Shown here: one piece after another, positions 1 through 64,000 of the stretch | How positions within the stretch are numbered: position 1 is the first letter of the stretch | Layout: each line of letters opens with the position of its first letter | Source of the DNA: Chlorokybus atmophyticus | Lineage: Eukaryota > Plantae > Mesostigma and Chlorokybus algae | DNA length: 64,000 nucleotides | Direction of reading: 5' to 3' | Assembly (NCBI GenBank): GCA_009103225.1 | Contig: RHPI01002438.1 | Location: 1,060,755-1,124,754 of the forward strand | Translations under genes and position numbers: made by a program | The notes under the pieces: model-generated | What the model saw: the letters and a program-made list of their open reading frames with translations, nothing else | Told to the model about the DNA's origin: nothing | Databases searched by the model: none

Positions 1-569
1 CCTCCATATGCTATTGGGCCAGTAAAAGCACAAGAGAAAGTATAAGTATAAAGAACAGGTCCACGCACATCACGTGCAACGCATGCATTTACTTAAAAGC
101 AGAGCATGTAGGCTGTGGTGGCGTTGTTGACAAAATGCGTGATGATGTGGGTGTTTTGCTGTGAGCTTGATGCATAAAGTGTTATCATGGATTCCCATAC
201 CCTGTGCTGCATAGGCAGCCTATGATGCATGGGCAGCCTGTGATAGGCCATGCTGCTTAGGCTGAGCATCACACATGAGCCACAACGGACAGTAGTCAGT
301 GACCGTGTACTAATGTAAATGCTGTCAATGCTTGCGTGGTTTAATAAAGATAGAATACACTGCCTGTTTTGGCGCAAGCCAACGCGCGCCGTTTGGTGGG
401 ATCCGCGAACGCCGACGTCGTTAACATTGTCGACCACACCGATGTGGCCACACATCCGCTGGACGGCGGCGTAGCGACCTGTGTGGCGTGAGCCATGCTG
501 GTGTACACCTGCTTGTGGAGGCGTGCGCCACTACCGTTGTTGACGAGCGCCGCCGTCCTTAGCTAAGGC

Positions 570-2831
570 ATGGTAGCAGGTGTGTCCAGCGATAAAGGAG
601 CACGACAAGGAGCAGGAGGAGAAAGACGAGCAGGAGCAGGACGAGGATCTCATCCAGGGACAGGGTGCTGCCACGCATGCAGGCGGCGTGTGCGTAACGA
701 CAGGCTGGTGCGCTGTCCGCAGGTGGGGCCGGACGTACCGCTGAAGGAGAGGCACTCGCCCTGGTGCTTCCCATGCGTCCGCCGCCTGCTCAAGCAGAGC
801 CCTCTCTTTGCCTCCGCAACAAAAGGTGAGACACTCAACTATGCAGCCTAGTGAAGCCTGCTTGCTGATTTGTAACTGAGCTGAGCATGCCGTACGCTGT
901 GCTGTAAATCAAGCTGTGAGCATCACAGCTTGATTCACTGGCCAGTGTTTGCATGCGATGCTGTTGGACCAGTTTGAACCGCAAAGACTTTCCTGGTAGT
1001 TTAGACGCACGCAGGCTTTTCTTGAGAGCAAAGCAGCATGCAGCAGTGTAGGCAAGCGCATACGACCTTACGAATGAGATGGACAACTGTGGTTGCGCAT
1101 GCACGCACACGCTTGCAATGCATGGTTGCTCGGTAACCAGTGTTGCTGCAAAGGTGGTAGCTTGTTGCTGGGTCTGAAGTGTCATCTTGCAGGTTGGCAA
1201 TGTCCTCGTTGCGGCGGTCACGAGTGTCCATGTCCAGCATGCACGCGGCGACGCAAAGACAAGCAACAGCTGGCTTCTCTCAGAGCAGCAATTGACACTC
1301 CCAAACTTGCTGAAGCAGCAGCTCCTGCTGCTGAAGTGAGAACCCCAGACATCAACTTGCCATCGAACACAACGTCACCAGGTCTGTCATCGCCCGAACC
1401 TCTTCCACCATCACCGCCACGCAAACGGTCACAGCTGCGTTCGAAAGCGTCCGACAGCAACAAGAGCAGCAGCGAGAGTGGGCGAACTGGAGTTCTTACG
1501 CGTTCACAGTCAAGAAAGGTGTGTCTGTGGAAAGCTGAATACTGGATGCATCCCGTGGAACATTTAGCGCAGAACGTATGGTCTGTGTGTTTTGTGTGCT
1601 GCAAGAACGCACTCACATTCCATTCCTCGTTCTCTTGCAGTTACAGCCGGAGAAAGGGCTTTTGCACCTACAAAATGGAGCTGGCAAGGAAGGAGCAGCA
1701 GAGTCCAACTCTGAGCCTTTCCCACCTGAACCGGTCGAACGCAGCATATATGAAGAGGCAAAGCCTCCTACCCGCCCGCCCCGCTCTTCATTGGACTCAT
1801 CTGCATGGGAGCAGTGGCGTTTGAGCCCAACACCCGCCAAAGTGCGCACGCTGCCCAATGCAAGAATACGAGCCGTTAGTGATACAGACACAAGTACAGT
1901 GCAGCCAACAGAGACAACATCTCCTTTCAAGGAGGTCCCCGCAAACGAGCCTTCTGCCTCGATGCCAAGCCCATCAGATGACATCAACATAAGCGATGCA
2001 TCCATTCCGTCTTCAACGCAAAACATATCAAATGTTTCTGCTGCACAAAGCCCGAGCAAGCGGGTCAAGTCAATAAAGGACAAGCCAAGGCCATCAACAA
2101 AACGGAAAAGGGTGGGCCGAGTTTACTTTTGACTCCTGTACCAGTGCAACAATGGACTGATTGTGCTGCAGTTTCAGGGTGTTGTTGATGGTCCTGTTGG
2201 CCCGCGCGTGTTGTGGACGCCTCCCAAGTCGCCTTTTGGCTTGATACAGGAGCAGCTGTATCAGGACCCTTGGAAGGTGTTGGTGGCCTGCATGCTTCTG
2301 AATAAAACCTCCGGCAAAGTGGTATGTGGCGTTCGTTGTTTTGTGGATACACTATGAAGTGTGGCTTTGCTGTCTCAAGTTACGCAGCAATCTCAGTGTG
2401 TCTTTTTCATGTGCTTTGTATTGTGCAGGTTCATCAGGTCATATGGAACCTGTTCAAGATCGCACCAACACCCGAAGCGACGGTAAAGCTGCCGGTTGAG
2501 ACCATATCAGAGGTCATTCGTCCGCTCGGGTTGTACAACATCCGAGCCAAGTCCATTAAGCGCATGTCTGAAGATTACATAAAGCGGGACTGGACCTCTG
2601 TGCTGCAGCTGCATGGTGTTGGAAAGTAAGTTTTGCAGCATTTGCGCCCGTTTTGCTTTGGTTGTTGTCCAAGTACACCGTTACAGTTCTGTGGCGTTCA
2701 GGTATGCTTCGGATGCTTATAATATCTTCTGTGAGGGTCGATGGCGTGAAGTGGACCCCGATGACCACATGCTGAACAAGTACCACGAATGGTTGAAGCA
2801 GACGGACGGCTATGGTTGCGGGTATCAGTAG
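570..2831 (+). CDS. MBD4: MBD4-like HhH-GPD mismatch DNA glycosylase with an N-terminal zf-4CXXC_R1-like zinc finger (6 exons)
   Basis: Phase-consistent GT-AG exons: 570-825, 1193-1518, 1641-2111, 2172-2321, 2429-2625, 2702-2831. The C-terminus has MBD4 motifs [56 protein letters not shown] and [10 protein letters not shown]. The N-terminus reads CHACRRR..C..WCFPC..WQCPRC..CPCPAC across intron 1. Confidence 0.9.
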
Positions 2832-3942
2832 GCGTCATAATGACTAGTGCGATTGTTGAGTTTGGATGATTTCTTGTACAGATGGACTGCAGGTGCGCTA
2901 GCTTAATGCTTCCCACGGCAGCCGCTTGCCTTATAGATAATACCTGCATTACGTGATAAGAGTTACTTTTTATTGTTTAGTTGGAGAGTAAGCAGTTGCG
3001 CCCAACTGCAAGGTATGGTTGCCATTGTCGATACAGTGTTGTGATGCTATCACCTGAACGCAGTGTGTTCTTCTTATGTGACATGTGACCGAGACTATCA
3101 TGCACTCACTGCGCCCAACGGTAGTGCATCGTCTTCTGCTGCTGCTGCTGTGTCATCATCGTGATTAATCAGTCAATGCCGCACCTCCTGACACAATTGG
3201 CGCCTACTTGGCAGTAGGCCCCTAGCCAGTCCTCTGGTGCATACGGTTGTACATATTAATGTTTGGTTACTGGCTGCTTTGGGCGTGCAAATGCATCCGT
3301 ATAATTGCGCATATGTGGCTCTGCTTATGGCACAAACTTGGTGTGGTCCAGTCTATGTTATGAAAGAAGCCTCCTACTTAAGAGGTGATAGTTCAATTAC
3401 TACATCCACTGATGATGGATCGTGTACACTAAAGTCATAGTTGCTTGTGATGTGTATAATAAATAGAGTTCAAGGATTGTGGCATGCATGAGAGTGTGAC
3501 ACACACATGCATGAGCAGTCGACTCACCACATTATGAAGCACTCTTATTAACCGCCGGGCTGCCAACCTAGCTGCTACCTACCTTCTCTGTGCTCGAACA
3601 GCTGATAGTTCGTGAGATGTGTGATTCAGTTCGTTGCATACAAGTGTTGTTTCCTATATGGAACTTCGTATATGGAACTTCTTGTAGGGTCTGGGATGCG
3701 CACAGTTTGTTAAACTACACGCAACTGTGAGTGTGCAATGTAATGTTACTGCAGCGCCTAATGCAACACTAGAGGGAAAGTGCAGTCAGGACGGTGTTTT
3801 GTATGCACAGATTGCATTGTACAGCTTTTCAGTGACCATCAAAGACCAAAGTTGTGCACAACGGCGATAGTAGAGGCAGCAGACTCAAATAAAAGTGGAA
3901 AACGGTTTCTTGCTGTAAGGCATCCAATATTTTACTCGCGAG

Positions 3943-4660
3943 CTATGACGGCAAGACCTCTCCAGTCTTGATAAGGTACCTGACCTTCTTGCCATTCTCA
4001 TCAATCTTGTGCGCCAGTCGTGACCTGATCTGCTTGTCTTTCGAGTAATGCATCACATTGGAATGATGAATTGGGGCAGCAATGCTGAGGATCTGACCCA
4101 TCTCTCCCTCCTTCGCCGGCTTCGAGTGCTTCACCTTCAAGTTCACGTCCTTGCAGACAATCAGACCCTTCTTCAGCAGCACCTGTTGCTCACGATCAGA
4201 CCACGCTTCAGCACAAGCACACACTAATGAATCAATTGAATAACAACTGCAGCAGACGCAGCCGAATTGCATAAGAACAATCTTGGCTATTATATTGGAT
4301 ATTCATCATAATGACACGCCCTACGTTGCAACATAGAAACAAAGCACAATTCAGCTGGAGCTCGTGTTTGCAGACCCGTACCTTCTCGACTTCGGTGACC
4401 TTGCCCTTGTCCTTGCCAGCGGTGACAATGACGGTATCGCCCGTCCTAACATGCATTGGCTCGCGGATGGCCGTGCCATTGTCGTTAAGCTTTGACCTCT
4501 CCCACCTGGCGGCCATGGCAACAGCGGGCAAGGGGCGAGCAGGGGCGGAGGAGGGAGCGGCAGCAGCCGCCGACCGCAACCTCACGGCATCCCCGCCCAA
4601 GAATCCGGAAGACAATGCGCCCCCCACCCTCACTCCAGCTATCGCCCCCATGGCCGCCAT
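3943..4660 (-). CDS. RPL24: Plastid ribosomal protein L24 (uL24c), nuclear-encoded with transit peptide (2 exons)
   Basis: Exons 4660-4382 and 4182-3943. Sequence MHVRTGDTVIVTAGKDKGKV (KOW motif), VNLKVKHSKP..EGEMGQI..APIHHSNVMHYSK..RSR..K. Ala/Ser-rich N-terminal extension. Confidence 0.95.
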
Positions 4661-4825
4661 TGCCGCCAACCCGCACGCCAACCACGCCGCCGCCAAGGCT
4701 AGGGTTCCGCCACGAATGACTTTTGGCTGGGATAAGACCTAACGTTAGCTATAAAGTATGTGTTCAGTGAGCACAATGCAAGCACGGCTTCAATTCACTG
4801 ATCCTGCTGACTCAGTGAACCACCC

Positions 4826-6301
4826 ATGTCCAGGCGAAGTCGGGCGGCGGCGGCGGCGGCGGCGAGGGGTTTGCCGTCGCCGTCGGAGTCGTGGGAGGGG
4901 GTGAGGGTAGTGGCCGTGACCAAGGACAGGCCTTACGCTAAGCAGTGGCGGTCGGAGGGCGCTCTTGTGGTGCTTCATGGAGGAGCGGATAGTGAAGCAG
5001 CTCAGCCGTCTCGCCTTGGGCTGAGGCTCTCTGCCGCTGCTGCCATTGCCGCCGCCGCTCTGCATGCCAACAGCGTCACGCACGCCTTCCTTCTGGACGC
5101 CTCAGACCTCGTCAAGGAGCTCCCTGCTGAGCAGGCGACCCGTGGTGGTCCTGGTCCCGTCTCTAAGCCTGTGAGATAACAGCCTAGCTCCAACTTATAT
5201 ACATGCAGACAATCATTTTTGTCGATGATGTTAAGCAAGCATGGCTGTTGTACACACAGCTTGCTTTGCAAGCATTACAAACTGAGTTACGAAAGAACAA
5301 TGTCGTTGCAGCTTTGCAAGTGGCAGACACCCACAGTGCATATTTGCATGGATGCTGCTTGCTTGCTTGCTTGCATGTCGAAGTGTTGCTAACGTGTGAT
5401 AAGCGCTTAGTGTCATTCCCACCAGTAACTTCTTGAACCCATCGACCGTTGTCTGTGTTGTCCAGATTGGAAGGGTTCTGTCCAAGTTGAACCTGACCGG
5501 TGCGAGCTATGTAGCCGGTGGTGGAGGCTGCCCAGTGGTTATCAAAGCGTTGGATTGGAGCACAGCAGGCTTGTTGGTCTTGATACAGCCCGTGTTCCAT
5601 CGCGGCATACGGGCTGGTATGCAATACAGCACGCACCTGGTTCCTGAGTGCTTATGTGTCTTGATAACAACATTGCCAATCTTCTCCCTTTTGTGCTTTG
5701 TGTCCCAGATCAGGACATTGCGGCGCAGGCTGAGCAGTGTCGTGTGCACGCGCTGTTCTCCAGCGAAGCATTATCGAAGGCTACATCGCCTCAGCTGCAG
5801 ACTTTGCTTCCGCATGCAACCATTGAGGTGACTTGTGTTCAGATATGCCCTGTGTGCTTACTGGCTGGATGCAGATTCGTGCAGTGTGCATGCTCTAGAC
5901 TGGGGTTGGGTAGTGCTTAGGTAGGGTGTGGAATCCAAGTTGTGATGTGGACACGGTTGAGTACTACAAGTCAAGTGCATACGACAGTGTGATGTGGTTG
6001 TAGTTTGTGGATTGTTTACAGTTCAGGTTTGAAGGATGCATTCACGACCGGATTGATATGTTCTATCCATGTATTGTTTGTGCAGGTGCTGGATGGCTGC
6101 AATGATGGGCGAGTAGCAGCGCATATTGCACAGCTGCTGCTTGCGGAGTCGACAGAGGGCAGCGAGGGCGACAGCAGCTTGTGGTTTGCTGAGGTCAAGT
6201 TTTCATTGAATGCATTTAGTAAACAGATGGAGCAAACCATTGTGGATGCAACCCCACAAATGTCAATGGCGCTTGGCTCATATTCGCATGTGCGCAGCTG
6301 A
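4826..6301 (+). CDS. Hypothetical multi-exon protein, weakly alpha/beta-hydrolase-like; 3' end uncertain
   Basis: GC-rich start at 4826. In-phase exons at about 4826-5169, 5466-5617, 5710-5827 and 6086 onward with GT/AG borders. No recognised family motif. Confidence 0.5.
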
Positions 6302-7063
6302 TCCACTTGTGCCAAAAATGCTACTGCTGGCAAATTGCATGTGAATGACACGAAGGCATCCTCATAGCATAGCTTTTCCATAACACAATACAGGACACAC
6401 GGTGGTCGAGTTGATGAGTTGTTGTGCTGCTGTTAGCTTGTATGTGAACACGGCATGTGTTACATTTGCATGCACATTATACCAGTGTGTGTGCTTGACC
6501 ATACAAAAGCAGCACCATGATATGTACGTTGCTGCACATGCTGTTGGTGTCGGGTACCGCAACAGACCTCAGCGGAGGTTCATGCGCGGGTGGAAGGGTG
6601 TGGAATGCGCGGCGGTTGATACCTTGACTGCCTAGAGCTGTTGTACAATGTACGAGTTGATCTTGACTAGGTCTGGTTGCATGATCAATGCTGGGGGCAA
6701 CAGTGGCACTCCCATTGCGAAACAAAGATTAGATGTTATGATATGCACCTCTCAGGTAGCTCCGAACCTGCCCACAGTCTATGCTGCAATGCGCATTTGA
6801 CTGACGTATCCGAGGTGTACAGAAAATGAGATGTGGGTATGCCCATCGCGATAGTACAGTATATGCCGCAACTGTGGAGAAGTGCGCACCAAGAATATAC
6901 ACAGTGGCATAGCTGGCTCACAGGCGCACGACATATCACAGCCAAACCACACAGTGCATGCGCGTCTACATGCCAGCGCTCTACAGAGCGCAACCCATGC
7001 TTAGGGTAAACTTGATTCAGAACTTGATCAAGGACAAATACACAGATGCTACAGCAGGCAAAT

Positions 7064-8032
7064 CTACTCGTCGTCCTCCTCGCCCTCATCACCACCATCA
7101 CCTCCCTTCTTGGACGCATTGCGGAGGTTCTTGCGCTTGACGCGGCCGGGGCGGCCACCACCGAACGGCGAGGACAGTGCAAAGTCGATATGCTTCTGCG
7201 AGTCGATGCGGACAAGGAACGAGGGCACATCAACAATTTGCTTGCCAACTCGGATGTGGCGCTGGCGGATGAGCACGCGGGCATGGTGGATGGACTTGGC
7301 GAGGCCGAGCTTGAAGACAAGTGTCTGAAGCCGCCTCTCAAGGAAATTAGCTGTGGTCAAGGACAGCACGTAATCGAGCTTGGCCTGGGACTCATCCAGC
7401 AGACCATAGCGCTGCATGCGGCGAAGGAGAGCATCTCCCTCAAAAATACGCCTCTCGTCCTTCTCGTCCAGAGTCAGCAGCGTACGCGCAGCATTACGGA
7501 TGTGCGACAGCGTGTACTGCACGCGCCACAGCTCACGCTTGTTGCGCAGACCGTACTCGCCGACCAGCTTCAACTCGGCATCCAGACGCTCCTTCTCGAA
7601 GGGACGCCGGGGCTTCTTAAAGGTTTTACTGACTGTAGCCACCCACAAGACAAGTCAATCACCAAACGAATGCGTTACCAACGCATCAACAATGCAGCTG
7701 AGGACACAGGGGCAATGCCTATGGGTTGGATCCCTAGACTGCTGATGAGCGAAGGAAGACGAGCCTCTGGCAATCAAATCCCAGCAAGGCACATTAAGCA
7801 ACGCTAGCTAATGCAGTACCAACAGGAACCCCTTGAGTTAACAGCAGGTATGCACAACATGGTCACACCCAACTAAGCCGCGCACACAGCCCACGCAGAC
7901 GCACAACAACGGTGACGCGAGCGACATGGCGGACAACCGCAACCACGGATATGACAACAACAATAACAGCACACCAACGACCGCCACCAAATTCAAGCAC
8001 TCACAATTTCGGTAGAAGCTGATCTTCACCAT
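7064..8032 (-). CDS. RPS9: Cytosolic 40S ribosomal protein S9 (uS4) (2 exons)
   Basis: Exon 1 8032-8005 (MVKISFYRN) is spliced in phase to exon 2 7632-7064 ([39 protein letters not shown]...[12 protein letters not shown]). Confidence 0.97.
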
Positions 8033-8133
8033 CGTGCCCGGTAATCCGCGGCGCCGGCCGCCTCACCCGCCGCCGCCGCCGCCCACGTCGCCGCCGCACC
8101 AAAGAGAGCACACCCAGGCGCAGGTTGCCGCCT

Positions 8134-8143
8134 AAAACCCTAG
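8134..8143 (+). promoter_or_regulatory. Telo-box (AAACCCTA) in the RPS9/IMPACT divergent promoter
   Basis: AAAACCCTAG lies between the two start codons. The telo-box is a known element of plant ribosomal-protein promoters. Confidence 0.6.
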
Positions 8144-8270
8144 CCGCCGACCACTCACAATCGCTACCGTCCAATATATCCTACGGCGAAGATGCTGAAC
8201 AGGCTCGACCGATCGAGCTTATAGATTGTTTGGGGTTTGGAGTGTGTCCGGGACTGGTTTGGAATAGGCT

Positions 8271-10372
8271 ATGGCCAGCGGCAGCGGCGAGGTCGTCGTC
8301 GTCGGCGGTGGCGGCGAGAGCAGGGAGGTGCAGACAGAGGAGCTGCAGGTTCTCCAGTCGATCTACGGCGACGACTGTGAGGTGGATCTGGAGGCCTTCT
8401 CGTGCAAGGTGGCGCTCGCAATGCAGCAATCGGCGTGCAAGCACTCCACAATGCATGCATGCCCAAGCCTGTCATCATGCACCACTTGTTACTCAGATAA
8501 GTGTGCTTGCAGCTTGGTGTCGCTGATACTGGTCTGGTGTTGAGCGCCCATTTACCTGTTGACTACCCTGCAATTGAGCCGCCTGTATTTCTGCTGGAAG
8601 GCGCTGCTGGTGCGTGTGATGAGTTCGTGCACGACGAGTTCTGCTGGTGCGTGTGGTGCGTGGTGCACTATCTTGAAGAGTGTTGACATGCATGCTTGTT
8701 TTACCTCAGATGACGCCAAGCGCGAGTGGGCCTGCTCCCAATTAGAACAGCTGTACTGGCAAACCCCTGGAGAGGTGGTCTTGTTCAAGTGGGTGGAGTG
8801 GCTGAAGGTGAGAGCAGCGCTGCAGTGATGCATCAGTGATGATATACATGCGACTGCTTGTGCTTGTATCAGCAACTTGAACACAATAGCTGTTTTCAGC
8901 AAAGCAAGGCAGGTCGCTGAGCAGTTGTTGATACAGTCTGAGTAGAGAGGGAGCAGGCAGGCCACTTATTCGCATGGCCACCACTAAAGCCTTAGTCGCA
9001 ACAACAGCTAGAAACTAGAAATGCCATGTCATTTTGGTCAAGTGATGCCAGGGCACGTGTGGTAGTGGTGGCTGTCTTGGGTTGTTGTCTCTCCTTCGAG
9101 TGTGGTGGAGTCAACAAGGTGCAGCCCTGGTGCACCCTTGTTGTGCCGTTTGTTGACAGCAGGTTGTGGCAGTAGTGGTGTTAGTGACTCACGTTATATT
9201 CATTCACATATCTTCATATATGCATGCAGTCATGTGTGCGTGCTTTCAGCTGACCTATAGTGCTTGCATGTTCTGCAACAGAGCGAGCAGGAGTCTATTG
9301 CACGGCCAGCACAATCAGCCAGTGCGTCCATAGCTACCAGTGTTGCAGCACCACTTCAGCAGCATGCTGATGACTTTCACAAGTGAGTCCATGACCCCAG
9401 CTGCACCAATACGGCATAGCTCTGACATCAGTGCCTCGCTCTCGGTCTCACACAAGTCTGCGTTGCAGAGTTGTGCAAACTGAAGAAACAGCGTTGAAAC
9501 TACAACATGAGGCACAGAGAGCCAGCAAAACCCTGTCATCGAGTATCAGCGTCTTCCATGGTGAACCTTTCACTGAGCGGCGCAGTAAGTTAGCGCTGTA
9601 CTGTGATAACCTCGCAGCAGGTTCCTATTCCACATGTCGTGCCATGCTAGTGTGCTTGTACCAGATTAGCACTGTTGCGGGACTACAAATGATCTGCATC
9701 CAACTACCAGGCACGTTCCAAGCCCATGTGGCTGTAGTGAAGAGCGTGGACGACGTTCAGCTCGTTATGAACGAGTTGATGCAGAATAAGAAAGTTGCTG
9801 CAGCCACTCACAACATCATGGCATACAGGATTAAGCTCGAGGGCCGTAACACGGTAAATACCTGGCTGTTGTGCGCCACACAGATGGCTCCCTAATGCAG
9901 CTGTGTACATTGCCAGTGCTTAAGCAGGTGTACAGCCTCCAAACTCATGATGTTTCTCTGTGTATGCAGTTTGCTCAGGACAGCGATGATGATGGAGAAA
10001 CTGCTGCTGGCTCTCGCTTGCTGCATTTGCTACAGATCACCGATGCGTGTAACGTTGTAAGTGACATTTTTTCTTCTGCTGTTGCCAGTCAGCATGTGTA
10101 AGTTGTTCCCATGTGACAGAATTGATATCCACCTACAGTGTGTGGTAGTCTCCCGCTGGTATGGCGGCATTCTGCTTGGACCTGATCGCTTCAAGTACAT
10201 AACAAATGCTGCGCGCGACATTCTGCAACAGTTCGGTATGCTGGAAGGCGCGGGAGAAAAGGACAAGTCGCGAGGCATGTGTTGGCACTTTGTAGTGTAC
10301 TCATTGATGTTTATGAGGCATGCTGCTTTGACGCTGTTTCTCAATGCGTGTACTACAGGCAAACGGAAGTAG
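8271..10372 (+). CDS. IMPACT: IMPACT/Yih1 homolog (RWD domain plus UPF0029 domain), multi-exon
   Basis: RWD: EELQVLQSIYGDD, LPVDYPAIEPP, GEVVLFKWVEWL. UPF0029: FQAHVAVV, ATHNIMAYRI, DSDDDGETAAGSRLLHLL, VVSRWYGGILLGPDRFKYITNAAR. Confidence 0.93.
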
Positions 10373-13300
10373 TAGCATTGAGAAGCAACACTGGCAAGCG
10401 CTGCAGGATAGCGCTGAGGGTGCACAAGGCCGCACCCTGCCCATCAATTGTCAAGCTTGCCACATTCTGGGTAAGCATTCGTGTACAACATGCAATGAGT
10501 GGTTGGGTGCTTTGTAGAGTTTTTTGTTTATTGGCTGTGACATTTGTGGGCTTGTCACAGGTTGGCCAGGGATCTGTCGGCAAAAGGTAGAAAATGGCTT
10601 TCGATTACTCAAAGTGGTAACAGCTGCTCTGTTTTGGTGCACGATGCCTTCCCTTAGTCAACTTGACTGTTGATGATTGCCTCAGAACTCCGCGAGTCTA
10701 GTGTCATTTTTGTTGAGAGGCACTTTTCAAAAATACCCACGTGCTTGTAAATTGTGCTAGTGCAGTCTGTATCGACAAAGCCTGGCGTTAATGTTGCTGG
10801 ATGCTGACTGGTGTCTTGCGGTAGGAGTAATCAACGGTGCCACATTGCTATTGCAACGTGTGTGGATGATGGATGCTGCAATGCCATTTACTTCACTGTG
10901 ACTGCGATTGTATGAAAGCACTTAGCAGCAAGCTTCCATTGAAGGCTATATAACAGGTCAGGTGTCGGCGACTGTCTGCCAACCATTGCAGCTGTGCCGC
11001 TGTCATCAGCCCAGGCCGCCAGCAAGGCTGCAGTAGTATGAACTTTCTGTTGGAGATGGGGGCAGCAATGTGCTGGCTCTAGAAAACCATTTCTCTTAGA
11101 TAGTTGAGATCTTGTCTTTATGAGATCCCGCAGTAACAGACCATGAAATCATCCGTTCTCTCCTACATAAGGGTAGGTTTTAGCATGTTGTACGACAATT
11201 ATATTTTTCTTGATGTAAACTATATACACGGCATTTGCATACAATACCACCAGGCATGTGCTTTGAAGCGCGCGCAATGTGTGATGAGGTAACATCAATG
11301 CAAGAGCACAATCTCTTGCAACCAGGTAAGAGGCATTGCCGGTATTGAGTTTTACAGCGAGATAGATTGCAACGAGGTTAACTTGTAGTTACATTGAACT
11401 GCACTACATTACATCACAATGTAGCTACGCTTTATATTAACAAAGTTATCAAGTCAACGGTGAGCATTTCCAAGAGTATGTACAATGGTTGGGATAAAGA
11501 AAGATTACGCTAAGAGAACAGATTGCGAGCATGGGACAATCATTGAATGTGCGCGGGTAAATATATGTTCAATAATGGATGCAACAAGACCTTGCATTCA
11601 ATTAAATTAACAGCAGTCCACAATAAAATATAGCAATCGCCAAGTCCCACAATATTTCCATTTATACTACTCAACAATGACTAACTTAACATCTCTTTAA
11701 ATGGCAAGGTTGTTGATGAATTTGCAACCCGCAGCACACGTCATATGATAAGCAAGTTTTTTTGCCGATCAATTTTATATGACATTGGTGTTGTCGAGCC
11801 TCCATACACAATAATTCTGAACACCTGGCATGCTCCACTGCTGCCATCCTTGTTCAATATATTGTAAAAGCTTATTGTAGACGCGGGCTTTGCGCACATT
11901 ATCACCGCGCATGTAGGCTTGGCGTAGTCATTCTCTATTCTCTACTCATATGAAAAGGAAAACAAAGGACCAATCATCAACATCTGTGATGCATGGCATA
12001 CGTGCTTAAATGAGTATTTGACGTCCATGTTTATGAGCTTTGTACATAGCATCACACAAAGGCATGATTGTGAGCTAGCGCAGAGCAAGTTAATGCATGT
12101 GGCCATATGAGCCTCCGGTGTTGCAAACAAAATGCAAGATCCAATGTTTAATATATGATTAACGTCCCGCTTTGTGATAGGTGCAATAAGCTTAGCACAT
12201 GTGATAACTTGTCGTTAAACTTGTGAATACATGCGTCTGTGGGGTCGTCGTCCAAGTCCTCCAAGTCCTGCTATGAGCCCGGCCTAACATCCCACGCCTG
12301 CTGTCACGCCTATCAGGCTGGCGAATGTCATTCTCGGCATGTTACTTATGTTATTTAGGAGGACCAAGTGGAGATTCCGATTTTCAAGTTGTGTTGTGCG
12401 TAACAATTGTGTTCATGCGGTCGTGTTCAAGTCTCTTCACAAGTCATGGGCATAGTATTACACAAGGCATTGATGCGAGGCTAGCACAGAGCTGGTCAAT
12501 GGCTATGGCATGTATGCCTTTGTTATTGTAAAATGAGGTGCCACAGAAAGTGGCAGTTACACGATTGTGAGCCAAGTTGGCAAACCACATGATATGTATT
12601 GTGATAGTGCGATTTGCCATTTATGTGACAATTGCAAGGCAAGTGGTGCCTATGGTCAGTCTGCAAGTACATGTGTACCAGGGGAGCCTAAGTTTGTGGT
12701 TTCAAGGTAGGAATGCTACTTATACAATAACCCGAGGTGGTTTGATACTCCCGAGGTGGAGTTTGTAGGTGCCATTGTTGGCACAAGGTCAGCGCATAGT
12801 GACAAGGTCTGGATGGCTTTGAAAATGTTGTGTGCCAGGTCGCGCGAGCAGCATGTGGTATAAATGCTAAGTTGCATCCTTGAGTAGGCATCCGATCAAT
12901 GTTGATAAAGACATTACTATGTGTTTGCCTTACAAGAGGGCCACTTGTCACAAGCAACCTCACGCACGGTGCGTGAGATGCCTGGTTGTTAGCTGTTGAA
13001 GGGGCTCTCCCCCTCATCCCTTGTGGGGTGGGGTGTTGTGGTGTTGTGCACGTGGGTATTGTGGGTGTGGGTGTACCTGGTGTCGGAGCTGTGTGGAGAG
13101 GTTGGTGGACATCCTCTCCGCCCTTGGTGCCAAGCTGTAACGTCCCCTGCAAGGTGCTGCATCGGTGACGCTGATGGGAACATCTGTACGTCCTCAGTGT
13201 TTGTGCATAGGTTTGTCAAGCCCGACCAGCAAGTAAGTAGTGGTAACATCACACTAGCTACGCAAGTGGTTTGCCTTTCTTGCCCGCTTCTCCTTGCCCC

Positions 13301-15084
13301 GTCCTTACCCACCTGCCTGCCTGCCTGTTGGGTGCCTAATGTCGCTGCGGGTTGTGCTAGCATTCATTGCATGCGCTGCTTTGAGCCCCCACCTAGAAGT
13401 TGAGTATAACCACGCATGTGTCGTTGTGCGTGTCATTCTCATTTGCATCTGTTTGCTTGACATGTCTAACAACATGTTTGTGACACGGTGGTAGTGACAA
13501 TGATGGCATCACATTAATGGCCAAAGTTATATAACCATTAATCCCAAAGGGGTTTGAAACTTTAGAGAAGAGATTATCCTAGTATGATTTAACAGCATGC
13601 ACTAGCATATGTTAGCATGTGTGTTGATAGGTTAGCACTCACTGGTGCGGGTAAGGCATGTTCGCAAGCAACTAGATGGGTTGAGGGAGCGCTGCGCAGC
13701 AAATGTTGTGCAACTTTTACACAAAGCCTCAAGGCCCAATGTGCATGATGTATTTGCATACTTTATGGGCCATTTGTGTGCCGTATGTGTGGGGTGCCTA
13801 GCTAGTTGCTGCTAGGGGCTTTTTCCATCATGGAAAAAGTGTCAATGATCAACACTTGTAAACGGCGGCGGTGGCGGTGGTGCCAGGATGGGCGCCTCTG
13901 CAGACGGTGCCACCAACGGTGGAGGAGAATGCCGTCCTCGCTGGGGCGGCGTGAGCAGTCTCAATGTACGTGACATTGTACGCTGGCGCATGTAGTTGAT
14001 AGTTGTTGAGTTTGGTTGGTTGTATTAGGCAAAGACGTGACCTGGACCCTTGCTCGTGTTGTCATTGTAATGTATACGTGTATGTGGGTGTAGGAGCAGT
14101 GATACGCGCACGTATGTACGCCACTTAAGGAGGGGGGGGAGAGGGGGAGGGGGGGTGTTCCTTCCAGAAGATCAGATCCCTGAATGTAATGTTGCAAGAC
14201 ATCCACTTACATGATGTAAGTCCTAATACTTGTATGCATAGGGTTGCCATGTTGTGCGAAAGATATACACGATTTCATGCGCAGCACACAAGCCAACCAC
14301 TCTCTGCAACAGTAAAATACAAGCTCAATAGTCTGTGCATATCGCAATGGCGAGTGTGTATCACACGCACACAGTTGCTACAGACCTTGCAAGTCCTCCC
14401 CAAGTGTCCTGTGTTGTATGTACAATAAAAGCAATCAAGTCAGGCATTATCACAATACCTACGAGGCTTGGCACTCTCAGCCATGTTCGCCAAGTTTGGG
14501 AAGCATACGCTGGCATGTGGGCCTGTGCTTGTGCGTGTGTATGTCATGTGGGCCATGCAATGGTAAGTCACATGCACAGCATTGCATGTATTCTACACAC
14601 TGCGACTTGCCTGACTCCAAGCCACCAGATTTATCTAACTTGTGTCTCACCAAGCAATATTGGCGAGCGATGTGCATACTCTGAAACGACAAAGATTTGC
14701 CGAACGTTCATAACTTGTTGCAGTCCACATGCAGAGTAGCTGCATTGCATACTGTAGCGTAACGTGTGTATGCCATCGCACACTGGCAGCTAGCTATGAG
14801 GTCAGGACGACTACCGTGAACACACAAGACTTTCGCCACACAAAACATGTTGTAACAAGTGTGAACGATGTTTGTGACAGTTGCAGCCTGTAAGATATGC
14901 AAAGCCAATCGAGCCAACAAAGCGGCTTGCCAACAGGCCAAGCGGCTGGCAATTGTGGTTGCCTTTTCTCAATGCGCGTCAACTAGGCAGGTAACTCTGT
15001 ACATGTTATAACGGCAAGCTGACTACTCTACGAGGCGACACTACAATCAGGGGTGTGACAGCAGTGCGTGGATCAACTCAGTTA

Positions 15085-18000
15085 TCATTGATTGGCTTGC
15101 ATGTGTGTGGGTTTGTCTTTGGAGGCGGCCAATGCTGGGGCAACAGTGGCAAGAGGCAGCGATTGGAATGAGTCGAAGCCCATATACACCCGCATCAGGT
15201 ACCCTCCACTGGGGTCCGTCACTAAGTGCTTAACTAGCTGCAGGCGCATGCTGTTCGGGGCCACAGCGAACATCCACAATGCAAACTTGAGCAGGTCGGT
15301 GGAAGAGAGGGAAGAAGACAGGAAGCCACGCCATTGGCTGCATGTTGCGGGTCAGAGCCAGCAAAGGCAACCTAGTCCAGTTGGCTGCATGTGATGCTGT
15401 GTTATGACAACTTACCTTTCTGGAAGCTTAAAGAAGGTTGAGAAGAAAACACATGTATCCGCCAAGTCCAGCGTCAGCAGCAATTCCATACCAAACACAA
15501 AAAATGCAGCCTGTCGTTTCCTTTCCCTAGGCCACAGTGTCTCCCATGCTGTACAATTGGGAGCATGCTGTCAGTTCAAGGCACGCTGTGCTGTCGCCCA
15601 AACAATTCCAGGCTATGTGGTGATGTGCTGCGCATCAATCAATTGCGGCAGAAGCCTCACCTTGCCTTGCGGCCTCTGGTCGTTTGACTTGACTGCTATG
15701 TGAGCCTGAATCTTTCAAAGCGGCCGCAATTGCTTCAGCAAGCCTAGGAGCTTCGGATAGTGACCTTGCAACAGAGTATCCTGCGCTCACACACAACAAC
15801 TTAACGCCTGCAGTTGAATCCACCCCTTGATTGTTGTAAATCGTTCAACACACCTTCATGCTGATGCGCATCGCATTGGGCACACAGCAGAGCCTGCGCT
15901 AAGATAGCGTGCATGATTGAGGCGGACACATACCTGTTGCGGGATGAACAAGGTTTGCAGCCGCTCCAAAACCAACATGGTGTTGGGTAGTTGAAGGTAA
16001 TGGACCACCAACAGGTATGTATGACCACTCCTACACCAGCAAAACGTAATGCAGTGTTCAGTGCTGCTGTGTTTGATCCCACGTGTTCTGCACGATTCTT
16101 CATGATGTATGCCAATATATGAATGAAGAACTGCACACCATGTTCAAAACATACCCACCTCCTCAATTACTCGCTTGACCCGCACGCCCATGGCATCCAG
16201 CCTTCGCTGTAACCTCTGCTTCAACTCATCAAAAGACAGAGCAGGCCGTGCCACCAAACAAGTTTCCTGCAGGGCATGGCAGACTGTGATTACCTCGCCC
16301 ACTGGAGCTGATGTGAAGACAATTACGCTTGCTGCCACTGCTACTCACCTCCAAAAATACAATATTGCCCTCGATAGGCATTGCATATAAAAATGTGGGG
16401 CTTGATGTCTCCGTGGGATGAGCGCCTGCTGGTGATCGATAGTCCATAAATAGCATAGCTTCTTTATCATATGGGTAATCCTCAACCTGCATGTGTTGTC
16501 AGGCACTTCATTTCAGCTGCTGAGGGAAAAAGCTGCACCGATGCACACCAGTTGTTAGCTGCATACCTCAGCCTCTATACCATATGCGGTTTGCACACCA
16601 GTGTCCAGCCCACTATCCTCGTACTTCAAAAATTTGCCACTTGCAGCCCCAGCACACACAGTCACCAGCCTGCGAAGGTAGGTTTAGGAGTGTGTTGAGC
16701 GGAAAAAGCTGTAAACACTCAACCAGACACGACCTCAACCGGTAACCTCCCTGAATGCAGGCCCTCAAATCATGTTACCTTGCTGTGATACGCGAGCCAT
16801 TGTCGCAAATGAGGATCGAGCCATTGGCACCATCGATTACAGCATCATCCACAGCACTGTTGAGGTATAGCACTCCAGTAGCCTGACATCTGCAAGGCAT
16901 TCAAACAAAAATGTCAGTGCACTTCTGACTCCTGCCCACCACCTCTGCTGCACAAGGATCTCCTAGCTGTACCATGAGCTATATCCGTTGACCTGCTGCT
17001 ATACGCAATGCCACCAAGCAACGGTTAAGCTGATCACAACAGATTGCCATAACCTAACACGACAACCTTCTGTCCGTCCCTCTGTCTGTGTCAAACGTCT
17101 ACACCTTATGTTGGAAACTGCTTGCCACTGCGTGTTGAGTTTTCTTGAGGCATGGTGATGGTAGCCACCATGTGACTATGGCTTCAAGTGCGGCAATGCA
17201 TGCTGAAATTGATGGAAAGGTTTTTACCTTCTTAGCAACTCTTGTCGTAGCCTTTCTCGTGAAACCCTCGCATACGCCCTGTCAACCCGGACCGGCTGGT
17301 CTGAATTGAAATAGCACTCTGTTTGCTGCCAAACCTGGTCCACGGTGTGCTCCAGTCCCAAGGCTGGAAGCAACATAAAAAGCCCAATGAGTCGGAGCCA
17401 AGGTGCTGCTGCTGTGGCATGTTGGATCCCATTTGCTCGCATGCTTGAGGCAAAATACATAGAGCAACACACATCGCACACGGATGCTGTCAAGGTGTGC
17501 AAGGCATGCTGTGATCAACCGTCACTTGCTGACTGCATTACCTTGAAATTCATCATGCCAAACGCCATAGTTGTTCACAAAAGGCATATCTGGCCCAATG
17601 AGCGTCACAGTGAGGCCGCGCCCTGCAGCTTCAGCAGCCAACGCCAGGCCCGCAGGGCCGCAACCCACTACGGCCAGATCCACCTGCCCATGCTCGTCTG
17701 GCCTATATGATTCAAGCTGCCAGGAACAAAGGAACTCTAAGCATCCGCAGAGTTATACCACGCAAACCACCCCTTTGCGCAATGTGGCAGCAAGTTGCTT
17801 AGACTGTTGTGTGGATGTTTTGCGCATGCATGTGCATTTGCTCCATACAGCAAGTGACAACATACCTGCTCTGCAATGGGCGTTTGATCCAGCTGCTTCT
17901 GCGCTTGCCGTTGAACTAAACCGATGTCTGCGCCACCGGCCTTGATGTAGTCCTGCTCGGCGGCCGTCCGCACTGCACATTGCACCCCGCCTACCCTCTT

Positions 18001-18177
18001 TCTGCTGAAAGCTCTGTGCGGCCGGGCTGGCCTGCTGCGCAATGCAGCAGCCCCATTGTGCCGGCCGGTGCCGCTGCTAGATGCCGCAGCTAGCGCAGCA
18101 ACGCTGACGCCAGCCGCAGCAAAAGGCACAGTGACGGCTGGCTGAAAACCCGCCAATGCCTGCAACCCCATGTGCAT
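15085..18177 (-). CDS. LCYE: Lycopene epsilon-cyclase (about 11 exons)
   Basis: LCYE-typical DYIKAGG N-terminal motif, DLAVVGCGPAGLAL, NNYGVWHDEF, VQTAYGIEAE, FLYAMP, EETCLVARP, EWSYIPVGGPLP, AANLVHPATGYSV, FFVFGMELL, WRGFLSSSLSSTDL. Confidence 0.92.
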
Positions 18178-18674
18178 GGTGCGCACACACGCCAGTCACC
18201 CCAGCTGCACGCACCAACCAGTGAGCGACAACCGGCTCAGCTCACAGCAACGAGACCCCTCAAGTATGCAGCTCCATTACTATACAGCCCACCGTCACCT
18301 TCCACCGCTGTGTTCAGGCGACAATGGCGACATTAACGAGGGCTCTGCTGGCAATGCCGCCCACACCAAGCATGCTGCTGGCCACACGGAAGCAATAACG
18401 TTACTATACGGACGTTAGCTGCTAGCGTCCTTGCGCTGTTATTGGCCAGAAGGCACAATTGTCGGGTGATCTGGATTGAGAAGCACCGCAAACGGCCTAG
18501 ATCGTGCGATCTGGTTACATCTGAGTTTGGCGGGGCGGCAGCATGGCTGGGCTTGTGGCCAGCGCTGGTGGTGGTGTGGCCGGCGTGCGGCGGGGCGATG
18601 CCTGGCAGCGTGGCATGTGAGCTTAGGTGACTCGGGCGGTGCTAGTAGTATTCACAGAGCTTTTATTGCTCGCT

Positions 18675-21600
18675 ATGACAGCAACGCTGCTGGCACCCGC
18701 GTCTGCGGCGGCGGCCACGGCACCAGCCACAACGCTGCTGCTGTCAGCACCGCACAGCGCTGCTTCAGCTTCAGCTATTACACGGGTTGGCGGCGGTAGG
18801 CGCAAGGTGCAGCAGGGGCGCTCGGCGCATGTGGAGCAACAGCAGCTGTGCAGGAGCAGCAGACGATTGCAAGCAGGAGGAGCAGGCTTGGGGCATCCTG
18901 CCACAGCACATGTCTGTAGCAGTAGTACACGCTTGTCAGCACGGTGCACGCTGACTGCCACAGCTGCTGAAGCTGGACACGGTGTCGCTCACCCCAAGGA
19001 TGGGCTGAAGCTGAGCTCGGAGCTGCCACTGCTAACGCCTGAGCAGGGCGGGAATTTGGATGTGGTGGTTGCTGGTTGCGGGCCTGCTGGCCTGGCCGTT
19101 GCTGAAAGGGCTTCAGCAGCTGGCCTGCGAGTTGTTCTTGTTGATCCCGCTCCTCTGTCTTTATGGCCGAATAATTACGGCGTTTGGGTGGATGAGTTCG
19201 TGGAGCTGGTGAGTGCTAGCGTCTCCGGCCTTGGACTGTTGATGGTGGCATTGGCTCATTACAGTAGCAAAGCAAGTTGTAACCAACTGTCTCAATACGT
19301 CATGGATCCCCGCATGCTGCTAAATGTTGCACATCATGGAAGCCTGCATGTCAGGGTTGTTGTCTTTATTGTAGGTTAGTTATCTGGCTGCTGGAAAGGG
19401 ACACAACTCTACTTTACAACTGTCAGAACTTGTGGTTGATCTACAATTTGAAGATGACAATGGGCAGCTTCGTGGAAAGCTTCTGCCTGCCTTGAGTCAG
19501 CTGTACGCAGGGCTTGGAGGATTGCTTGGATGTCATATGGCCGCGTGCAAGTGTGTTTCTCGAAGAGAACGATCGAAGGGAGTTGCGAAGACCATATGGT
19601 CGAGTAGATAGGCCAAAACTTAAACAGCAACTTTTGCAACGGTGCATTGAGAACGGCGTGCTATTTTTCAAAGCTAAGGTAAGCAGCTCATCTTTACAGC
19701 AGTCTGATAACTGTGCAAGTATCACACTAGCAGCGAGTTGTTGATCATGCGTAGTATGTGGCTGAGCTGCATGCATTCGCACTTACAGGTGGACAGTGTT
19801 GCGCACTCTGAAGGAAGCAGCGACATCACCTGCAGCGACGGGACAGTCCTTAGGACGATTGCGGTCCTGGATGCTACAGGGCATTCTCGACGGCTTGTCG
19901 AGTTTGATGAGCCATTTGACCCCGGTTTTCAGGCTGCCTATGGCATCATGGCTGAGGTAACAAGCCTCTGCTGAGCTGAGAGAGTTCTTGTTGTGCAAGC
20001 ATCTGCAGGTCTGTTGCATGCACACCAACCCTACTTCTGGCAGGTCGAGTCACATCCGTTTGATCTTGACGCCATGCTGTTCATGGACTGGAGAGACTCT
20101 CATCTACGCGATCATCCAGAACTGCATAAATATAATGAGCAGCTGCCAACATTTTTGTATGCCATGCCCTTCTCCAAAACAAAAATTTTTCTAGGTAAGC
20201 CTCAAGGCTGGCAGCCTTGATATGCCAAATGCTTTCTTCCTGACAGTGTGGCACTGTGTTTTTATGCATTCAAAGTGTGTTGGCGCCTGTTGGCGTCGCA
20301 GTGCTGGTATTTATAGTGTATCATGCAGAGGAGACATCGCTCGTTGCACGGCCGCCTGTTCCTTTTGACACGCTGAAGGAGCGTCTAGACCTCAGGCTAA
20401 AACATCTGGGTATTACAGTGAAGGCAATTGAGGAATCAGAGTGAGTATGCGCATGCATAGGAACATACGCCCACACGTCCACCAGCTGGTGCACATGCTG
20501 AGCTAGCTTGGGTGGCTTCTTTGCTTGAGCTCGTGTTGGTTATGCAGATACTGTTTAATACCCATGGGCGGCGTCTTGCCCAAGATTCCCCAAAGAGTGT
20601 TGGGCATTGGTGGAACTGCTGGTTTGGTTCACCCGTCTACAGGTTCGTCCAGTTAGCCTTTGTGTGGTTCAATTTTGCTGTTGACAGCGCATCAGGGCAC
20701 TCATACTACACGCTTGTTTGCCTTGTGTATGAGCAGGCTACATGATATCCAGAACGCTGTCTGCAGCACCTGCTTTAGCAGATGCCCTTGTAGTGCAGCT
20801 GTTGGAACAGAAAAGGAGAGCTGCTGCCTCCAGTCAACAGACAGCAGATACTGCAGTGGATCCATCTGTCATTTCATCAACAGTCTGGAGGTCACTGTGG
20901 CCACTATCGCGGTTACGACAACGAGAGTTCTTCACTTTTGGCATGGACGTACTGTTGCAGGTACGCTGTGATGATTTGTCATGTCTTTCCATACATGTGT
21001 GCCTTACCTTGGAGTAGTAGCTAGCTTAAGGTGCTGAGTATACATGCTGCGGACTGCTAGCAAAGCGAGTTGTTAATCTGTCAAGTTACAAGAAAGTTGC
21101 TTTCACCTTACCTTGCTTTCACCTTACCTTGGAGTAGAAGCTAGCTTAAGGTGCTTATGATACATTCTGCGGACTGCTAGTGAAGTGAGTTGTTAATCTG
21201 TCAAGTTACAAGAACTCAAGTGAAAGCAACTTTCTTGTAACTTGACAGATTCACTTGAGTGAAAGCAACTTTCTTCACTTTCTCTGTCAATGGTTGGGTT
21301 GGAAGACACAGCTGCTGTCTCCTGTTTCACGGTTGCACTTTCACAGCTGGATCTGAAGGGCACGCGCGAGTTCTTCAAATCATTCTTCTCCCTATCTGAC
21401 TTCCACTGGCAAGGATTCCTCTCATCAAGGCTGTCAATCACCGAGGTATGCCTCATGCATGGCGTAGTTCAGCGCATTAGGAGAAGTTGGCGATGACAGC
21501 CTACGTGCTTGCAAGTTGTCAGAGCATTTCTTAGTTATTGTGAATGTAAGGGTTGCCTCGAAGCTTACTTGACATCTCATTGTGTGACAGTTAATAGGCT

Positions 21601-21710
21601 TTGGGCTATCGCTCTTTGTGCATGCCAGCAACACTGCGAGGCTGAACTTGATGGTGAAAGGCCTGCCGGGTCTTTTGAAAATGGCAAAGGAGCTGAGCAC
21701 TCTGCGATAG
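18675..21710 (+). CDS. LCYB: Lycopene beta-cyclase (about 9 exons)
   Basis: DVVVAGCGPAGLAVA, WPNNYGVWVDEF, RPYGRVDRPKLK, LDATGHSRRLVEFDEPFDPGFQAAYGIMAEVESHPFDLDAMLFMDWRD, EETSLVARP, IPMGGVLP, GGTAGLVHPSTG, REFFTFGMDVLL. Stop codon at 21708-21710. Confidence 0.93.
21003..21280. repeat. Tandem ~120-bp duplication followed by a nested inverted repeat inside an LCYB intron
   Basis: ccttaccttggagtag..ttaatctgtcaagttacaagaa occurs twice (about 21003-21094 and 21122-21214). 21075-21106 is the exact reverse complement of 21220-21251. Confidence 0.9.
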
Positions 21711-23329
21711 CCACTTGGTATGAGGAACAGCACCCGTGTCAGCATTGGCATTTAAGTGGTATGTTTTGTACAGGTCCCTGTTGACATTCTACAGCTTATT
21801 GTATTGCTGCACTGCGCACACAGAGTGCCGGTGCGAGCTACCAATGTGACAAGCTGTGTACAGGATGGGTCAGCCACCACATTGTTGCTAGATACTTGGC
21901 CTCTGGTGGATAGGCTTCAGTGGTGCATGCCTCTTGTGGCGCCCTGTCAGCACGTGCACTGTCAGGCATTTGCATGTAGTGCGTGGCAACCATAGAGCAA
22001 GCACATCGCTGTGCGCGTGTACTCATTCATCAGCAACTTCAGGGCTCAGCATTTGGGGCTGGCTTAGGCCTCCAAGAGTTGTCATCCAAACAAAACCAGC
22101 AAACAGTACCACCTAAGGAAGGCCAAAGGCAGGGATGCCAGCAGGCTAATTGACGCCAAGCAGATTGTTGTATGCATAACTCTCGAGCGCTGCTACTGGC
22201 AGCGCCAAGTGTGCAGCCGTGCTAGTCCAAACCCACTGCTGTATGCGCTAGTGGCGGCTCCAGACTGATAGCAAATGGTACAGCCGTGCGGTGCTCTAGG
22301 TCCACAGTCCTGTCGTGCATTTTATGTACAGCGTATTGCCGCGCATCCTGCAATACATGGTGAGGCTTATAATCTCTCTCGTCATCTGTTGGGAGGTTGT
22401 AGTGCAACCGTTGTACATGTGTTGCTCTGATGTGATAACTGGTGTAATTGTGACTGCAGGCGCGCTGCGCATGCATGTGGTATCGATTGACTGGTAAGGT
22501 AGGGAGCAACTCGTGCAGTGTGCATTTGTACAATTATACGTATTAAGTGTATAAGCTGGTTGCGCGGAGGTTGCCCGGCTGTGTGTGGCCACGGATATCA
22601 TCATGTTGTAAGAACAAAGAGGACATGGCACATAGGACCCAGCCCCCAGTTTGCAATACATAGCACATTTGTGCAAAAGGGGTATGCTGTGCCAGCAAGC
22701 ATGGTGTACGAAGTATGCAATGAGGGATGTGTGTACAAAAGCCCAACGAGGGAATTAACTGCAACGCATGCCATGTGTGTACGAAGTATGCAATGGGGTG
22801 CATGTGGTTGTTGTGTGTGGTTACGCACTGTAGCAAAAGACACTCGAACACTTCGTATTGCAATAGAAAGTAATCTGTGCAAGGTGGTGCCTTCCTTCAA
22901 TGGGGGTTCCATGCTACTTATGGTCTGGTTGCAAGTTCACCAAGCCCAACCACACATGCATTACGCACTTCACAACACACACTACACGCGACATGAACAT
23001 CGCTGTGTTACGCTCACAACGCTCCCGCCAGCCACATGTCCTCCTTCGTCGAGGACGAAGAATCCGACGACGACGAAGGATACGACGACGACGACGAGTC
23101 TTAAGCAGGGGTGCAGAGCCATGCATGGCTGCCATGGTCGTTCCTAGAGCATTCTAGCCGGTGCATGGTGTGTGCGCCGCAGCGGGCGAACACACACCGT
23201 GCACTGAGAGAACATTATAATGAAGCCGCTCATTCGCCGCAGTGCCCACGTGTACGACGCCCTCCGGTTGTGAGCGCTTTGAGTTGAGGACTTGGAGAAA
23301 GTACTCGCCTACGGTAGGGTACTATGGGT

Positions 23330-25376
23330 CCTCATTGCCATCTGGAAGTAATTCTGACAACCTCTGAGTCTGGCCACGACCGCCACCCGCTGTCGGATGC
23401 CACTACATGTAGCGCCCAGCGCTTAGTAAAATGCTTTTTCGTTGAAACGCTATATCCATCAGTTTGGCCGACAACTGAATCAGCGCCCCGTGATGCGTAC
23501 CAACCAGCAGCCACCGCAGCGCAAAGGGAAGATATTTGCTCAACACCGGCAACCAGATCAAATTCGTAAACTATTACCTACCAAGATGTTGCAACAGTAG
23601 TGACGGTAGTATGTTGAAATACGAATGCACGCAGGTTGTAGACCATGTATGGATGCTCACCTGGCAAATAGTTTGGAAGTTGCCCAAGGACTTGGACATC
23701 TTGGTGTCGTCAACCGTGACCATCCCATTATGTAGTCAGTAACCAACATGTGCGAGCAGGCGGCTTTTGACTGCGCAATCTCATTTTCGTGTGAGAAGAT
23801 CAGGTCTGCTCCACCTCCATGGATGTCAATCCTGTCACGCAGGATGCTCATGCTGCCGATTCGATGGGCCACCCAGGGCTTCCTGGACCCAGGGCAAGTC
23901 CCAGCTAGGTTCTAGCGGTGTAGCTAACTGCAACAGGACAAACAATATGTGAGCCAAGCTGCTCGATGATGATGATGTGTCTGCTTGGCAGCACGCTCAC
24001 TGCACTTGGGAATGTACACCACGCACGCACGCATGCACACATATGCAACTGGCATCGTCTCACGCAAACATGCGCCTGTTGCCCATACGCGCGCGTGTGT
24101 GTGCGCGAGCGGACGGATTGCGTGCTCGCACTACCTGCGGCCAAACGGATCCACATTGCATCATCGGCTGGGTCTCGTTTGCGCACATCTGCCTCCACTC
24201 CCAAATGGCCTGTGGTCGCCTCAACCTCCCCGCCTCGACCCTACAGCTGTCCGTACTCCGCAAAGCTCCTGAGGTTAAAGTACATGTCTCCACCTTGCGT
24301 GTATGCGTGGCCCCGCACAATAACGTTCTGCACATCACCGGTATCAGCAATTACGAAAACTATCATAGCACCCCAACTTGGTCACAGCAAAAGTCCATTT
24401 GCAGGCATAAAGATACGGCTTGTCTCACAAGCAACATGTCTTGAATTGCTAGCTCAGTGTTTTACCTCTGTCATGTCGATAATGTGTCAGCAAAATGTGC
24501 CGTCACGCAAGGCTCACTTGTGGGTGGCAACCAGCCCAGCGCTGCCATGTCTGCATTGGGTCATTGGATAAATTGCTCTGCCAAGACATCTGACTCCTCC
24601 CCAAGCTGTCGAGCACGAGCAATAACCTTGTCATCGAAGTTTGTGACGTTCCTCCCGTACTCCACATCATAGCCAGAACGCCGCACGCACACATCCTGAA
24701 AGATATTCTCAGCATGGGCTCTGATGACTACATCTTGATGGTGTGCATTCAGCAACTGTGCAGAACACGTGAAACACTACGGCCATTTTCCACAGAGAGC
24801 TATGTGCATGGCCATGCAACATATTCATATGCACTGCTGCGAAGGAAACGCATGTATGCGCTGCTGTGTCACAATCAGCTGTCCATAAGGAAGCTGCTTG
24901 TGATGTGAAAACTCACAATTCTGCTGTCGCATGGAACCTTGAAACTACATCGTGTCCCGCATGGCATCTGCAAGCTCAGTTGGGGCCAGCAACACCTCAG
25001 CAGCAGAGCATGCATGCTATAGACTTGTTGTTAAAATGAAACTGCCATTGACTGTTTGGTCGTGCTTTCATAATGCACAAAAGGCAATGCACGAGTGCTG
25101 GCTTGTGCACACACCAAGGTGAAGTAAGAGGCGGAAAAGGACATCGAATGCCACATACACCCGGGCATGGCCAATGTGACTGTAATTATATGCTGTGACG
25201 CCGCAGGCGTACATGGCCACTTTGCCAGACGTGTCCACCACAAACTGCTCCTTGCTCCTGCTGAAGGTGCTGTACAACCAGAGCTCAGGCCTGGTGGAGG
25301 AGGAGGAGGTACTGGTGAAGGAGGACGAGGGTGAAGAGGGCGTCTGCGCATGCAAGTGGGAGGAAGCGCTCGCCAC
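23330..25376 (-). pseudogene. cysS: Cysteinyl-tRNA synthetase pseudogene, 3'-truncated
   Basis: Motifs [40 protein letters not shown] are recognisable. In-frame TGA codons at 24561-24563 and 23736-23738. Frameshifts across the PWG-PGW-IEC segment. HHENE is reduced to SHENE. Confidence 0.85.
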
Positions 25377-25583
25377 GTCCCAGCTTCGGGAGGGAGCATC
25401 AGCACCAGCTGAGCTACAAACCCTAACGCAATAAGCAATGCTTCTTTTCTCACTTCTTGCCCCGTTTAGCGTTTCCCCAGTTCAAACATTTTGAATATTC
25501 TTTGTCGGCAACCGTGTGCTTGTCGGCGATGGGGGTGGCGACGGGGGCGGCGGAGGTGTTAATCTGAGAGGCGAGCATATTTC

Positions 25584-28245
25584 ATGCCGACGACAGGGGG
25601 AACGAGGCATCATGTAGGAGAGGACGTGCCTCCTGCTGTAGGGATGTCGGCGGCGATGCCCTCAGCGTCCTCTGGCTGGCCGCCCGCCGCCCCCACACCA
25701 CGCAGGGCTTCCGCTGTTGGGTTGCCCACCAATCTGTTCAGCAGCATGAGGTTTGGTTTGTATGCTTGCGTGCTGTCAAGCAATCAAGGCAGAGTTGTGC
25801 TTTTTGCAATGATCAATTCACTATTGCAAAGCACACAATGCTGCCTGCAGCTTGCATGCAACCTTGCACAGATTGGCTCCTGCATAGCACACGCCATGCT
25901 TGCAATCAGTATGTTAGTAAATTGTGTGTGAGGACGCTGATGAGTGGACTGGACTGATTGGCACACCCATCACATTGGAAAACTGTGCATTACTTCAGAG
26001 GGCATGCCTCATATCTTGTTGAGAAATCTAGAGGGTAGCACACACTTTTAGCAAGCTGTCATGGCAATCGTTACAATCAGACTTCATGCATGCGTCTGCG
26101 AGGAAAATTTGCAGCATGTAGTGCATCAACGTCAGTGTTGTCCACGCAGCATGAGCAGAGACCGGTCGATGCCAGATTTGCGCCAGGCGCTCCTGCCCCC
26201 CAAGTCAACATCATCATCGCACGTGCACGGCAATCATCACTCCAACAACTTGTCCCCGCCGCCGAGGCCGCCGTCGCCTTTTGTGGAGAGGCTGCAAAGG
26301 CAGTTTGGCAACCGCAGCTTTGCGTGGCCGGCGTTCCTCAAGCGCGAACACGCCCGTGGAGCACAGGATTCAACAGATGTATCTCGCCGGAAGGTTATTG
26401 ATGACATGACTGGCAAGGTTAACGTGCACCGCACAGGCTTCCCCAAGCGCATGCTCTACATGCAGGTTGGAACCAATATGTGACACACATTCACTTACCA
26501 CATAGCGCTCTCAGCATGCAGCGCAGTGGCGGCCGCTTTGCTAAATCTATCAGCATTATTAGGCTTGTCTTACAAAGGGGATGCAGCTACTCACTAATCA
26601 TTGGTGTGTCAGTTCCATTCTGTCATGTTTTGCTCATTCATGGCTGTCTGTGCAGGACATTTTTCACACACTGGTCAACCTTCCCAATTACGTGTTCACC
26701 CTCATATTCTTCATAATGTATTTCCTTCTCTTCGCCATCTTCGCCGTGCCATATCTATACCAGGTACATGGGTGTAACCTGCACAAGTCCTGCAAGCATC
26801 GTCACTACAGGCAAACCAAGTGTCGATACTGCATGCAGCACTCAATAACAGGTTGCTTACTGGGTATCACATAGTTTGCAGCTGTTCAAGTTATACAGGC
26901 CAGGCATTCATACAGTTTGATCATTTATTCAGGCGCATCCTTTGCGAGGAGGTTGCATTCCAGGCGTGTCCAACTTCCTGGACGCGTTGTGGTTCAGCGT
27001 ACAAACGAGCATGACAATTGGTTATGGCGGTGACATGGTTCCGGACCCTGCGTGCATTTTGACAAATGTGCTGATCACAATCCAGTCCGTTGCGAGCCTC
27101 CTCGTAGGGTACTCCATGCTTGGCCTTGTGTACACTCGCTTCTCCGCACCGTTCAACCGCACGCAGACTATTGTGTTCTCAGCCAACATGGTTATACATG
27201 AACTCGACGGCGTCATCTGCCTCATCTTTCGCGTCGGCAACGTCCGCAAGCACCAGGTGAGCTTACAATGAGATCGTGCTCATGTAACCAACACGTGATA
27301 TATGTGACATATGTGAAGTGAGCAAGTTGCATACACAGTGGCCTTATGAACACAGAATGCATACACCATGTGTAACGCGAAGCTGTCAAGACATTGGTCA
27401 CTTACCAATGTTGATATACAGATTATTGAGGCCAGTGTAAGGGTGCTGGCAGCAATGAACGATCCGCGAACTCCAGACGAGGAGAGCGTGTTCTTGTTTC
27501 ACCATTTGCAAGTGTTGGGCGGTGAGCGGCTTTTTCTCGGCCTGCCAGTGAGCGTGCCGCACCCCATCACGCCCGAAAGCCCGCTGTATGGCCTCAGCCT
27601 CCATGACATGGAGCAGCTGGACTTGGAGGTGTTGTGTCTGCTGGAAGGGATAGATGCATCCACTTCCGCCTCAATACAAGGTCAGAGCGGCATCTGTTGC
27701 ACGCGTAAAGGTGTTGTGATACGCGCCATGACCCTGTATATGTATGTGCCTGTTGCATTGCATTGACAGAGAGGTTCAACTACGAATTACATAGAGTTTG
27801 TAAGCTTCCTCTATCTGGTTGAACACATACACCTACAGTGTGTAACCTTCGTCTCTTCTCTCGTGCAGCGTGTCACTCGTACCTTCCGGAAGAGATCTGC
27901 TACAACTACCAATTTGTGTAAGCTGACTCACTTTGCACCAATCTCGTGCTGTTTGGTTTCTGTCTAACTTCTTTTGTGCCCACAGTAACATTGTGTCTCG
28001 AGGACCAGATGGCCGCCGAGTTGTGGTAAGCATTAGGGACTGCCATGTTTGTAGTATGCTGTGCGTGGTCACTGACTGTGGCTAAGCACAGTGCACAACT
28101 CGCGCACTTCGAGTGTTGCACTGTGTATTGTTGTTGCGCATAGCAGTTGAGCAATACATTGTTGGTGCAGGATTTTGCTAGGTTTGATGACATACTTCCA
28201 GTGGCAGACGATTGCATCCCGTCGCGCAACCCACACGATGTCTAG
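25584..28245 (+). CDS. Inward-rectifier K+ channel (Kir family), multi-exon
   Basis: DIFHTLVNLP, TM1, FLDALWFSVQTSMTIGYGG pore, TM2, IVFS, LIFRVGNVRKHQIIEASVR, LLEGIDASTSASIQ, HSYLPEEI, DFARFD. Exon 1 (25584-25750) joins in phase to 26150. Confidence 0.9.
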
Positions 28246-28760
28246 TCTCAATCACCCATTGAGTTTGGGCCTACAGCCAGCCGGTGAAGGGCATGACCTG
28301 TACATTTTTGGGTCCAGCTGTGGTAGGCCCATCTCGTCTGTTTGATTTCCAGTTTTGACATGTAACGTACAACTCACTAGTATTAGCTGCAGCTTGCGCA
28401 CTGTGTGACCGGTGAACTGCTGCTGTAGATGCATGTACAGCACTGCGCTGCGGTCAACTAGGTTGATCCGCCAGTTGGCTGTATCGTTCCGTGCGACTAT
28501 ATCAGACTCTGTATCAACGCTCATTGTGAGAGTACGGAGCATCATCAATCACCGCTTTGATTTACACTGTCAAGGGATGGCGTACTTCAGAAGCCACAAA
28601 AATACTACTTAGACATGCCATAAAGCGCTTGGTTTCAACGGCACCTCAGCATACCGTACATATTCATCCCAGCCCTTGTCAAGATCGCTGTGCCCCATTT
28701 GAGCCTGCCCCAAACAGTAGAGTTAACATGTATGCAGACTCAACAAACAGTACTTGTAGT

Positions 28761-29530
28761 TTAGTCGGTTGTGTCATGCGTCCATACTCGAGCTTCGTCG
28801 ATGTTGTAGTAGTGGAGGCAGAGAAAGCCAGTGCAAACGCGCCTCAGGGTGACCTGCTGCACGAGAATGCAGTTGGCGACGGGCACTTGCACGTTAACAC
28901 ATGCAGATCATGCGAACGCACTTGGTAGGCATCCGCACATGCAGGTAATGCGGACCTTCTCAAGGCAGCTGCTTGAAGGCTGCACTGAGCTTGCATCATT
29001 GTCTGTCGCCATCATGATCGCAGCGGCCTCATGATCAAGCGTAGGAAGGTAAGCAGCGGGCAGTAGTTCGGCAAGCTAGCCAGCAAAACGCGACAACAGA
29101 ACGACGACTTGCAGACACAGCATTTGCCGCACGGCACATGCAAAGCACAGGCGCTGTGCCAGCCCAGACAGAGACAGAGAGCTATAGCCCTGAGCTGCTC
29201 TACGGCTGTCTACAGATGCTCCGGAAGCGCAAGTCGAGGCTAAACAACAGCAACGACAGCTGCTGCCGTAGCAGCTGTCGTTGCTGTTGCCGGCGTTGTC
29301 GTGGTACAAGCGCATACGGCCCACCGTTCCTACCTTGTGGTGGCAGCAGAGCAGCTGGTGGACTGCTGGCAGCGGTCGCCGCTGACCTGTGTGACTTCCT
29401 CCGACTGCCAATTGCTGAAAGCAGAGCCCAACCACATTACCAACCACGTCAATCCGATCCTCACATACGCCAGATCGCACACGCCGCCGCCGCCGCCGCC
29501 ACCGCCGACGGCGGCGTCGTCGGCGCGCAC
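28761..29530 (-). other. Copy A of a diverged duplicated segment, probably an unidentified small gene
   Basis: Clear homology to about 32954-33575. Putative terminal exon 28853-28761 encodes VTLRRVCTGFLCLHYYNIDEARVWTHDTTD*. Confidence 0.5.
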
Positions 29531-30315
29531 CCAGCGCGACCAACACTCCTCCTATGCTGCTAGCTGGCAGGCAAACCCTTGCACAACACGCCACTACAGC
29601 AGGGCAGCTGTGAGGACGACAATGGCGGCGCCGGCCCTGACAAGCACGTCCTTGATCAATTTCGGCCCCCGCCCAGCTACCCCTGGTCGAATCGACCTGG
29701 TCGACATGCAGTCTGCTGCCGGTACGCGTTCACCATTCGAGCTGTCGGCCCTGCACAGTGTATGGTACTTTGATGCAACAGGCATAGGGTACATGTAGAT
29801 CGATGATCGGCACATCGTGCACGGTCGTGTGAAGCCGACATCATGTACAAGTCACGGAGTCATCAACGCAAGCAAGGCAAACAGACTCTGCGCACAGCAT
29901 TACACCCGCCCCTGCGTGGGCCCCACTTGGGGGCCACGCAGACCAAATGCATAGCGTGCATGCAAGTCAAGCAACATGCACACGCAAGGCAATTAGCATG
30001 CGCGTATAAACAATAGCCATGCACATACACCATGACCGTCACTGGTAGTCATGGTTTGACCACAGGACTTGAAAAGTTGTTCATGTGAAGTTGCAACATG
30101 ACATTTCAACATGACATTTCACCAACGAGGTTTTCCTTTGTGTTCACGTAAGATAAATGTTATAATGTTAAAGAGAATGTGCTACATTACTAATTTATAG
30201 TATAGTAGTTGCACCATGCGGCTCCAAACTCAAATGCATGTGCGAATCTGAACGTATACATTACGTTGCAGTGCATGCTTCTTAAATGCATGCATTCAAG
30301 AGGGGGGAAGGGGGG

Positions 30316-30487
30316 CCACCGCCAGAAAAATGCCCCTGCCCCAAAGATAGGGCCATTGAGCACCGCGCGCCACCAGCAACGTACAACTTAAACTCGGGGC
30401 AGTTTAGGGCTACATCGCACCGCGCGTCATCAAGTTGTAAGTCGAAATGGCCCTATTTTCGGGGCAGGGGCATTTTTTTGGCGGTGG
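30316..30487. mobile_element. MITE-like foldback element with ~42-bp terminal inverted repeats
   Basis: 30316-30357 ccaccgccagaaaaatgcccctgccccaaagatagggccatt matches the reverse complement of 30446-30487 with 3 mismatches. No TSD could be identified. Confidence 0.65.
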
Positions 30488-31255
30488 GACCTTGCGGAAA
30501 GGGTGGACTTTCACTTGTGTAACAACATTATGTGCACACATTACTGCCGCATGTAATAACTGCTTGTAATGCATGCGCGCATGCCGCATGGTGCAACTAT
30601 GCTTGAATGTGATCATCACAACCGCTACAATACCAATTGATTAACTGCAGAGAGCATCGGATTGTTCTTCTCATCATTATCAAGTTGCATGTGTTTGATT
30701 GTGACTTAAACTCTTCAGCAGCTGTCCTTATGCACATGCGCATGTGCAAAAACCATTGTGAGAAAAACCATCAAGCTGTTTTGCAATAGCGCTCAAGTTT
30801 AAAATTTGCATGTTCACAAAGCTGCTAGCTAATGTGATTGCAAAGTAGGGATCATAGTAACTTGCTAAGCCAATGGCGGCCACAATGTGAATTTCCGAAT
30901 CTGGCAATGATTAAATGTAGTGGTGTACACACAAGTTACATTGTCGCTGAAGCTGTGTGTGTGTGGAGAGGCGCATACACTCTGCAAGTGTACATGATAT
31001 ATGACGTGCTATTAGGCACATGCATGTAATGCACCACAACCACTCAAGCATTACATGCACACTAGTATACATTTCACCGTTGTCACCACCGGTCTAATCT
31101 ACAGCACTAAACTCCCAGCTACTAGACTTCCTCGTTGCACATGCATGTACATGCACACGTTTATCATTACCTGCCCAAACGGGCTGCTGCTAGTCGCTGG
31201 TGTTAACGGGCAGCATGGCAATCACAATGCCGACAACTCCCTCCCTTTCGCTCTC

Positions 31256-31763
31256 TGTAACAGTTGGGGCCCGACCACTAGGCTATAGTAGTAAAAGACA
31301 CTACCATGAGTGAGGTCTGTCACAATTTATCCCAATTCGTGACATTCCTCCCCAATTTAACCCATGAGTTCCTCATAATCCAATGAGGCACTAGCCCACG
31401 TCGCCGTTTTCGCGGCCGTACCACAATTGGTCTGCCCGCGGCCTATTGGATCCGGCCCACGAACGGTCCTGACCGACCGAACGGCCATCCTCACCGCGCG
31501 ACCTGCCATCGCAACGCGACCGTTCACGCGGCCTTGGGTTGAACTGGCTCGGCGCGCAGGTCGTGATCCCGCGCCCAGCCTAGGGCAAGCCGCCCCAAAT
31601 GTTTATGTTTTTGCCTTGGATCTGCCTCAGTCCCCTACGGGAATTGAACCAAAGACGTCAAGCTCCGAAACCATTGTAACAGTTGGGGCCCGACCATTAG
31701 GCTATGGTATAAAAAGACACTACCATGAGTGAGGTCTGTCACAATTTATCCCAATTCGTGACA
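31256..31763 (-). mobile_element. TRIM (non-autonomous LTR retrotransposon), family 1
   Basis: 89-bp LTRs at 31256-31344 and 31675-31763 with TG...CA ends and 4 mismatches. 5-bp TSD CTCTC at 31251-31255 and 31764-31768. PBS TGGTTTCGGAGC at 31673-31662 and PPT GGGGAGGAA at 31353-31345 on the minus strand. Confidence 0.93.
31640..31704 (-). promoter_or_regulatory. Putative type-2 Pol III promoter in TRIM 1 (A box in LTR, B box internal)
   Basis: A box TAGCCTAATGG (31704-31694) fits TRGCNNARYGG. B box GGTTCAATTCC (31650-31640) fits GGTTCRANNCC. The spacer is 43 nt. Confidence 0.7.
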
Positions 31764-32953
31764 CTCTCCCTCTTCCCCGCCACTCTCTGCATCTCGCCGC
31801 TCATGCCGCGGCCTTGGCTGCCATTCTACCCTAACCCTCGCTGCGTGCTGCCTACGTCAGCACTACACGCGCAGGGCCGTTCAGGTGGGAGCTGTTCTGC
31901 TGGTAGATTGGTGTCATTGGTAGTTCGGTGGTGCTGGCAGTTAGGTGCTGGTGGTTGGGTTGGGTGGTGGGGTTGGGCGCTCACGCCCTGGGCACGGGCA
32001 AGCATGCACGAGGAGCAAGCTGCGTTACCATGCAGCTTGCTCCTCGTGCATGCTCACTGTCCAGTCCAGTGTGCTACCTAGCGAAGAGTTTGGGCCAGCC
32101 CTTTGCAGCGTGTGTACTCGTGTGCTTGCTGTTATTAAGCCTGCCTGACCAACATGGTTGTGAGCACGGTTGAGCATTACTGCAATTGCTCGAAATGCTG
32201 CATGATTCAATAAGAGTCTATGTGCAGCTGCTATACGGCCTATACAGCAGACACCATTTGTGTAGTCCTATGCTAAAGTACATTGTTATAACTTATAATA
32301 TTGTCCTTCATGCTGAGCATGACGAAGTGCTGCAGCACCCGATTGATTAGCACTTGAACCACATCTGCAACTTCATAACAACCAATATGTGAATGTAAAC
32401 TCTGCAGTGCCTTTTTCCCATTGCACACAAACCCACTACCTACTTGTATGTGATTGGCTACAGTATGACATTACTATACAAGGTCCATTCTACGAGCATG
32501 TGCTGAGAAAAGCAAGTGCTTGGCCTCAGTGGTGTGCGCTCTGCTGATGCGGCCAGAGAACAGACTGAGAACCCTGCTCAGCGAGGCCTGGTGATTGCCC
32601 AAGACACATGCCTTGGCAGCAATCAATCGCACTTTGCATGACGGGAGTGGAGTGTAGATCGAGCTGGACTGACTTGTCCTTCCTGACTCTGCCACACTGT
32701 AGACGCGTGTCACGCTGGAAGCTTACTCGTCAAGAGGTCTGCTACTTAGAGTCAAGAAGGCTCATCACAAGCTTACCATGGGCGAGCGAGGAGACGCATT
32801 CGCCAATGTGACTTCTGAACTTCTGGTATTGCCGCACATCAGGTTCTGATCTGCTTAGCCGGACATATTCATCCCAGTCCCTTTTCCAGATCGCTTAAGC
32901 AATGAACCTGCACAAGACAGTAGAGTTAACCAATGTAAAGCTCAACTGTAATA

Positions 32954-33575
32954 CTACTCAGTTGTATTATGCGTCCACACTCGAGCTTCTTTCTTGTTGA
33001 AGTAATGGAGGCATAGCAAGCAAGTGCACACACGCCTTAGGGTGACCTGCTGCACGAGAATGCAGATAGTGTCGGGCACTTGCACGTGAACACATGCAGG
33101 TATTGCCAACCTCATAAGCTCTACGCGGACATTGTTCCACGGCATTGCTTGAAGGCTGCACTGAGCTTGTTGCGTCAACGTTTGTCGCCATTGTGCTCGC
33201 AGCAGCTGCGTGAGCAAGTAAGCAGCGGGCAGTAGAGAAGGACAAGAACGTAGCCAGCGACAAGCGACAACAGCACCATGAGTTACACGCACAGCACTTG
33301 TTGCACGGCACATGCAAGCATAGGCGCCTGCCAGCCAAGACAGTCAGAACACATAGAACTATAGCCCTGAGCTGCTCTACGGCTGTCTACTAGTGCTTCG
33401 GTAGCGCAAATGACGAGGCCAACAACAGCAAGTACAGCTGCTGCCGTAGCAGCTGTCGTTGCTATTGCCGGCGTCGTCATCCAAACACATACGGCCTACC
33501 ATTCCTACCTTGGGGTTGGCAGCAAAGCAGCTGGCCGCGGCGGTCTGGTGGCAGCGGTCGCCTGACCCCTGACCT
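32954..33575 (-). other. Copy B of the diverged duplicated segment; its 5' part runs into an N gap
   Basis: Putative terminal exon 33046-32954 encodes VTLRRVCTCLLCLHYFNKKEARVWTHNTTE*. Confidence 0.5.
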
Positions 33576-33627
33576 CTAACTTGCAGCGCACAAAGCATGC
33601 ACAAATAGTTAAGGAAAAAGAGAGGGG

Positions 33628-34251
33628 NNNNNNNNNNNNNNNNNNNNNNNNNNNNNNNNNNNNNNNNNNNNNNNNNNNNNNNNNNNNNNNNNNNNNNNNN
33701 NNNNNNNNNNNNNNNNNNNNNNNNNNNNNNNNNNNNNNNNNNNNNNNNNNNNNNNNNNNNNNNNNNNNNNNNNNNNNNNNNNNNNNNNNNNNNNNNNNNN
33801 NNNNNNNNNNNNNNNNNNNNNNNNNNNNNNNNNNNNNNNNNNNNNNNNNNNNNNNNNNNNNNNNNNNNNNNNNNNNNNNNNNNNNNNNNNNNNNNNNNNN
33901 NNNNNNNNNNNNNNNNNNNNNNNNNNNNNNNNNNNNNNNNNNNNNNNNNNNNNNNNNNNNNNNNNNNNNNNNNNNNNNNNNNNNNNNNNNNNNNNNNNNN
34001 NNNNNNNNNNNNNNNNNNNNNNNNNNNNNNNNNNNNNNNNNNNNNNNNNNNNNNNNNNNNNNNNNNNNNNNNNNNNNNNNNNNNNNNNNNNNNNNNNNNN
34101 NNNNNNNNNNNNNNNNNNNNNNNNNNNNNNNNNNNNNNNNNNNNNNNNNNNNNNNNNNNNNNNNNNNNNNNNNNNNNNNNNNNNNNNNNNNNNNNNNNNN
34201 NNNNNNNNNNNNNNNNNNNNNNNNNNNNNNNNNNNNNNNNNNNNNNNNNNN
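33628..34251. other. Assembly gap (N run) flanked by G runs
   Basis: Run of N. Confidence 1.
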
Positions 34252-35108
34252 GGGGGCTTATGGTGACACACAGCGAAACATGCGATGATGAGTATGAGCA
34301 AAGAGTACCGCCGTATAGTGTGTCGACACTTATTATCTGCTAGCACACGAAGTAGACATGGTACGCCACATACCATGTCTACTTCGTACAAGCGGTAGAG
34401 TATTAGTGATACTCTACCGCTTGTTGGTTTCATTAGCACATCACTCGGCATGGAAATGTTGACCTTACCTGCTTGCTATGTTTCATGGGACACACAAGGA
34501 TTGCCGTAGGTAAACTGCGACAATGCATGCACAGGGTGGGGCTGTAGCGGTAGTGCTATGTAGTATAGCCCGGTACCATGCGGTCGTAATTGATCTGCTG
34601 CGTGAGAAAAGTGCTTGTGATATATGGTGAAGTGGAATGGCATGCAAGGCATGTTGAACATGTGCAAAACAACAATTGTAAGTGTAGCGGATGCAAAAGG
34701 CAATTGGCATATGCAAAACATATGTGCATATGCAGTGCCATAAATTCAACCACCACCCACCAATTCAACCACCGGGCCAAGGCATGCGCCTGCATGCTAT
34801 CTATCAACTACCACTAGCCCTAACCCTTACCTGCCCCCCTGTCAGCCATGCATGCATGCATGCATGGCAATGTCAATCACTAATACAAGCGCCATGGTGT
34901 GTTTGTTGTTGATTTGCATGCCACAGTTGCATCGCATAAAGTATACACATAGAGGAGTTGCCCTCAGCTTGTTTGGAAGGAGTCACATCTCCCAAACACA
35001 CGTGCTAGTCTTACCACATATAGAGTGCAAAGACATAGTCCATTACAGCTACGGCAGCCTTAATACTACAGCGAACTGACTTGAAACCAATAACAAAAAT
35101 CTAATACG

Positions 35109-38100
35109 CTAAGCTAGAAGCGCCTTCACAACAGCCCTCACGCTGAGCTTGCGCAAATCAGTGTAGTCCTGCCCGCATCCGACAAACATGATGGGAGCGC
35201 CGCTGGTGTACGCCATGGACAAGGCAGCACCCACCTTGTCATCAATCGTATCAAACTTAGTCAGCAGGATGCCATCGATCAAGCGAGGAGTGGTCAGAGT
35301 GGACAAGTCTGCAAGCTTCTGATTGAACTTGGTCAACTGATCAACCGCGTCGTTGCCAACGAGGGCCTCGCCGACAAACAGCACAAGATCGGGCTCGTTC
35401 ATTGTGACGAGTTTGGCCAGCGCACGCATAAGCGGCTCGTTGTCTTGCATGCGTCCCGCCGTGTCAATCAGCACAACATCCTTGCGGTCACGCTGGGCCT
35501 GCTTGATAGCGTCCATGGCAACGGCAGCGGGGTCCTTCTCGTACCCGCGCTCAAATAGTGGGACTTGCAGGCGGCTGCAATGCGTTCTCAGCTGCTCGAC
35601 TGCGCCGGCTCTGAATGTGTCGCACGCAGCGATGAGCACAGAGATGTCGTGTTGCTGAAGCCAATACGCCACTTTGGCTAGGTTTGTGGACTTGCCGACG
35701 CCGTTCACGCCAACAAAGACAATCGTGTACGGGCTGCCACGCTCGCGTGCCCCGAGCACGTCGCGCAGGATGTCAGTCGACCTGCGAGGGGTAAGTATGC
35801 GCACTAACGCCTCTTCCATGGCGGAGCGCACGATGGTGGACACACGCGTGAAGGACGCCTGCCGCCTCCCGACCAAACTTGCCGACACGCTTTCGCAAAG
35901 CTTCTCGGCTATCTCCTCAGCGACGTTCTTTGTCATCAGCTTCTCCTTCAATGCCTTCAGCACAGGCTGCACATCCTCCCTTTCAAGAGCCTGCTTTCCT
36001 GTGACACTGCAACACACAACCAATGGTTCAAAAAGACATACGCGTAAACACGTGCGTGCACATGCACACAGCATAGACCTTAACACGTGCATGCATCCAT
36101 GCATATGCACGGCAGATGTGTGTGCATGTAGTTGCCAACCGCTTACGCATGAGCACACACTCACAGAAATGAATATTTTCAATTTAAGCAGTCCCAGAAA
36201 GCGACTGACTGGGCTTGAAGCGCACCTGCTGAATACAGACGTCAACCAGCCACCCTTCTTCGCCGCACCAGAGCCAGCAGCTTGATCGCTTCCATCCTCT
36301 TCGCCATCAGAGTCATCAGAGGCCGCTGCCTCCTCTTCATCCATAAACGACTGACCAATCGCTGCTGGGCGATGCTGAGCTTCGCCCAAGCTCTCATATC
36401 CACTTGACACACCCGCATCACTGAAGTCAAGCTTCTCTGGCCCATCAACCCACTTCCTCATCACCTGCACAAAGACACAACAAGATCCTAGTCATCAGTG
36501 TCAACACCACATCACGTGCCAACAAGCACACACGTCCACAACCATCTCACCTTGCTGGGCTTCTTCTTGTCCGAGTCCTTCTTCTCATCGCCGCTCTTCG
36601 CAGTGGTGGAAGTAATAGCCTTAGACCCTTTCTTCCCGCCGGCCTTTGCGCGCAACTTGGACACGTCGAACGCACCATTGCCACCGTCACTCTTATCAGG
36701 AGTGCCGTTGGCAAGCGGAGGCTTGCCGGAGGCGGGCTTTGCATCTGAATCCGCTTCATCCTCATCATCTTTGCCCTTTGAAACACCAACAATATATTGA
36801 GACAAATTCTGCAACAAGCATGGATGCCATTCAATGTGTGTCTCAACCTTGACCATGCATAGCACCTGTTGTGATAAGGCGGTGGAGCCCGCGCCAGCTC
36901 TTGATGATGCTCCCGAAGTTGGTTTCGCCTTCTCTTTTGATGACGGCAGACGCTTGTCCTGATAAGACGCGGCTGCTTTGGGTCTTCGTGCTGCATCTGC
37001 TTGATCCTCGGCTTCGCGTAAGAGGTGATCGAAGCGAGCAGCTAACTTGGGATAGTCATACACACCTGCACGATGTTAAACTGTGATCAACTACTGTGAT
37101 GCGTACCTAGCATGGAACGCCGCACAATGGTTTGTGTGCTTGTGTGCGTGCATGCTTGCATGTGTGCGTGTGCACGTGCGTATATGCACATGCGCGTGTA
37201 TGTCTGTATGTGTACACGCAGGAGGGCATATGTGTGTGAGCGTATACGTGCGCGCATGCACTTGTGCGCTCGCGTGCGCGCTCATTCATGTGCACGTGCG
37301 TGCGTGTGTGCACGCACACGAAAAGATATGTTAGAAGCCAGTCATGTCTTCTGGGTACCTGATCGGTAGTGACTGGCAGCAAACTCCTCTTTAAGCATGT
37401 GCAGCAGTTGGTCCACGTACAGCAATGTGAGCAGCTTTGAGTAGGCAGCCACGAAGACAAGCCCAAGCTCGTTATGCATGCACCACGCCAGTACCTAAAG
37501 CAACAACAAGTGTTCAAGGTCTAATGATGCAGTTCTCTCATTGATTATTTGTTATTTCTGTAATCTGTCTTTGCCAGCTTGGGTATATGCTGCTTTGCAC
37601 CAGGATCCTGGCTTGGCTAATCCTGGCTAAGGCTGGCTTCATTGGTTGCAATTGGGACGGCAGCTTAAGATGCTTGCAGATTACAGCGAATGTTCCTTTA
37701 CGACTTTCAACAACGCTACGACGAAAGTGAAGTTGATATGCAAGCACTAACTCTTTGTTCTCAAATGCAATTGGTTAATCACCAACTCAAAGTGATGCAT
37801 AGTTCCAGCACTGACACGCTGAACACGCTGAGCGCAGCACAGCAGAGTCAACAAATTGTTGTGCAAAGTTGCCTTGGTTCTGCATAGAGAGAGAGTTGTT
37901 TGCTCTTTAAAAAATTGACCTTCAACAAGCTGAACACAGACTGCTAAACAGAATAGCCTTGAGAAACCAAACACTAGCGTTGACACTGTGACTGCTAATG
38001 TGTATGTTGCGAGAATACATTGACAAGCTGCAAGCAGCAGAGACATGTTGTGACCTGAGCACCAATGGTAACTTTCTGAGCTCCAGCTGATCCCTGACCC

Positions 38101-38249
38101 TTTCCCTCAAGCAGTGCGCCCCTGACCAGGGCGTCCACCGGGCCGGGGGCGGCCGAGCTGGCGGAGTCACCGCCGCCGCTGGCGCTGTCGCTCTGCCAGC
38201 GCCAAAGCACCATCCCGCCTGTTGTAAACACCCATACCAGGTCCAACAT
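35109..38249 (-). CDS. SRPRA: Signal recognition particle receptor alpha subunit
   Basis: Longin N-terminus MLDLVWVFTTGGMVLW and HNELGLVFVAAY. GTPase motifs FVGVNGVGKSTNLAKVAYWL, DTFRAGAVEQL, DTAGRMQDNEPLM, TKFDTIDDKVGA, GCGQDYTDL. Confidence 0.96.
37125..37322. repeat. Long, largely alternating purine-pyrimidine (TG/CA/CG/TA) tract in an SRPRA intron
   Basis: About 190 bp of gtgtgcgtgcatgc-type sequence. Confidence 0.75.
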
Positions 38250-38903
38250 GTTGCCAAACCACTACTTGTCGTCCTCCACCCCCCGCCAGCGACAACGACA
38301 ACAACCACCTGCCGCCGCCGCCGCCGTTAACTAACCGATAAATGCGGCTCCCAAGCTGGCACTCACGGTTAAACCTTTTGCTTAAAACATGATTGTAGCT
38401 ACATGGCTGTAACCACAGTGTGTCCAGCTTGCTCATTCAGCGCCGCCGCCGCCGCTGCGGTATCGTCAAGCACGTGAGCCTTGAGGTGCAGCCCGTTGAA
38501 GGCTTCAGTGAGCTTGCTGTAAGCTTACTGGGTTGATACTAGGTATTGGCTCCTGTGGCACTGGCTTGCGTAATGTCGAAGAGGTGAGAAGCTATCCGCC
38601 GGTATGGCCTTGCATGGACTGACAGTGAGCACCAAGACATGCTTGCTTGCTTGTTCAGTTGTGTTCATCAGCAATTGATTGATCCCTTGACAATTGCTTG
38701 ACGATGTCTACGTGAAAGATCTGGTCGTTGGTGACTGGCTGTCCATTGCTTGGCAGGTCTGTGGGATTTGACATTGCTGAGTACCAAGAGTTCCCAAGCA
38801 AGCAAATAGCTCGCTAGCTCAGGACCGGAGATAGCTGTCTCAGCACTTGTATGCTTAGCTAGCAAGTACGTTAGTTGCAAGTGTAAAGAAGCACTCAGGC
38901 AGT

Positions 38904-40994
38904 ATGGCTGGGGGGGACAGCAACGGGCATGTTGCTGATCCCGAGGCGCCATCAACGGCAGACAAGCTCGTTGAGGCAAATGCCAAGTTTACGCGCTCGG
39001 ATAGCAGAGCATGGAGAGCGCCGTTCTTCATAGGTGAGGTCATCCTCTGATCAATGCTTCAATGATCACACGAAATTGTGTATGCAGATTGTCTGCACAA
39101 ACTGCTTGAGAACTGCATTGCTGATTGTGTTCTTGGAACACAGCTGGCGGCTTTTGCTACTAGTCTTGGTAGCTGTGTTTGCATTGGTCAGCATTGTTGT
39201 TGCTGATTGTTTTTGGCATTAGTTTGCTGCGCATTGTGCTGGGACCAGCATTGAGCGGCATTGTTGGTGCACTAGGGGTTGCGGGCGGGACTGCTTCAGG
39301 CAAGACGACGGTGTGCAATCAGATCATGCAGAGGCTGAAGCACCACCGCGTGGTGTTGATCTCACAGGACAGCTTCTACAGAGGCCTGACCACAGTCGAG
39401 CTCGAGCGCGCTGCACAAGGAGAGTACAACTTTGATCATCCTGATGCTTTTGACCACTTGGCCATGCTGCAAACCCTCAGCGAACTACGAACAGGCCAAC
39501 AGGTTGGATGCGTGATCGCTACTTTATGTTCACCAAGCATTGCATCATGCCTGAAGCCTTGTAAGAGATTGACTCAGGTCCGTTTGTGTGTACAGGTTGA
39601 CATACCCATCTATGACTTTGTGACGCATCAGCGCTCAGCGCAAGTGCGCAAACTGAATCCGGGGGATGTTGTCATACTGGAGGGCATACTGGTGTTTCAT
39701 GATCCCAAAGTGCGGGACATTCTCAACATGAAGGTATAGGAACCGTTCTCCCTCAGCTGCAAGCCGCTTGATAAGTTGATGTGTTGACGTGTTGTGTCAT
39801 CACAGGTGTTTGTTGATACTGATGCCGATGTGCGTCTTGCGCGACGTATCACAAGAGACACTCTGCACCGCGGTCGGAGTGTTGAGAGCGTGATTGAGCA
39901 ATACAGCAAGTTTGTGAAGCCCGCTTTTGACACATGGATTGCTCCCACCAAGAAGTAAGTAGTGTGCACACTGCCACACTCAATGCTTCTTGTATACATT
40001 GGAATTGTTGCTGGCAGGTATGCGGACGTCATCATCCCCAGGGGAGGTGACAACATGGTTGCAATCGATCTGATTGTCCAGCATATACGCACCAAACTCG
40101 GCATACACGACTTGCGGAAAATATACAACAACGTGATTGTCATCCCGTCTAACTTCCAGGTTGGCTGCTTGCCTCCTACACAAGACTGCTCATCTGTGTT
40201 GCTTTCTGACTGATAGTAAATGTGCGCGTATGTTGGGTTCAGGTGCGAGGCATGCACACGATCATCCGCGACAAGACCACGACGAAAACAGACTTCGTGT
40301 TCTACTCTGATCGTCTCATCCGGCTTGTTGTCGAGCATGGCCTCGGACACTTGCCATTCATGGAGAAGGCTGTCATCACACCAACCGGAGGATGCTACAT
40401 AGGTTAGTCACAGGATGGTACATTTATGGTGCATGTTATTGTCACCTTGTAGTCACTAGTTTCACGTCATCAATCTGCTCCAGCTGAATTGTCCCTTGCT
40501 TGCACGTTCATTTGCATGTTGGGTTGCCTGATTGTGTGCTTCCTTCAGGTGTTGAGTTCTCGAGGCGCTTGTGCGGCGTGTCCATCATCCGTAGTGGTGA
40601 GAGCATGGAGAATGCGCTGCGTGCCTGCTGTCAGGGCATCAAGATAGGGAAGGTATTGATTCACCGCGCGGGCAGCGACGACGGGAAGCACCTCGTGTAC
40701 GAGAAGCTCCCAAAAGACATTGCCGACAGGCACGTCCTCCTGCTTGATCCCATTCTCGCGACGGGCAACTCGGCCATACGCGCCATTGAAATACTCCTCG
40801 CCAAAGGCGTACCCGAGAACCGCATCATCTTCCTCAATCTGATATCCGCTCCAGAGGGCATCCACCAGGTGTGCAAGCGGTTCCCGCAGCTGTCTATTAT
40901 TACTTCGGAGATAGATGAGGGTCTTGCCGAAGACCATCAAGTGCTTCCTGGTGTTGGGGAGTTTGGAGACAGGTATTTCGGCACGGACGATTGA
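38904..40994 (+). CDS. UKL: Uridine kinase-like protein (uridine kinase plus UPRT fusion)
   Basis: [68 protein letters not shown] part: [58 protein letters not shown]. Confidence 0.96.
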
Positions 40995-41768
40995 TGTTTG
41001 GGGGGTTGTGTGCATATACATGTTTGCACATCCGCGCATTCAGCTTCTCATTGTGTACAGCATTCTTGCGTCTATATGCTATGCGCCCAGATGTTGTATC
41101 TCTAAAGTTTGGGAGGGTGCAATGTGTGAAAGTACAATGGTTGTGTTTGTTTTGATCAGTCAATTTGCACTCCGACACCAACGCATTCACATCTTGTATG
41201 GCAAGCGTGCCAGCAAGGGTTGGCAGTGCTTTTGACAAGCCTCTGCATGCTACATACGCGGCGACGTAGCTTCATTCAACCTGGCAATGCCAACACCAGT
41301 CACACATGCCAGAAAATCGCTGGTAGTAAGTGCCCAGCTTGACAGCACTGCGCCAGATGAGTGTTGATCACACACGACGGGTTGTGAGCTTAGCCTCGAA
41401 CCTCTACACCATGCCCTGACAAGAAAAGTGCATTGCACAGGCAAAGCAAAGCTGCAGCAGACTCACCTGCCCAGAAACATTTTCAAAATCAGCCACAGAT
41501 TGCTCATAGCCCTCCCAGATTACCGCAGGAAGTGTTAACCCATTCTGGCGTACATGCGTACTGGCACTAGCGGACGCACTACCGGCAATGCTGGCGTGCA
41601 AGTCTTACTGGCGTTGGCAGAAGCAGTGGCACTGGCAAGCCGCGGCGGTACTGGCAGTTGCGGTTGACTGGCAGAGAAGCATCACGTGTGGGCAGCTTGG
41701 CCTGGCGAGCGGCGGGGGCGGCGGCGGCGGCGGCGTGCTGGGATGACCGCCAGGCTGCTTCTATCGGC

Positions 41769-44458
41769 ATGAGCGGCTTGACAGCTGCTTCTGCTGTCGG
41801 CGCTGTGCTCCTGCTCCTGCTCCTGCTTGCGCTTGTGCGAGGAGATCAGCCGACAGGTGCAGAGGCATCTCAGCTAAAGGTCCTGCAACTCACTGACCTC
41901 CACCTGGACGCCGCCTACACAGCCGGTTCTGAGACGGCCTGCGCATGCCCGCCATGCTGCCATCGCCCACAATCAGGCTTGGGACCTGAAGAGGCGGGCG
42001 ACGACGCTCCGCTGCCGCCAGTGCAGCAGCCTGCCAGGCCACTTGGTTAGTCCCACCTCTCTAGCACACTGCGCAAAGCATACATGCATGCATCATTGTC
42101 GAAATGAGAGCAATACAACAACCAGTTTGTCGCGCGTTGCATGCTGCTGCTGCTGCGAGCAGCGAATCATTAAACACCATCACTCATGTCTTTGCGCTTG
42201 CATGCATGCAATACGAGGCAGTCTTAAAAGTGCTTAGGACTTGTAGTATGATACTTGGCACTTAAGGCTTGTTGTGGATTCTTCTTCTTGACAGGAGAGT
42301 ACAAGTGCGACTCTCCGCTTGCTTTATTGCACTCAGCTGTTGCATTTGCTGCCCAGTTGAAGCCAGACATTGTCCTCATCACGGGGTGAGTCTGCACACT
42401 TTATCGTCACGTAGTTCAGCAGCTACAGAGACGCATGCATTGCACATGCACATACGCGCCGGTGTGCTCGCGCAAGCACTTGCACATGAGCACAGGCACA
42501 CGCGCATGCACATAGAGCAAACAATAGTTTCTTGCTTGATGCTTCACGCATGTCATAAGCTGAGAGGACAACATTGAGCCTTTAGCATGCTTCTCGCCAG
42601 GGACTTTGCACCACATGAGCTGCCGCCTGATCAGGCAGAGGCACAGGTTGTTGTGTTGGAGTCAATACGAGCAGCCACAGCCATTGTTGAAGCAGCATTG
42701 CCTGGCGTACCCTTGTACGGCCTGCTGGTAACCATTGCGCACACAACGTTGCAGGAGTGCAGAGACAAGTGTTGATTGTGCTTGGTTGTTGATTGCAGGG
42801 CAATGCTGACTTTGTTCCAAAGAATACGGATGCCGGCAAGGAGCATCGCAGCTGGCTGACAACAGCTGTGAGTTGTCTTGTTGAATTGCTGTTTGGCCAT
42901 AATGACACGCGCACAATAGACTGATCTTGTGTTGGAATCAGGTCGCAAGTATATGGAGGCGCTGGCTTCCAAATGATGCGCAGCAACAACTGTCACTGCA
43001 CGGTTACTACGAGGTGCGAGGATGGTGCTTGTCTTGCTGCAGACGGTGAGGACGTCAGTGATTTTTTCTGCTTCAATGCACAATGCACAATGCCCCTGCA
43101 GGTGCCTGTGACGCCCTCATTACACATTGTTGCGCTGAACACACAGTAAGTTCTTGCTGTCATGCTGTTCCCAAGACACGCACATGCGCGCTCACGCTCG
43201 CGCTCTCGCATTTGCACAGACAGCATCAACCTTTGACTACTCACCATCATCTAACAATAGACCGATTTTAGGTGCTGCTATGTCCGCAACTTCCATGTGT
43301 TTGTAGATGACGGGCCTGCTTCCGAGCAGCTCCAGTGGCTTCGTTCTGTGCTTGATCACGCGCGTGCAGCGGGCATCAAGTGCCTGATTGCTGGTCATGT
43401 GCCACCAGGTACAGTGGGCTTGTTGAGTGTTAGAGACATCGCTGTGTAGGCAACAACCAAAAGGCATGATGTGTTCTCATTGCAGGACTGGGAAGTGGCT
43501 GCTGGGGCAACTACAGTGCGCAGTATCAACAGCTGGTGTCTGATTACGCTGACGTCATTGTTGCGCAGCTGTATGGACACATGCACACAGGCTCAATGAG
43601 GTACACACAAAGACAGTTGTAACATCACTCTACTCGCTGGAATACCGCGGTGATCAAGTGGGTTTAAGTGCATGTTGCGTCTTCTCTCCAGGCTAATGGG
43701 AAACACCGTCGCATATGTGACCCCATCGCTTTCACCGCATGATCTGCAGCAAAATCCATCATTCCGCATCTACACGCTGGGAGCTGAGGTACACACAACA
43801 ATAACTGACAGCACACACGGTCCAGACAGCCAACATTAGGCCCACACTACAGGGAGTTACCTCATTTGAGCAGTATAGCTTGGACCTTTCATCACCGCAT
43901 CCGAGCAATGAAGGCTGGGAGATGACTTATAACCCACTGAATCTGTGGGAGATGGAAGGCATGACTGCCAAACACTGGCAGCGCATTGTGACGGACATGA
44001 AAGCCAATGGCACCATGCTGGACACATTTTTGAGGGTCGAGGGGAACAATGGTCAGTGGATGCAACAGCAAATGAGGGTGAGCAGCAGTTAATGATACAC
44101 TGCAGTAGCCAGCCAACTTTGTCATGACATATATACACATTGCTATACTCTGTACTCTTATATTCTGATGACAATGTGTGTGTGGCTGTGTGTGTAGCGC
44201 AATCGTTGGGCCAGGGAGAACTTCTTCTGCATCTTGCGCCATGCAAGCACGGTGGAGCATGTGGAGTGCATTGGCAAGTCCGAAGAGATGATCCTTAAGA
44301 TGTATCTCGGCCAGGAGTTGTACGAGTTGACGGCACTGTTCCCTTTCCCCGTCCTATTTGCACACTTCTGCTCCGGGCTGCCGCACGTCGGCTCAACAGC
44401 ATGCGCACTAGCCAAAGCGTCGATAGAACCAGTTGTGGTGGACTCAAGACAGCTGTAA
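41769..44458 (+). CDS. Secreted acid-sphingomyelinase-like (SMPDL/PPN1-type) calcineurin-like metallophosphoesterase
   Basis: Hydrophobic signal peptide, LQLTDLHLD, YKCDSP, ITGDFAPH, GNAD, ALNT, QLQWL, GHVPPG, QLYGHMH, PSLSP..NPSFRIY. Some exon borders are approximate. Confidence 0.82.
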
Positions 44459-44563
44459 AATTGACATCAATACTGAGTGTTGCTGTCGGTGCATTGATGG
44501 TGCACGCCGTTCTTGTTGGGGCACTCGTGGCATGAAGATGATGTTTGCTTTATGCTCTCTCTC

Positions 44564-45079
44564 TATGACAAACCACTAGGCCACAAAAGCACGAAGTGTG
44601 TTCTATGGCCATTGTGGCGTTATTATCAAGTCGTCCCGTGACATTCCCCTCCACTTAGGTATGTAATGCCCTCATTAGATGTGAGTTTTTATAGAGCATC
44701 TCGTCAGTAGCAGTGGAAGCGCTTTGTAACCATCACTGAGTAGTCGCAGCGCGCATTATGCTGCTGAGTGACCGACTGTCAGTCGCCATCAGGCAAGTCG
44801 CGCGGTACTACCTAGCGGCGGCTCCAGGTACGCGCGACGCGTCGGAATGACCGACTGGCGTCCGGCAATTCGCGCGTTGCACTGAGCAAACGCGCAACCC
44901 ATCATTTTTGGTAATAACAACGACCTCAAAAATACTTCTTGGTCTGCCGCGAAGCGGTTTCGACCTCAGGGTCTTTCGGCCTCAAGCTCCGATGACCAAT
45001 GTAACCAACCACTAGGCCACAAAAGCATGAAGTGTGTTTGGTGGCCATTGTGGCGTTATTATCAAGTCGTCCCGTGACT
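44564..45079 (-). mobile_element. TRIM (non-autonomous LTR retrotransposon), family 2
   Basis: 80-bp LTRs at 44564-44643 and 45000-45079 with 8 mismatches and slightly decayed termini. TSD CTCTC at 44559-44563 and 45080-45084 within a (CT)n tract. PBS TGGTCATCGGAGC at 44998-44986. PPT GGAGGGGAA at 44652-44644. Confidence 0.88.
44956..45019 (-). promoter_or_regulatory. Putative type-2 Pol III promoter in TRIM 2
   Basis: A box TGGCCTAGTGG (45019-45009). B-box-like AGGTCGAAACC (44966-44956), 2 mismatches to consensus. The spacer is 42 nt. Confidence 0.55.
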
Positions 45080-45832
45080 CTCTCTCTCTCGCGCGCGCGC
45101 GCAATACCCTCCATTGCATCGCTATCAAGTGCTTCCACAAGACTTCAAAACCAGGTGGTTCACGAGTGCATGTAAACATAGAGGGTAACCTTATCCGCTA
45201 CTAATATACTAGTATGTATTTGCAATTGCATATTGGTGACCTCATAAAATAAGCAGTTCATGTTGATATTATGCAGTCGGTGGATTCATGTTGCAACCAA
45301 TTCTAATGCAACACACGCTTTGTGGCATTGCACTTCATGCAATCTTATCAATAACTGCGCTGATCTTACATATGTTGTTTTCTGAGGGGGGACCCGATGC
45401 GAAGTGTTACATATGTATAAACCATTGCGTACGTATGTATGGTTATTTAACTTCTGTGTTTTTATGTTATTTTTTCATGTTTTACACAATATCGCGACAT
45501 GTCAGCGTAACGTCACATTATGTAGTAATTGTGCCCATTATGTACTGTAACTAATATACCATTGCTAAACGTGCAACTTGTTATATGTGCATGCATGTGA
45601 TGGAATATATACGCTTAAAGAATGATAACAAATACACATGGTGTACCATGCACGATTTCACAGTGCATGTTCATCATGCAAAACGGGGAATCTCACCTCT
45701 TGCAAATCGTATTTTTAGGGAGAGTTGCTGATGAATTCCAAGATAAAATGCTTTGTCTTGATAACTGTCTACCTTTCAACATTGGATGAGATTTAAAAAA
45801 ACATTCAATGCGTGTAGGACCCCCCCCCCCCC

Positions 45833-46063
45833 NNNNNNNNNNNNNNNNNNNNNNNNNNNNNNNNNNNNNNNNNNNNNNNNNNNNNNNNNNNNNNNNNNNN
45901 NNNNNNNNNNNNNNNNNNNNNNNNNNNNNNNNNNNNNNNNNNNNNNNNNNNNNNNNNNNNNNNNNNNNNNNNNNNNNNNNNNNNNNNNNNNNNNNNNNNN
46001 NNNNNNNNNNNNNNNNNNNNNNNNNNNNNNNNNNNNNNNNNNNNNNNNNNNNNNNNNNNNNNN
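45833..46063. other. Assembly gap flanked by poly-C
   Basis: Run of N. Confidence 1.
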
Positions 46064-46370
46064 GGCCCCCCCCCCCCCCCCCCCTTTGGTTGCAAAGTCC
46101 GTACAGAAGGCAGCGCCGGACACGCGACAACATGCCACGTCGGAGGCTGTCTTGGTCGTTGATTGGTCACTTGAAAATCCAAACACTTGGCCAACAAGCA
46201 GGAAGCTGCCGTGCACGTCGAAACCTAACATCCCCCCAGCCCGTTTGATTCACCAAGTTTAGTTCACGTTGAGGTAAGTGGTTCACCAAAATTAGGGTTA
46301 GCAATCTGGCTCGGCAGTGTCGCAGGCGGCGGCGGAGGTGTAGGCGGTAGAGGGGTTGTCGGCGAGGCGG

Positions 46371-49300
46371 ATGCTGCGGGGAGGCTTGGCGGGAGCTTGG
46401 CAGCGCTCTCTGTCCTTGCCACCGCCGCTGCTGACGACGTTGAAGCCGCCGTCTCTTGCGCCTCCTGCAAGGAGCACCAAGCAGTGCGTGACGGCACAGG
46501 AAGCTCCTGCCTCAAGCGAGGAGAGCGCTGGGGTAAGCAGCAGTCCCAGGGTCAGCAGCAGTGTTAGCAAGGTCAGGGTTGTGGGTGGTAGTAAAGGGCG
46601 GGCGACAGTCTGGACTGTGGACCCAGCGCCGAGGGAGCTGACAGCGGAGATCAGGGCTCGCCGCACGGAGGAGCGCCGCCGCCGCAAAGACGCGGAGACA
46701 AAGCCTTGGTACGGCAGGCACCGCCACGCACGTCAAAGCTCCGACCAGCCCGACCGCACGCTCACTCGCCAGATTACCTTCTTTGCACAGCGACGGCAGC
46801 TTGACAAAGTAAGCCATTGCGCTCACATCTTGTACCGGAAAGCCAATCATGCTCTACGTAGTTGTGCATGTAGAAGTGGCCATCAATGGTGACTGCATTG
46901 ACTTGCGTATTGCTTGTTGGGGTCGCCAAATTTATTGACCAGCTCAGCGCAAGGATAGCGCGTTTGAACTGCAACGCATGCCGTGTCGAGTCTGTCATGC
47001 AGTTCTTGTGCACATCGTCAGTAAACCAAACTGCGATAGAGGTATCTGGTGGCATGGTGAAGGCAAAGCAACATCCGGTTGCACACTGATGTCACAGCTG
47101 ACTGAGTGTAAAACTGCCTTTGCTTGCCACCAGTACGTCACGCATGCAGAAGCAAGACTGTTTGTTATGACATCGCCAAGCAGCGTGCAACTATGTATAT
47201 AGCATAACTGACTGCTGAGCATCCCTTTGCTTGATAACTCCCCATTATTGGCAGTCGGCCTAATGATTACAACGCAGACGAGGTTTGTATACCTGTTTTG
47301 CACCGGAGATGTGTGGATTTCAAGTGCATGACAACGGCATTGCAGTTATGCCGCGCAATCAGTGGTGTTGTGTGCTTTGTTGCAGTGCACACTGGTTGTC
47401 AGTGCCCTACGCTACTTTGTTTGTACCATGTTGGGTGTTGAAGATGTTTCGTAGCATTTGTCTCGCGGACATGTCCACACGGTCTTGGCACTGCGCAATG
47501 TGAAGTGCTGGGTACATTATGCTGACTGTTGTGTGTGTGCAGATCTTTGAGCTGCTGTGTGAGAACACAGAGGCTGGTCGGCCTCCGAATCGCATCAGCT
47601 TAAATGCAGCTATTGAAGCTTGCATACACTGCGGAGATGTGGACCGCGCGCTGCAAGTGCTGGCTGAGATGGAAGAGGCGGACGGGCCGGGTGCAGATGC
47701 CGTTACATATGGCACTATAATAAAGGGGCTAGGGCAGGTCAGCATTGCATGCTAGATGTGATTGTGCTCAAGCATTTTCAGCAATGCTGCCTGGCTTTAA
47801 GTTTCGCATCAGCAGCATTGCCCATATGTTATTTGTCGTTGACAGGCAGGAAGGTTAGATTACGCATTCGCGTTGGTGGAGCGCCTGGACTCGACCAGAG
47901 TCCATCTATTATCGCTGCTCAATGCGTGCGCTGAGGCTGGAGATGCAGCGCGTGCGCGCGCCGTTATGTTCCAACTACGGCAACGTTTTGGTGTTTCCAC
48001 GCTAGCGTACAATGTATTGCTGAAGGCATACTCGCGATCAACACGGCCACAGGTAAGATGACCTTAACATACTGCTCTTTTGGGTAGTCCACTTGCTTGG
48101 ATATTGTTAATGCATGCATTTACTTGTGTATCAACGGAATAATGTTGTCCGCAGGAGGCGGACCGTATTTTGCAGGAGATGATCAGTGCTGGGGTTCAAC
48201 CAGACCGCATCTCTTACAACGCAGTGCTGTCTGCTGCTGTACGCGGTGGAGACCTGAACCGAGCCAGGGCGGTTGTCAACGAGATGCGCGAAGCGGCTGA
48301 GCAGCGAAATGACAAGAGCCTTCTCCCGAATGCGTCGACGTACACAACACTGGTAAAGGTGTGCTGCCATGCATGTTTCTTTCGGATGGACAATTGATGC
48401 AAATAGTAGTTGGCTACTAATTCAGGAAGGCCATGCACTGTGTTTTGCTCGGCTGTTGTGACTGCGTAAGTATTGTTGTTGTCTGAGTGCATGAATTGAA
48501 ATGAAAAGGGGTCATTGCGCACGAGTGGAGGCCATACATTTGCATTGACCCCCCCCCCCCTGCAAGCAGCAGAGACATGTTGTGACCTGAGCACCAATGG
48601 TAACTTTCTGAGCTCCAGCTGATCCCTGACCCTTTCCCTCAAGCAGTGCGCCCCTGACCAGGGCGTCCACCGGGCCGGGGGCGGCCGAGCTGGCGGAGTC
48701 ACCGCCGCCGCTGGCGCTGTCGCTCTGCCAGCGCCAAAGCACCATCCCGCCTGTTGTAAACACCCATACCAGGTCCAACATGTTGCCAAACCACTACTTG
48801 TCGTCCTCCACCCCCCGCCAGCGACAACGACAACAACCACCTGCCGCCGCCGCCGCCGTTAACTAACCGATAAATGCGGCTCCCAAGCTGGCACTCACGG
48901 TTAAACCTTTTGCTTAAAACATGATTNGGGCTGTGACAAAACCAGGGGACTGTTAGGTAGATTTGGTATAGTGGTGATGCTGGTTGTGTTGCATGTGTAT
49001 TAGGCTTGTGTGTTGTCATTGCTTACTTAACAGAGGGGGTGGGGGGCTGTGATAAGACTGGGGGGCTATGTAGGTTTACGCTTTGTTTTGGTGATGCTGG
49101 ATGGGTTGCAGGTGTATTGGGCGCATGTAGTATCACATGTACCCTGTGATACTGCATCCGCTTGACATTTGCCTACAAGCTGCTGATCAGAATGGCATGC
49201 TTGCATAATTGTGACTGTGGGAATGAGTTGCGTGTGAACAGGGAGGGTGGAGGGTGCATGGTAGTAGAAGCAATTTTTGACAAAAGAATCATCTCTCATC

Positions 49301-51113
49301 ATGTCAGTTATGTTGATACTGCCCGCTAAGCAGTCAACTTGGATTTGCTGTTAGGGCTTGGCGGCAGCTGACGAACCATCCGGTGGCGGTCTGGAGGCTG
49401 TCCGTGCTGTTGCTGAGGAGATGCAGAGTGGGGGTTGCGCACTGGACCGCATTGCGTACACTGCGTTGGTGGACGCTTTTGCCGCTACAGGGGCCGTGGA
49501 AGGTTTGTGTTTCAGGCACCAGTGTGGCAGTTCTTCTACCTTACACAAGTTGTGCACCGTGCTGCAACAGCTGTTGTGTGTATGGTTTCATGCTGCATGG
49601 CCTCCCATTTCCAGCATGGATCCGTTTACATAGAAACGTAGTGACAGTACGCATTAGCAACTGCTGTTCAGTGATGATCACGTTGTGATGTTTAAGTAAT
49701 AGGTAGATTATACAACAGGTGTTGGCTTCCTCTTCGTTGTCCAGTGCATGAGATACATGTGATTAGGAGCAGAGTTGGAAATGGCAGAGCCATTTGTCAT
49801 GATGTGGGTTGTCCAACTTATGATTATGTTGGGCGCTGCTGCGTTGTTGCCATGATGTGCACTGTTACTCCTTTGCAGAGGCCTGCACCATTTTGACCAG
49901 GATGGAGGGAATGGGCTTTGACAATGCAGAGCTACGCCCTCGAGCGCACGCGTACCTCTCTGTGATGAGGGCGCTTGCTGAAATGGGCGATGCCGATCTG
50001 TGCGAAACCATGTCGCAGCGCATGGTGGAAAAGGCAGCAGGCCGAGTTGGCCCTCCTGAGCGTAGTGAAGCAGATGAGCTTTGTGTTGAGGCAGCAGCTA
50101 ACGCAGGACAGGTGTGACATTGCATTGGGGCTGGTTCATGTCTCAAACATGAACACAAAGACCTTTACTTGGTTGTGTCAGAAAGGTTGATCGCTCCAGC
50201 GGGATGCATTTTTTATGCTTCATTAACTTCCTTTGTTTGTGCAGTTGCAACGAGCGCGCCTTCGATTGTTTGAAATGGAGCAAAGACGGGGCAGCTTAAT
50301 GTTGTCAGCACGAGCTTACAAGGTAGGGACCGCATGCTTGTGTGGTATCAGATGCAAGCAGGTATCTGATGTGACTGCATCCTGCAGGCTCTGTTGCGGC
50401 TCAATCTGCATGGCGAGTGGGACGTGAGCAACTATCAACCATACATATTCAAAGATCCGGTATGCTGTGCTACGATATGCAACCATCTATTGATGCAGGC
50501 TGATGCCCATGCTAGTGTGGTTATCATCTTTATGTTGCATATTCAGGCGAGGGTATACTCCATGATTAGCAGCATCATGGTGACGGCAGACAATGCTGGG
50601 ACCGTGCAGCCGGATGATGCCGTGAGCAGCATTGCGGGACGCTTTTTTGACTTGTACACCAATGCACTGCCGGTTGCGGACCAAAGGGGGAAGTGTGTCG
50701 GAATGCTTGAAGCTTCTGCGTGCACAGAGGTCAGGAACAGCTTGTCGATCAACTTGCATGGGGCAAACAGCGCATTGTACAGATTGTACATTGTAATTGA
50801 CTTGTGACTTACTCCAAGATTAGGTCTATGTTTGCCAATGAATATCTTTTTGCTTGTGCAGGTGAATCCTGAGGCACGAGTGTCCGACGTGATGCAGCCT
50901 CTTGGGGATGCGTTTGTAGATCAGAGAATGCGCATTGTGGATGCGGGCGAGTTGCTGGCGCAGCATAGGGCTGAAGTGCTCCCTGTGGTGGACTCGCAGG
51001 ACGGCGCGCTGCTCGGCATTGTGCGGAGAATTGACGTCTTTGCCTCTAGTCATGAGACATCGTCGATGCTAGATCACTCCACTCTAGACTACACAGCTGC
51101 TGCGATGGCTTAA
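46371..51113 (+). CDS. Pentatricopeptide-repeat protein with C-terminal CBS domains (plant PPR-CBS type), probably organelle-targeted
   Basis: RRQLDK|IFE, PPR helices (ISLNAAIEACIHCGDVDRALQVL, DAVTYGTIIKGLG, LAYNVLLKAY, DRISYNAVLSAAV, DRIAYTALVDAF), and CBS-like exons at about 50546-50731 and 50862-51113. Confidence 0.88.
48560..48926 (-). repeat. 367-bp apparently identical copy of 38028-38394 (SRPRA exon 1 and upstream) inside a PPR intron
   Basis: Letter-for-letter match by eye. Bounded by a C12 run on the left and a single N at 48927 on the right. Confidence 0.92.
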
Positions 51114-51676
51114 TCACTCTTAGTTGTAGAACTAAGTGGTGTCAGTATTCTATAGAGCTGTTGTGACACTGGAAAGGTGTCCAATGCACGCGATCTATAT
51201 TTGCGTGAGTGCAGGTGGCTGATTGCCACTTTGTACAACTTGCAAGTTGAATGATGTAGTCAAAAGTGCCAGCTCGACTGTACAACGCAGTTGCCAACTA
51301 CCTGAATCAAATGCAGTGAAGTGTACAAGAGAAGGAATTCTACAATCAGCGTTGTGGAGCATGCACTAGACTGTTGGTACATCACCTAGCATGCCATGTC
51401 GCCCACTGGCGAGTTGTGTGCATAACCTGGATGTTCATGTAGCGCGCGCCAACTGTGCCACGTATGCCAACCAATGCAACACGCACCATTCAGAATACAA
51501 GCACCAAAGGCAAATTGATGCGCCACATGGACTCCTTTCTTCATCTACTGCTGCAATGTTGCATGTCCATCGGGCACGCGTTGCCATACACATACACCGT
51601 CTCTATGCTTCTCAACGATGGGTATGGTTGCTACATTACTAATGCACTACAACCATCATACTGTTACAAACAAACA

Positions 51677-53409
51677 TTACTTGCTATCACTTGTCTTGGG
51701 CGTTCGTCCCGGCTTGAACAGTTGACGCAGCCCATCAACCGGCGATATGTCCCACCTTTCAACGTGTCTGTAGCAAACACTTGCGCATGAGCCCAAATGA
51801 CAAGCTTACTGTTACCACAGCAGTGATGTCACATGAAACAACTCAAAGGGGATATCAACATAATCAACACAAGAGACGCACAAGGGACAACTCACCGCAC
51901 GATTTGGTTGGTGGCCTGATCAAAGATGTGCGTTGTCCCGCCAGAGGCTGGCATACAACACATGGTCAGCATGCCAACATGTGTTTGCACGCAGCTGCAA
52001 ATGACACGACTTGATATGCACTCATGCATCATTGTGCATGCTTGAGAGTATGCCAAAGTAATTGCATGCAAATAGATGAAACCTCGCATAGGACAAGTCC
52101 TGTGCGTACCAGCAAGGGTGGGTCTCCACGGGAGGCCAAGCGTGCAGCGAAACCGCCAACGAGAGACAACCTGATCCTGTAAGCACACTGAGGTTGAGAA
52201 GCAAGGCTTGTAAAACAAATCTCTTACACACGTTACAAATGCACTCTCACACATGCTTGCATACGCACACATGAATACACTTGTCTGCGCTGGTACGAAG
52301 ACATTGTACTAGTGACCACAGATGCACGCATGCCTCAATGTTACAGTAGATGTGTATCAACCAATCAACCAACCAACCTGGGTTTCTTGCCAGTCCACAA
52401 CATCCAGCTTGATGTTCTCCATGAAGCGGCCGAGGTTGCTCACGTTGCGCTGAAACCTCTCGCGGCCCCTGAAGCTCACGAAGGGGTCCGCAAACTCACA
52501 GTCCTCACTGTACACATCAAGCGACATGTCTCCTGCAACCCCAACAAGCCAGAGGTTGTTTGTCCTACATTGTCACGGAGTTGCTGCTTGGAGAGTCCCT
52601 TGTGTGCATGTGCTCGTGCATAGGTTTGTGTGCGCGTTGATGTACCTTCACACACAGTGCGCATGCATTCATGCAATTGCGTGCATGCTTGCGTACGCAC
52701 GCGAGTGTGCGCTTATGCAACACACCTGTGACGAAATAGTTTCTGTCATAGTCTTTGCGCAACGCCGCCACCACTTCTTGTCTGCTGTACATCCTTTCTG
52801 CACGCACAACAGTGACACCACGGTGCATGATATCAGCCCAACTTTCGTCTAGAAGCCCATTTCCAGAGTTGTTGAACACTGTTGTGTGTTGATGCATGCT
52901 GTGTGCATGCATACCTGGCGCACTGGTGCTCGCCTCTTCTGGCTGTTTCTCCCTCCCAAGAGATGCAACCTGCACACAACAAACAGTCAACACCTGCATA
53001 AAACGCTGCATAACACAGCAAACGCAACGTCATCATCATTACCTGCCCGAACAGCTCTGCAGCATACCAAGATGCCTTCACAAACAAACTCGGGTCACCT
53101 GCAACATGCAAGCATGCTCAAGGATACTATGACAGTAACAGTCGTCGCGTTTGAGAACGATTCAACCCAAAGGACCACTCAAGCACTGTGCTTACTGTCT
53201 TTAGGGTTTCTCTTTGACAGCCCTTTGCCAGCTCTCTCCGGTTCTCCTGCCATCATTGTAACCATGGTCCTGCCCTGAGCATGCCCCACACGCTCCCGCC
53301 TCTGAGCCAGCGGAAAACAGGCATGCCTCCTTGACGACGGCAGCACTGTCGCCACCGCCGACACCGTCCCGGCCGCCGCCGCCGCCGCCGCCGCCACGTG
53401 GCACGCCAT
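51677..53409 (-). CDS. DUF2358 / SnoaL-NTF2-like protein with a plastid-type transit peptide
   Basis: LRKDYDRNYFVTG|DMSLDVYSEDCEFADPFVSFRGRERFQRNVSNLG, SRWRFRCTLGLPWRPTLA, GGTTHIFD, HVERWDISPVDGLRQLFKPG. Confidence 0.85.
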
Positions 53410-53496
53410 GGTCACACTGCAGTTGCCACATCCGAGAATGCGCCTTTGCCAAAGTAAAAAAGGCAGCTGTGTTCAGCCAGTGTTGGCGGCGGCGGG

Positions 53497-56292
53497 ATGG
53501 CTGTGGCGGTGGGCGTCGGGGTCTTTGGGCATGTGGCTGTGCTTGGAGGAGGGTCAAGATGCAGGAGGAGGCGTGGTGAAATGTCTCACAGGGCGCAGCG
53601 GTTAGTGGCGGTGCGCTGCTCCCAGGCTGAGGATGGGAGCGCCTCTTCCTCCCCGCCAGGCCAGCAGCAGGTGACGGTGGAGTACAACCCCATAGGCAGG
53701 ATGGCAGAGGCGGCTAACGATGCCAGGGAGAAGCGCACGTCTATCACCCTCTTCTCCCCCTCCAAAATCAACCTCTTCCTCAGGATCACCCGCCGCCGCC
53801 CGGACGGCTACCACGACCTCGCTTCCCTCTTCCACGTAAGTGCATTAGGGTTTCCTTTCTGCCAATACATAACAGCTATTGTCCGCTCTACTACACTACC
53901 ACACTCATCATGCACTCTATCGGTTAGACTTTGTTGGACTTGCTAGTTTGCATATGCTCGCTGATATGTAGGTGTACATGCATGTTGGCGAGCCGCTTGC
54001 CTATGTTACGTTTTCTCTTCCTTTCTTTGGTATTGTTCTGTTGGTATCATTCTGTCTTCCTGCATGCATTGTTTGGCCGTGTATGTGAAGGAGCAAGCAC
54101 ATGGCGGGGGTAGGTGTGTCACGCGCGGCGCGTGCATGTGTTTGCGCATGCATGAGGCAATTGCATGCTGGTTGTGTGATGTGTGCACCGCAGTTGCAAG
54201 TGACGAGTAAAGTCGCTGCATGATGTATATCGATTCACAAGTTAACAGCATACAACTCATCACAATCACGTAGTGTTAACCTAAACGTATGCCTGATTGC
54301 AATTATATCTTTTATCAGGCTATTGATCTTGGTGACGCTTTGAAGTTTTCCGTGTCGCCTTCCACAAGGCGCGATTCCCTTACAACAAATGCCTCAGGTG
54401 TTCCCCTTGATGACACCAACCTGGTGAGTCGCACTTTCATCATTCCCTACACATGTATGGGTTATCTACTGGCATTGATGATGATTGAGTGACGTGTCGT
54501 TATGCTTGCACAGATCAACAGGGCGTTGGCACTCTTTCGCAAGCACACCGGCAGCCAACAGTACTACTGGGTGAGGGATGCAGACACATGACCAGAATAG
54601 TGGTTTGGTTCACAAGGTATATACCACATACAGGTTGTATACGAGATTATAGTATGGCTTGCGCATGTAGTCCAACATACAACATTGGCCGGGACATGTT
54701 GTCTGTATCCATCATACCATACGGTTGTGGACGGGTCTTGGTGGGGTTACTACGACTAGCATACACCACAATAAATGTTTATATACCACAGTGTGTATAC
54801 CTCATAGATTGCATCGCACATACATATATGTACATACATTTACAGTGTATACGTACATGACTATACTACTTGTAAGCATTTGTGTAGTTTCAACCTGTGA
54901 TATCTTGCTCATTGCCCATTGGTTGTTTGCGTGATTAGTGCACTCAACCACAACTCTCTCCTGCGCAATACCTCTCAGGTGCATCTTGACAAGAGGGTTC
55001 CAACGGGTGCGGGTCTCGGGGGCGGCAGCGGCAACGCGGCAACGGCGCTGTGGGCGGCGAACGAGATGTGCGGGCGGCCCGCTTCCACACAGGACCTTGC
55101 GGAATGGGCCGCCGAGATTGGCAGCGACATCAGCTTCTTCTTCAGCAAGGGCGCTGCCTATTGCACCGGCAGAGGAGAGGTCAGACACATGTGGGTACCT
55201 TTGCGTGCGCATGTGTCAGCTTGTTGTGGTGGTCATAATCATGGCCGCGGCTGCGGCGGTGGTGTTGTACTTTCGTGCGCGCGCGTATTATTGGGGGTGT
55301 TTAAGGTGCTTGCGTGCAGATCGTTGAAGATGTGCCGCCGCCGCTGCCGCTTGACATGAGACTCTGCTTGGTGAAGCCATCGGAGGAGTGCTCAACTGCA
55401 GAGATATTCAAGGTTAGGCATCATGTCATGATTGTTTTAGCATCCTGCTGTCTTGTTTATATTTGTAACCTGTTGTGTCACAAACACCGCACACAAATAC
55501 CGCAAGCAGCCAAGAATGCCCTGTATGTAGACGTTCAACATAGATGAAGCAAGCAAAGTGGATGGAAAGGAACTGTTGGAGAGGATAGTGTCGGAAAGGC
55601 GCATACGTCCAGAGACTTGCATTAACGACTTGGGTATGCTTAGGGGTATTACTTCAATATATGGGGGTTGGGTTGTTTGCTCTTGTGCCCTGCATCTTCT
55701 CACAGTCAGCCTTGTCCAACTGCAGAGGCGCCTGCTTTTCGTGCGCTGCCAAGGTTGAAGGCTCTGAAGCAGAGGCTGGTGGCGGCAGGAAGGGGCAGAT
55801 ACGACGCGGTGTTTATGACGGGCAGGTGAACACTTTGGCAATGCGAGCGTGTCCATTGCACAGCATGTGCGCATGCACACACAATTGCCACGTGGCAACA
55901 CAGCTATTTTTGCGCATGTGCACATGTTCACATAGTTGCATGGTGTAAACTGAGTATTTGTCTCACTGCAGTGGCAGCACAATCGTTTTGGTCGGAGATG
56001 ATGAACCCCCGCCGTTCATTTATGACGAGCCTGAATATGAAGACGTTTTCCTTTCAGGCAAGAGGCCTGATGCTTGTTCACCCTGTTTCATTTGGTTGCT
56101 TTTCAGCCATCAACAGCGTGTCCACAATCAGGTGCACGCCTGTTGACACGATCCGAAGACCAGTGGTACTCGCCAGTTGGTGCCGGCTCATTTGCCGATG
56201 AAGACCCTTTCGCTGCACAGCCCGAAATGGCGCCACCTTCCGGCGTTGATCAACTAGAGTCTCTGAAACTACCTTTCTCATTCGAGTCTTAG
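53497..56292 (+). CDS. ispE: 4-diphosphocytidyl-2-C-methyl-D-erythritol kinase (MEP pathway)
   Basis: SPSKINLFLRITRRRPDGYHDLASLFH, VPLDDTNL, LDKRVPTGAGLGGGSGNAATALWAAN, EIGSDISFFFSKGAAYCTGRGE, LVKPSEECSTAEIF, CINDL, MTGS|GST. Confidence 0.96.
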
Positions 56293-57235
56293 GTCAAGCA
56301 CCTGTCACAAGGTATTGTGAAAAAATTTTGTGCCCGCTGGGTAACATACCGGATACTTTATTTCTACATGTTGCGAGTGATGGCATTCAGGGTGCCTGGC
56401 TACAGTTAGGGCACTTGCAAGTATGCTTGGACCACTACAGGACGCAATGAGCTCAGGTAGCTGGCGTATATGTTTGGTGAAAGTGTTGCCTGGACAGTGC
56501 GAAGCAATGACAGAGGCAATCATTGCGTATACGTTGTGGCATGGTGCCATGCGAGGTGGGTAGTTGACCAGTTTCTTGGAATCACCTTCCCTTCACAAAA
56601 GCCAAGTCTTAGTAGTGGACGCTTTTTAGTCATACTATAGGTGCATTAAACCATCGCAGATAATACATCATGCACAATACCGCATTGCACAGCTACGTTA
56701 GGGCATTCGCATGACAATATGAGTGTCGCCTCGCTTCTGTGCTTACAATCCAAACCACAATGTTGTAGTGCAAACTGCAGTACCCTTGCTCAAATAGTAC
56801 TACGAATGTGGTCAGCCAACCTCACAAAGAACGTAGGGCTAAACACTGGTGATTGCGTAACAGGTCCAATTAATACATGATGCTGCACATGGATGGTGAG
56901 CATTGTGCACGCGCACATGCATGTATCGTGCATGTTACATGCATCACGTGCATTTCCTGTACACAGCACTAGCATCAAGACGTTACAGCAGATGCTGATG
57001 GTGGGAGGCTATGCTAGGGGTAGTGTAGTTAGAGTAGGCACATAGCTGGCAGTAGTAAATGTAAGGGAATGATGTGTACATGATATATGACGTGCTGTTG
57101 TGCGTGTGGATAGGATTGGATGGTTGTATGTATGCATCTATGCCATGTAGCAACAGAGTGCGCATGTACGTATGCCTTGTGTCAGCATACGTGCTGGACC
57201 ACCCCGTACACATGCGACTCTGTCCGTCATCTTAG

Positions 57236-58357
57236 TTAATCTACCAACCTCTGTCTGTGTTGCGTTGATGTTGTTCGCAATGGTGGATGGATAGCACTTA
57301 AGCTCGGGTCTTGCGTCGCCAGTGCATGCGTACTTTCTGTGCTGTTATGATAGACTCCGCTGATTGGCCTGGCCGCCAGCGAAGGCGAGGTGCTGTGAAG
57401 CACACATGGCCGACACACGCGTCCACATTGCCGGCCAAGACAACCGTCAATGGCTCCCATGTAAGCTGCGCATTACCTGCCTTCGCCTACAAACACAGGT
57501 CGCACACAAGTCACACAATGTCACTGAAGCTTGCATGCTGCACACATGAAGCTCACCTGGTAGCCAAGTTTTTGAGATATCACGTTCACTGCGCCATCGA
57601 CTTTTATATGCTTGCCGTTCACGTCCCAAAGCACATTGCCCTCGGTGTCGATGCGAAAGTCTTGTGCAGTTGCGTGCACCGGCCCGGTCAGTGCTAAGGA
57701 CTCAGTGGCAGTGTCCCATGCTACCCCTGCCGCACGCAACTCAGCTTTGGTTGGAGTGTGCAGCACCACCAAATTACCCTGCACAAGCGTTGGGTGCATG
57801 ATAACCACTCAAGGCTTTGGAAGCATGTAGGTCTGAAGCATTGTCTGCTTCAGATGACCGTATCTCACTTGGAATATGCTTCTACAGCTTGTATAAACAT
57901 GCAGCAAGCACAGCCTTGAACGCCTCAGCTTCAAACCTACATGCAAGCATGTGAATGTACTTGAGTATGCAGGTATGCAATGCACCTTCAAGTGCAGTGT
58001 TTGAGCTTGGCGGTGGAGGTCAGCTTGCTTGGCCATCACGGTGAACTCGGGTGTGCGGGAGGCGTGGCTGTGAACGTGGACTTGGCTGAACAGGTCGGCA
58101 CGCAGCTCGGCGGCGCGGGCGTCCATAAAGCCCCGGTCGTAGCTCATCTCAGCGCAGACCAGTCGCCACGACAATGGCGGAGGGGCATGAGCCTCCGTCG
58201 GCGGCGCATAGTGCTCCAGCTGGACGCCGCTTGCTTTCAGCCAGCGCTGTCTGCCACCGCCGCCACCTTCGTCATCCGCCTTCTCATGCTGCGGCGCCTC
58301 TTTCAGCTTTCCGGCAAAACTGTCCTGCTTCCGCTCTTTGGCCACGCGGTTGCCCAT
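57236..58357 (-). CDS. Hypothetical multi-exon protein; start and last exon uncertain
   Basis: GC-rich open exon at about 58357-57985 ending in a GT donor, and an exon at about 57782-57557 (GNLVVLHTPTKAELRAAG..VISQKLGYQ) with splice borders. Confidence 0.5.
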
Positions 58358-58598
58358 GCATCCATCCTCGTGCTTGTCCTCCGCCTCCTGGTCCTCCGTC
58401 GCCTCGTCCGCCGCCGCCGCCGTCGCCGCCTGGTTTAGAGACACGTTAAGCTCTTGTATCCCTTTGGCGCCAAAGTGCGTTCAGTGCAGGCATGAACACT
58501 GCGGTTGCCGCGGGATTTCCGCACCCGGGCGACGGCAGAGCCGTTTCAGGTTTGATTTGTTTGCATTTACGTTAAGGTGCTTACCGCTGGGCGGTGGT

Positions 58599-60351
58599 AT
58601 GGGCGGTATGGGAGGTGTCGGCGTCGGTGTCGGCGGTGTGGATGTAGACAAGCTGCGGATCTGGCTGCAGGATATGGGTTTGGAAGAGAGCTGTCAACTT
58701 AAGGAGCTGGCAAAGCTTCCCCGCCGGAGCTTGCAGCGGTGAAAATGGCTGTTGCGTTCGCTGTGCACTCACGCGCTCTGGTTTGAACAAAAGTATTGAA
58801 GTACCTGATTTTCACAATGTGTGTGATGCATATTTGGACGAGTACGCACTCATTAGCCCGGTTGAGGCTGTTGCATCCTTGCTGGTGTACATCACGCGGT
58901 TATTATCGGCAACAGTTTGCATACATCATCACCCACTTTCAAGTAGAGGCTGTTGCATTCTGGCTACCTTGTCGTACGCTGCTTTGAGCCACGAGATTAT
59001 AGCATGCCAGGTTCCGACAGGACTGGATGCTGTGACAACTTGCTGCTTGCGTGCTACAACAGCAAGGCCCTTACTGTACACTTCCAGGTTACGTGCTGCT
59101 GCTGCACAGTCGCACCGGCGCAGCAGGACAGCGCGTCTCCTTGCTCAAGAATACGAAGAGCAGGCTGGGGACTGCCGGCGTCAAAGTGCGTGTTGCTGCT
59201 GCAGCTGTCATTACTAACGTTTCGCAGCAGCTGTTAGTAGCTTTGTACCACGTCAGCCTTATCAATTGGTTGACAGTGTGTGCCTGCTTCTCTGAACTGA
59301 TATGTGACAGGTGACTGCATGCGCCCAGTGTTGCTGGCTGCAGGTCTCAGAAAGGAGTGCCTATCGCCAGCAGCGGAGGAAAGCATGCATGCGCTTGTTG
59401 ATGTTGCTGATGCTCTGACGCTAAAGGACACCCAGACAGCAAGGTGAGGTGTCGCTGTCTTGGTTGCCATGACATGGATCGACACGCACACGCACACTTA
59501 AATGCAACATGACATTCAACCAATTGTTGTTGGTGTGTGCAGCTACATTGCGGCATTGGCGGACCTGACTCTGCGCCAGGCCGAGAAAGAGGACCGCAAT
59601 CTTGCGCTGAAGCGCAGCATTGATGAATGTGTTAAGGACACCCGCAAGGCCATATCAATGCTTGCAAGCATTTCACCGTGAGTTGGCTCAACCAGTACGT
59701 GCACATCTTATTGCCAGCGTGCCAGTTGAGTACTGATGCATATGTGGTGCAGGACACTACAGACCTTTGACACTGAGTGTCAAGAGGCAGCATCATATGC
59801 AGCCCAGAAGCGCGCAGAAGTTCGCATGTTGGAAAGTAAACAGGCTCAGTACTCAACGCAAGCGCACAACTCCAGGGTAAGGCCATTGAGTTGTGGGCCT
59901 CACCACAACGCCAAGACACCGCACGCACACGTTTTTCCCCAATCACTTGTGTCACTCATCGTGTACGCATGAAGGGGGGTTGGGTTGCCAGACACACTCT
60001 GGCCTCATGCTGTATGTGCTACAGGTGCTCTTGCAGCGCTCAGGGTACACTCCAGACTTCAACCACAGAGAGTTGGTGGTGATGAGTACTGAGCTGCAGA
60101 AGGTGTTAACGGAAACAGAACCTTTGCTGCAGCAGCGACAATCATACCTGGACCTGCCACCGGTGAGTCGGGATTGATGTGTGCAAGCATAAAAACCGAT
60201 TCAACTCTGTTGCTCAGAACAGCAGCTGCATACACTTGACATTGATATTCTCCAGGATGCGGCCCTGGCGCGCATGGCCATTGAGAAGAAAAGACAGGAA
60301 CTTGCTGATGTGCAGATCCAATTGGAGGATGCACTTGCAGGCCTGTCGTAA
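58599..60351 (+). CDS. HAUS1: Augmin/HAUS complex subunit 1 (AUG1)
   Basis: ALVDVADALTLKDT, YIAALADLTLRQAE, and C-terminal SYLDLPP|DAALARMAIEKKRQELA, resembling plant AUG1. 5' exons are uncertain. Confidence 0.72.
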
Positions 60352-61069
60352 CGCTCACTGCGCTACGCCAACCATTACAGCAGTTTCAGTATAACATGGA
60401 ACACAACTAAGGCAAGCCTTGCAATTGCAGTGGTTGCAGTCCGATAATTGATTCAGCGTCTCACCTCACAATATCCTGACTGGACTAATCACATGCCACC
60501 ACAATGGTCAGCTGAGTCAACCTTGCAGACACCGTCACTTGCAAACGTAGTGCTGACTAACTGGGCGCAGACCATGATTGAGGGTTTACAATCATACCCA
60601 ACAATAGCAAACGGCTTTGGCAGGCTGCAGCCAAGGGTGCATCTAAGTATGAAGCCTTGAATCGTGTGTTGAAGCGTTTTGTGTACGTGTATGTTGTTCG
60701 CGACTGCTGGTGAGTGTTTGCGTGTGTCTGTGCGCTTCCCTGTGTTGTAGACAGCTGTGCAGGACGGATTGAACCACCAATACCTTCCTGTGCTCAAAAC
60801 ATCTTACATCAATGGACACTCTGCCAATGTACTTGCTGTTCAAGCAGGCAACCATGCAGATGCGCACACATGCATATACTACACTTATATATACGCGCGA
60901 GCGCGCACATGCTTGCATGCGCATGCACCCAAGTAAGCAAGGAGATGCACAGGGACACAGACAGCTAATATGCTAATTGCTGGTGACATTATCAGCACAT
61001 GAGAGAGAGAACGGCAACATGGAGGGGTAAGCGTATTCTACAGGTGTTTTATCTTGTGCACACTACACG

Positions 61070-62047
61070 CTTTCTTGAATGCTAAGCATGTCACGCCTCG
61101 TTCAAACCAACATGATCATCTTCGCAATACTCCTTCACGGCGTCCGTCATGTTGTGCACGCAAGTGTAGGTGCTTCGCATGAAGCGCCTATATACGAGCA
61201 CTTTCTTCGTCATGTCATGTCATATGGAGAAGTCGCTACACCCGTAACTTCTGACCGAGCTTTCAGGGCAACATGTGCTGCAAATGCACCACGTGATCTA
61301 GGCAGTGCTTGAGGCGAACCCATACCATGGGGATGGTTTCTCAGCAGGACTCAAGCAAGTTTGTAATCGCATTTAGACACGATAAACAGCTCCAACCTTA
61401 GAGTCTTCACCACTTCGTCGATAGAACCAGACCAACGTCGCTTCTCCAATTGAGCCTTTCGGAGGCATGTGTGGGACCACATTGCGCCCTTTCTTCCCAA
61501 TTATGTATGTATGTATGTGTGCACGTATGTATGTATGTCAGGCAGAAAGGGCGCAATGAGGCCCCACACGTGCCTTGCCTCCATGATACTTTCCTCCTTC
61601 CTCTCAGCCTCTTTCACACTCTGGACAAGAAGAATTTTCTCTCCATTCCTTCAGAAGCAAAGAGCCACGTAAGCGTCCTCGGAGGCATGAGCCAGTATGC
61701 GATAGCACTCGCGCACAACGTCCCTGTATATATACAACAACTCTTACATGAAGGCCATGCTGTGGCATAATATCTGTCCTCCACCTCATCAGCAAGCTTC
61801 CAGGTTTTCAGGTTGTGTTCACGCAGGCGGACGCCAAGCCCTGCGCGCACATTTCGTCGATGACGAGGCCCAGCAAGTGAGGGTTGTCCAGAACTTGTCT
61901 AGGAGAGAGAGAGCGCTGGTGTGATGGCGAGACAACAACCTTGTGTGCATGATTGGTGAGGGACACTGACAAGAGAGCGTGTCAGACGAGGAGTGTGCAT
62001 GTGTGTGGGGGGTGGGGTGGGTGGGTGGGGGCGCGCAAGCACGCACG

Positions 62048-62084
<37 letters not shown>

Positions 62085-62991
62085 NNNNNNNNNNNNNNNN
62101 NNNNNNNNNNNNNNNNNNNNNNNNNNNNNNNNNNNNNNNNNNNNNNNNNNNNNNNNNNNNNNNNNNNNNNNNNNNNNNNNNNNNNNNNNNNNNNNNNNNN
62201 NNNNNNNNNNNNNNNNNNNNNNNNNNNNNNNNNNNNNNNNNNNNNNNNNNNNNNNNNNNNNNNNNNNNNNNNNNNNNNNNNNNNNNNNNNNNNNNNNNNN
62301 NNNNNNNNNNNNNNNNNNNNNNNNNNNNNNNNNNNNNNNNNNNNNNNNNNNNNNNNNNNNNNNNNNNNNNNNNNNNNNNNNNNNNNNNNNNNNNNNNNNN
62401 NNNNNNNNNNNNNNNNNNNNNNNNNNNNNNNNNNNNNNNNNNNNNNNNNNNNNNNNNNNNNNNNNNNNNNNNNNNNNNNNNNNNNNNNNNNNNNNNNNNN
62501 NNNNNNNNNNNNNNNNNNNNNNNNNNNNNNNNNNNNNNNNNNNNNNNNNNNNNNNNNNNNNNNNNNNNNNNNNNNNNNNNNNNNNNNNNNNNNNNNNNNN
62601 NNNNNNNNNNNNNNNNNNNNNNNNNNNNNNNNNNNNNNNNNNNNNNNNNNNNNNNNNNNNNNNNNNNNNNNNNNNNNNNNNNNNNNNNNNNNNNNNNNNN
62701 NNNNNNNNNNNNNNNNNNNNNNNNNNNNNNNNNNNNNNNNNNNNNNNNNNNNNNNNNNNNNNNNNNNNNNNNNNNNNNNNNNNNNNNNNNNNNNNNNNNN
62801 NNNNNNNNNNNNNNNNNNNNNNNNNNNNNNNNNNNNNNNNNNNNNNNNNNNNNNNNNNNNNNNNNNGAGCGAGGGAGGGAGCGAGCGAGGGAGGGAGCGA
62901 GCGAGGGAGGGAGCGGGAAAGGGAGGGAGGGAGCGGGAGGGGGAGGGAGGGAGGGGGGGAGGGGGGGAGCGAGCGAGCGAGCGAGCGAGCG

Positions 62992-63035
<44 letters not shown>

Positions 63036-63960
63036 GACCCGCCTGTAAACCAAAAACAGTAATTGACCTTATTTAGGCAGGAGTAGACCGCCGACAAGAA
63101 GGTTGCAAGCACCGCCGCTTGTGTTCAGCAAAAATGACGTTTGCGCAAGTCTAACAGTGTACAAGCTACCCCAATACTGCCGCCTTCCCCGCCGATGCTG
63201 CAGCCACCGAAGTCTTTGGCTTTACGTGCTACACCTGGGACAGGATACCCATGAGACATGTTCTTTGCTGAGTTCCCCTGCCAGGAGAACTCAGCAAAGA
63301 CAAGCCCTGCACTGGGCAGTGCCAGGGTTTTGTTTCTGCCAGCTTGAACTTCTTATCCCAGGCAACGCACATGTTGAGGTGTGCGGTTTCAACATAGTGA
63401 GATTTGGTTCGCAGTCGTTTGCATGGTGCATCTGCGTAAAATTGGATACAAGATGTTCATAACAGGACCATGACAATGCTCACAACGCTCAACGCACGGG
63501 TTGCTGATGCATTCTTCAGCAATTCAAGCCTGCTAGCATGGGCTGCAACATGAGGGCATTCCTGGTAGGCTTGTGTCTGCAGGTGAGATGATAGGTCACC
63601 TGCTGTATGCAAGAATCTGGAGCTGCTTGAGACAATAGCATGTCACACATCTGATGCCACACAACGTGTCAACGCCTAACCCAAAGCGGAGACTTACAGC
63701 AAGTCCAGGCAACCAAGCAGGCTGCCCACAGTTGTCACGTGGTGGTTACGCTCAACGACTGTACAGCTGGTAAATCATGGCCTGTCCAGCGAATGCCCTG
63801 CCTGTGTATATCCTGCCAAGCCCAATACCTGTCACGTTGTAGTAAGGAATTATGACTGTACAAATGGCCAGCAAGTAATAGCTCTTCAGCCATCGCCCTA
63901 CAATTTGGCATAATCGCTACTGCTAAGTAATCTATCATGGCTCTCTGCTGGTCATACACC
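61070..63960 (-). CDS. Probable multi-exon gene, unidentified, interrupted by a gap and continuing past the window end
   Basis: Exon-like blocks with AG/GT borders, e.g. about 61897-61748 (RAGLGVRLREHNLKTWKLADEVEDRYYATAWPS) joining in phase to WDVVRECYRILAHASEDAY. A full model could not be built. Confidence 0.35.
62051..63033. repeat. (AG)n and GA/GAGC compound microsatellite spanning an N gap (62085-62866)
   Basis: (AG)17 before the gap. gagcgagg/gagc/(ga)n after it. Confidence 0.97.
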
Positions 63961-64000
63961 TCAGAGTTGCACTGCAGAGGTACTGTCTGTCGGATCTGCT

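What the first reader, a model, noticed from the sequence alone, without database searches (positions are those of the whole stretch)
570..2831. MBD4-type glycosylase fused to a CDCA7-like zf-4CXXC_R1 finger in place of a methyl-binding domain
Seen: the spliced N-terminus gives CHACRRR-x8-C...WCFPC...WQCPRC-x4-CPCPAC, joined in phase across intron 1, upstream of a low-complexity linker and a complete MBD4 catalytic domain. Established: animal MBD4 uses an MBD, Arabidopsis MBD4L has none, and the CDCA7 zf-4CXXC_R1 domain (CHQCRQK..FCGPC..WHCPPC..CNCSFC) senses hemimethylated CpG. Inference: this lineage may have re-acquired a methylation or chromatin reader to aim T:G/U:G repair at methylated DNA. 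The Arg of CHxCR is kept, but the CDCA7 NRYG segment is not, so specificity may differ. JMJ25-type proteins carry a related finger.
Basis: partly seen in the sequence, partly recalled or inferred. Interest (0 to 1): 0.78.

Follow-up and report, generated by a model that had tools for sequence, protein, structure and literature searches.

The report
MBD4 repair enzyme with CDCA7-type finger
A streptophyte alga (Chlorokybus) makes one spliced mRNA for a DNA-repair enzyme that removes T or U mispaired with G, and in place of the animal methyl-DNA-binding domain it carries a divergent zinc finger of the family that senses half-methylated DNA in CDCA7; the same fusion exists in at least three other streptophyte algae and I found no paper describing it.

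Summary
Window 570-2831 (+) is a six-exon gene for a 509-aa protein. One 1868-nt public transcript contig covers 404-3003 with all five introns removed as modelled, so finger and glycosylase are on one mRNA. The protein is already in EukProt as a Chlorokybus atmophyticus model, annotated there with HhH-GPD only.

The C-terminus is a canonical MBD4-type glycosylase (E 1e-47 to human MBD4, ungapped, catalytic Asp kept).

The joined finger matches Pfam zf-4CXXC_R1 only at the threshold: 23.9 bits as an isolated domain and 21.6 in the whole protein, against a cut-off of 22.7. Its clear homologues in Spirogloea, Closterium and one further public transcript contig score 32-35 bits. They sit on the same glycosylase. 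They keep the CDCA7 CRQK motif and Gly294.

So the fusion is not private to this lineage. It is probably an old streptophyte-algal architecture that land plants lost.

The Chlorokybus finger keeps only Arg274 of the CDCA7 DNA-reading residues. All four fingers lack the fourth signature Cys; an invariant His may replace it. Methyl-CpG reading is therefore plausible but unproven. Structure prediction failed (pLDDT 50-60). I rate it a new variant of known kinds, of moderate to high interest.

The parts
404..569 (+). 5' UTR (minimum extent). It holds two short uORFs: ATG442 (10 codons) and ATG495 (23 codons, ending in TAA at 564-566).
   Evidence: Transcript contigs start at 404 and 407. uORFs read.
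570..825 (+). Exon 1: start codon, Gly/Arg-rich N-terminus, and the first two thirds of the finger (C34...C69, coding from 669).
826..1192 (+). Intron 1 (367 nt, GT..AG, phase 1). It splits the finger.
   Evidence: Joint 'skips 367' in contigs of two runs.
1193..1518 (+). Exon 2: last third of the finger (W87[15 protein letters not shown]102, to 1242), then a basic patch and the start of the linker.
1641..2111 (+). Exon 3: Ser/Pro-rich low-complexity linker ending in a basic, NLS-like stretch (residues 334-351).
   Evidence: no Pfam family; no blocks conserved with the orthologues.
2172..2321 (+). Exon 4 (alternative acceptor at 2178): start of the MBD4-type glycosylase domain ([13 protein letters not shown]...LLNKTSGK). 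Q377 and K396 correspond to human Q449 and R468.
2429..2625 (+). Exon 5: core of the HhH-GPD domain, including L436 (human L508) and the HhH motif LHGVGK.
2702..2831 (+). Exon 6: end of the glycosylase domain with Y468 and catalytic D488 (human D560, codon 2763-2765). Stop TAG at 2829-2831.
2832..3029 (+). 3' UTR (minimum extent).
   Evidence: Contigs end at 3003 and 3029.

Best explanation
This is the MBD4-like (MBD4L-type) base-excision-repair gene of Chlorokybus.

Shown here:
- One mRNA encodes a 509-aa protein.
- The C-terminal 150 residues are a canonical MBD4-type HhH-GPD glycosylase with the catalytic Asp (D488) and the base-flipping and wedge residues in place.
- The N-terminus is a Cys/His-rich finger homologous to the zf-4CXXC_R1 fingers that head the same enzyme in Spirogloea, Closterium and a further alga.

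Inferred from family knowledge:
- The enzyme removes T, U and 5-substituted U opposite G, preferentially at CpG. These are the deamination products of 5-methylcytosine and cytosine.
- The basic stretch before the catalytic domain takes the protein to the nucleus.

Inferred from the finger:
- It binds three zinc ions. H62 probably stands in for the missing fourth cysteine.
- It acts as the DNA or chromatin targeting module, lying in the major groove with R38 (human CDCA7 R274) against a CpG guanine and a 5-methyl group. It would then concentrate the glycosylase on methylated CpG DNA, as the MBD does in animal MBD4.
- In the zygnematophyte proteins R274, Q275 and G294 are kept, and R304 is R or K, so hemimethyl selectivity is plausible there.
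- In Chlorokybus Q275 is R, G294 is S and R304 is L, so its selectivity is likely relaxed or different.
- The architecture is most simply ancestral to streptophyte MBD4L and lost towards land plants.

My odds: single gene and MBD4-type enzyme 0.95. Finger a true zf-4CXXC_R1 homologue 0.85. Old shared architecture rather than separate gains 0.75. Methylation-dependent DNA reading by the Chlorokybus finger about 0.4. The confidence figure given for this explanation is for the whole package, targeting role of the finger included.
For: - Gene model and single spliced transcript. The identical 509-aa database protein is named jgi/Chlat1/834.
- Glycosylase: HhH-GPD 4e-9. Human MBD4 catalytic domain 1.4e-47, ungapped. 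Q377, L436, Y468 and D488 are conserved, and K396 is the usual plant and algal state of R468.
- Finger, family scans: zf-4CXXC_R1 is the best Pfam family for the joined finger, at 23.9 bits alone and 21.6 in the whole protein, cut-off 22.7. The orthologues score 32-35 bits.
- Finger, homology to the orthologues: z = 14-16 against shuffles; BLASTP 1e-9.
- Finger, solved structures: the best sequence match for the Spirogloea finger and for the four-finger profile is CDCA7, aligned end to end with the Cys in register.
- Finger, language-model neighbours: zf-4CXXC_R1 clusters at 0.86 and 0.84, a lead only.
- Roles of the CDCA7 residues R274, Q275, R304, S330 and G294: PMC11343034.
- MBD4 and MBD4L substrate range, and lack of an MBD in plant MBD4L: PMC6728418.
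- Distribution: four finger-bearing proteins. No finger in 24 other MBD4-like hits. No finger exon within 10 kb upstream of the Closterium finger-less paralogue or the Sphagnum gene. The tree follows the species tree.
- Context: window-wide CpG o/e is 0.74 with TpG/CpA at 1.56. This fits ongoing 5mC deamination but does not prove it.
Against: - The Chlorokybus finger is only at the Pfam threshold. Split at the intron, its first part scores better against an IRF2BP-type RING (20.9 bits).
- One of the 11 signature cysteines is absent in all four fingers.
- Only one of the three ICF residues is kept in Chlorokybus, and neither Q275 nor S330 is.
- The last fifth or so of the Pfam profile, C-terminal to the last cysteine, is not matched: the match covers profile positions 7-78 of 99.
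- Two AlphaFold runs gave pLDDT 50.6 and 59.5. The only Foldseek lead to CDCA7 has E 0.14 and TM 0.28, so the fold is not confirmed.
- The intron inside the finger lies five codons away from the one in Closterium, so intron position gives no support for common origin.
- Class III zf-4CXXC_R1 fingers in JmjC proteins also lack the ICF residues, and their DNA-methyl reading is not established (PMC10538959).
- No methylome of this alga was examined.
Confidence: 0.55

Rival explanations
1. The finger is a zf-4CXXC_R1 relative that no longer reads DNA methylation, or never did. It would serve as a general DNA or nucleosome anchor, or as a protein-interaction module, like the class III fingers of plant JmjC demethylases. 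The fusion would then say nothing about methylation targeting.
For: Chlorokybus keeps only R274 of the residues that contact DNA in CDCA7, the fourth Cys is missing, and the last fifth or so of the Pfam profile is unmatched. Class II and III fingers with changed ICF residues are common in plants (PMC10538959).
Against: The zygnematophyte orthologues keep CRQK, G294 and a basic residue at R304. That is hard to explain without selection for the CDCA7-type DNA contact. The partner enzyme acts on CpG deamination products.
Confidence: 0.3
2. The finger is a RING-type (IRF2BP-like C3HC4) module for ubiquitin ligation or protein binding, not a zf-4CXXC_R1.
For: The exon-1 part alone matches zf-C3HC4_IRF-2BP1_2 at 20.9 bits, and IRF2BP2 RING chains at E 0.003.
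Against: The score is below the family cut-off of 26 bits and falls to 18 and 14 bits once the finger is joined. The orthologues show no such hit at E 0.01. The tail W-x-CPxC-x3-4-CxCxxC is the zf-4CXXC_R1 signature and has no RING counterpart.
Confidence: 0.05
3. The fusion arose independently in Chlorokybus and in Zygnematophyceae.
For: The intron inside the finger is not at the same codon in Chlorokybus and Closterium. Fingers are only 36-39% identical between the two groups. No finger-bearing copy was recovered from other streptophyte classes.
Against: All four share the same order of domains, the same loss of the fourth Cys and the same invariant His-x-P-W-C. The glycosylase tree does not separate finger-bearing from finger-less copies and is compatible with one origin.
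Confidence: 0.12
4. Two neighbouring genes, a small finger protein and a glycosylase, were wrongly merged.
For: None beyond the long low-complexity linker. In two Closterium assemblies annotators called short fragments that hold the last third of the finger and part of the linker.
Against: One contig with five exact GT..AG joints and one uninterrupted ORF in two independent studies. An in-frame stop lies just upstream of ATG570. In another species an intron-free 2816-nt contig carries finger and glycosylase in one 784-aa ORF.
Confidence: 0.02

Closest known systems
Animal MBD4 (MED1): MBD plus HhH-GPD mismatch glycosylase
   Same: The catalytic domain aligns without gaps at E 1e-47, with Q449, L508, Y540 and D560 conserved. 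The overall logic is the same: N-terminal DNA reader, long disordered linker, C-terminal glycosylase.
   Different: There is no MBD (PF01429 not found); a Cys-rich finger stands in its place. R468 is Lys, as in other plant and algal homologues, and K562 is Met.
Arabidopsis MBD4L and other land-plant MBD4-like glycosylases
   Same: Same enzyme lineage: the catalytic domain is 52-63% identical to the land-plant hits, and the Chlorokybus protein branches at the base of the green-lineage MBD4-like sequences. All lack an MBD (PMC6728418).
   Different: The land-plant proteins examined have no finger. This protein and its zygnematophyte counterparts do.
CDCA7 / CDCA7L hemimethylation-sensing zinc finger (class I zf-4CXXC_R1)
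   Same: Same Pfam family. The spacing CHxCR...C...CxxC...WxCPxC...CxCxxC is shared. R274 is kept in all four fingers. The zygnematophyte versions also keep Q275 and G294 and have R or K at R304.
   Different: The fourth signature Cys is missing. In Chlorokybus Q275 is R, G294 is S, R304 is L and S330 is P. The last fifth or so of the Pfam profile is unmatched. The finger is attached to a glycosylase, not to a CDCA7-type protein. It is not a CDCA7 orthologue by the criteria of PMC10538959.
Class II and III zf-4CXXC_R1 proteins (DDR1-3 with DDT/WHIM1; IBM1/JMJ24/JMJ25 with JmjC)
   Same: These are precedents for the finger being reused on other chromatin enzymes, with ICF residues changed.
   Different: The partner domain here is a DNA glycosylase. 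That combination was not found in the 2023 survey's text or held supplements, nor in any paper holding both terms.

Membership tests
MBD4-type HhH-GPD DNA glycosylase | HhH-GPD domain that matches MBD4 catalytic domains better than Nth/EndoIII | tested here: met
   Pfam HhH-GPD at 37.2 bits, cut-off 26.2. MBD4 chains at 1.4e-47 against EndoIII at 3e-8.
MBD4-type HhH-GPD DNA glycosylase | Catalytic Asp (human D560) and the flipping and wedge residues Q449, L508 and Y540 | tested here: met
   D488, Q377, L436 and Y468 align without gaps. R468 is K396, which is the common state in plant, algal and fish homologues.
MBD4-type HhH-GPD DNA glycosylase | Excision of T or U opposite G with CpG preference | not testable with these tools
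   Needs an enzyme assay.
Animal MBD4 architecture | N-terminal methyl-CpG-binding domain (PF01429) | tested here: not met
   No MBD hit at E up to 10. The MBD is detected in control hits P0029 and P0030.
Pfam zf-4CXXC_R1 (PF10497) | Score at or above the gathering threshold of 22.7 bits | tested here: inconclusive
   Chlorokybus scores 23.9 bits for the isolated finger and 21.6 bits in the whole protein. The orthologues P0011, P0012 and P0034 score 34.4, 34.6 and 32.1 bits.
Pfam zf-4CXXC_R1 (PF10497) | Eleven signature cysteines | tested here: not met
   Ten of eleven are present. The fourth is absent in all four fingers, and an invariant His (H62) lies one residue before the G294 position.
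Pfam zf-4CXXC_R1 (PF10497) | CDCA7-like three-zinc fold | tested here: inconclusive
   AlphaFold pLDDT 50.6 and 59.5. The top Foldseek hit is CDCA7 8yv8_K, but at E 0.14 and TM 0.28.
CDCA7 orthologue (class I finger, hemimethylation sensor) | All three ICF residues (R274, G294, R304) plus Q275 | tested here: not met
   Chlorokybus has R38 kept, then R39, S63 and L73. Spirogloea keeps all four. The other two zygnematophyte proteins have K at R304.
CDCA7 orthologue (class I finger, hemimethylation sensor) | Selective binding of hemimethylated CpG | not testable with these tools
   Needs binding assays.
IRF2BP-type C3HC4 RING (PF25454) | Score at or above the cut-off of 26 bits | tested here: not met
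   20.9 bits (exon 1 alone), 18.0 (joined finger) and 14.3 (whole protein).

The most novel reading that the evidence does not exclude
The CDCA7-type hemimethylation-sensing finger is a portable reader. Early streptophytes attached it to the MBD4 glycosylase, so repair of deaminated 5-methylcytosine was aimed at CpG sites carrying a methyl group on one strand, possibly even inside nucleosomes, where CDCA7's finger can read. This would be a solution parallel to the animal MBD, and land plants later discarded it.
Probability: 0.3. Interest if true: 0.75.

Novelty: new variant of a known kind. Interest (0 to 1): 0.6.

Why it matters
MBD4 is the textbook case of a repair enzyme tied to a methyl-CpG reader, and plant MBD4L is described as having lost that link. 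[quoted passage not shown] In 2024 that family was shown to sense hemimethylated CpG, even on nucleosomes.

If the finger reads methylation, there are three consequences:
- Coupling of T:G repair to DNA methylation would have evolved at least twice, with unrelated readers.
- It would be the first use of the CDCA7 finger outside remodeller or demethylase contexts.
- It would provide small natural variants (the CRQK and CRRR versions) for dissecting how the finger discriminates methylation states.

If the finger does not read methylation, this is still an undescribed architecture that dates a domain loss on the way to land plants.

Tried and rejected
- Pfam on the finger split at the intron gave no zf-4CXXC_R1 hit, only a sub-threshold RING hit. 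This was an artefact of splitting and was resolved once the database copy of the protein supplied a reference for the joined finger.
- The exhaustive HMMER search with the first 55 finger residues found only the protein itself plus four spurious repeat proteins. It missed the true orthologues, so it says little about absence.
- AlphaFold on four-sequence alignments of the Chlorokybus and Spirogloea fingers gave pLDDT 50.6 and 59.5. Foldseek against the PDB gave no significant match, so I draw no structural conclusion.
- Intron-position conservation inside the finger was tested and not found.
- I searched for a hidden finger exon within 10 kb upstream of the finger-less Closterium and Sphagnum genes. 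None was found.
- No conserved motif was found in the linker across the four proteins.
- Profile word search for short finger fragments returned only two Closterium fragments that hold the last third of the finger and part of the linker.
- The organism behind run ERR2041121 could not be named with these tools.

Full report
**Observation.**
Reading 1-3600 and joining candidate splice sites gives six exons on the + strand: 570-825, 1193-1518, 1641-2111, 2172-2321, 2429-2625 and 2702-2831. All introns are GT..AG, and the result is one ORF of 509 residues. An in-frame TAA at 564-566 makes ATG570 the first possible start.

Public run X2 contains one 1868-nt contig that lies on 404-3003 with exactly these five joints and no mismatches. 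Run X1, from a different study, shows the same joints and also a second acceptor 6 nt downstream, at 2178. Contigs cannot measure expression, but a fully spliced single ORF in two studies rules out two separate genes.

An exhaustive search returned a 509-aa protein identical to my model. A source names it jgi/Chlat1/834/Chrsp104S01175, that is Chlorokybus atmophyticus, a deep-branching streptophyte alga.

**The glycosylase.**
- Residues about 360-505 match Pfam HhH-GPD.
- They align without a gap to the human MBD4 catalytic domain at E 1.4e-47. EndoIII-type enzymes are far weaker.
- With the constant offset of 72 residues, human Q449, L508, Y540 and the catalytic D560 correspond to Q377, L436, Y468 and D488.
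- R468 is Lys here, as in nearly all plant, algal and fish homologues in my alignment.
- No MBD is present.

By family knowledge the enzyme should excise T, U and 5-substituted U opposite G with a CpG preference (PMC6728418). That is inference, not a test.

**The finger.**
Split at intron 1, the pieces do not hit zf-4CXXC_R1. The first piece weakly resembles the IRF2BP RING.

Joined, using the database copy as a reference, the best Pfam family is zf-4CXXC_R1:
- 23.9 bits for residues 28-110 alone and 21.6 bits within the whole protein, against a gathering score of 22.7.
- The RING score falls at the same time.

Chlorokybus alone is therefore borderline, which explains why its database entry carries only HhH-GPD.

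**Relatives with the same fusion.**
The decisive evidence comes from relatives. A search with the glycosylase region found two proteins that also carry PF10497: Spirogloea muscicola SM000076S21745 (721 aa) and a 784-aa ORF on a Logan contig of run ERR2041121. A search with the Spirogloea finger added Closterium sp. NIES-53 (744 aa).

- All three score 32-35 bits on zf-4CXXC_R1.
- All three end in an MBD4-type domain. In Closterium NIES-53 this domain is much more divergent, at 35% identity.
- The Chlorokybus finger aligns to each of them with z = 14-16 against composition-preserving shuffles.
- All four share invariant C-H-x-C-R, H-x-P-W-C-x-x-C and W-x-C-P-R-C...C-P-C-x-x-C.
- The best solved-structure sequence matches of the Spirogloea finger and of the four-finger profile are CDCA7 chains, aligned over the whole domain, though only at E 0.03-0.3.
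- Language-model neighbours are zf-4CXXC_R1 clusters at 0.86 and 0.84, which is a lead only.

**Finger residues against CDCA7.**
I used the definitions of PMC10538959 and the structural roles in PMC11343034.

| Human CDCA7 feature | Role | Chlorokybus | Zygnematophyte proteins |
|---|---|---|---|
| Fourth signature Cys | One of the 11 signature Cys | Absent | Absent in all three |
| R274 | Contacts 5mC and the guanine | R38, kept | Kept in all three |
| Q275 | Clashes with a second methyl group | R39 | Kept |
| G294 | Supports a zinc site | S63 | Kept |
| R304 | DNA backbone contact | L73 | R or K |
| S330 | DNA backbone contact | P100 | Not kept |

- All four fingers have ten of the eleven signature cysteines. 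An invariant His (H62) lies one residue before the G294 position, and I propose it as the replacement zinc ligand. That is inference.
- The last fifth or so of the Pfam profile, C-terminal to the last cysteine, is not matched: the match covers positions 7-78 of 99.
- The protein is therefore not a CDCA7 orthologue.
- The zygnematophyte fingers are close to class I. The Chlorokybus finger is a divergent member.

**Structure.**
Two AlphaFold runs on four-sequence alignments gave mean pLDDT 50.6 and 59.5. Foldseek ranked a CDCA7 nucleosome-complex chain first, but at E 0.14 and TM 0.28. I treat the fold as untested.

**Distribution and history.**
- A profile of the four fingers finds no finger in the other 24 MBD4-like proteins recovered: mosses, ferns, a flowering plant, chlorophytes and a fish.
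- No finger-like exon lies within 10 kb upstream of the finger-less Closterium paralogue or the Sphagnum gene.
- In a maximum-likelihood tree of the catalytic domain, Chlorokybus branches at the base of the green-lineage sequences. The Spirogloea and ERR2041121 proteins group with Mesotaenium and the finger-less Closterium copy, and land plants follow. Finger-bearing proteins do not form a clade of their own, and starred branches allow a single origin.
- The simplest reading is a fusion present in the streptophyte ancestor, or earlier, and lost towards land plants. In Closterium there would have been a duplication, after which one copy lost the finger and the other let its glycosylase drift.
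- Separate gains are not excluded, because the intron inside the finger is five codons apart in Chlorokybus and Closterium.
- Sampling is thin. My searches were capped, and the single-sequence exhaustive search was too insensitive to see even the known orthologues.

**Mechanism.**
Shown: one protein joins the finger, a disordered linker with a basic stretch, and an intact MBD4-type active site.

Inferred: the protein is nuclear, and the glycosylase removes deamination products at CpG. The finger tethers it to DNA, most likely through the conserved Arg of CHxCR in the major groove of CpG. It would thus play the part of the animal MBD.

The product of 5mC deamination at a symmetric site still carries 5mC on the other strand, so a reader of one-sided methylation is an apt partner.

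For Chlorokybus specifically, the changed Q275, G294 and R304 positions make relaxed or altered selectivity likely. I put methylation-dependent reading at about 0.4.

Circumstantial context:
- The window shows CpG o/e 0.74 with TpG/CpA 1.56.

**Novelty.**
- No paper in the searchable library holds zf-4CXXC_R1 together with glycosylase, or MBD4 with CDCA7 and domain architecture.
- The 2023 survey of zf-4CXXC_R1 proteins mentions neither glycosylases nor Chlorokybus in its text or held supplements.
- Papers naming MBD4L with algae do not describe it.
- The proteins themselves sit unnamed in public sets.

I class it as a new variant of known kinds: a new domain architecture built from two well-studied modules.

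**Limits.**
There is no biochemical, structural or methylome evidence. The organism behind ERR2041121 is unknown. The spliced protein was handled only through its database copy.

Noticed in passing
window 442-566: The 5' UTR of the transcript holds two short uORFs: ATG442 (10 codons) and ATG495 (23 codons). The second is in frame with the main ORF and ends in TAA three bases before ATG570. This may mean translational control by reinitiation.
   Followed up: no
window 2172 / 2178: Two acceptors 6 nt apart are both used in run X1, giving isoforms with or without Phe-Gln just before the glycosylase domain.
   Followed up: partly
window 1-64000: CpG is depleted throughout (o/e 0.74; 0.59-0.91 in 4-kb bins), while GpC is 1.40 and TpG/CpA 1.56. 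This is the pattern expected where methylated CpG decays by deamination, but it is not proof of methylation.
   Followed up: partly
P0034 (Closterium sp. NIES-53; locus L004 2001-4870) against P0006 (Closterium sp. Naga37s-1; L002): Closterium has two MBD4-like genes. A finger-less one has a conserved catalytic domain. A finger-bearing one has a glycosylase on a very long branch, with the LLNKTSGK motif changed to LLEGHPSH. This may be a reader that is losing or changing its enzyme.
   Followed up: partly
P0020 and P0022 (Micractinium), residues about 60-80: Chlorophyte MBD4-like proteins carry a different small N-terminal knuckle, GC-x-KCRYSRGGC-x-RCR (CxxC-x7-CxxC), with no Pfam match. MBD4-type enzymes in green algae may have picked up several kinds of zinc module.
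   Followed up: partly
P0029 (ENA, 282 aa): A short protein with a true MBD (50 bits) plus an MBD4 glycosylase groups with the chlorophyte sequences in the tree. The MBD-glycosylase architecture therefore may not be confined to animals.
   Followed up: no

What the first reader, a model, noticed from the sequence alone, without database searches (positions are those of the whole stretch)
31256..31763. Miniature LTR retroelement with a split tRNA-type Pol III promoter straddling its primer-binding site
Seen in sequence: an intact TRIM (LTRs, PBS, PPT, 5-bp TSD). On its sense strand there is a perfect A box (TAGCCTAATGG) in the last 30 nt of the LTR, then the LTR end and PBS, then a perfect B box (GGTTCAATTCC) 43 nt after the A box. 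A T4-T5 run sits 6-7 nt upstream of the A box in each LTR, and the internal region has no T4 run. Established: Pol III-driven TRIMs exist (Cassandra carries 5S sequence inside its LTRs, and from memory tRNA-like LTR families have also been reported), but with the promoter inside the LTR. Inference: here the B box lies outside the LTR, so only the 5' LTR forms a full promoter while the 3' or solo LTR is silent. The promoter would travel in the RNA as in a SINE, and transcription could end at the T run in the 3' LTR. This would be a SINE-like promoter on an LTR replication chassis.
Basis: partly seen in the sequence, partly recalled or inferred. Interest (0 to 1): 0.9.

Follow-up and report, generated by a model that had tools for sequence, protein, structure and literature searches.

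The report
Mini retrotransposon with split tRNA-type promoter
A 508-bp non-coding LTR retrotransposon has the two promoter boxes of a tRNA gene on either side of its repeat end and primer-binding site, so RNA polymerase III may copy it; this is a new layout of a kind described in 2024, and its function is untested.

Summary
Window 31256-31763 (sense = minus strand) is a real terminal-repeat retrotransposon in miniature (TRIM). It has 89-nt LTRs, a 5-bp target duplication (CTCTC), an initiator-tRNA-type primer-binding site (PBS), a polypurine tract (PPT) and no coding capacity. A contig from a related organism carries the empty site, and other copies have other flanks, so the family is multi-copy and has moved.

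The A box sits in the LTR at element positions 60-70. The B box sits behind the PBS at 114-124, 43 nt after the A box, and is the only B-box match in 128 kb. The pair did not occur in 200 simulated windows.

A second family at 44564-45079, which blastn cannot align to the first, keeps the boxes at positions 61-71 and 114-124 although its LTR ends 9 nt earlier. This argues for constraint on the promoter geometry.

Function as a Pol III promoter is inferred, not shown, because no RNA run was available. Four points count against it:
- No tRNA model matches.
- An RNA starting after the T run and ending in it would have no R repeat.
- Family B has an internal T5 run.
- A Pol II reading fits the same TATA-like motif.

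The closest known kind is Helenus/TRIMp3 (Kojima 2024), where both boxes lie inside the LTR. I call this a new variant of a known kind. This scan had already noted the same layout on other pieces of this genome.

The parts
31764..31768 (-). target-site duplication CTCTC (upstream side in element sense)
   Evidence: The empty-site contig in run X2 joins 31251 to 31765 and skips 513 nt, which is 508 + 5.
31675..31763 (-). 5' LTR (89 nt, TG..CA ends)
   Evidence: Direct repeat, 85/89 identical to 31256-31344. Contigs of other copies diverge exactly at 31763.
31744..31749 (-). TATA-like / AAUAAA-like ATAAAT, LTR positions 15-20 (repeated at 31325-31330)
   Evidence: Family B has ATAATAA at positions 18-24. 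It lies about 25-30 nt upstream of the start site predicted from box A. Its role is inferred.
31711..31715 (-). T5 run 6 nt upstream of the A box (T4 in the 3' LTR and in a contig of another copy)
   Evidence: 31710-11 read differently in a contig of another copy. It sits in the loop of a predicted LTR hairpin.
31694..31704 (-). A box TAGCCTAATGG, LTR positions 60-70
   Evidence: At 31697 all contigs of other copies read C, which gives the strict TRGCNNAGTGG form also present in the 3' LTR.
31662..31673 (-). primer-binding site TGGTTTCGGAGC (initiator-Met type, one base after the LTR)
   Evidence: Other copies read two different bases at 31668-69. The Selaginella Helenus PBS is TGGTATCGGAGC.
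31640..31650 (-). B box GGTTCAATTCC, element positions 114-124, 43 nt after the A box
   Evidence: Only GGTTCRANNCC match in the window on either strand. No variant seen in 7 contigs of other copies.
31615..31626 (-). block GGCAGATCCAAG shared with family B, after a short hairpin that overlaps the end of the B box
   Evidence: Function unknown.
31354..31661 (-). non-coding internal region, G+C-rich and strongly folded
   Evidence: No Pfam hit for the only long ORF, which is antisense, and no homologues. The fold of 31293-31718 has z = -3.0. Most sites that vary among copies lie here.
31345..31353 (-). polypurine tract GGGGAGGAA directly before the 3' LTR
   Evidence: Family B has GGAGGGGAA at the same place.
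31256..31344 (-). 3' LTR, with A box 31275-31285 and T4 31293-31296 but no B box behind it
   Evidence: Contigs of other copies diverge at 31256 and 31344.
31251..31255 (-). target-site duplication CTCTC (downstream side in element sense)
44564..45079 (-). second TRIM family (B) with the same layout: 80-nt LTRs, T4, A box 45019->45009, PBS 44998->44986, B-like box AGGTCGAAACC 44966->44956, sense-strand T5 44932->44928, PPT 44652->44644

Best explanation
This is one somewhat aged copy of a multi-copy, recently mobile, non-coding TRIM. It is mobilised in trans by a Copia-type LTR retrotransposon, as the 5-bp target duplication and initiator-tRNA-type PBS indicate.

Its 5' end carries a tRNA-gene-type (type 2) internal Pol III promoter that the LTR/PBS junction cuts in two. 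In order, the parts are:
- a TATA-like motif at LTR positions 15-20;
- a short T run;
- box A at positions 60-70 in the LTR;
- the LTR end and the PBS;
- box B at positions 114-124.

The most likely mechanism (inferred):
- TFIIIC binds A and B only where an LTR is followed by PBS and box B, which means the 5' LTR or an inner LTR of a tandem array.
- Pol III starts near LTR positions 40-52 and transcribes the about 420-nt body.
- It stops at the T run of the 3' LTR, so the LTR is a join of a 3'-end part (U3, ending in the terminator) and a 5'-end part (U5, starting just before box A) with a very short R.
- Reverse transcription then proceeds as in any LTR element.

Shown: the anatomy, mobility, non-chance motif pair and constraint on box positions between two families. 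Inferred: promoter activity, start and stop sites, and that the Pol III RNA is the template that gets reverse-transcribed.
For: TRIM anatomy.

Mobility and copy number:
- An empty-site contig in run X2 joins 31251 to 31765, skipping 513 nt.
- Contigs with other flanks break exactly at 31256, 31344 and 31763.
- 14 and 59 contigs were laid in two runs.

The box pair is not chance. There is one B-box match in 128 kb, it lies 43 nt after an A box, and the pair occurred 0 times in 200 simulations.

Other copies carry the strict A box and an unchanged B box.

Family B is not alignable by blastn. It still keeps the TATA-like motif, T run, A box (61-71) and a B-like box at the same element positions (114-124). 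That box matches 9/11 and keeps G53, T55, C56, A58 and C61. The box spacing is 42 nt against 43 nt, although its LTR is 9 nt shorter, so the junction moves between fixed boxes.

The T run lies 1-7 nt before box A in all four LTRs, which is where a join between an RNA's 3' terminator and its 5' start would fall.

Precedent: Cassandra is a Pol III-transcribed TRIM with an 18-bp terminal duplication. Helenus and Ajax carry tRNA or 5S promoters in their LTRs.
Against: - No transcript data. No RNA run was listed, and contigs cannot show RNA ends.
- No tRNA model match: ARAGORN found 0 and only a marginal call with relaxed thresholds. Rfam found no tRNA hit at E <= 10 on either family.
- The T run lies at or just downstream of the start site expected from box A. 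Either R is absent, or Pol III must read through T4-5 a few bases after starting.
- Family B has a sense-strand T5 24 nt after its B box, which should end a Pol III transcript at about 100 nt.
- Absence of internal T4 in family A has P about 0.34 by chance.
- Within the family the whole LTR, not only the boxes, is invariant among the laid contigs, so within-family conservation does not single out the boxes.
- ATAAAT at LTR positions 15-20 could serve as both Pol II TATA box and poly(A) signal.
Confidence: 0.45

Rival explanations
1. It is an ordinary Pol II-transcribed TRIM. ATAAAT at LTR positions 15-20 acts as TATA box in the 5' LTR and as poly(A) signal in the 3' LTR. The A and B boxes are a relic of a tRNA- or SINE-derived ancestor, or are kept for another cis function. 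One such function would be U5/leader contacts with the primer tRNA or packaging, as in the extended primer interactions of Ty1 (from general knowledge).
For: - The TATA-like motif is conserved in position in both families.
- Most TRIMs are thought to be Pol II elements ('TRIMp2').
- Family B's internal T5 is harmless for Pol II but not for Pol III.
- No tRNA-like fold is detectable.
- The conserved blocks also include LTR ends, PBS, PPT and GGCAGA.CCAAG, so conservation is not specific to the boxes.
Against: - It gives no reason why both boxes stay at fixed positions and spacing (43 and 42 nt) while the LTR boundary between them shifts by 9 nt.
- It does not explain why the family keeps textbook A and B boxes or why a T run sits just before box A in all four LTRs.
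- An 89-nt LTR leaves almost no room for separate Pol II start and poly(A) sites either.
Confidence: 0.33
2. The boxes are functional, but not to make the genomic RNA. One option is that they drive a short Pol III RNA of about 100 nt covering U5, PBS and box B. The other is that they only recruit TFIIIC, like 'extra TFIIIC' sites or tDNA barriers, for example to keep the copy in open chromatin. Full-length template RNA would then come from another promoter or from read-through.
For: - In family B the unit from T run through A box and B box to T5 has the size and layout of a small Pol III gene (element positions about 45-152).
- An earlier scan note on another copy also speaks of a built-in terminator (unchecked).
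- The box geometry is conserved.
Against: - Family A has no such terminator.
- No small-RNA evidence exists.
- No known benefit of such an RNA to a TRIM. The idea is speculative.
Confidence: 0.15
3. The A-box and B-box matches are chance resemblances in an otherwise ordinary TRIM.
For: - A-box-like strings are common (18 in the window against 16.5 expected).
- No tRNA model matches.
Against: - The B box is unique in 128 kb.
- The pair occurred 0 times in 200 simulations.
- The same layout occurs in a second diverged family at the same positions.
- The boxes are unchanged in contigs of other copies from two organisms.
Confidence: 0.03

Closest known systems
Helenus (tRNA-bearing TRIMs; Kojima 2024, PMC10886601), e.g. 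Helenus-1_SMo of Selaginella
   Same: - Short non-coding LTR element with a 5-bp target duplication, as in the plant and fungal Helenus.
- The PBS is of the same initiator-tRNA type: TGGTATCGGAGC in Helenus-1_SMo, TGGTTTCGGAGC here.
- It has a PPT, tRNA-type A and B boxes and a short T run, and Pol III transcription is presumed.
   Different: - In Helenus the whole tRNA-like sequence (A and B boxes) lies inside the LTR and is often recognisable as a tRNA. In the LTR consensuses I read (Selaginella, Torymus) a T run follows it inside the LTR.
- Here only box A is in the LTR and box B lies behind the PBS.
- The T run lies upstream of box A.
- No tRNA model matches.
- The LTR is shorter (89 nt against 120 nt in Helenus-1_SMo).
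- A 3' or solo LTR therefore lacks half the promoter.
Cassandra (5S-bearing TRIM; Kalendar et al. 2008 as summarised in PMC7215508 and PMC10886601)
   Same: - TRIM with an internal Pol III promoter and terminator.
- Very short terminal RNA duplication (18 bp).
- Initiator-tRNA PBS, and found in the plant lineage.
   Different: - Cassandra's promoter is 5S type (box A, IE, box C) and lies wholly inside each LTR.
- No 5S similarity was found here: Rfam returned no hits on the window.
tRNA-derived SINEs (SINE2)
   Same: - The A and B boxes travel inside the RNA near its 5' end.
- Short and non-coding, dependent on another element's reverse transcriptase, with a degenerate tRNA-like head.
   Different: - SINEs have no LTRs, PBS or PPT.
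- They are copied by LINE target-primed reverse transcription and have variable target duplications and a LINE-like or A-rich tail.
- This element has all the hallmarks of LTR-type replication.
Canonical plant TRIMs (Witte et al. 2001 type; 'TRIMp2' in Kojima's terms)
   Same: Size, LTR-PBS-PPT-LTR anatomy, 5-bp target duplication and non-coding interior.
   Different: As far as described, canonical TRIMs carry no Pol III boxes. The LTRs here are at the short end of the range.

Membership tests
TRIM (terminal-repeat retrotransposon in miniature) | Two short direct LTRs with TG..CA ends and a total length well under 1 kb | tested here: met
   89-nt LTRs, 85/89 identical, in a 508-bp element.
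TRIM (terminal-repeat retrotransposon in miniature) | PBS next to the 5' LTR and PPT next to the 3' LTR | tested here: met
   TGGTTTCGGAGC lies one base after the LTR, and GGGGAGGAA abuts the 3' LTR.
TRIM (terminal-repeat retrotransposon in miniature) | Target-site duplication and evidence of insertion | tested here: met
   CTCTC on both sides. The empty-site contig skips 513 = 508 + 5 nt.
TRIM (terminal-repeat retrotransposon in miniature) | No protein-coding capacity | tested here: met
   The only long ORF is antisense, has no Pfam hit and has no homologues.
Helenus (Kojima 2024) | tRNA-derived sequence contained in the LTRs (boxes A and B both inside the LTR) | tested here: not met
   Box A is at LTR positions 60-70, but box B is at element positions 114-124, 25 nt beyond the LTR end and behind the PBS.
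Helenus (Kojima 2024) | Detectable similarity of that sequence to tRNA or SINE2 | tested here: inconclusive
   - No Rfam tRNA hit at E <= 10, and ARAGORN calls it only at relaxed thresholds.
- Censor against Repbase, the paper's own method, was not available.
TRIMp3 (TRIMs with a Pol III promoter; umbrella term of Kojima 2024) | Sequence of a small-RNA-gene-type internal Pol III promoter in the element | tested here: met
   A and B boxes are 43 nt apart, are not chance, and recur in a second family.
TRIMp3 (TRIMs with a Pol III promoter; umbrella term of Kojima 2024) | Transcription by RNA polymerase III | not testable with these tools
   No RNA run was listed, and only contigs were laid.
Cassandra | 5S rRNA-derived sequence with box A / IE / box C in the LTR | tested here: not met
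   No 5S or any other Rfam family was found on the window or around the element.
tRNA-derived SINE | No LTRs, with a LINE-type 3' end and target-primed insertion | tested here: not met
   LTRs, PBS, PPT and a fixed 5-bp duplication are present.

The most novel reading that the evidence does not exclude
The replicating RNA is a Pol III transcript laid out like a stretched pre-tRNA. It begins next to the T run just before box A and ends in the T run of the 3' LTR. Each LTR is then simply the RNA's terminator end joined to its start, with little or no R repeat.

First-strand transfer would rely on a few bases of homology. It might also be helped by the predicted pairing of the 7-8 nt on either side of the T run, which brings the RNA's two ends together.

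Because box B lies outside the LTR, solo and 3' LTRs are automatically promoter-dead. This would be a SINE-like transcription unit that replicates by the LTR route.
Probability: 0.25. Interest if true: 0.8.

Novelty: new variant of a known kind. Interest (0 to 1): 0.58.

Why it matters
Pol III-driven LTR elements are a recently named and barely tested class. Only Cassandra has transcript evidence.

A promoter split by the LTR/PBS junction would show a different and economical design:
- The LTR can shrink to about 80-90 nt.
- The promoter is rebuilt only in a complete 5' end.
- Solo and 3' LTRs do not fire into neighbouring genes.

It would also test how short the terminal repeat of an LTR retroelement RNA can be. 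It would extend this class from land plants, fungi and animals to what earlier scan notes call an early-branching green alga. If the boxes prove inactive, the finding is simply two young TRIM families with a tRNA-like relic.

Tried and rejected
- tRNA identity: ARAGORN on the window found 0 genes. Rfam found no tRNA hit at E <= 10 on 1.5 kb, on 126 nt and on family B. ARAGORN at 85% threshold with introns gave one marginal 'tRNA-Cys with intron' call for family A and none for B. An earlier scan note calls the module a degenerate glycine tRNA. I could not reproduce that.
- Primer read-through origin: I checked by eye whether the sequence after the PBS is the complement of a tRNA T arm. It does not fit.
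- More copies as DNA: a metagenome scan with a pattern that left the B box free found 0 hits. A protein-space search with the 101-aa spurious ORF across the element also found nothing. blastn of both elements against the window found only the elements themselves, with no solo LTRs and no autonomous partner.
- RNA evidence: the run search listed no RNA run, and two of the four laid runs held nothing.
- 'No internal T4 run' as evidence: rejected, because the chance probability is 0.34.
- Within-family conservation of the boxes: not informative, because the whole LTR is invariant among the laid contigs.
- Organism: a neighbouring gene for the signal-recognition-particle (SRP) receptor alpha subunit matches land-plant and green-algal proteins at 77-79%. 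This shows a green-lineage genome. The name Chlorokybus comes only from earlier scan notes.
- Literature: searches for a described split layout found none in the held library.

Full report
**What is there**

On the + strand two 89-nt direct repeats lie at 31256-31344 and 31675-31763. They are 85/89 identical and have TG..CA ends. The flanks carry CTCTC on both sides (31251-31255 and 31764-31768).

The sense strand is the minus strand:
- One base after the repeat at 31675-31763 comes TGGTTTCGGAGC (31673->31662). This is a primer-binding site of the initiator-tRNA type. The Selaginella Helenus element has TGGTATCGGAGC.
- Directly before the other repeat lies the purine tract GGGGAGGAA (31353->31345).

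The interior has no coding capacity. The only long ORF is antisense, has no Pfam hit and has no homologues. The element is therefore a 508-bp TRIM.

**It is a real, mobile, multi-copy family**

I laid the contigs of four public runs on 31200-31820. Two runs from two differently labelled organisms held the family, with 14 and 59 contigs at 80-100% identity.
- Contigs from other copies run into unrelated sequence exactly at 31256, 31344 and 31763, which confirms the LTR borders.
- One contig of run X2 joins 31251 to 31765 and skips 513 nt (508 + 5). This is the empty target site with a single CTCTC.
- Contig depth over the LTR is tens of times that of the flanks. This is only a rough sign of copy number.

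All runs were contig sets of DNA or unknown type. Nothing can be said about RNA.

**The promoter-like motifs**

On the sense strand the features lie as follows:

| Feature | Sequence | Window position | Place in element |
|---|---|---|---|
| A box, 5' LTR | TAGCCTAATGG | 31704->31694 | LTR 60-70, ends 19 nt before the LTR end |
| B box | GGTTCAATTCC | 31650->31640 | element 114-124, 43 nt after the A box, 11 nt after the PBS |
| T5 run, 5' LTR | TTTTT | 31715->31711 | ends 6 nt before the A box |
| T4 run, 3' LTR | TTTT | 31296->31293 | ends 7 nt before that LTR's A box |

A-box-like strings are common: 18 in the window against 16.5 expected. The B box is the only match to GGTTCRANNCC on either strand of the 64-kb window (0.48 expected). 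An A box followed 25-65 nt later by a B box did not occur in 200 simulated windows.

The 5' LTR's A box departs from the strict consensus TRGCNNAGTGG at one base. The 3' LTR of this copy and all contigs of other copies have the strict form (31697 reads C in them). None of the 7 contigs covering the B box shows a variant.

This copy also differs from the other copies at three places:
- two adjacent bases in the PBS (31668-69);
- two bases just before the B box (31651-52);
- two bases that turn T4 into T5 (31710-11).

Its two LTRs differ at four positions, all between LTR positions 53 and 67. It is therefore an older, slightly decayed member, not a pristine one.

**Comparison with a second family in the same window**

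At 44564-45079, also minus sense, lies a 516-bp TRIM with 80-nt LTRs (72/80 identical) in a CT microsatellite. blastn finds no similarity between the two elements. A global alignment shows co-linear short blocks.

| Feature | Family A (31256-31763) | Family B (44564-45079) |
|---|---|---|
| LTR start | TGTCACG | AGTCACG (5' LTR), TGTCACG (3' LTR) |
| TATA-like motif | positions 15-20 | positions 18-24 |
| T run | 49-53 | 56-59 |
| A box | 60-70 | 61-71, TGGCCTAGTGG |
| LTR end | GTTACA, position 89 | GTTACA, position 80 |
| PBS | TGGTTTCGGAGC | TGGTCATCGGAGC |
| B box | 114-124, GGTTCAATTCC | 114-124, AGGTCGAAACC |
| A-to-B spacing | 43 nt | 42 nt |

Both also share GGCAGA.CCAAG after the B box, and a PPT followed by TGTCACG.

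Family B's B-like box matches 9 of 11 positions and keeps the invariant T-loop positions G53, T55, C56, A58 and C61. The boxes sit at the same distance from the element start and from each other, although the LTR/PBS junction between them lies 9 nt earlier in B. The segments add up as 19+1+12+11 in A and 9+1+13+19 in B. This is the best available argument that the box geometry itself is under constraint and is not a by-product of LTR or PBS conservation. It rests on two sequences only.

**What does not fit a simple Pol III story**

1. The region is not recognisable as a tRNA. ARAGORN finds nothing at default settings. At relaxed thresholds it gives only a marginal intron-containing call in family A. 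Rfam's tRNA model gives no hit at E <= 10 in either family. Only the D-arm/A-box and T-loop/B-box parts look tRNA-like, as in many SINE heads.
2. LTR replication needs a repeat (R) at both RNA ends. In tRNA genes the start lies about 12-20 nt upstream of box A (established knowledge). Here that means LTR positions 40-48, just upstream of the T run. R would then be about 5-13 nt, and Pol III would have to read through T4-5 within its first dozen bases. Short R is not unheard of: 18 bp is quoted for Cassandra.
3. Family B has a sense-strand T5 24 nt after its B box (44932->44928). In that copy it would end a Pol III transcript at about 100 nt. I could not test whether this is typical of family B.
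4. The lack of an internal T4 in family A happens by chance in about a third of sequences of that length and composition.
5. Among the laid contigs the whole LTR is invariant, and variable sites cluster in the interior. Within-family data therefore do not single out the boxes.
6. ATAAAT at LTR positions 15-20 could be a Pol II TATA box and poly(A) signal. It also suits the upstream TATA-like elements of plant tRNA genes (general knowledge).

**A structural observation**

In family A the 7-8 nt before the T run and the 7-8 nt after it are complementary. The 3' LTR folds into a 9-bp stem with the T run in and beside the loop. In family B a different stem (GGCCA.../...GUGGCC) also encloses the T run and overlaps box A. 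Its 3' LTR copy folds with z = -4.4.

When the hypothetical RNA from T run to T run (31718->31293) is folded, its two ends pair and close the molecule. The whole RNA folds better than all 100 shuffles, with z = -3.0. The LTR could thus be read as the terminator end of an RNA joined to its start. This is inference only.

**Comparison with known elements**

- Kojima (2024, PMC10886601) defined Helenus as TRIMs with a tRNA-derived sequence in their LTRs, and proposed 'TRIMp3' for TRIMs with Pol III promoters (Cassandra, Helenus, Ajax). The only plant-lineage Helenus is from Selaginella.
- That element's LTR contains a complete tRNA-like sequence with both boxes, followed by TTTT six bases before the LTR end. 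Its PBS is TGGTATCGGAGC.
- The element here shares the TRIM chassis, PBS type, 5-bp duplication and type 2 boxes. It fails the defining Helenus feature, because box B is outside the LTR, and its T run is upstream of box A.
- It has no 5S similarity, so it is not Cassandra or Ajax.
- It is not a SINE, because it has LTRs, PBS and PPT.
- I found no description of a split layout in the held literature.

I therefore file it as a new variant within the proposed TRIMp3 kind, with promoter function unproven.

**Earlier notes of this scan**

The scan has flagged this layout many times on other pieces of the same genome. Three follow-ups reached the same verdict: real pattern, function untested. They name the organism Chlorokybus. 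I only showed that a neighbouring SRP-receptor alpha gene is 77-79% identical to green-plant proteins.

New in this report:
- the empty-site contig;
- the copy-to-copy differences at the boxes and the PBS;
- the finding that the boxes stay fixed while the LTR junction shifts between families;
- the internal T5 of family B;
- the R-length problem;
- the hairpin around the T run.

My model searches do not support a recognisable tRNA.

**Verdict**

| Claim | Probability |
|---|---|
| TRIM identity and mobility | about 0.97 |
| Motif pair is a non-chance, constrained tRNA-type promoter signature | about 0.9 |
| Pol III actually uses it | about 0.5 |
| The Pol III transcript is the replicative template | about 0.35-0.45 |

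I built no family consensus. A mobility assay with a rebuilt element is referred.

Noticed in passing
window 44564-45079 (minus sense): A second TRIM family with 80-nt LTRs (72/80 identical) has the same order of T run, A box, PBS and B-like box at the same element positions. It also has a sense-strand T5 at 44932-44928, and one LTR terminus is changed (AGTCAC instead of TGTCAC).
   Followed up: partly
window 31251-31255 / 31764-31768 and 44555-44563 / 45080-45090: Both TRIMs in the window sit in CT-rich or (CT)n sequence with the duplication CTCTC. Flanks of other copies seen in contigs are not CT-rich, so this is at most a preference.
   Followed up: partly
window 32001-32054: A perfect 23-bp inverted repeat with an 8-nt loop lies 240 nt from the element. 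It gives sub-threshold miRNA-precursor hits in Rfam (best 33 bits against a 53-bit cut-off). On the minus strand the loop region reads TGGTAACGCAGC, which resembles the family's PBS.
   Followed up: no
window 31651-52, 31668-69, 31710-11: Three of this copy's differences from other copies are changes of two adjacent bases. The four differences between its own LTRs all fall within LTR positions 53-67, which cover the T run, the hairpin arm and the A box.
   Followed up: no
window 31813 onward: A contig of run X1 follows the right flank up to 31813 and then continues with similar but clearly diverged sequence. Run X2 has the empty site. The public runs are therefore from relatives of the assembled strain, not the strain itself.
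   Followed up: no
window 33628-34251, 45833-46063, 62085-62866: Assembly gaps (runs of N). The last one follows a long (GA)n microsatellite.
   Followed up: no
window 26942-27766 (+) and 35109-36470 (-): The neighbouring genes are a K+-channel-like exon (TIGYG motif) and the SRP receptor alpha subunit (77-79% identical to plant proteins). The TRIM lies in the non-coding stretch between them.
   Followed up: partly
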